A stretch of DNA of 39,687 bases, taken from Octopus sinensis (Eukaryota). A program made the translations under genes and the position numbers. The number at the start of each line of letters is the position of its first letter. Position 1 is the first letter of the stretch. The stretch spans positions 1-39,687 of the forward strand of contig NW_021826265.1 in the NCBI RefSeq assembly GCF_006345805.1. Direction: 5' to 3'. Positions 1 to 39,687 of the stretch are shown here, in pieces. The notes under the pieces were generated by a model that saw nothing but the letters and a program-made list of their open reading frames with translations, was not told where the DNA came from and ran no database searches.

Positions 1-146
1 ATACTTCTTTATAATAAAGATCTAAATTGTTAATACATGAATGCGAACGAGATAATTCAATAACTGTAAACCTACTTTTGGCCCCCACCCTCTATACCCA
101 TTCTTCCTAGGTGATACTTATCTAGGTTATCTGCATTGGGCTGTAT

Positions 147-548
147 CAGATTTTCGCAACTGGGATCTATATGGCCCCTGCGTATCCATATAAGATTTTG
201 GGGAGTCCGCACAAAAAAAATACTAAATTGGGGATCCTCAATAGAATTTTAAGGGCTCCTGAGATTTTTTTGCATCCTGAGATGTGTGCATTGTTGTGTA
301 TCCCAAGAAATAAATAGGTTTGCTTCTCAAACATTCTTCGTAGTTCAGTCCACACAAGTTAATGTGTGCTAAACAAAATAGGAATTTTGAATGACGTTTT
401 CATCAAACTAGTTTTTAGACATCGAATGGCTATAGGTGTCCAATAGAATAAAATAGTAACCAAATGGGTCAAGAGCAGCAAGATAGTAAATTGGGGGTCT
501 ACAGAACTAATCAAAAGGGTCGGTAGATAAAAAAAAAGAGTACCCCCG
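147..548. mobile_element. Decayed hAT-like MITE
   Basis: The left end CAGATTTTCGCAACTGGG (147) and right end GAGTACCCCCG (~548) look like decayed CAG..GTTCTCAAC / GTTGAGAACCCCTG-type hAT termini. Repeated GGGGTC/GGATCC-like subterminal motifs lie inside. The flanking 8-mers GGCTGTAT and GGACATAT match at 5/8 (possible old TSD). Family assignment is by pattern recognition. Confidence 0.5.
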
Positions 549-869
549 GGACATATTATAACGGGCACTGCATTTCCAGCTCTCTTCGCGGAGTTCATTC
601 AGAGTCGAAGCTGCTTTATGCAAGTCATGCATTAAATATTTTTGCAGTACTTGTTATCGTATGTCTCCGGATACCATCTATAACATTTCACATGATAATG
701 GAAATATTTTTTATAGTTTTGGATAAAAAAAAAAAAAAAATTCTGTTGCTGAATGACAGCTAAGAGAAATTGATGAAGTTATACTTAAATTTGACATTTG
801 AATTGTTTTTTAAAGTTCCACATAGGTATATAAGTAATAAGAGTATGCTCGTGGACAAGTATGTGCGAG

Positions 870-1100
870 TGTATATATATTTTTATGTATATGTATGTAT
901 ATATATCTATATATCTATATCTATATCTATATCTATATCTATATATATATTATATATATATATATATATATAATACATGATATGTAGATATGTATATATA
1001 TATGTATACAATTATGTAATATTGTATATGTTATATATATTATTTATATATATTATATATGAATATATACATATGTATATATGTATATACATATATATAT

Positions 1101-1167
<67 letters not shown>

Positions 1168-1379
1168 AATATTCATACATACATACGTACATACCTATAA
1201 ATATGTATATATGTATATAATATATATTATATAGTACATACACAGGTACACAAACCGACACACACATATGTATACATATATACATATATATGTATATATA
1301 TATATATATATACATATATACTTATAACTACACCCAACACATATATATATGCATGCACACACATTTATATACGTATATA

Positions 1380-1424
<45 letters not shown>

Positions 1425-1450
1425 ATATATATTATATATATATATACACG
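870..1450. repeat. Compound (TA)n/(TATC)n/(CA)n microsatellite tract
   Basis: Directly visible dinucleotide runs; this is the source of the YIYI ORFs. Confidence 0.95.
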
Positions 1451-1785
1451 TACAAGTTCTATGGTCGTCTCTGTCGGTTGCGACGTCGTCGAAAAGTACA
1501 GATGCGTAGGTGACAAACGGATAAAACTCCGAACACACACGCTCACACGCATACACATACATACCTACAGACACACAAACACACACACATGCACCCACAC
1601 GCAGATATGGCACATGCATAACTCACATACACACATTGGTATGCGTGCAAGTGCGTAAGTTTATGACTAAAGAGAAGTTACGCTATTTTATTAGTAGCCG
1701 AGGCGATAGTCTTCATTACCAACATACATTTGTCACCATAAAGTTTGACTTCTATATAACCTGGAAAAATCCATTCAACAAAACT

Positions 1786-1843
<58 letters not shown>

Positions 1844-1849
1844 CTATTC

Positions 1850-2191
1850 TTTTATTGCCTTCTTCATCTGAGTGCGGTCATGCTGGAGCATCGCTTTTAG
1901 TCAAAACTAATCACCCCCCCACCCGACCACCACCAGAAATTGTGAGCCTTGGTACGTATTCTATCTGGGCTGTTTTGACGAATCGCTAAGTTACACGCAC
2001 ATAAAAATACCAACATTGGTTATCAAGGGATGGTGTGGGGGACACACACAGATACAAAATTACATACATATATATATATACATACGGCAGGTTTCTTTCT
2101 GTTTCCGTCCATCAAATCCACTCACAGGCTTTCGTTGGACGAAACTATAGTAGAAGATACTTGCCCAAGGTTTCACGCTTGTAACCACACA
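1850..2191 (-). mobile_element. Degenerate tRNA-derived SINE (family A), head truncated
   Basis: Aligns by eye to the copy at 5755-6154 (gcggtcatgctggagcatcgcttttagtc ... tttccgtccatcaaatccactcacaggcttt ... tatagtagaagatacttgcccaagg). Confidence 0.8.
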
Positions 2192-2969
2192 TACATTCTT
2201 GCTATATATATATATATATATATATAGCATATATATATAGCATGTATATATATACGTATGTGTGTATATATATGTATGTGTATATATATGCATGTATGTG
2301 TATGTCCGTGTATGCATGTTTGTATGTATATGCACGTATATATGTATGCATATGTTTACACAAGTGTATATATGTAGGAATGCGAAGAAGCACCAAATAC
2401 ACACGTATATGAAAATGTGTTTGTGCGTGTGTGACTGAGCGTGTGAGTTAGTACCTGGGGGCGTGTAAGTGTACGCACCGTATATTCAAACGCATGTGTG
2501 AATTTTGTGTGGTTTTATGAATTGTCAAAAGGAAGTGCAAGTACATTTTGAGTCATGGTTTAAGGACAGACTCTCGCAGCACAATTTTTTTCGTTTCTTT
2601 GTTTTTCCATTTATTGCCTGTTTCCTGATACCATTCTTTGTTTTGTCAGTTTTATTGTTTAAACTGTAAAATCTCTCTAATAAGCAATAAAGACACAACA
2701 CCATTTAAGAGCTACTGTGTTAAATCTGAGAAACCTGAGTATTGCTGCTCAACGCAAAAGCAAACAGAAGTGGAGACGCATGCACGCACACACACATACA
2801 CACACACACTCACACACTCACACACATAAAACACAAACACAATCATATGTTGACACGCATACACTCACGCATACACACATACATACACGCGCGCACATAC
2901 ATACATGTGATATATGGACATTATATCTGTGTATATGTACATATATCTATGCACACACACTCACGCAAA

Positions 2970-3014
<45 letters not shown>

Positions 3015-3184
3015 GTATATACATGTGTGTGTTGTTTACTCTTCCATTATTGGTAGGATCAGCAAAAACCTTACTCCATCCAGCGCTAAGTAAATATCAT
3101 TTAATGTACTGTTTAAATATGAACAACTAATACTGTTATGCTGTAGAAACAAAATGTTTTTGTATATACGACTGTCTGCTAAAA

Positions 3185-3285
3185 AGCTGAATTCCTAACC
3201 ACAAGATTCAGATATCAATCCCACTGCGTGGTACCTTTGTTTGATATGACAGACGGAAACTAAATGATGCTTCTTGTACATATGT
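3185..3285 (+). mobile_element. SINE family A head fragment
   Basis: aaccaca...atcccactgcgtggtacc...gacagacggaaactaaa is the reverse complement of motifs in 5990-6150. Confidence 0.6.
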
Positions 3286-3974
3286 ATATATGTGCGAATA
3301 ATACCGGACTTACCTGGTGCCTCAATTTAAATGCTAAATTCAACTGAATCTTAATGATATATATATAAAATCAAAGATAAACAACAGGATATCAAGAGGT
3401 GGTGCAGTATGATTGTTTCAGGCAGCTCCATTTAATTAAACAATGCGGTACATCAATTTAAATGCAGTGCTATCAACAGTTGCACAAATGAATATAATTA
3501 TTTTAACGATATGGACACATTCATATAATTTTTCTCAAATTAATGGATAATAAAATGGACGGTTTACACTTGGTTGTTTACTGGTAAAGCACGGTCACTT
3601 TCACAGTGATGTCATGTATATGGCAAATAAAAGACGGGAGATGGAATATATGAGAATGTATTATTTATCGCGACAATCTTTTCAACACATCTAGCATAGA
3701 TTCCTCATGGGTGGGACACTCAACAACTGGTTCAAGAGCATCCGGCGGTGCAGGCGTATCTCGTCGGGTGATAAATAAATGCAACTCGTTAAAATAACTG
3801 TTCCTCTATGTAACTGCCTGTTTTGTAGTAAGAAAAGCTGCGAGACGGAGGAAATATCTACATTTATATAGAAAATCAAAAATTATATCAAAGATGGCAA
3901 AAAGAGAAACGAACACGCAATCCAGATTGCCTGTGTGTGTATGTGAGAGTCATCCCACTCCGTGATAATTTGCA

Positions 3975-4130
3975 TACGTCCCCGTAATTTAGCTGTTCGG
4001 TCAAAGAGAGCAATAGAATAAGTACTAGACTTCAAAATTAAGTTCTAGGGTTCATTTGTTCGATTAAAACTCCTTAAGGCGGTGTCCCAGCATGGTCGCA
4101 GTCAATTTACTGATACAATAAAAAAAAATA
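3975..4130 (+). mobile_element. SINE 3' (tail) fragment
   Basis: gatagaataagtactag...aaggcggtgtcccagcatggtcgcagtcaa...ctgatacaataaaa matches the family A tail at 5755-5880 in reverse complement. Confidence 0.75.
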
Positions 4131-4369
4131 TAATATTACTATGCCATGTGCCTCTAAGCAATTCCTCAGGCTTGAATAGACAATGTAACTGGTGTTTTTT
4201 TAGAGTAAAAGGATTCTGACCTATGAATAAACAGGAGAGAAAAAAAAAAAAAAACAACGAGAGGAATTTGGATCTAAAAGGTAAAAAGTGAAAACGCTGA
4301 ACGAGAAAACAAACAGGAAGTAAAATATATTCAGGTGCAAACATGCATTTATGATGTTAGATTGTTGGG

Positions 4370-5400
4370 TAGACAGACTAATTTACTTTTTAATATTGTA
4401 TTCGTAATATATCCTCTTATTGAATCCACTATACGTCAATGATGTATTATAAAATGGTGCAAATTAATAATTTTTTTTTTAGATACGTTTGAGATTCTTA
4501 TTGATACTCCTTTAACTATCCCATTAATAACACTTTGGGAATGACTTGATAAGGCAAAGATATACTTAATGGTTTCATAAGGCTTATGGTAAGGATGAAA
4601 TAAGCAATTATCCAAATTTAATGTTACCTCCAAAATGTTAACACTTTTAGTGACATTTTCAAATATAATACCTAAGTCATATAACTTTAGTCTTTAGTCT
4701 TTTGCTTGTGCAGTTACTTGTCCAAAGGAGCCAGAAATAGCGAATAATGCATCGTTTCTATATAAACTTCCGCTGATATTTTGAAAATAGGAATAGGCCA
4801 ACAATATCAGTGACTTGGACAGATCCGAGCTTTCCTTTCTAACATCAAAGTCGTCTTGAAGGTCACATCGGGTCCAGGTCCTATTTCTGAAAGATATCAG
4901 TGTTTTCCTTGCAGTAAAAATAATATTTTTCTAACGGTGTAATATCAGTAAAATTCCCCGCAAAATTGATTGCTTTATCAAGCAGGTCCGGCTTAATAGA
5001 TTCATAGTAATTACTAATGTCGAATTGTATAAAGTGAGATTTCCTTTTATTATTCAATGAGCAGAACCAAGTTATGACGTCTTCCATGGACATCCAAAGT
5101 GGAAGGTCCGCATGTCTTTTAACACGGGGGATAATGCTATCACTGATAGACGTACTAAATCTGCCTAAGTCAGATTTCGTTGGGCAAATTAATCTACCAG
5201 TGGGATTGCTCTCAAAGTTAGTTTTATGATCCTTAAATGTGAAATTTGAAACTTTGGGGGCATAAGGTTCTGTCCTATCTAATAATTTTAGCTCCTTGAT
5301 GAAGTCGGAGTGTTTCTTATGAATTTTATTCAATCTGTTATCGGAAACTATTTTATATATAGAGTTCAATTCTTTCAGAACAAAGTTATTATAAGCATAT
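4370..5400 (-). pseudogene. Penelope-like element (PLE) reverse transcriptase remnant, frameshifted
   Basis: ORF 4881-5369 contains FKDHKTNFESNPTGRLICPTKSDLG and FIQFDISNYYESI. After a frameshift near 4910 my translation gives FTARKTLISFRNRTWTRCDLQDDFDVRKESS...GSLYRNDAL (catalytic YRDD decayed to YRND at 4751-4762). It continues KSVNILEVTLNLDN-FHPYHKP...SHSQSV...SIRISNV...FAPFYNTSL. These motifs are collinear with the PLE RT class bearing LKDHK/CRLINP/FDIxxFYPSI/FDVTMGS/GLYRDDG motifs. Confidence 0.9.
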
Positions 5401-5588
5401 ATTTATATGCATATTATGGATTATTGTAGTAGAATAACCAAGGAAATATATATGGATTTAAAGACTCTCATCAAAAGTAGTCATTTTAAATTTTTATTTT
5501 GAATTTCAAGCAAACACCATTTTACAATTTTACTTCAAATTTAAAAAAAAAACTATCATTCGATATATTATACAATATTCATATTTTA

Positions 5589-5680
5589 TATCTCTGAAGA
5601 GCAGAAGAGTTGTCTATAAATGCTTATCAATATTGGATTTTATTATAGGGACAGCTCTTCTTCGAAACGATCGTAAGATG
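5589..5680 (+). ncRNA. Minimal type I hammerhead ribozyme (PLE terminal-repeat type)
   Basis: Stem I is UAUCU 5589-93 / AGAUG 5676-80. The core CUGAAGA is at 5594-5600. The long stem II is GCAGAAGAGUUGUCUAUAA 5601-19 / UUAUAGGGACAGCUCUUCUUC 5643-63, followed by GAAA 5664-67. Stem III is the palindrome ACGAUCGU 5667-74, and the predicted cleavage is GUA after 5675. Confidence 0.85.
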
Positions 5681-5754
5681 CTTAAATAGTTAATTCAAAA
5701 CTTGTAAACTATCAAATTTATTTTATACATTATATTTATATATTTATATTTATT

Positions 5755-6154
5755 TATTTATACTCTTTTACTTGTTTCAGTCATTTGACTGCGGCCATGC
5801 TGGAGCACCGCCTTTAGTCGAGCAAATCGACCCCGGGACTTATTCTTTGTAAGCCCAGTACTTATTCTATCGGTCTCTTTTGCCGAACCGCTGGTGACGG
5901 GGACGTAAACACCACCAGCATCGGTTGTCAAACAATGCTAGGGGGACAAACACAGACACACAAACCACACCATATATATATATATATATACGACGGGCTT
6001 CTTTCAGTTTCCGTCTACCAAATCCACTCACAAGGCTTTGGTTGGCCCGAGGCTATAGTAGAAGACACTTGCCCAAGATGCCACGCAGTGGGACTGAACC
6101 CAGAACCATGTGGTTGATAAGCAAGCTACTTACCACACAGCCACTCCTGCGCCT
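5755..6154 (-). mobile_element. Near full-length tRNA-derived SINE (family A) with internal (CA)/(TA) microsatellite
   Basis: The minus-strand head is AGGCGCAGGAGTGGCTGTGTGGTAAG (A box) ... GGTTCTGGGTTCAGTCCCAC (B box). The tail ends GACTGAAACAAGTAAAAGAGTA. At least 8 related fragments occur in the window. It resembles described octopus tRNA-derived SINEs. Confidence 0.9.
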
Positions 6155-6364
6155 ATATATATATATTTAATACAATTATTTCTTTCAAACGGGTATATCT
6201 TTATGATGAGTTTGGATATTATTTGGTATTAACTTCCTTATATTGATAATAATAATATATTATTAAAAATATATATGTATATATATATATATGGGTGTGG
6301 TGTGTGTGTGTGTGTGTGCGTACATGCATGATATGTGTGTGTGTATGTGTAAATTCTGCGCGGA

Positions 6365-6560
6365 TGTGTGTCTTTGTGATGGTGCCTGTACAATTCAAAA
6401 GCTTGACAAACTGATCTTTTTTACGTTCCGGTAAGTTAGTGTTTCGGCAAAAGCACCGGATAGAATAAGTATTAGGCTCTAAAAAATCACTTGAAGTCCA
6501 TTTGTTCGATTAAACCACTAAAGTTAGCTCCCCTGATTTAACAAATGAAGGATAAAAGAC
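6365..6560 (+). mobile_element. Degenerate SINE tail fragment
   Basis: ttcggcaaaagcaccggatagaataagtattaggct...atttgttcgattaaa matches the family A tail. Confidence 0.65.
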
Positions 6561-8062
6561 CCTGCCTGAACATGTCTCGCAAATGTCTCTGTGACAATAG
6601 GAACCATCTGCTCACAAATCTTCAATATTCCCTATAAAAATTTCCCATTGCCCTGGCTGTCTTGGACACATCCACGCATGATTGAAGTCTTCGAGTATCT
6701 TGGAACCAAGTTTCACAGAGTAACTAAAATAACATCCAACAAAACCCCAAAGAATATTTCAACTTCAGAACATCAAATTTTGATCGCCCGAGTTATGGGA
6801 CTTGTTTCTCGTTAGGTAAATGCATTTGCAATGTAGCAGTTGCTCGGTCAGTTAATAATAATTATGTCTAGATATATTATATTAATGTCAGTTATAATCT
6901 GCGAGAAGCAACTTATTTTTGTTGATATTAGATCGAGATTTGCATATGTAGACATATACACACGCATTTATATAATTAGAGAGAGATATAGGCTTATCTA
7001 CAGATACACACATGTATACAATATATATACTCATATAGAGATACACACACACACACATATATATTATTTATGTATACATGAATATACATACACACGTACA
7101 TACGGGTGAACACACACGCATTCATATGTGTATGATACATGTCTGTGCGCCGGTGTTTGTGTGTTGGGAGTCAGATTAACTTTCACATATCTATCTACGT
7201 ATATGTATGTATACGAATCTCATGGCAGAATTTTTATACATAAACTGTGTGATCAAGATATTTATTAAGTTAGGGTATAAAAAGAAATGTGTAATCATTC
7301 TGCATGTCATTATATACAATAGTGAGAGTTAAACTCCCAGCATTAAGACATCCGACTTTGAAGCGATCTCACTCGAAGGCTGATCCCAGATAACTAAAGC
7401 ACACAAAACAAATTCTTACCCTGTAGTCTCATACTTACACAGATGGACATATATGCTCTACGTATGTGGAGAGGTGAAAAGTTGTCTTTCGGTCCTGGTA
7501 CGTTTTTGTTGAGAGTGTATTGCTCTTGTTTACGTCTCAAAAGCTAAAGAATATATTTCAATAATTTGCGAGTGACATCAGTATGATACAAATATTACAG
7601 AAATCACACATGTCATATCATAACTGCAGAATTGTGGTTTGCTCCGAGCTATTTACGTGTTATGTATGCGTAAGAGAGGCCACAACGCCATTCATATGCA
7701 CGTTTGTTATATGTGTGTGTGTTCATATGATAATGCGTGAGGGAGCGCGTGTGTGTATGTGTGTGTATACAGAGAGTGTGTGTGCGTGTGAAGAGAGAAA
7801 AGTGAGTGACTATGCAAAAAGGAGAGAGAGTGAGAGAGAGATGGAGCGCAATGGTGTAATGTATGAGAAAATAGATATGAACGCATATGTATACGTATAT
7901 GTTTGTGTATGTGTGTTTGTATACATATGTGTGTATATATATTTATATATCGACATAGAGATGTATGCGCTCACACACATACCCACACTCACACCACACA
8001 CACACAGACACACACACACATCACACACACACACACACATATATATATCTTACATATATATA

Positions 8063-8273
8063 TATGTTACAATTAAAAAGAGAAATGACCACTAAAGTGG
8101 AATCCTATACGCTAGAGATAGACGTCAATTCGCCTTACCATAAAGAGTGTGTTCTCAAGAAACAACCCAGCAAACGCTTGAGAACACACTCTTTGTGCTA
8201 AGGTGATTTGACGTCTGTCTCTAGCGTATAGGAATCCACTTTAGTGGTCATGCCTCTTATTAATTGTAATATA
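8063..8273. mobile_element. Palindromic foldback MITE (~97-bp arms, 17-nt loop), TA-flanked
   Basis: 8063-8159 is the reverse complement of 8177-8273 with about 10 mismatches; the loop is 8160-8176. Confidence 0.85.
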
Positions 8274-8367
8274 ATTTTTAAATATTCGGATTTTTTTATT
8301 ATGCTAGACCATTGGTTTAAATTGATGATACTTGATTGAAATCAATTCTACCCTATTATTTTTAATT

Positions 8368-8419
<52 letters not shown>

Positions 8420-8430
8420 GTGGTGTGTGT

Positions 8431-8465
<35 letters not shown>

Positions 8466-8482
8466 ATGCATGTAATGTTATA

Positions 8483-8561
8483 TATATATAAATATATAAA
8501 ATATTTCTTGTATATTCTTGGTATTTTTTACTGTACCTATCTCTCGTGTGTTTACATACAT

Positions 8562-8610
<49 letters not shown>

Positions 8611-8611
8611 C

Positions 8612-8644
<33 letters not shown>

Positions 8645-8715
8645 AACACACGAGAGATAGGTACAGTAAAAAATACCAAGAAATATACAAGAAATATTTT
8701 ATATATCTATATATA
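8483..8715. mobile_element. Foldback element with ~70-bp unique arms and a self-complementary (CA)n(TA)n(TG)n core
   Basis: aaaatatttcttgtata-ttcttggtattttttactgtacctatctctcgtgtgtttacatac (8498-8561) matches its reverse complement at 8637-8700 with one indel. Confidence 0.85.
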
Positions 8716-8785
8716 AAGGCGGTGCTCCAGCATGGCCGCAGTCAAATGACTGAAACAAGTAAAAGAGTAAAAGAGTAAAAGAGTA
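8716..8785 (+). mobile_element. SINE family A 3' tail
   Basis: aaggcggtgctccagcatggccgcagtcaaatgactgaaacaag(taaaagag)n. Confidence 0.85.
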
Positions 8786-8826
8786 TATATATATATACAT
8801 TACATGCATGCACACACACATACACA

Positions 8827-8833
8827 GAGATAG

Positions 8834-8921
<88 letters not shown>
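8827..8921. repeat. (GATA)n tetranucleotide microsatellite
   Basis: Directly visible. Confidence 0.95.
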
Positions 8922-8922
<1 letters not shown>

Positions 8923-8964
8923 TATTGATAGATCACAAGTTTTGAGAGGAGGATATTTGTTAAT

Positions 8965-10050
8965 ATCCGCAATCACTCTAATTTCTTTTATTGACCCTGA
9001 AAGGTTGAAATGGAAATCAACTGCGGTAGTTTTTCATTCAGAGCTTTAATTATTATGGAACACCATAATCGCAATGTTTTCAGAACACCCCTAAATATTC
9101 TGCTATTTTTTCCATGCATTCTTGCTCTGGTGATTGTTTCTAATTTACGCAGAAAACTGGATCGAACTTTGTGCTCAGCAGGAATTTTTATTTATCGACC
9201 ACGTAGGGATAAAGGCGTAATTCACCATGGCACGTTTTGAAGGGTCTTTGCTATAATAATTCTTTCTATTGGTGGCACAATGCCTGAAATTTTAAGGGAG
9301 AGTGCTAATCGCTTCAGTCGGTCCCATTGCTCAACTGGTAGTTAATTTATCGATCTCTAATTGATGAAAGTCAAAGTCGGCGTAGTGGAATTTGAGTTCG
9401 GAACGTAGAGGCGGATGAACTCATACTAAACACTTTGTCCGATGTGTTAACAGTTCTACCAGCGAGCCACCTATCGTTTTTGCTTAATACTGGTTTCAAG
9501 ATCTGGCACAAAACCAGGAAGTTTTGAGGAAGGGTTAAGTCGATTAGATCGACCCCTTTGTTAACCTGGCACTTATTTCATCGAGCCTGAAACCGAAAGA
9601 ATGAATGGCAAACTCTACTTTGACAGAAGTTGCATTCAGAAGGTAAAAGACGGAAGAAATGCTTTTATATACTTTGTCCGGCATGGTAGCTTGTTCTACC
9701 AACGAGTCGCTTGCTATAAAATTAACAAATTTCTCACATAGATCCGCATTTAAGAGTTAACTGTTGGATATCAGATGGTAAAATTATCGTTGAATTATTA
9801 ATAATCTACGTTAAATAGAGATATGTAGAAATGGCCAGACGTGAATTGATTTGTAGCTTAGGCATAATGCCACCATTTCGATGGAGAATCGACCGATTAA
9901 AACGAGACAAGTACTTGACTGGTACTTTATTTTATCAATGTCGGAAGAACGAAATACCACGTTGACCTCAGTAATATCTGAAGCCAGAACGTAGGAAGAC
10001 GTATTTCAATAACGCCAATGCTTTTACTCAGAGCTATAATGATTCTCTTT
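8965..10050 (-). mobile_element. Cluster of ~5 decayed family B tRNA-derived SINE copies, all on the minus strand
   Basis: The motif set ggcacaa..cca / gtcgatta.atcgaccc / ttatcga.c..gaaag.atgaaag.caaagtcg.c / gaatttgaa.tc.gaacgta recurs at ~8985, 9150, 9270, 9505 and 9900. Confidence 0.7.
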
Positions 10051-10314
10051 TTCTACTGACCTATATGTGTTAAAATATTGGTTGTAAGCCTCTATAACTA
10101 ATATCTATCAATATATTGGTTGTATTTAAAGTATTCATCGCCGAAGTTGCATAGCAGAGCGACGCAAACCACTATCAAGATGAACTGATCTTTACAATAA
10201 TGTTAATACGAAATATAATAATGTTTACACACATATTCTCTTTCTCACTCATTTTTTCTCTCCTTCACACATTCTCTCTCTCCTTCTCTTCCTTTCTCTC
10301 TCATACTCTGTGTA

Positions 10315-10395
<81 letters not shown>

Positions 10396-10449
10396 TTTAT
10401 ATTTATATTATTTATATATATATACACATACATATATACATAATGTGTA

Positions 10450-10665
10450 CGAAGAGGTGCTGAGAAGCTCCTGCTTTGGGTAAAAGAAAATATAAGAGGA
10501 TCAGTTATTTATGATTTTATTGAACATGTTCCCCTCTCAAATTCACAAACTCATGGCAGCGGTCCTTCAGTTTTTCTAAGCCCTGTAAATGAACTTGGAA
10601 GTTTGGGCCTCCAACCAAGTCTTTCGACTTAACCTTAAAGCCAGGAACTTTTCAGCACCCTCTCG
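10450..10665. mobile_element. Mariner-type MITE
   Basis: The left end TA|CGAAGAGGTGCTGAGAAGCTCCTG-CTTT matches the reverse complement of the right end, CGAGAGGGTGCTGAAAAGTTCCTGGCTTT. A TACGAGG-like start is typical of mariner TIRs. Confidence 0.75.
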
Positions 10666-10674
10666 TTTTCATAC

Positions 10675-10707
<33 letters not shown>

Positions 10708-10716
10708 ATATATTTA

Positions 10717-11210
10717 ACTAGTGTCGGCTCGATAGTTGCGGCCTTGCTAAATTCTAAAAGTAGAAAGAATATTATAAGCTCAAAATGAGAAAAATGGAAA
10801 TTATCGAATCCGAGGTTATAGAGGTCGCACTTTTTATGCCTATTTAATTTAGATAATTATTTTTCAATTTCATTTATTTATATATCTATTGCAAACTAAA
10901 CATTGTCTAGGAAAAAAAATCACTCCATGTTTCATATGCGACGCTGACCCTTCCGTACACTGATTTTGACTCTGAAGCTCTTTTTCATGTGTGTTGCTGA
11001 AATTGGGATGCGTTTTCTATTCCTGGGATTGGAGATTAAAATCAACAAATTCGATTGTAATGAATCAATTTTCAGGTTGCAGTAAATAAATAGATAAATG
11101 AAATTCAAATATAACTAGCTAAATAGAATAGAAATAAAAAGTGTGCATTTAATATTTTTCCTTCTTTTAGAATTTAGCATGGCCGCAGAAAGAAAATGAG
11201 CTGTCACGAG

Positions 11211-11212
<2 letters not shown>
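10717..11212. mobile_element. Non-autonomous DNA element with 23-bp subterminal inverted repeats, inserted between (TA)n tracts
   Basis: GCGGCCTTGCTAAATTCTAAAAG (10738-60) pairs with CTTTTAGAATTTAGCATGGCCGC (11164-86) with 1 mismatch. The element starts ACTAG. Confidence 0.65.
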
Positions 11213-11257
<45 letters not shown>

Positions 11258-11260
<3 letters not shown>

Positions 11261-11423
11261 GACGGACTTCTTTCAGTTTCCGTCTACAAAATCCATTCAC
11301 AAGTCTTTGGTCGGTCCGAGACTATAGTAGAAGACACTTTCCCAAGGTGCCACGCAGTGAGACTGAACCCGGAACCATGTGGTTCATAAGCAAGCTACTT
11401 ACCACACATCCACTCCTACGCCT
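11258..11423 (-). mobile_element. SINE family A head half
   Basis: Matches 5990-6154 at high similarity and ends in (TA)n. Confidence 0.85.
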
Positions 11424-11443
11424 GTATATATATGTATGTATAC

Positions 11444-11475
<32 letters not shown>

Positions 11476-11484
11476 AATACTAGG

Positions 11485-11605
11485 CTTAGTAGAATAAGTA
11501 CTAGGCTTACAAGGAATAATTCTGGGGTCGATTAGTTCGACCAAATGCGGTGCTCCATCATGGGAGCAATCAAATGACTGAAACAAATAAAAGAGTAAAA
11601 GAGTA
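11485..11605 (+). mobile_element. SINE family A tail half
   Basis: agaataagtactaggcttacaaggaataa...gcggtgctccatcatgg...aaatgactgaaacaaataaaagagtaaaagag. Confidence 0.8.
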
Positions 11606-12718
11606 ATATACAAAGAGAGAGGAGACAGAAGAGCAGAGAGAGGAGACAGAAGAGCAGAGAGAGGAGAGAGAGAAAGAAATAGAGAAATAGAGGGAAGGAG
11701 AGAGGCTCAGATAGAAATACTTTACGATTTCTGTCCCGCATGTTTGTAACTTCCAAATTATCGATCAAGGAGCACACTAGTGTAGACTACCATTCATGAC
11801 ATCACCAACCGGACTTTCTTTTATCAGATTAGACATGCAATTCAACAACGCTTATACCATATCCTCATTTTTAAAACCGTACGATTGTATCTCTGAAATA
11901 GTTGGCTGATATATTTAGCATTTTAAGAGGTGGCTTAGATACGCATTCGTTGCCACCGTATTCTGTAATAAAATTACGAGATTGATGACATGGTGACATT
12001 TTCAAACAGATTGAAGAAAATACATTTATGTTTTCTTCTTGTACAAAGGTAATCTCCTACCTGTTTCATTCATAATACGGCGGCCACGCTGGGGCACTCC
12101 CTTCCGGAATTTTAGTCGAGCGTATCGTCCCCAGTACTTATCTTTTAAAGGTTGGTGTTCTTATCGCTTTGGATGCCAGCATTTAAAAAAATTAAAGTTT
12201 ACCGAAAAATTTAAAGTTTGGCACAATAATACACTTGTCCAAACTGAATTGCTGGAGTCATTTCCTTTTTTTTTTTCAGAAAAATGTTATTGAAAAGTTA
12301 TAGATGTTTAAATTCTGATCATTTTCACCCAGTCAGGAAACAAGATCTGGAAGCTGTCATTTTATGCGTGACTGCACAATTTCTTGTCAATATCCTGAAA
12401 ATAGTACGTCTTGTCCTTATTTGTAAACAACACTTGTTATGCCTCCGGTAATTTTCTTTCATATAAATAAATGTTTATGTTAATTTAAAAGATTTATAAA
12501 AGAAATCACATTTAGCTGTTATCTTTAAAACACCTCACAACCACCTCAAGCCTCAATGACAAAAGAAACGAGTAATCAAGCATGTAAGCATTCAATATAC
12601 ATTTAATGCAAATGCGATGAACAACATGTTACATGCGGTAAACACATCACAATTAAATATGTTTAATTACAATTTCAAAATGCTTAAAAAATAAACATTA
12701 TATATAATTATATATATA

Positions 12719-12761
<43 letters not shown>

Positions 12762-12919
12762 TAGGTGAATGAATTATCCTATGTTTATCGTCAGCATGGA
12801 AAATTCGTTTTAACCGAAACCTGGGTAGTAGCAAATTCACGTCAGAACCACGGTTGGAGCGACCTGTCAAGGGTAAGAGGTAGAAACTCCGGGTCCATGT
12901 GCAGAAATTTGTGGTGTTG

Positions 12920-13170
12920 TATATGAATAAATGAAAGAATGGAGTCGAACGAAGATGTTAACAAAATTCTTTACTCTCGACATATGTTTCGAAGACAACG
13001 TTTTTGTTTGTCTTGTTGTCGAGAGAGGCTCCCTTTTTTTTACTGATGAGAAGATTGCATAATGCACCCTTTATTCCTTTGGAATGAAAACATGTTGTCT
13101 TCGAAACATATGTCGAGAGTAAAGGAATTTTGTTAACATCTTTGTTCGACTCCATTCTTTCATTTATTCA

Positions 13171-13174
<4 letters not shown>
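12920..13174. mobile_element. TA-flanked foldback with ~80-bp near-perfect arms
   Basis: 12920-12999 and 13094-13174 are reverse complements with 1 substitution and 1 indel. Confidence 0.9.
13034..13125 (+). ncRNA. Hammerhead ribozyme core within the foldback (stem I offset)
   Basis: CUGAUGA is at 13043-49. Stem II is GAAGAUUGCAU 13050-60 / AUGUUGUCUUC 13092-102, followed by GAAA 13103-06. Stem III is the palindrome ACAUAUGU 13106-13, with GUC cleavage after 13114. Proximal stem I pairing is missing: GAGAG follows the site but UUUA precedes the core. Confidence 0.7.
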
Positions 13175-13208
<34 letters not shown>

Positions 13209-13336
13209 CACTCCTCACTCGTATCATTATCGAACCAAGAGTTTAACTACAGTCTATCCATAGCACTTACTTAGCATTACATGCCACTCTTTGGATCTTC
13301 TAGATAGCAATACCTCTCATATACATATGTATGTAT

Positions 13337-13500
13337 ACAACGGGCTTCTTTCAGGTTCCTTCTATTCAATCCATTCACGCGGATTTGATCGTCCCGAGGT
13401 CATAACAGAAGATACTTGCCCAACGTGCCACGCAGTGGGATTGAACCCGTAACCATGTGGTTGTGAAGCAAACCTCATACCACGCAACCTTGCCTGCCCT
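13337..13500 (-). mobile_element. SINE family A head half, degenerate
   Basis: acgggcttctttcagg...gatacttgcccaacgtgccacgcagtgggattgaaccc...accatgtggttg. Confidence 0.8.
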
Positions 13501-13577
13501 TACGTTTAATAATCATAAAATTTTATCGACATGTAAACTTAAGATTAAGCACTGGAAATGATGTATATATCACTAAA

Positions 13578-13947
13578 GGAAGCGCTATAGCCCAATGGTT
13601 AGGGCAGCGGCCTCGTGGATCACGGTTTCGATTACCAGACGGGTGTTGTGAGTGTTTTTTGAGCGGAAACACCTAAAGCTTGACGAGGCTCCGGCAGAGG
13701 GTGGTGGCGAACCCTGCTGTACTATTCCGCCACAATTTCTCTCACACTTTCTTCTTGTTTCTATTGCATCTATATTTCGAAGGGCCAGCCTTGTCACACT
13801 CTGTGTCACAGTGAACCTCTCCGAGAACTACGTTAAGGTAGACGTGTCTGTGGAGTGCTCAGCCACATGTATTTTAATATCACGAACAGACTGTTTCCTT
13901 GATCGGATCAACTGGAAACCTCGTCGTCGTAACCGACGGAGTGTCAC
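13578..13947 (+). mobile_element. tRNA-derived SINE (family C), near full length
   Basis: A box TAGCCCAATGG (13588-98) and B box GGTTTCGATTACC (13624-36). The body/tail gaagggccagccttgtcacactctg...cctcgtcgtcgtaaccgacggagtgtcac has partial relatives at 33812-33990 and (tail, minus) ~1465-1500. Confidence 0.8.
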
Positions 13948-14159
13948 GATATCACTAAGACAACGATTAAAATGATATACAATACAAACTATAAGATATT
14001 ACTTATGAATATTGTTTGGAAGAACATGATGCATTGTTTAATAAAATTAACGGAAAGCATTGAAAATGTATCTGATATTATGCCGTATTACATAGATTGT
14101 GTTAGAAAGCGGATTCGTTTGTTTGCTCCAACAGAAAGAGTAACTGAGAATTATGTTAT

Positions 14160-14432
14160 TAGATGGAGGAGGAGAAGAAGGATAGGAGGAGGAGGAGGAG
14201 GAGGAGGGGAAAAGGTGAAGGAAAAGGAGACCAAGGAGAAAAAGAGTGGGAAGAGTGAAGAATGAGGGGGTAGGACGGGAGTAAGTAAAGTAGGAGAGAA
14301 AAAAGAGGATGAAAGTAGATGTACGAAGTAAAGTAGGAGGTGGAGGATGAAGAGAAAGGAAGGAGGAGAAAAAAAACTGGAGGAGAAAACGAACAGCAAT
14401 GAAAACATCAAAGTGGAGGAGGAGGAGGAGAG
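14160..14432. repeat. Purine-rich (GGA)n/(GA) low-complexity tract
   Basis: Directly visible; near-pure A/G on the + strand. Confidence 0.9.
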
Positions 14433-14981
14433 CAATATGAACGCACCGTAAGGATATTTGCAATGTTAGAGATAGTTAGTTTCAAATAATTTCGACATCT
14501 ATAGGTGTTCGTATAAAATTTCAAATGATTATTAAGCGGAGTTTACCTTGGGAGTTTACAATCGAGATTAGGTATATTAGCTTACAATATTATGTAATAT
14601 GAGTATATATTTATGCATACACAAATATATATTTATGTATTAACACACACGCACACACTCACACACATATACGTATATATATATATATATATATATATGC
14701 ATATTTACATATGCATATTTGTGTATAAATATGTTCATGTCAAATTATTACGAGCAATAGCGTATGCACATAGTATAAAAGTTCAACTGATGTTGTGCAT
14801 ATTTCTACCCGTTAATTCATATATAAACACAGACATATCAACACTCACATGCACATAAGCTTGCGTATATATACACCCGTGTAAGTACATATGCATACGC
14901 ATTGAATAACCTGTGTTTCTTTGATTGTATAAAATCATATATATATACACAAATACATATATATATAATATTATTTATATA

Positions 14982-15012
<31 letters not shown>

Positions 15013-15621
15013 GCATGTATGTATGTATGTGTGTATCTATATGTGTATATGTATAAAGCTACGGTAAACATGTGCACGTGTTATGGAGGGTGAACCCAAT
15101 TAGGCAAGGTGTGCGTATATAAATAATAATGTGCAATTGTGCGCGCTCCTGTGTCTGTTTGAACTTCATATATATGCGTGTATATATATACATGTGTGTG
15201 TATGTGTGTGCATGTATGTGTGTGTTTGTGTGTATTTGTGTTTAAATATATATGCACATCACGTATAATTTAGTTCAATTTGCAAAATATTTGCCTATGT
15301 GTACGTGTGAACATTAGAATTATACACGCATACGAGCACATGCATTTATATTTGTGTATGCATATATATATATATATATATATGCAAGTATGTATGTATG
15401 TATATATATAGAAAGATATATATGTATGTAAGCATGTATATATATCTTTATTTTTATATAAATATATGTATCCAATCGCAGGTACACATGAGTGCACAGG
15501 TTTAAGCAAGTGTGTATGGGTGTATGTGCATGTGTAAATATGTGAGTATGAGCATGTGTAAATTTATATATATATACATATACATATATTTATGAATATA
15601 TATATATATATATATATATGA

Positions 15622-15652
<31 letters not shown>

Positions 15653-15722
15653 AGAATGTAAATATATATATATATTTATACATAAGAATATAAATATATG
15701 TATATACATATATATATGAATT

Positions 15723-15779
<57 letters not shown>

Positions 15780-16547
15780 CATATACATATCTACATATGT
15801 GTGTGAGTGTTTGTGTGCGTATGTGTGTGTGCATGCGACTATGTCTGCATGTTTGTATTTCAATCTATACATTTATTTCTATATAGAACAATAAAACCAC
15901 ATGAATTCCGTGTCAGTATTGTAATTTCTGTTACGTGGAGATTAATACTGTATAAACAGCTATTCTTTATTGAGTAATAAAGTTTGAAAGGACTCCTGCG
16001 ACATTTTATAACTCACACAAACCAGTAAAACACACAAAGGCAATCGCACAAACACACACACACACGCACACACATGCACACATACACAAACACACATTCT
16101 CATCGAATTACTCGCACCAAAGTTGACACAGGAACACACCACACACACGTGATCAATGCAATACATTCAAAAACGTTTATTCAGACCTTCACAAAATGTT
16201 GTCAATTTTCATAATTTTTACATTCAATTTAATCTTTCGCTAATATGTACTTCCGTGTGTTTGTGTGTATATATTTGCGAGTCGTGTTCGTGCGTTTGTG
16301 TATGTGTCTGTGTCTAAATGTATGCATGTGCTTTGTGTATGCTTCTAAGTGTGGGTGTGTGTGTGGTTGAGTTGCAATTTCTATATAACATGTATTGACG
16401 GTTACGTTTTGTGAAGACAATATGGGAATTAGAGAGCATATTGATGCTTGTAAAACCCAAGTCAATTTCTATTACGGAAATATACATATACATATATATA
16501 ATATATATATATCTATATATATTATATATATGTATATATATATGTAT

Positions 16548-16618
<71 letters not shown>

Positions 16619-16621
16619 GTT

Positions 16622-16636
16622 AGGTAGGTAGATATA

Positions 16637-16693
<57 letters not shown>

Positions 16694-16694
16694 C

Positions 16695-16776
<82 letters not shown>

Positions 16777-16815
16777 CAGATAAATAGATAGATAGATGGA
16801 TAAATAGATAGACAG
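16622..16815. repeat. (GATA)n microsatellite
   Basis: Directly visible. Confidence 0.95.
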
Positions 16816-17371
16816 ATAGACCGACTGATAGATAAATATATTAGAATTATAAAAAGAATAGTATGATCACAACGCTGAGAGAAATTATGGAAGCAAGTTG
16901 TACTTGTTTAAACGCTCAGAAAAAGAGCAAAATCTTTTGAGGTTACGTACTTCTATTTCAGGCAATGGCGAAAGAAACAAATAGAGAGAAAAAATGGAGT
17001 GAGAAGACAAACATGCCCGGATGAACGGTTCCACATGTTCATATACGTATATTTCGGGAAAATTAGACAAAGTAGAAAATGCTAAAATAATTTTATCATG
17101 AAGAACATTTTAGTACCGGTTCCAGCCTTTTCGGCTTTTAAAGCAAGAAAAGCAATTAAATTGAGGACAAACTAACTGTAATGTTTCGTTTTAAAATCTC
17201 GATAGTCTTCAAACAGGTAGATTTTCCGTTTTTCTGTCTCTCTCTCTCTTTTACTTATGTGATGCCTTGGTAGATGGTGGTATCTTCTACTTTGTCTTAT
17301 ACAAATTAACTCGTGTGTTCCTTTTCAACCTTCTACACACACACACACACACACATATATATATTATATAT

Positions 17372-17406
<35 letters not shown>

Positions 17407-17559
17407 CCTTTCAGTGAGAATGTTTATGTTAAGCAGTGTTGAGTTTTACAATTCTGTAAATAATTATAATTGTATATTTGCATAAGCTTAAAACTTATAG
17501 CTAAGGAAAAAAGTCTAATAATGGGGTATATGAGCCCTCGACAGAAAAAGTAGGCTTTC

Positions 17560-17633
17560 TCGTACGCGTGGAAATCGAAACCACATCCCTTTGTTAAAGT
17601 GGTTAAGTGTGTTACCGATTACACCATCGAACC
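17560..17633 (-). ncRNA. tRNA-like Pol III cassette (left arm; not a functional tRNA)
   Basis: Minus strand: GGTTCGA-TG-GTGT AATCGGTA ACAC (perfect D arm) ... GTGGT TTCGATT TCCAC-GCGTACGA, then TTTTT at 17549-45. The anticodon arm is degenerate. Confidence 0.6.
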
Positions 17634-17745
17634 AGTCTGATGACACCGCTTAACAAAACCCTTCTTACTGAAAATATATAAAGTTTGTTTATAAAAACAC
17701 CTACGAACTAATATAATTCTCATATTTGATAAAAGGGAGCTGACA

Positions 17746-17819
17746 GGTTTGCTGGTGTAATCGGTAACAAACTTAGTCGCGTTAACACAAGGATGTGGAT
17801 TCGAGTCCCACGCGTACGA
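17746..17819 (+). ncRNA. tRNA-like Pol III cassette (right arm; not a functional tRNA)
   Basis: GGTTTGC-TG-GTGT AATCGGTA ACAA ... GTTAAC ... GTGGA TTCGAGT CCCAC-GCGTACGA, then TTTTT at 17830-34. The anticodon arm is degenerate. Confidence 0.6.
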
Positions 17820-17892
17820 GAAAACCTACTTTTTCTATCGAGGGCTTATATTTCCCATCATTTGCTATAAGCCTTAAGCTTATAAAAATACC

Positions 17893-17930
<38 letters not shown>

Positions 17931-18083
17931 CCGGCCGTTTGTGTATGTGTCTAACTGTATGTATGTGCCAGCGGGGTGGCGTCATTTGAAGGCTAAAACA
18001 ATACGAAACGCATTGTGACCAGCGATGTGTTGCTAGATCTGATGGTCTGGTCGGTCACGGTGATGTATATATATAATAATGAT

Positions 18084-18135
<52 letters not shown>

Positions 18136-19693
18136 GTTAATATACATATACATATCGTCAATGTGTGATATATCCGTAAAAGAACAGCAGTATAAAGCGA
18201 AGAGCAGTAATGCATTTATATGTTGAGTGCATGTCCGCATCCATATATGTATTTCACTGCAAAGCATTCACTGATATCTAGCAATTATATCCAAAAAATG
18301 TTCATCATACCGTGATTATACTGGAGCGTGATACCAAGTTAAGCATTAATTTACTATATTTTTGAATATCCTCGATAATGTTTTAAGTCTACAGCACGTA
18401 ACGCTATTTGCTGGGCATCAGACAGCGATGACTTCGCTGGTATTTCTTTTTAACTCTAAGGGAACTAGCATAGATGGGAGCAAAACAACTCGTGGTATTC
18501 GGAATGTATCGGTATGTATTTATGTTTCTTTACACACCCATGTCACTATATGATTAAATGACATCAATGCTGCCGGTTATATAAGGGTAGATGCTGATGG
18601 GTAGATGTCACCGAACAAACGCAGCAGTTGAGAAGGCTTTTGTGATGTATTATCTTAGCTCTCAAGTTGTTGGCAGCCATGCTATCACTAGTTGATCTGC
18701 AGGGCATGAGGGTGAGCTATGGTTTACTTGGATAAGGCTAATACATAGCTCTCGGCTGCACAGAGTTAATTTAGTTATTGTGTCTCTTTACATTCCAACT
18801 GACACGCACAACAGCGCATGCGTAAATTTATCAATCTCTCTCTATTAATCAATGGCTTTGTGTGTTTGTACATATATATATATATATATATATTACATAT
18901 ATACATATATATATACATACATATATATATACATATATGTATACACACACACACACACAAATATATATATAATATATATATTGTATATATATATATGTAT
19001 ATATATCTAAGTATATATATATATATATGTATATGTATATATACAAATATATATATATATATACATATATATATACATTCATATATTTATATATAATATA
19101 TATATATATATATATACATATACATTCATACATATATATGAATTAACAGATTGATAGAGAGAGAGAGAGAGAGAGATGGGTGCCTGCGTGTATATGTGTG
19201 TTTGTGTATGTGTGTGTGTGTGTATAGCACTCGCGTATGTGTACGTTTTGTATATCTGTGTGTCTTTGTACATATGTATACATTGTACATTTTTATGCAC
19301 AGCAACAAATATGTGTCTCCCTGTATGCGTCTGTATCCATGTCTGTTCGTATATGATACTGCATGCATATTTGAATTTCCATACCTATACATATTTACAT
19401 CATTATATAATATAACACATATGCAAACTTATATATATAATATATATATATAGCACACTAATATACATACTTGCGTGTGATGTTATATATTCATGCGCAT
19501 GTTGCGCATTAATTATACGTACATACATATATACATATACTATATATATATATTATATATATATATATATATACATTTATAAATACATATATATATGCAA
19601 ATGTATATATGTGTGTATATATATGTATGTATATTTATGCATATTTATATGTATGTATATTTATACAGGAAAAGCAGAGTTAAAGAGACGAGT

Positions 19694-19736
<43 letters not shown>

Positions 19737-19882
19737 TAGATAGATAGATAGACAGACACACAGAGGCAGAGAGAAAGAGAGAAAGAAAGAGAGAGAGAGA
19801 CTGATGGAGAAATAGAATATGAGGTGAAAAAAAAGAGAGACAGTGAATGAATATATTGAGAGTTGTTAATGTGTGTGCCAAA

Positions 19883-19914
<32 letters not shown>

Positions 19915-19971
19915 TTTGTGTTGCGTTGAATGAAACTGTCCATTCTTCAACTCAACAAATCCTATGCTAAC

Positions 19972-20158
19972 CTTGTATTCAATTTCACACTATTCAACGA
20001 ATATTCCTTAACATTTCCTCCAGGCCATTGTCAGAGATTCTTGTTTTCGCTGTCGGATTCTTTCTGCTGAGTTCAAGCAATTCTCACCAATACAACAGAA
20101 CGGTTCCCTTCTGAACATAATCGATATTTGGAAATCTTTTCACACTAGAAATTACATC
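19972..20158 (-). other. Candidate non-coding (5'UTR/lncRNA) exon
   Basis: Minus strand: the long polypyrimidine tract TTTCCCCCTGCTGTCTTGTCTTTTTTATGTTTTTCCCCCTCTACAAACAG|G (AG at 20160-59) and the donor CAAG|GTTAGC (GT at 19971-70). All three frames contain stops. Confidence 0.4.
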
Positions 20159-20294
20159 CTGTTTGTAGAGGGGGAAAAACATAAAAAAGACAAGACAGCA
20201 GGGGGAAATAGTAGTGTACGGCTAACTGCTGAAGTATGCGAAGCTCGTTTGACCAAAAAATACTTGGAGGGATTGCATTTCTTCTTGTTGAGCG

Positions 20295-20330
20295 AGGAGA
20301 GCTGACTAGACATTTCGTGGGGTTTATATA
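20295..20330 (-). promoter_or_regulatory. Candidate TATA + Inr core promoter
   Basis: Minus-strand TATATAAA at 20330-20323, with TCAGCT (A at 20303) 27 nt downstream, in unique non-repeat sequence. Confidence 0.35.
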
Positions 20331-20529
20331 ATCGATGGGTGTAAGATTTTTTTACGTCCTATACTCTCATTTTCTTTTATTTAATCAATGACTTACATCT
20401 GTCTATTAATAGATTTCTCCTGTTAATTTTTCTCTCGTATATTGCGAATTTACAGCACCTGTCGCAGATGCCTGCGATTGAAATGTATTAAAAAAACATC
20501 ATCGAGGGCCAATTCTCTACCAATTGGTT

Positions 20530-21710
20530 TATATATTGTTATCAAATATAGGGTACAATGCCAGTAATTTCAGGCGAGGAACAAGGCGATTACATCGACC
20601 ACAGTACTATCTTATCGATCATGCTACTATCTTATCTACCGCGAATGGATGGAAATCAGAGTCGACCTCGTCGGAAGTTGAACTCTGAACGTAAAGCTGG
20701 ATGACATACCGTAAAACATTTTGCCCAACCGGCCGCCTTAATTCGATTATATATTTATATGGTGAATGCCATTTACGTTACTGTTGTTTAGTATCTTCAC
20801 CCTGCCAAGGTAATTACTGAAATCAGCACCTACTATGGTGGATTGGTAGAATCAGTAGAGCCTTAGGAAAAAATGTGTTAGTATTATTTCTTCTGGTTCA
20901 TGACTTCCCGAGTACAAACTCAGCCGAGGTCGGTTTTTTTGTTTTCCATCCGTGCGATTAGATAAAATATGTGGCAGTCAAGAATTGAATTCTCTCTAAT
21001 CAGCTTATCCCTTAACCTAAAAACTTATGGCTTTGAGACGAAATTTTAAACTATTATCAAGGGTGGTGGATTCGCAGGATTGAAACAGCATAACAACATG
21101 TCCTTGCGACAGCACTTCTGGCTCTCTGTATTCTAACCCTATCCAAATCATTCTTGTGATTCATCATTCTATGATCGTTAACATAAAGTACCAGCCAAAA
21201 AACTGGGGTAGCTTTTAATCTAACCAACCCAGAAAATTTCAGGCCTTTGCCTAAATTACAAAATATCTATTATTACAGAATGTGGATTGGTTCAGTACTA
21301 TGTGTCATTTCTTCTGCCTTGTTATGTCCTGCATTCGAGTTCTCCTGAAAAAATCAACTCTGTATATCACTCCAAAACAGAGTTCCGTCTTTACTGAGAG
21401 GAAAGATTTTGATTTGTTACAGTGATAAATGTCAAAATAACAGACTACAGTAACGAAATCATAATTATTTTCTTAGTTTAACACCAGATATTAGTTAGAA
21501 ATTTTAGCACAAGGCCAGGAAGTTCGGGGGAGAGTATAAGTTGATTACATCGTCCACAGTATCTAACTGGCATTCACTTATTGAACCTGAACGAATAAAA
21601 GGCGTAGGTGACCTTGCAGGAATTTGAACTCAGAACGGGAAATCGGACGAAATGCCGCTAAGCATTTTGCCTGTCGTGCTAATGATCCTGCCTGCTCTTC
21701 GCTTTATGTA
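20530..21710. mobile_element. Cluster of family B SINE copies (minus 20540-20750, plus ~20820-21260, minus 21490-21705)
   Basis: Recurring motifs gtcgacctcgtcggaagttgaactctgaacgtaaag, ggaatttgaactcagaacgg..aatcggacgaaatgccgctaagcattttgcc; B-box-like GAGTTCAAATTCC on the minus strand. Confidence 0.75.
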
Positions 21711-21757
21711 ACACAAAATATTACTATGAGAAATTTGTGTATTACAATAATTTCAAA

Positions 21758-22221
21758 ACGTAAAGTGTACTAGCCATCTGAATGTGGCTAGCCACTGGGG
21801 GTGGGGTGTTACTGATGCTTTTAGCCCCAGGAGATCAACGTCATCAGCTGGCCTTCGACACAAAATTTCAGTGCCCTTGTGTTATTTGCAAAGGGAGGTC
21901 ATCCTCCCTCGAAAACCTAAGTGATACATACGGACTATAGTTTCAAGGTAATTGCCTCTCGTCAACGCATGGTAAACACCGGTTTTCGATGAAGGAGACC
22001 CTCTGCAAATAACAATATTTAACGTTTTTCACAGCAACCACAGTCACTGATTTAGAAAAACTGTCTGAAAGCATTAATAAATCTCTGAACGAGATATAAA
22101 CAGTAACCGCTCGACAACGTAAAGTGTACTAGCCATCTGAATGTGGCTAGCCACTGGGGGTGGGGTGTTACTGATGCTTTTAGCCCCAGGAGATCAACGT
22201 CACCAGCTGGCCTTAGACACA
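21758..22221. mobile_element. 464-bp non-coding element with 105-bp terminal direct repeats and a 12-bp TSD
   Basis: 21758-21862 and 22117-22221 differ at 2 positions. AATAATTTCAAA flanks both sides (21746-57 and 22222-33). The period is 359 bp. Confidence 0.85.
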
Positions 22222-22625
22222 AATAATTTCAAACATTCTCAATTATTCTTAACCTCTCGTGTGATAATGTGTGTACATCGTCAGTTTAAATTCTGCCAAG
22301 CAGTTGTGATATACAAACACTAGTTATCAAAACCGCCTTTAAATATGATACCTTATATGCAATAGACGATAATGCATGTTCTGAGTATGACAATTGAATA
22401 GAGGAATGGGTGACTAATCATATTTCGCTGTTATTTAATATTTTTTATTGTATATTGTCACGCTACTTCATGTGAGCAGTTGTTTGCATAATCGGCATCG
22501 TGAAACTCGGAATTATGATCGAAGAATTTCAGAGCTGCTTAATAAGCTATACACTCATTATAAATTCAATATTTTTCATATCATTTGTATGTACATATTT
22601 ATACACAGACAGACAGACAGACGCA

Positions 22626-22656
<31 letters not shown>

Positions 22657-22830
22657 CACGTACACACACACACACACACATATATATATGTGTAGATAGG
22701 TAGATAAATAGAGAGAGAGAGAGAAATAGAAAGGTAGAGAGATACATACATACACATATACTTACGTATGTATATGTATATATACGTTGTTTTCGTATTT
22801 CATGTTGTTTACTTTTGGTGATATACTGTA

Positions 22831-22867
<37 letters not shown>

Positions 22868-22871
22868 TATT

Positions 22872-22909
<38 letters not shown>

Positions 22910-23636
22910 TTATGTATATATATATATATATATACATACATACATACATATACATATACATACATACATACATACATACATACATACATACATAATATAT
23001 ATACATGTATAGCTATATATACATGTGTGTGTATATACAAGCTGTTGTATTGTTATGCGCTCCCCCGGAAATATGAGTTTTGGATTACTTTTGTATTATT
23101 CTATTGTGTTGAAATATTTCGCTGTCTTGCCCTGCTGCCAAAATAATAAGGACACAATTATAATTAACAAGAAGAGAGAATATGTCCACTCCTGACAAAC
23201 CATACAACACACTCACATACACACACACACACACACACCACGAAACGAACCGGTACACTCTTTCAAACAAACTCAGACACAGACACATATTCCAAACAAT
23301 ATCTTTCTAATGTTCTTAGATGAAGTAAAAGATATTGTAATTTCCAACAATATCACCAATGATATAATACAAGCGTCTTAAAGAAAAGACAAGCCGTGAA
23401 AATGGCGCAAAAACAATGGTACCATGTGAACAAGCTGAATAGATCTACAGGGAAGGCAGAATTAACTATTTAATTATCTTTTCACAAGTAATTCAATAAA
23501 CGGTCACCTCATCTTTAGAAAATGGAACTCATGACAAAAATTATACGACGCTACAACAATATTTTTCTCTTAGCCGTGGCCCAATTTATTTACACTGATG
23601 ATATAATGCAAGTAAGAACCTAGTGTTAATAACAGT

Positions 23637-23652
23637 ATCATTATTATTATTA

Positions 23653-23706
<54 letters not shown>

Positions 23707-23708
23707 GT

Positions 23709-23739
<31 letters not shown>

Positions 23740-23757
23740 ATATTATTATTATTTCTA

Positions 23758-23802
<45 letters not shown>

Positions 23803-23868
23803 GTATTATTGTTGTTGTTGTTGTTGTTGTTGATATTATTATTATTATTTCTATTTTTATTATTATTA

Positions 23869-23919
<51 letters not shown>

Positions 23920-23970
23920 GTATTATTGTTGTTGTTGTTGTTGTTGTTGATATTATTATTATTATTTCTA

Positions 23971-24008
<38 letters not shown>
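23637..24008. repeat. Compound (ATT)n/(GTT)n microsatellite with three higher-order units
   Basis: The markers AGT, GAT and TCTATTTTT recur at spacings of 96 and 117 bp. Confidence 0.9.
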
Positions 24009-24550
24009 GAGTGAGCGAGCAGAGCATGCCATCAAAGTGACACTGGGGTAAAATATACGAAGCCCAGTATACCCATCATGACTACCCGTCTGATAAGGGT
24101 ACACCAGGCACATGCATCACAACCATATGTGCGCGACATAGTGATCTCACATCAAGATAAACAGCACATGACCTTGCAGGTGGAGCCCAGATAGAATTTT
24201 CTTCAGATCGAGTAACCCATCCCGCTGAAAAGGTCCCTGAATAAGGGTTGTTTAAGGACGTTGAACGAAACACCCATGTTTCCAGAGGTGAATTATTCAA
24301 ACCCCAAAGAATCCATCTCAACACATGGCTATGATGCTCCCCCACTACTTCTGCTCGTGATCAGAGATGCACATATCGTCAGCCACTAAGGGACATGCTC
24401 AACTGGTTAAGGTCAAACAACTGACAAGCAAATCTGTCGTATTGAGCAGAATATTTGCTGTAGCCCATCTTTTATACCAAGACAAAACAATTTACATGAT
24501 AACACTTCCAATCAGTTAAGATCAGAAGCCATGAGAGCCACTGCCTGGTA
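24009..24550 (-). mobile_element. Interspersed retroposon-like repeat with an (AAT)n tail
   Basis: The minus strand ends ...gtgtcactttgatggcatgctctgctcgctcactc(aat)n. A second 5'-truncated copy of the same 3' end lies at 26011-26085. Confidence 0.7.
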
Positions 24551-24588
24551 TATTATCATTTTATTATTGTTAGTATTATTATTTTTAT

Positions 24589-24659
<71 letters not shown>

Positions 24660-24663
<4 letters not shown>

Positions 24664-25060
24664 TATTATTATTATTATTTAGTAGCCTTCTTTTTATAAC
24701 GCGCTTTCACTGCACTACCGAGCGCAGCTCTGTGTGCCTTGGGTGTGGGCTGTAGTTTGTTGTCATGCTTTTATTTTTACTGTACTGAAAGTGTTTTACG
24801 TAGGATGTGTGCGGTGCCTAGTAGTGCTATTTTCTTTATGTCATATATATTTGTAAGTCCTGGTGTTTTTGTTATGTATTTGTCTGAATATTTATCATAC
24901 CTAATACGCATACTATGATAGGAAGTCTTTCAGATTTTAGACTCCACATTCGAGTTACTTTTATTTCCAGGTCTTTGTATTTTGAAAGTTTCTTTTAAAG
25001 AAACATTTTTTTAAAGAAACATTGTCATCTGTTGGTATTGATACACCAATTAGAAAGCAA
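24660..25060 (-). pseudogene. Dong/R4-type non-LTR retrotransposon 3' end (RLE endonuclease remnant), copy 1
   Basis: My translation with frameshifts: CFLIGVSIPTDDNVSLK / KLSKYKDLEIKVTRMWSLKSERLPIIVCVLG / YSDKYITKTPGLTNIYDIKKIALLGTAHILRKTLSVQ* (stop 24777-79). A short 3'UTR and an (AAT)n tail follow. Confidence 0.85.
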
Positions 25061-25337
25061 TTTTATGATTTTATTGTTATTATTATTATTGTTATTATTA
25101 TTATTATTATTATTATGATTAGCTATATGATGATCATCATCATTGTTGTTTTTGCTATTACTATTACTATCATTATTATTATTTATTTATTATTGTTGTT
25201 ATTATTATTTTCATTATTGAAAAGTAATTCTTGTTGCCACTTCAACATGGCTACTTGACGTAGCAACAAGCACTGCTTTTCAATATTGTTAATATTTGCA
25301 TCTCTTATACATATTTTAGAATGAGTAACTTCGATTA

Positions 25338-25475
25338 TTATTCGGAGTCGACTTTGCCTTTCATTATTTCGGGTGCGGTAAATTAAATACCAGTTACGCA
25401 CTGGGGTCGATATAATCGACTGGTTCCCTCTCCACAAAATTTCAAACCTTCTACCTATTGTAGACATTACGATTG
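25338..25475 (+). mobile_element. Family B SINE, 5'-truncated
   Basis: gagtcgactttgcctttcat...aaattaaataccagttacgcactggggtcgatataatcgactgg. Confidence 0.8.
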
Positions 25476-25735
25476 CTGAATTGAGTCAGGTTCGTTTTTA
25501 TTCCTGGAAGAATTTATGTGTGTAGCAGGTTATTACATGCGACTTTACGTATCTACGAATCTGTGAATAGACTTTCAAACCCTCTTGATAATCTTTCCTG
25601 TCCCAAAGGGGCAAACTTTCTGTAGAAGCTCTACAAAACATTCTATTCAAATCTACTTCAACCATTTCTTTATCTCTTTAGATACAGTTCCCAATGCACC
25701 AAATATTACAGGCACAAACTTTAGTTTTCTCTTAT
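25476..25735 (-). pseudogene. Dong/R4-type non-LTR retrotransposon 3' end, copy 2 (different subfamily)
   Basis: KFVPVIFGALGTVSKEIKKWLK*I*IECFVELLQKVCPFGTGKIIKRV* (stop 25575-77) matches the VPxIxGALG...LQKxxLLGTA C-terminal pattern seen in copy 1. Confidence 0.75.
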
Positions 25736-25834
25736 TATTATCATCATCAACATCATCATCAACATCATCATCATCATTATGATCATCATCATCATCATCA
25801 AGATTCGTCCTCATCATCGTCATCATCATGAGAA

Positions 25835-26010
25835 TAGTTAGTGCGCCGTGCAAAATACTTAGCCGTGTTTCGTCCGTCGCTGCTTTCTGAGTTCAAATTC
25901 CGCTGAGCTCGACTTTGCCTTTCATCCTTTCTGGATAAATTAAGTACGTAGTTGGTGTAAGCGAATAGCCCCTCCCTGCCTATAGTACAAGGAAGTATTA
26001 TTACTATTAT
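25835..26010 (+). mobile_element. Family B SINE
   Basis: ttagtgcgccgtgcaaaatacttagc...ttctgagttcaaattccgctgagctcgactttgcctttcatcc. Confidence 0.8.
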
Positions 26011-26524
26011 TGAGTGAGAGAGCAGTGCATGCCAACAAAGTGACACTGGGTAAAATATACGAAGCCCTGTATGCCAAACATTACTACTCGGTGTGGGTGG
26101 GGAACGGTATTATGGATTCCAATGCACCCCAAGGTGCAGAAATGCTATATCAGGCCACATAATCGGAACCCTAGCTACATAAATGACATTTCGCTATAGG
26201 CTTAGCTAGATGATGTTGGCAGTTGCCGTGATTCAAATATATTGATGATGAATGAAAATTGCTTGTGGCATGGTTTATACAGAAAGGAAGTTGTTCACAA
26301 AAACAATACAATATGAAGAATAAATAAAAGGAGGAAGATAAGGGTATAATTTCGAATGAGATCCATGGTAAAATGTCTCGAATTCTTTAATGGCTGGTCA
26401 TGCTTGTTAAGCGTGACGGCGTGTTTAAGTGACTGTGGTTGCAATTCAGTGCCTCACACTTGATGACTATTTGGCACTCATCAATACTTCAGTGTTTGCG
26501 TATGTGGGTGGTGGTGTATGCATA

Positions 26525-26561
<37 letters not shown>

Positions 26562-26719
26562 ATAGATAGATAGATATATATATATACACATATATATATA
26601 TACATATATATATGTATATATTATATATATATATAATATATATATATAGATAGATATATAGATATATATATAACACATATATATATATATACATATATAT
26701 ATGATATATAATATATATA

Positions 26720-26750
<31 letters not shown>

Positions 26751-26778
26751 GGAGAGATAGATACGTTCATATACCTCT

Positions 26779-26818
<40 letters not shown>

Positions 26819-26974
26819 GTAATATTATAACTTCTTGGCCAATTAAATATTTACAAATGACTACATGACATGGGTACATTATAAGCGTTATTAGTCAAGG
26901 ACAGAGGAGCAGCGTCTATATTTGATGCAGAGTCATAAATTCAGAAGATTTTGCCATAAAGTCAACGATTTTGA

Positions 26975-28160
26975 AATAAGATGTTTAGGGGGATTGTCAT
27001 CTAAAACTACTGCAGTGCTTGACTTTATTTCACCGACCGCATAAAGATGAAGACAAACTCGAACTTGGTGGTATCTGAAATCATAAAGTAATAAACTGGA
27101 GAACATGCCACTAAAGAACGATTCTGTCATCTCGCTTCCCTGGTCATGACACACTAATATCCTTTCTAATTTTGCTACAGGGATAGCCATTTTAGAGCAG
27201 CATGTCAGTCGCATGGACAACAGTATATGACTGGTACTGTATTTTATCGACCCCGAAAGGATGAAATGTGAAGTTATCTTTGGTGGAATTGAACTTGAAA
27301 CGTAATGAAACTTGAGAAATTGTCAACAATTAATAATTGGTGGGTTTGGTGAATAAGAAATTTCGTGCTAATAAACACACACACACTCATATATATATAT
27401 ATAAATAACTTATAATTTAGGATATCCAACTATTTAAACTAGCTATATAAACTAGCAAATAATTTTTTGCTAGTTTATTTTGTCTCTCTGTCTTCTCTCC
27501 TAGTGCTGTATGAACATTGAATGTGGTTTTAGAGTCAAGTCTTGGCTGCTATATTTCCTGCGTGGTGGTATCTCTTAGCTACCCTAAATTATAATTTTAA
27601 TAATAATTATTACCTTTGAAGGTTTTTATTTCCATGCTGGCCACTTGATAAGATCGGTATTTAAATAACGATCTTATCCTAAATTATATAAATTTATATA
27701 TATACATACATACATACTATATATATATATAATATATATACATACATACATACATGCATACATATATATATATATATATATATATCTATATATATATATG
27801 TACACAGCGTGGGCTTCTACGGAGTTTCCCACAACCAACTTTATTCCTGTTTATCCCCCAGCTGGTCGAACCATTACTTTACTGATATTGCAATATTGCA
27901 CCCGGTTGGAAAAAATGACAGAGCCAACCTTAGCCGAACTGATTATTAAGTAATACACATTCACAAGAAATATCGGACTCAAATTCTAGCACAAGGCCCA
28001 CATGTTCGGGGCAGAGACTATTACCTCGACCCCAGTGCTAAAATGGTACAGATTCTATCGATTAGAGACGACATCGGTGGAGTTTGAATTTAGAACGATA
28101 AGACTAACGAAATGCTGCTAATTAGTTCCGAGTTCTAACGGTTCTGCCACCTCGCCGATC
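26975..28160 (-). mobile_element. Three decayed family B SINE copies (~26975-27095, 27165-27310, 27975-28160)
   Basis: ttttatcgaccccgaaaggatgaaa...; gcacaaggcc...cgaccccagtg...tttgaatttagaacg...tctgccacctcgcc. Confidence 0.65.
27411..27688. mobile_element. Small AT-rich MITE-like element with a 14-bp perfect TIR
   Basis: TATAATTTAGGATA (27411-24) pairs with TATCCTAAATTATA (27675-88). Confidence 0.45.
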
Positions 28161-28751
28161 AGTCAGAAAAACATATTGCTCAGATTTTTCCCGACTCTTG
28201 AATGCTTCTGAAAATACAGTCATATATAACTGTACTCACTTCCAAGTACAGCCTTACACGTCTCATTTACAGTGTTTTCGATGCTTCTACAAATATATTC
28301 CAAAATGCGAACAAACGTATTATCTTATAGGATCAAAGTGTCTTATTTGGTAGATGAACAGGTATTTTAGGGAAACTGGTAACATGTATGTAAAGGATAT
28401 AGAAGAAAATACCTCAGCGCAATAGGTTCCATATAATAACTGAATAGTTTGTTTGACTGTGATACTAATGGTTTCATGCAATATCTTAGCCTTTACTCAA
28501 CCGTAGATGGATAACCATTCACTGATGTCAAATATATGATAGAATGCATGCGTGTGAGATGCCAAGCAAAATTGCGGCAGCTAGAAATAACTGAAAGATG
28601 TAAAGTGATAATTAAATGAGTACAGAGGGAGATAATGATGTAGGGATTATCGCAGTTGATATTTGCTTGAGTTTAACCTCTACAAAACGCTGGCAGCATT
28701 GATATTCAAGAGATGTGAGCATACAGAGCGAAGATAAGAACATATATGCAA

Positions 28752-28785
<34 letters not shown>

Positions 28786-28838
28786 ACACACACACACATA
28801 TACGCTTTTATATTTCTCTAAATATACACACACACATG

Positions 28839-28873
<35 letters not shown>

Positions 28874-30016
28874 CATGTAAAACTTGATACATATTATGTC
28901 TGTTTGTGTATGCATATATATATATTTCGATATATATACACACACACACATATGCATGTATATGTGTGTGTGTATGAGTGTGTGTGTGTGTGTGTGTGAG
29001 TGTGTTTGTTACTATGTATTTACCACGTAGCTATTTCAATCGTAGTAGCAACAAATAAGCTCAGAGCTGCAAGCGTAGCCCGTGTTTACTTTGAATGTAT
29101 TAGTCAATATGTTTTAGAGCTGACAAAAGCGCAATATTCTTAGATATACATCTACACTAGACATCTACATATGAGAACTGATGCTTCAATTCATATATAA
29201 TATTCATTCACTGGTAGTAAGTTAATAGGCTTGACCCAAGCCAAGAGATATATTCATACGATATATATGTACGTTTACTCTCTACACTACGTGTGTAGTC
29301 CTGTATACTACTGTGGCTGTATGTATGTGTAATACGTGTAATATATGTGTCTCAGTCATACACATGTAAACACCCGTGTATATACAATTTCTTACCTATA
29401 TATATATAATAAAACTCTGAGCGATATATATATATACTTAGCCTTATACTGTACAGGTTTACAAAAAAATTCAAGAGAAATTGATCGCTGTATGTAAAGT
29501 GATTTACAACGTGTCATTACATGTATATATATCTATATCTAGATGTACTCACATATACACACACGTACGCACATGTACACACACACACATATATGTATAT
29601 ATATGCATGCAGTATATATGTACGCAATATATACAATATATATATATATAATATATTTATTGTATACATACACGCACACGCATATGTATATACAGATATA
29701 TATATATATATATATACAGAATACAGGAATATGTTAATTTATATATGTACGAACATTAAAGTATGTGTATATGGATGTTTATTTGTATATATATATTATG
29801 TATATATATATATTATGTACATATATATATACAGTTTTATATACATCTATACACACACATATATGTGTGTGTGTATATATATGTATATATGTTTATATAT
29901 GTGTATATACATATATAATTTCATGTTTATTTACCTTAAGATTTATACAATATATATATAAACATATGTACAATATATTATATATATATATGATATATAT
30001 GTTTATATATATATAG

Positions 30017-30075
<59 letters not shown>

Positions 30076-31286
30076 CATATACGTATGTATATATATATGT
30101 ACATGAAGAAGATGGGTTAGAATGTAGTTCGGTCTGCTTATGAGCTATTCGTATGTATGTTCAAATCTACATGCATCTACGTCGGTTGCGTCTAAAAGTG
30201 TGTGGAAATATATAGATAAACATATAAATATTAAATATATATATACATGAGTATTATGGTGTGTGTGTGTGCGTGTGTGTTTAACTCGGAGCAATATAAA
30301 CTTCTTTTATGATTCTCAATATAAAAAGCTAACTCCAATAACAGAATTTTTTTTTCTAATATATTCCGTTCTTGAAATGTTTGTGGACAAAACTAACTTA
30401 CTTTCTGATAAAAAAAATAAAATAACGAAGAACTCAAAAGAATTCTATATTAAATTACAGATAATGAAAACATTACGGCAAATATTTGTCGATATACACA
30501 TATACATTTGTTTATATATACTTGTATATATAATTACAATACATACATACAAACATACATACATACTTAACCTGCATATATCCTTAGCTATCGACTTTAC
30601 TCTCTAACTCTCTCAACGTATCTGAATGTGTGTTTGTCTGTGAACTTATACATACATGTGTGAGTGTTTTTGTGGGTTTGTATGTGGATCTGTGTGTGTG
30701 TGTGTGTGTGTGTATGTGTGTGTGTGTGTGCATTCATGTGTCTGTAAAAGTGTTGTATGAATTTCGGCTATATATTTACATGCATTAAAGCTACATATAT
30801 TTTGTAATACAGGTGTACTTTTATAAATACCAACGTCTAGATATACATATATACGGACATTGATATATGGCTGTCTTGTATGCATGTTTATATAAACTTA
30901 TATATATATGTATAATTATGTATATATATATATATATACACACATATATCTACGTATGAACATAATCTGAAAAACACACATATATGTATGTAAATACATA
31001 TATATGTATTATGTATGCGCGAATGTACGTATCATGTGTATAGTTATATATACATAATTATTCATGTACATATTTCACTGTACACAGACACACACAAAGT
31101 ACGCCTATATATGTGTGTGTATGTGTGTGCATGTGCGTGCGTCTGTGTGTATGTGTGGATGTGTGTGGGTGTGTAATGTCAATTGAATACCATATCGCAT
31201 AAGCTGAATGGTAGATAATACAATTTATTAAAAGATGTCATTTTGAAAAACCTGAATAGATAACATCTTTCCCTTCCAGACTTGCA

Positions 31287-31349
<63 letters not shown>

Positions 31350-31370
31350 TATTATATATATAATATATAT

Positions 31371-31405
<35 letters not shown>

Positions 31406-31425
31406 ATTAATATATATATATATAT

Positions 31426-31458
<33 letters not shown>

Positions 31459-31464
31459 CATATA

Positions 31465-31541
<77 letters not shown>

Positions 31542-32338
31542 ATGTATGTATATGTGTGTGAGTGTATTCGTTTATGTGTGCATAAGAGTGAGAGTTTCTA
31601 AGAATCAATTGTTGAGAATAAATCGCACTATATGGATATTGTGTAGTTCTTGGTTTGTTAAATTTGAAAAGACTGGCATCATATGTGCTGTGCGCTTTAC
31701 CATTCTCTGCGTATTCTATTTTGCTTTCGAGATAATTTTGTCTAGGACCCTAGAGATTCTTAATGCAAACATGTGCACATAAGCATATGTGCATATCGAC
31801 ATATATGTACATAGATATGTGTGCATATACATAATATATGTGCGCGTGTGTATGTGCAGGTATGAACGTAATACTATCCATATATATACATTGCTTATAT
31901 ATGTATATATATACGTATACATATATATATGTACGTATATATATAAATATGTACACATATTTATGTACATATTTAATTGTAAGTATACATAACAGTATAT
32001 ATTATATATATATGATCATTTATGTATGTGTATATTTATGTATGTGTATATATATACATAGGGAGAGAAAAAGAGAAAGAGAGCGAGACGTAATCATAGA
32101 TAATTACATGTATAAGAAGATAGATAGAAATATATATATATGCTTATGTGTGTATATATATATGTGTGTGTGTGTGTGTGTATGTATGTATATTTATATA
32201 TATGTATAAACACAATCTCAAATAAATATCTGAATATACACCTATAGACGTAGATGAATACATACACAGATAGACAGACATAGAGACAAACAGACAAAAA
32301 TATAGCTAGCTAGTTGGATATGTATATATATATATATA

Positions 32339-32387
<49 letters not shown>

Positions 32388-32406
32388 AGATAGATAGATA
32401 GAAGAC

Positions 32407-32461
<55 letters not shown>

Positions 32462-32872
32462 AGGAAAAAACATACATACATACATACATACATACATACA
32501 TACATACATACATACATACATACATGCGTGAAAGAAGCTTTTTTTGTCTGTATTCATATATGCAAAACTATTGTAAAATAAATTCTATTATAAATAAATA
32601 TAATATAAATGCGGCTCAAGTTAACTGAATTTTATAGAAGAAAAAAGAAGTGTGGGCTGATTTTTGTCATGCGTCAAGTAAATATTGATTCGTAAATTCG
32701 CCTCAAGGTCGTTGAGTGGTTGCAGATATGGCAAGTATGTTATGTTATGGCGTATGTTTCTGCCTTGTATTTTTTGTTAGAATTTCTAAGTATAGGGAGT
32801 TACGCTTGAATCCTCTTATACATTGAAATTGGTCTTCAGTCTCACACGTGTCCTTCCTTGTGTGTGCGTGTG

Positions 32873-32912
<40 letters not shown>

Positions 32913-33234
32913 GATATATATATATATAGTATATATATCATATGTATATATATTTGGTGTGTCGATACGTATTTATGTTCCTACGTATTCGAGTGTATGT
33001 ACACGCTCACACGCACACAAACACACCGTAAGACACGCGTGAGCGTGCACACACATGCACACAGACACACACGCGTATTCATGACTCCATTATAGGACAC
33101 CACTAAATATCTCCATTATTCAATGTTTTTATACTTCTCGTTTTCCATCATTTGATATGTGACTATTTTCCGAAACGTTCATATACTTTGTTTTTATTAT
33201 CAAATTTCAAGCAAGTTGTACAATACATTATGTT

Positions 33235-33274
<40 letters not shown>

Positions 33275-33280
<6 letters not shown>

Positions 33281-33790
33281 ATTGGTGCCAAAATGTTCAG
33301 AACGGCATTGTTTTCGTCAGAAAAGTAAGTGTAAGTTTTTATCAAAGTAATTTTATATTCTATAATTTTCACAGACATTAAATACAATATTAATTGTTAT
33401 TGTCTGAGATTTTGGTGTAATTTGAGAGGATAATACAAAAGTTATGGATGATTTAGTCATTTACTGCAAAATCCATGGCGGCCAAAATGATCAGAACGGT
33501 TGAAAAAATAACAAAATAATCTAAAATGACAGAGAATACTGGAATTATTTAATATTTAGTGTGAAGCCCTTTAGCTTCAATCACACTATGACATCTTCGA
33601 CTGCATGAGGAAATTAAATTTTCAATTTCTTGCTGGGTGATCTTATTCCATTCTTCCTGAAGGGCATTCCATAATTGCTCAGTTGTTTTAGGATTTCTGG
33701 CTTCCGAACGTTCTCCTAGAATATTCCATACATTTTCAATAGGATTGAGATCTGGGCTTTGAGCAGGCCAATCCATAACAATAAATTCTC
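33275..33790 (-). mobile_element. Truncated Tc1-like DNA transposon (right end with IR/DR-type TIR)
   Basis: Transposase C-terminus plus a 19-bp direct repeat at 33287-305 and 33481-99, ending at a TA tract. Confidence 0.85.
33549..33788 (-). pseudogene. Tc1-family DD34E transposase C-terminal fragment
   Basis: EFIVMDWPAQSPDLNPIENVW...LQEEWNKI...LISSCSRRCHSVIEAKGLHTKY* carries the canonical WPxxSPDLNPIE motif. It is 5'-truncated near 33790. Confidence 0.9.
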
Positions 33791-33811
33791 ATAACAAAAT
33801 ACTCATCACAC

Positions 33812-33990
33812 CAACGTTACCTTGTGAGTTCAATACCCGACGGCGTGTTGCGTCCTTCAGCAAGACACTTTATTTCACGTTGCTCCAGTACACTCCCCAG
33901 GCAAAAATTATGAATACCCCTATTTCAAACGGTCAGTTTTGTCAATCGGATTAACTGTAACTCCCCTCGTGGTAACAGGAGTGTCAGTCC
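33812..33990 (+). mobile_element. tRNA-derived SINE fragment
   Basis: gtgagttcaatacc (B box) gcgtgttgcgtccttcagcaagacactttatttcacgttgctccag...tatttcaaacggtcagttttgtca, related to the family C body. Confidence 0.65.
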
Positions 33991-34409
33991 ACTATACATA
34001 TATACACACATATATATAAATATCTATATATATATACATATATATATGTATATATTTATTATATATATATATATACACATATATATATATACCTATATAC
34101 ATGCATATATGTATATACACATACATATACATACTATACATATATACAAATATACATTTATATGTATACACACACATAATATATATTATATATATATATA
34201 TATATATTTGTGTATATTATATATATATATTTCCTAATATAGTAATGAGCGTGGCGTCTTCATATATTTGTATATATATAATACATATATATATATATAC
34301 AATATATATATATTACCATTATATTATTACATATATATATATATATACATTATATATATATATATATAATATGTGTGTGTGTGTGCGTGTGTGGGTCTGT
34401 GTGTGTGTG

Positions 34410-35540
34410 AATAACAGAGAAGGTATGTGGAGTAGAAGAAAGAGTAGTATTATTGAAGGGAGAGGAGAAAAAATAATAACACAGTGAAGGAGAAGTAGCG
34501 AGAGTAAAAGACCTGTGTAGGAGAGAGTGGGAGAAATAATAGTAATGGGGGAAAGGATGTGGCAAAGGGCGAATCATGTATTTTATGTCTTTCTCCGTCA
34601 CAACATGATTGGGAAAGGAAGGGGTGAAAAAAATATCAGCGTTTCAACTCTGTGTGAGTATAAGTGTGCATGCGTGTGTGTGTGCAAAGAAGTATGTGAA
34701 TGAATGCGTGATTATTTTGTACCTTATTTTGTACCGTACTAATATAGAAAATGCTACAAGTAGCCGTTATTACTGACGGCACGGAGTCAGCTATGAGGTA
34801 ATAATGAGCGAGAGAGCGGGGGTGGGGAGACCGTCATACCTATGTTTTATAGGGAGGAAGATTCAAATGAGACAAAAAGAAAGAGACGGAAAGGTTTACC
34901 GCTGGTAGAAAAAGTGAGAGAGGGAAAGTGGGTCATAGAACGGGAATGGTAGATGTTTTAGTAAAAGCAGTAAAGTATGAGGTAAGACAGAAAGTATAAT
35001 AAGCGGTGTGATACAGTAATATATAATGAGATTGCATAGATGGAAAGAGAGAAAGATGAGACAGATGTGTTAGTAAGAGAGGGCGAGTATAGGTGTTATA
35101 CAAAGTAAAAGAGGCAGAGGGGTAGAGTTAATATATAAGGACATGGCGGATAGGGAGAGAAAGATAGTGATGGAGGTTTTAGTAAGAGAAGGAGAGTGTG
35201 GTGTAGGAGAGAAAACAAAAAAAAGACAGTGTGATATAATATAGAAGGTAACAGAGAGGGAAAGCGTAACAGAGAGGGAGAGAAGAATGATAGCTATGCT
35301 TTGTGAAAGATGGATAGTATGAGTTGAGGGTGAAATCACGGAGAATGCAAATGGTATATATGCGCAGGAAAAGAGAGGGTGAGCTATGAGAGAAAGCGAG
35401 GGAGGTTGTGTTGATCTACTATAATAATACTCTTGTGTTTTTCTCCGACACAGCATATGAACGAGAAGGGAAGTGGTGAGAGATGAATGAGTAAGGAAGG
35501 GAAGATGGCAAACTTGGTAGTGGGATGATGGAAATTCTAC
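34410..35540. repeat. Purine-rich low-complexity region
   Basis: Strong A/G skew on the + strand with degenerate GA/GGA units. Confidence 0.7.
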
Positions 35541-36004
35541 GGCGAACAAAGACATTATTTAATAGTCAGGAGGTCTATTTGTTACGTAGTATTACATTTA
35601 AGTGACTAAGTTTAATATTAATTAATATTTTGGTCAACTCTATAAGTGAGTGAAATATTAAATCTATATAAGCTTTATATAAATTAATACTATAGTAAGT
35701 TTATATAATAGGTGTGTATATATTTGAACCATTTTCTATTTTTAATTCTAATATTTATAGCTTGTACTAGCATTTTGTATATGAAGTTTCTTTAGTACAT
35801 AAGTGAAAAATCTAAAGAGTGTAGAATCACATATGGAACATAAGTGATGTATTTGCCACGCGTGAAAAAATATTGATTTTTACATGGGATCAACCTAATG
35901 ATCGGTCACATACACACAAACATCGTGCCAATAATATAAATGATTATTTAAGGTTTGAGTTATATTTAAAATATATTTTTAAAAAAACAACAAAGTACTG
36001 TGTC

Positions 36005-36071
36005 TACTTAGCGGATTTTACTTCTCGCTGGGGTTTAGAACGTAACACACGTCATAGTCGAGGGATTGCCG
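36005..36071 (-). mobile_element. Tigger/pogo-like TIR (element end)
   Basis: Minus strand TA|CGGCAATCCCTCGACTATGACGTGTGTTACGTTCTAAACCCCAGCGAGAAGTAAAATCCGCTAAGTA resembles CAGTAATCCCTCG-type Tigger-like termini. A second inverted copy lies at 36446-36508. Confidence 0.55.
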
Positions 36072-36122
36072 TATATATAATATATATATATATATTATAT
36101 ATATATATATATTATATATATA

Positions 36123-36166
<44 letters not shown>

Positions 36167-36167
<1 letters not shown>

Positions 36168-36380
36168 TGTGATCTCTTGAGCACCACCAGCTCAAATATT
36201 TTTTCCCTCTGTCTTCCCTTCTTGGGATCTTTCCGTCTCTTGTTTCCGACGAAGAGCTCCGCTCGAAATGTTAACCCCGTTCCCTTCTTTCATGACGTCA
36301 ATAATACTTTAATTGTCCACGTCCTGCGTTGCTGTGTTTTTTCTCTCTTTTTTTCTGTGTTTCTTGTTTGGATTAACTTT
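36167..36380 (+). mobile_element. PLE terminal-repeat-like short element in (TA)n, with a decayed hammerhead at 36242-36275
   Basis: GTTT-CCGACGA-A-GAGC TCC GCTC-GAAA-TGT-T-AAC is a CUGANGA core with U4C, an extra A before stem II, a 4-bp stem II, GAAA and an ACGU palindrome mutated to AUGU. Confidence 0.6.
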
Positions 36381-36386
36381 ATATAT

Positions 36387-36419
<33 letters not shown>

Positions 36420-36924
36420 TATATATTATGTAACATATATGTATGATCCATCGACTATCACGTGTATTACATTCCAAAACCCAAGTGAGAAGTAAAATCC
36501 GCTAAGTATTAATGTGTGTGTGTGTATGTGTGTGTGTGTGTTTGTGAGTATGTGTATTTAAGCGTAGATAGTTATGTCTATAAAACACCCATACACATGC
36601 ATTCACTTGAATGTGCGTGTCTATGTTTGTATGTTGTGTGTGCCAGTTAGTGTATATGTGTGTGTGCGTGTGCGCGCATTCTAGTTCTGTTTGCACGTAT
36701 GCATATTTCCGTTTGAGGTCATAGGCTGACCTTTTGCTAATTTACAACCAGCACAGCTAGAACGGTCGCTCGAAGCTGCTTTTCCCTACGCTTGCAGCTG
36801 TTACTTTTCCCAATATCTAACCTGTTATCTTTCACATTTTATTTGCTTCGGTCAATGAACTGCGACCATGCTGGTGCCCCACCTTGAATACGTATGGAAA
36901 ACTGTTAATTCAGAATAAAGTACA

Positions 36925-37148
36925 TATTTTTACTTTACTTACTTTTACTTTTTACTTGTTTCAGTTTGTGACTGTGGCCATGCTGAAGCACCGCCTTCAG
37001 TCGAGCAAGTCGCCCCCAGGATTTATTCTTTGTAAGCCTAGTACTTATTCTATCGGTGTCTTTTGCCGATGTTGGGGGGACAAATGCAGACACACAAACA
37101 TATACACACACATACATACATACATACATGCATACATACATACATACA

Positions 37149-37198
<50 letters not shown>

Positions 37199-37367
37199 CA
37201 TGTACGATGGGCTTCTTTCAGTTTCCGTCTACCAAATCCACTCACAAGGGTTTGGTCGGCCCGAGGCTATAGTAAAGACACTAGCCCAAGGTGCCACGCA
37301 GTGGGACTGAACCAGGAACCATGTGGTTGGTAAACAAGCTACTTACCACACAGCCACTCCTACGCCT
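36925..37367 (-). mobile_element. Near full-length SINE family A with internal (CATA)/(CA)/(TA) microsatellite
   Basis: Collinear with 5755-6154; head AGGCGTAGGAGTGGCTGTGTGGTAAG. Confidence 0.9.
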
Positions 37368-39548
37368 ACATGCAGAATTTTGTAGAAAAAAGTAAAAGTA
37401 AATTCTGTATTTTAGTTTCTAATTCTATGTTAAAGCAAATTTTATAAAACTTGGCTCTAAATTGTTTCAGGCACGTTATGGAACGAGATGTTGAGTAGAT
37501 AAAAAAGAAATGTGTTATTAGTAGCACGATGCCCAAGAAGAAGCTACAGTATTCTTATTTGATATATTAAAAATATTATTGAAATATCATTCACATATCG
37601 CTTCTGACAGAAAATCTGTAGCAATAGATAGCAATATGACAGTTATATAGACTGGTTAAAAAATTGCAACCAAATACCGTACGTCACCCAGCAAATTATA
37701 TCGTGACACTGTAACAATCATATCTTTTATAAAGCTCAAATATATTGGATTTCATTATGCAACGCCGGGCTGGTGCAAAATCACACACATGTTTCTAAAG
37801 AGGTGTGAAATTAGTGTATGTGCTCTGAAATATATATAACATTAGATTAAGAACCCGAGAGAGTATAATAAACACAACGAAACCCTTTACAAACACAGCA
37901 TTCAATTTCTGTAGAAGATGCAGGCTACCCACAGCTATTGTCACACCGTTGACAGTTAATTACGTATAAGCATAAGCAGCCCATACATTAATCACATACC
38001 GATGAATGCCCACCCTAGCAGAGATGCATATTCATAACGCTTAAGAATTTCAAGCTGTGCAGCAAGTATATTTGTCTTGAATCTTGTACTTAATTAAGTA
38101 CTCAATTTGTCAAATCAGTACTCAAATAAGTACTCAATTTGTCAAATTGAGTACTTATCAAAATAATCAGTGTACCCATATAAATTTTATTTTATATGAA
38201 TCAAATGCATTCCAAATATTAAATAGGCATGCCCACTATCAAAATGTATGGGGTAGAAAGGGCTCCTTCGCCGTAGTGAAGGCAATCTATCTAGGGAGAT
38301 AACCTTACAATAAATCACTCGGTCCGTAGCTTAGAAATACTGGGTTGACGTCCAGCGGGAACAGCTTTGTTTCATGGAGGAGGAAAGATCTTCTTTAGTA
38401 CTTGGTTGTACAATGCTTTCCAATGTGTGTAGTAGTGGCGCGCGCACACATTATTAGCCATTTGAAAAGTCTATGAAAGTCTCGACCACGGTCGAACAAT
38501 GATGATGATGATCAAAATGTAGAACACATTATTACATCAAACCATAATCTAACGCTTAATAAGTCTACAATATAAAAAGATACATTTATCAACAAAGAAC
38601 ATCACGTCTCTTAACCCTGTGTATAATAATTGATTGTTATCTGACTAGAAAATTACTATTTTTCAATCACACAAGATGTGATATTCAGCAAGAGTACTTT
38701 GTAGTAAAGATTGTTTGCCAACATGACATGGCAGTTCTGGTCATCTGACTAGTTACAAAGTCAGAGAATCCACGAGTTCTGCCGTTACATCGGTTATCGA
38801 AGCACGACACTTGATTCGTTGCAGGTTATGCATATTCATCAAGGGTCTATACATTTCTCTAAATCGCACAATACAAAGCGAAAATATTATGAAAATCAAC
38901 AGAAAAGGACAGGTTCGTTCTAGTAAGATACTGCCACCATGCCAGTCCAGATTTTCAACACAAAACAGAATGAGGCATCATCGATATTGACCCATATAGT
39001 GAATTTGAGAAATTAGAATTCAGGTAGTGATATTTATATCGCAATCACGGCTACGATACCGATAGTCCAGCAGCAACAGATTCCCAAAATACTCCATCCA
39101 GAGGAAATTCGATAATGGATTTCGGATTTTTACTGTTCCAGACTGCAAGAATTCATGCGAAAAATAAACAATTGATTTAGTATTAACTGTAAAGTTATTG
39201 TTTCGGCATGGTTTTAATACGTTTTTCATATACTCACCATCACAGGTACATACACATACGAGCATATTTTTGTACGTGCATGTGTGTATGTGTGCGTGTT
39301 CGTGTGTGTATTAGTGTTCCTATACATGTGTAGTGCTCCCTCTGTATATATATATATACATATATACATGTATATATATATATATATAACATACTTTATG
39401 CATATGCGAGTATGCGCGTATATATATAATATATATATATGTATATAAAAAGAGACATTAGCAGATAGATAGATGTATAATAATATACCTATATATACAC
39501 AAACATTAACATATATGTGTTTGTGTGTGTATGTGTATATATATGTAT

Positions 39549-39587
<39 letters not shown>

Positions 39588-39687
39588 TATTATTTATATA
39601 TATATATATTATATATATATATATATATATTAGATAAGCATATGTATATATATATATAATATATAACCTCTTATACTTTATAGACTT

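What the first reader, a model, noticed from the sequence alone, without database searches (positions are those of the whole stretch)
17472..17892. Foldback built from two outward-facing tRNA-like Pol III units, each with its own terminator
Each arm contains a 74-nt cloverleaf-like cassette (D arm GTGT-AATCGGTA-ACAC, T loop TTCGA(G/T)T, partial acceptor stem) followed 11 nt later by TTTTT, then about 60 bp more inverted repeat. The D loop and GTTAAC are reminiscent of tRNA-Asn(GUU), but the anticodon arms are decayed and differ between arms. This sequence occurs nowhere else in the window, so two independent head-to-head SINE insertions seem unlikely. It could be an undescribed SINE/MITE hybrid that emits two ~90-nt Pol III RNAs, or a paired TFIIIC-site insulator about 2.4 kb from the candidate promoter.
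Basis: partly seen in the sequence, partly recalled or inferred. Interest (0 to 1): 0.75.

Follow-up and report, generated by a model that had tools for sequence, protein, structure and literature searches.

The report
Inverted pair of old retroelement copies
The "foldback" is two decayed, 5'-truncated copies of an abundant 316-bp repeat that carries a tRNA pseudogene. They are joined head to head inside a (TA)n microsatellite, in the pattern typical of Penelope-like retroelement insertions, so this is an ordinary transposon relic and not a purpose-built pair of Pol III genes.

Summary
The inverted repeat is real: it folds at -114 kcal/mol, z = -19 against shuffles. Each arm holds a tRNA-shaped segment followed by T5.

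Each arm is a copy of an interspersed family with at least 2,600 candidate places in a 2.72-Gb genome. The family unit is 316 bp. Its consensus is called a tRNA by ARAGORN, and it has canonical A and B boxes and a T6 about 8 nt downstream. Neither window arm is detected as a tRNA, and both have lost the invariant G53 of the B box.

Typical copies have:
- a variably 5'-truncated upstream partial unit plus one full unit;
- a fixed 3' end that abuts (TA)n.

Of 45 insertions, 30 are single-orientation, 15 are head-to-head with different junctions, and none is tail-to-tail. With the count is 20 to 0. Both arms of a pair always belong to the same subfamily (8 of 8, p = 0.002).

Partial tandem, an adjacent inverted 5'-truncated copy and a (TA)n target together make the published signature of Penelope-like element (PLE) insertion. 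PLE enzymes prime on both DNA strands. Canonical PLEs that end in (TA)n are abundant in this genome.

Across copies the A and B boxes are no better conserved than their flanks, and CpG sites are heavily decayed. No autonomous partner with matching sequence was found.

The parts
17355..17407 (.). (TA)n microsatellite flanking the 3' end of the left copy, preceded by (CA)n from about 17335. Presumed half of the target microsatellite.
   Evidence: Read. Across the family, canonical 3' ends are followed by (TA)n in most copies.
17408..17639 (-). Left copy of the 316-bp family unit, positions 311 down to 61. It is 5'-truncated at the junction, its canonical 3' end faces outward, and it is 82% identical to the consensus.
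   Evidence: blastn of the consensus against the window. Alignment with L015 and L006 shows homology left of 17472.
17558..17634 (-). Decayed tRNA-like segment of the left copy. The A box is intact at 17615-17626. The B-box region at 17570-17582 reads GGTTTCGATTTCC, with G53 and two further positions changed.
   Evidence: Not detected by ARAGORN or Rfam.
17545..17549 (-). T5 on the - strand, about 8 nt after the left tRNA-like segment (T6 in the consensus).
17640..17641 (.). Two unassigned bases (AT) at the head-to-head junction. The CTGATGA at 17635-17641 is created by this junction and is not in the consensus.
   Evidence: No hammerhead hit.
17642..17679 (+). Upstream partial unit of the right copy (unit positions 279-316).
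   Evidence: 87.5% over 32 nt.
17680..17894 (+). Main unit of the right copy, from unit position 1 to about 253, with internal deletions after about 199. It ends ...AAAAATACCAT next to (TA)n, the shorter of the family's two classes of 3' end.
   Evidence: 86% over 1-199.
17746..17821 (+). Decayed tRNA-like segment of the right copy. The A box is intact at 17753-17764. The B box at 17797-17808 reads GGATTCGAGTCC (G53 changed to A).
   Evidence: Not detected by ARAGORN or Rfam.
17830..17834 (+). T5 about 8 nt after the right tRNA-like segment.
17895..17932 (.). (TA)n followed by (TG)n, flanking the 3' end of the right copy. Presumed other half of the target microsatellite.
   Evidence: I17.

Best explanation
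What is there. The foldback is one old insertion of a short non-autonomous retroelement family. The family unit is 316 bp: a 66-nt leader, a tRNA gene-like segment with A and B boxes, a T6, about 160 nt more, and the 3' end ...GCACCGAAAGCATAT. The window holds a 5'-truncated inverted copy (17408-17639, - strand) abutting the 5' end of a 'partial unit + main unit' copy (17642-17894, + strand). Both 3' ends face outward into a (TA)n microsatellite.

How it arose (inferred). This is the insertion architecture of Penelope-like elements (PLEs). A multimeric RNA is reverse-transcribed from nicks in an AT-rich target. Because the enzyme primes on both DNA strands, two cDNAs grow towards each other and are joined at arbitrary 5'-truncated points. 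That gives a head-to-head pair whose arms share the element's 3' end. The tRNA-like part with its own terminator is a captured tRNA gene, flank included. It rides inside the unit and does not drive the unit's mobility.

What it does now (inferred). The window copy is a neutral, decayed relic.

Shown versus inferred. Shown: family membership, the architecture, the orientation bias, the subfamily concordance and the decay. Inferred: mobilisation by a PLE enzyme, origin in a single event, and the present lack of Pol III or TFIIIC function.
For: Family and unit:
- Genome search finds at least 1146 to 2637 candidate places, with copies 75-95% identical to the consensus.
- The consensus is periodic at about 315 bp.

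Architecture in 45 mapped insertions:
- 5' ends are scattered over unit positions 81-297.
- 36 of 51 full units are preceded in tandem by a partial unit.
- 3' ends cluster at 304-316 and at 250-257, and most are followed by (TA)n.

Orientation:
- 15 head-to-head, 0 tail-to-tail. The head-to-head junctions abut or lie within about 60 bp, and each is different.
- Five more head-to-head and no tail-to-tail pairs appear. Binomial p is about 2e-6 for 20 to 0.
- The bias is not caused by the two-armed query. Six of 17 insertions first found with a one-unit consensus query are head-to-head.

Single origin of the arms:
- Both arms belong to the same subfamily in 8 of 8 pairs (permutation p = 0.002). 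Three of those pairs are in minor subfamilies (p = 0.009).
- Both window arms share the rare variant GCGTACGAG.

Literature:
[quoted passage not shown] Short non-autonomous PLE elements that form pLTRs exist (PMC8557442).
- A purified PLE protein cleaves and extends both strands of an AT-rich target and uses multimeric RNA (PMC11167929).

PLEs in this genome:
- At least 4846 first-look GIY-YIG hits.
- The dominant family encodes RVT_1 followed by a C-terminal GIY-YIG domain.
- It ends in (TA)n, with an optional extension of about 40 bp.

Decay:
- CpG sites are 0.73 conserved against 0.92 for other sites, and the B box is among the least conserved windows.
- ARAGORN of 56 units a tRNA.
Against: - No sequence similarity links the 316-bp unit to the 30 PLE loci sampled or to the 3' 300 nt of the dominant PLE family (Smith-Waterman score 20 against 21.3 +/- 2.6 for shuffles). 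The link to PLEs therefore rests on architecture alone.
- No hammerhead ribozyme was found. Naiad-type PLEs also lack one.
- Target-site duplications cannot be read inside (TA)n.
- The two arms are not each other's closest relatives (ranks 20 and 2 of 58). Their distance of 0.18 is close to the sum of their distances to the consensus (0.09 + 0.13). That fits a star-like burst, but it also fits two separate insertions.
- The arms carry different indels and different classes of 3' end.
- The sample is about 45-80 places out of thousands, chosen by similarity. No more genome sequence could be fetched.
- The two classes of 3' end lie about 60 bp apart, more than the 30-40 bp of the classical PLE tail.
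Confidence: 0.6

Rival explanations
1. Two independent insertions of the same family landed in opposite orientations in one (TA)n hot spot, each 5'-truncated.
For: The family clearly prefers (TA)n. The window arms are not nearest relatives and their distances are additive. They differ in indels and in class of 3' end.
Against: Independent hits should give tail-to-tail pairs as often as head-to-head pairs, but the count is 20 to 0. The 5' ends mostly abut within 0-25 bp, which would need the second insertion to land exactly at the first one's truncated end. Arms are concordant for subfamily in 8 of 8 pairs.
Confidence: 0.13
2. A tRNA-derived SINE mobilised by a LINE, with the inversion produced by L1-style twin priming.
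For: tRNA-derived segment, variable 5' truncation, a fixed 3' end next to a simple repeat, and head-to-head geometry.
Against: The tRNA part is not at the 5' end (it starts at unit position 67, and copies extend upstream into a preceding unit). A T6 follows it, so a Pol III transcript would stop after about 90 nt. LINE and SINE insertions do not form partial tandems, yet 36 of 51 units here are preceded by one. In twin priming the inverted piece is internal sequence without the element's own 3' end, whereas 23 of 30 arms here carry the canonical 3' end (read by me from the maps).
Confidence: 0.08
3. A foldback-type or MITE-type DNA transposon whose outward-facing ends are its terminal inverted repeats. 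Single copies would then be broken halves.
For: The outer ends are conserved and the inner junction is variable, as in Drosophila FB elements (from my own knowledge). The hairpin is strong.
Against: Two thirds of insertions are single-orientation and have no terminal inverted repeat. The arms are unequal and every junction is different. No fixed target-site duplication is visible. The partial tandem upstream of full units is left unexplained.
Confidence: 0.05
4. One reading: a functional pair of divergent Pol III units, or a paired TFIIIC (ETC-like) insulator, retained because of that function.
For: The family consensus has canonical A and B boxes at normal spacing and a T6 terminator. Both window arms keep an intact A box and a T5.
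Against: Both arms have lost G53 of the B box. Neither arm is detected as a tRNA. Across the family, A and B boxes are no better conserved than their flanks and CpG sites are decayed. The architecture is a recurrent by-product with variable junctions.
Confidence: 0.05
5. An inverted duplication formed at the DNA level after a single copy had inserted (palindrome formation by template switching during replication or repair).
For: The flanking microsatellites are themselves inverted: (CA)n(TA)n on the left and (TA)n(TG)n on the right, 30 nt at 100% complementarity (I17). The arms share a subfamily and a rare variant.
Against: The same head-to-head form recurs at about a third of loci, which points to the insertion process and not to sporadic rearrangement. 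After the (TA)n, TG and CA occur about 6 to 6 across the family, so the inverted flanks may be chance. No homology extends beyond the microsatellites.
Confidence: 0.06

Closest known systems
Penelope-like element (PLE) insertion architecture: pseudo-LTR plus an adjacent inverted 5'-truncated copy. Includes short non-autonomous PLE derivatives such as MRC1 of Chlamydomonas and the 'short nonautonomous Penelope elements' of butterflies (PMC8557442, PMC11167929, PMC6685494).
   Same: Strong 5' truncation. A partial tandem upstream of a full unit. An inverted 5'-truncated copy directly at the 5' end. AT-rich or (TA)n targets that hide target-site duplications. Two classes of 3' end, with the extension often on one side only. 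PLEs with RT and GIY-YIG domains that end in (TA)n are abundant in the same genome.
   Different: No sequence similarity to any sampled autonomous PLE. No hammerhead ribozyme. The unit carries a tRNA gene-like segment with its own terminator, which I did not find described for PLE-associated elements in the papers I searched.
Animal non-LTR retrozymes: tandem repeats of 170-400 nt that carry a hammerhead ribozyme and are regarded as non-autonomous PLE derivatives (PMC7229834; bioRxiv 10.64898/2026.07.22.740005).
   Same: Short non-coding unit of similar size, head-to-tail multimers, and a presumed dependence on PLEs.
   Different: The defining hammerhead ribozyme is absent. Copies here are mostly 1.1-1.8 units long and not long arrays.
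tRNA-derived SINEs (SINE2), including the octopus OK, OR1 and OR2 families (Ohshima and Okada 1994, cited in PMC10886601).
   Same: A tRNA-derived segment with A and B boxes, high copy number, 5' truncation, and a simple repeat at the 3' end.
   Different: The tRNA part is internal and not at the 5' end. A T6 terminator follows it directly. Copies form partial tandems and head-to-head pairs.
Helenus, Ajax and Cassandra ('TRIMp3'): miniature LTR retrotransposons with a tRNA or 5S gene-like Pol III unit in each LTR (PMC10886601).
   Same: A small-RNA gene-like unit with promoter and terminator embedded in a short repeated non-autonomous retroelement that also forms tandem arrays. The group is known from molluscs (bivalves).
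   Different: There are no defined LTR ends (5' ends scatter over more than 200 positions). No TGG primer-binding site follows the repeat, and there is no polypurine tract and no 5-bp target-site duplication. The 3' end lies in (TA)n.
L1 twin priming (5' inversion). This comparison is from my own knowledge.
   Same: Head-to-head geometry, with an inverted 5' part joined to a direct 3' part at variable points.
   Different: Here the inverted arm carries the element's own canonical 3' end. That fits priming of both strands on the same site of the RNA, as shown for a PLE enzyme, and does not fit internal annealing.

Membership tests
PLE-type insertion (autonomous or non-autonomous) | High degree of 5' truncation with a fixed 3' end | tested here: met
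   5' ends lie at unit positions 81-297. 3' ends cluster at 304-316 and 250-257.
PLE-type insertion (autonomous or non-autonomous) | Partial tandem: a truncated copy directly upstream of a full copy (pseudo-LTR) | tested here: met
   36 of 51 units that start at position 30 or earlier are preceded in tandem by a partial unit. In the window this piece is 17642-17679.
PLE-type insertion (autonomous or non-autonomous) | [quoted passage not shown] | tested here: met
   15 of 45 insertions, with none in the opposite (tail-to-tail) arrangement, plus 5 more. In the window this copy is 17408-17639.
PLE-type insertion (autonomous or non-autonomous) | Insertion bias for microsatellite or AT-rich DNA ((TA)n in Naiads) | tested here: met
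   Most canonical 3' ends, and about half of the 5' ends, abut (TA)n.
PLE-type insertion (autonomous or non-autonomous) | Optional 30-40-bp 'tail' at one end | tested here: inconclusive
   The two classes of 3' end lie about 60 bp apart. In 6 of 15 pairs there is one arm of each class. The size does not match the classical tail.
PLE-type insertion (autonomous or non-autonomous) | For a non-autonomous element: 3' similarity to an autonomous PLE of the same genome | tested here: not met
   No similarity to 30 GIY-YIG loci or to the 3' consensus of the dominant PLE. Only a small sample of the genome's PLE families was seen.
Non-LTR retrozyme | Hammerhead ribozyme in each unit | tested here: not met
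   No hammerhead hit at E <= 10 in the window region or in a near-consensus copy, and none at the gathering threshold in 15 family loci.
tRNA-derived SINE | tRNA-related Pol III promoter at the 5' end of the element | tested here: not met
   The tRNA-like part occupies unit positions 66-142. Copies extend upstream through the leader into a preceding unit.
tRNA-derived SINE | No internal Pol III terminator, so that the transcript spans the element | tested here: not met
   A T6 at unit positions 151-156, conserved at 0.97, lies about 160 nt before the 3' end.
tRNA-derived SINE | 3' part shared with a partner LINE, and variable-length target-site duplications | not testable with these tools
   No LINE library or whole-genome scan was available, and target-site duplications are hidden in (TA)n.
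MITE or foldback DNA transposon | Terminal inverted repeats in the transposing unit and a fixed-length target-site duplication | tested here: not met
   30 of 45 insertions have a single orientation without terminal inverted repeats. Junctions and arm lengths differ in every pair.
Helenus / TRIMp3 | Defined LTRs (TG...CA), a primer-binding site (TGG...) after the 5' LTR, a polypurine tract, and a 5-bp target-site duplication | tested here: not met
   The start of the repeat is not fixed. The sequence after the repeat is AAAGTTTG, with no TGG. The stretch before the repeat is pyrimidine-rich.
Functional tRNA gene | Cloverleaf detected by tRNA finders; intact B box | tested here: not met
   ARAGORN finds 0 tRNAs in the window and Rfam gives no tRNA hit at E <= 10. 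G53 is substituted in both arms. The family consensus does pass ARAGORN.

The most novel reading that the evidence does not exclude
The family could be an undescribed kind of PLE-dependent non-autonomous retroelement in which a complete tRNA gene-like module takes the place of the retrozyme hammerhead. The module would have A and B boxes, a cloverleaf and its own terminator. Cutting by RNase P or RNase Z at the tRNA-like fold, or Pol III transcription from it, would then process or seed multimeric transcripts into unit-length and possibly circular templates. In that case the module would be part of the element's life cycle and not a passenger.
Probability: 0.15. Interest if true: 0.6.

Novelty: new member of a known kind. 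Interest (0 to 1): 0.3.

Why it matters
For the scan, this removes a candidate. The locus is a neutral relic, not a regulatory device near the putative promoter.

More generally, it shows that a perfect-looking 'two outward-facing Pol III genes' foldback can be a routine by-product of retroelement insertion that primes on both DNA strands.

The family itself is of modest interest to transposon biologists. It is a short element without a hammerhead ribozyme that carries a tRNA pseudogene and shows the full PLE insertion signature. It comes from a genome whose size (2.72 Gb) matches a published octopus assembly. That match is an inference and the organism was not otherwise identified.

If the link to PLEs holds, the 20 to 0 orientation bias and the subfamily concordance of the arms are genomic evidence for the two-strand priming so far seen only in vitro.

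Tried and rejected
1. Hammerhead ribozyme or retrozyme. CTGATGA at 17635-17641 looked suggestive, but it is created by the junction and is absent from the consensus. Rfam finds no hammerhead.
2. TRIM or Helenus reading (125-bp direct repeats around a 190-bp core). Rejected because the 5' ends are not fixed and there is no primer-binding site or polypurine tract.
3. A polar (TA)n(TG)n tail as part of the element. Rejected because TG and CA follow the (TA)n about equally often.
4. 'Are the two arms sister copies?' The family has a star-like phylogeny, so this test is uninformative. It was replaced by the subfamily-concordance test.
5. Search for an autonomous partner. There is no similarity to 30 GIY-YIG loci or to the dominant PLE's 3' end. 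The supplement with published octopus Naiad consensus sequences is not held.
6. Helitron-type ends (5' TC, 3' CTRR, 3' hairpin) and Tc1/mariner-type TA plus terminal inverted repeats. Neither is present in the consensus ends.
7. tRNA isotype. This stays unresolved.
8. A larger locus sample.

Full report
**1. The observation**

The inverted repeat is real and far beyond chance. The repeat finder gives arms 17517-17637 and 17742-17862 at 84% complementarity. The two halves of 17472-17892 align at 80%. Folded as single-stranded DNA, the stretch reaches -114.4 kcal/mol against -35.7 +/- 4.2 for shuffles, z = -19.

Each is followed about 8 nt later by T5 (17830-17834 on the + strand; 17545-17549 read on the - strand). 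ARAGORN finds no tRNA anywhere in the window. Rfam at E <= 10 gives no tRNA hit in 17000-18400, only long-hairpin 'miRNA' matches that reflect the foldback shape. The sequence occurs nowhere else in the window.

**2. It belongs to a large family**

The window's assembly has 2,719,151,902 bases in 13,516 contigs. The size agrees with the published 2.72-Gb Octopus sinensis assembly, but this is only an inference. In that assembly the 421-bp query finds 1146 first-look candidates and a one-unit consensus finds 2637. Copies are 75-95% identical to the consensus.

Aligning 24 copies with their flanks gives a sequence that is periodic at about 315 bp. I define a 316-bp unit as follows:
- a leader, AAAGTTTGTTTAC...;
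- a tRNA-like segment at positions 66-142;
- T6 at 151-156;
- a palindrome, TATAAGCTTTAAGCTTATA, at about 222-240;
- the 3' end ...ACCATTCGCACCGAAAGCATAT at 316.

ARAGORN calls the consensus a tRNA at default settings. Its A box (TGGTGTAATCGG) and B box (GGGTTCGAGTCC) are canonical. Two genomic copies pass Rfam's tRNA gathering score, at 33.9 and 32.3 bits against a threshold of 29, and a third scores 25.3 bits. Only 1 of 56 units is still called a tRNA by ARAGORN. The isotype is unresolved.

**3. Anatomy of the copies**

I mapped the unit onto 60 loci, which hold 45 distinct insertions.
- The typical insertion is a variably 5'-truncated upstream unit (starting anywhere from position 81 to 297) followed head to tail by a full unit. 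Of 51 full units, 36 have such a partial tandem.
- 3' ends cluster at positions 304-316 (about 33 cases) and 250-257 (about 9). Most are followed by (TA)n.
- About half of the 5' flanks are also TA-rich, so target-site duplications cannot be read.
- After the (TA)n, TG and CA runs occur about equally often, so the compound microsatellite is not part of the element.

Read in this frame, the window holds the following:
- a left copy on the - strand, 17408-17639, covering unit positions 311 down to 61, with its 3' end abutting (TA)n at 17355-17407;
- two unassigned bases;
- a right copy on the + strand made of a partial unit (17642-17679, positions 279-316) and a main unit (17680-17894, positions 1 to about 253), followed by (TA)n(TG)n.

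**4. The head-to-head form recurs but is not a propagated unit**

Of the 45 insertions, 30 have one orientation, 15 contain a (-)(+) head-to-head junction and none contains (+)(-). A further search with only the last 120 nt of the unit adds five new head-to-head places and again no tail-to-tail place. The binomial p for 20 to 0 is about 2e-6.

The bias is not produced by my first, two-armed query. Six of the 17 insertions first found with the one-unit consensus are head-to-head. The junction falls at a different pair of unit positions in every case, and the arms abut or lie within about 60 bp, usually within 0-25 bp. By my reading of the maps, 23 of 30 arms carry a canonical outward-facing 3' end.

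The foldback is therefore a by-product of how the family inserts. It is not a foldback master element that has been copied.

**5. One event or two?**

Pairwise distances do not decide this. The window arms differ by 0.18 and lie 0.09 and 0.13 from the consensus, and neither is the other's nearest relative. In a star-like burst that is expected in either case.

Subfamily markers are more informative. In all 8 pairs where both arms cover the markers, the arms share a subfamily (permutation p = 0.002). Three of these pairs are in minor subfamilies (p = 0.009). The two window arms also share the rare variant GCGTACGAG. Together with the total absence of tail-to-tail pairs and the abutting 5' ends, this favours co-insertion from one template pool.

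**6. Mechanism**

The combination seen here is:
- strong 5' truncation;
- a partial tandem upstream of a full copy;
- a microsatellite target.

That is the published description of Penelope-like element (PLE) insertions, with (TA)n named as the target bias of the Naiad clade. The same paper describes short non-autonomous derivatives that make pseudo-LTRs and head-to-tail multimers (PMC8557442). A purified PLE protein cleaves and extends both strands of an AT-rich target, uses RNA made of several element copies, and starts reverse transcription at defined internal sites, which explains the optional 'tail' (PMC11167929). Priming on both strands predicts what is seen here: two cDNAs growing towards each other, each with the element's 3' end outward, joined at arbitrary truncated 5' ends.

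The genome is rich in PLEs, with at least 4846 first-look GIY-YIG hits. The dominant family encodes RVT_1 followed by a C-terminal GIY-YIG domain. Its copies end ...TTTTTTACAAA followed by (TA)n, and 5 of 12 carry an extra tail of about 40 bp.

The weak point is that the 316-bp unit shows no sequence similarity to these PLE loci or to their 3' consensus. The partner is therefore unidentified, and the PLE link rests on architecture.

**7. What the tRNA-like part is**

It sits in the middle of the unit, in the sense orientation of the presumed RNA intermediate, and is followed about 8 nt later by a T6. That is the layout of a genomic tRNA gene with its 3' flank, not of a SINE head. A Pol III transcript would stop after about 90 nt and could not template the unit. 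I infer a captured tRNA gene riding as a passenger.

Across 59 units, non-CpG conservation is 0.946 for the A box and 0.871 for the B box (rank 272 of 295 windows), against 0.918 overall. CpG sites are down to 0.73. In the window, both A boxes survive, but both B boxes have lost the invariant G53 (GGATTCGAGTCC on the right, GGTTTCGATTTCC on the left).

**8. Alternatives**

- LINE-type twin priming of a SINE. It fails on the internal position of the tRNA part, the internal terminator, the partial tandems, and the fact that the inverted arms carry their own canonical 3' ends.
- A MITE or foldback DNA transposon. It fails because most copies have one orientation and no terminal inverted repeats, and every junction differs.
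- A TRIM or Helenus-type element (PMC10886601). It fails on the undefined repeat ends and the absence of a primer-binding site and polypurine tract.
- A retrozyme. It fails on the absent hammerhead.
- Two independent insertions, or a later DNA-level inverted duplication. Both remain possible for this single locus but do not explain the family-wide pattern.

**9. Verdict**

The functional interpretation is not supported. The locus is an old, decayed, PLE-style inverted-plus-tandem insertion of a tRNA-pseudogene-bearing non-autonomous repeat. The family may be undescribed and is a modestly interesting new member of a known kind. The locus itself is ordinary.

Noticed in passing
family loci; window 17408 versus 17894: The family has two classes of 3' end, at about unit positions 250-257 and 304-316. 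In 6 of 15 head-to-head pairs, the window included, one arm has the long end and the other the short end. This recalls the PLE 'tail' that is present at only one end of an insertion.
   Followed up: partly
L065, L068, L072, L076, L077, L080, L083, L086, L088, L089, L090 (about 1 kb or less downstream of the GIY-YIG match): The dominant canonical PLE family (RVT_1 plus C-terminal GIY-YIG) ends ...CATTTTCGAACTTCATTTTTTACAAA followed by (TA)n. Five of 12 copies carry an extra extension of about 40 bp (TATATACCCACTCGTATACGAGCTAATCTTATTATAAA) before the (TA)n, which is a textbook PLE tail.
   Followed up: partly
L011 about 2111, L019 about 1853, L021 about 1725, L023 about 1800, L068 about 2479: Another abundant repeat, beginning (CAT)n-TTTAACGTCCGTTTTCCATGCTAGCATGGGTTGGACGG, abuts the 3' side of four family copies and of one PLE copy. 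It may be a further element that targets the same AT-rich sites.
   Followed up: no
L008 about 1777, L046 about 1762, L048 about 1781: A repeat ending ...GGCGGTGCTCCAGCATGGCCGCAGTCAAATGACTGAAACAAG(TAAAAGAG)n lies directly against the 5'-truncated end of three family copies. These could be template-switch chimeras, or the two elements may share a target preference.
   Followed up: no
window 17335-17407 versus 17895-17932; also 17889-17946 versus 18082-18139: The foldback's flanks are themselves inverted compound microsatellites: (CA)n(TA)n on the left and (TA)n(TG)n on the right, 30 nt at 100% complementarity. A second such pair encloses 135 bp just downstream. This is probably chance, because TG and CA occur about 6 to 6 after the (TA)n across the family.
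   Followed up: partly
window 17635-17641: CTGATGA, the conserved hammerhead box, sits exactly at the arm junction. It is created by the junction and is not in the family consensus. No hammerhead model matches.
   Followed up: yes
L058 1195-1817; L025 1324-1793: Two tandem units in L058 differ by only 2%, and two in L025 by 8%, although each is 7-12% from the consensus. These are later local duplications, or multi-unit insertions much younger than the bulk of the family.
   Followed up: no
family alignment: There are at least three subfamilies, marked by the D-loop (AATCGGTA, AA-AGGTA or AAT-GGTA), by GTTAAC versus GTAAAC, and by GCGTACGGG versus GCGGATAGG. CpG sites are only 73% conserved against 92% for other sites, which implies germline methylation of these repeats.
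   Followed up: partly
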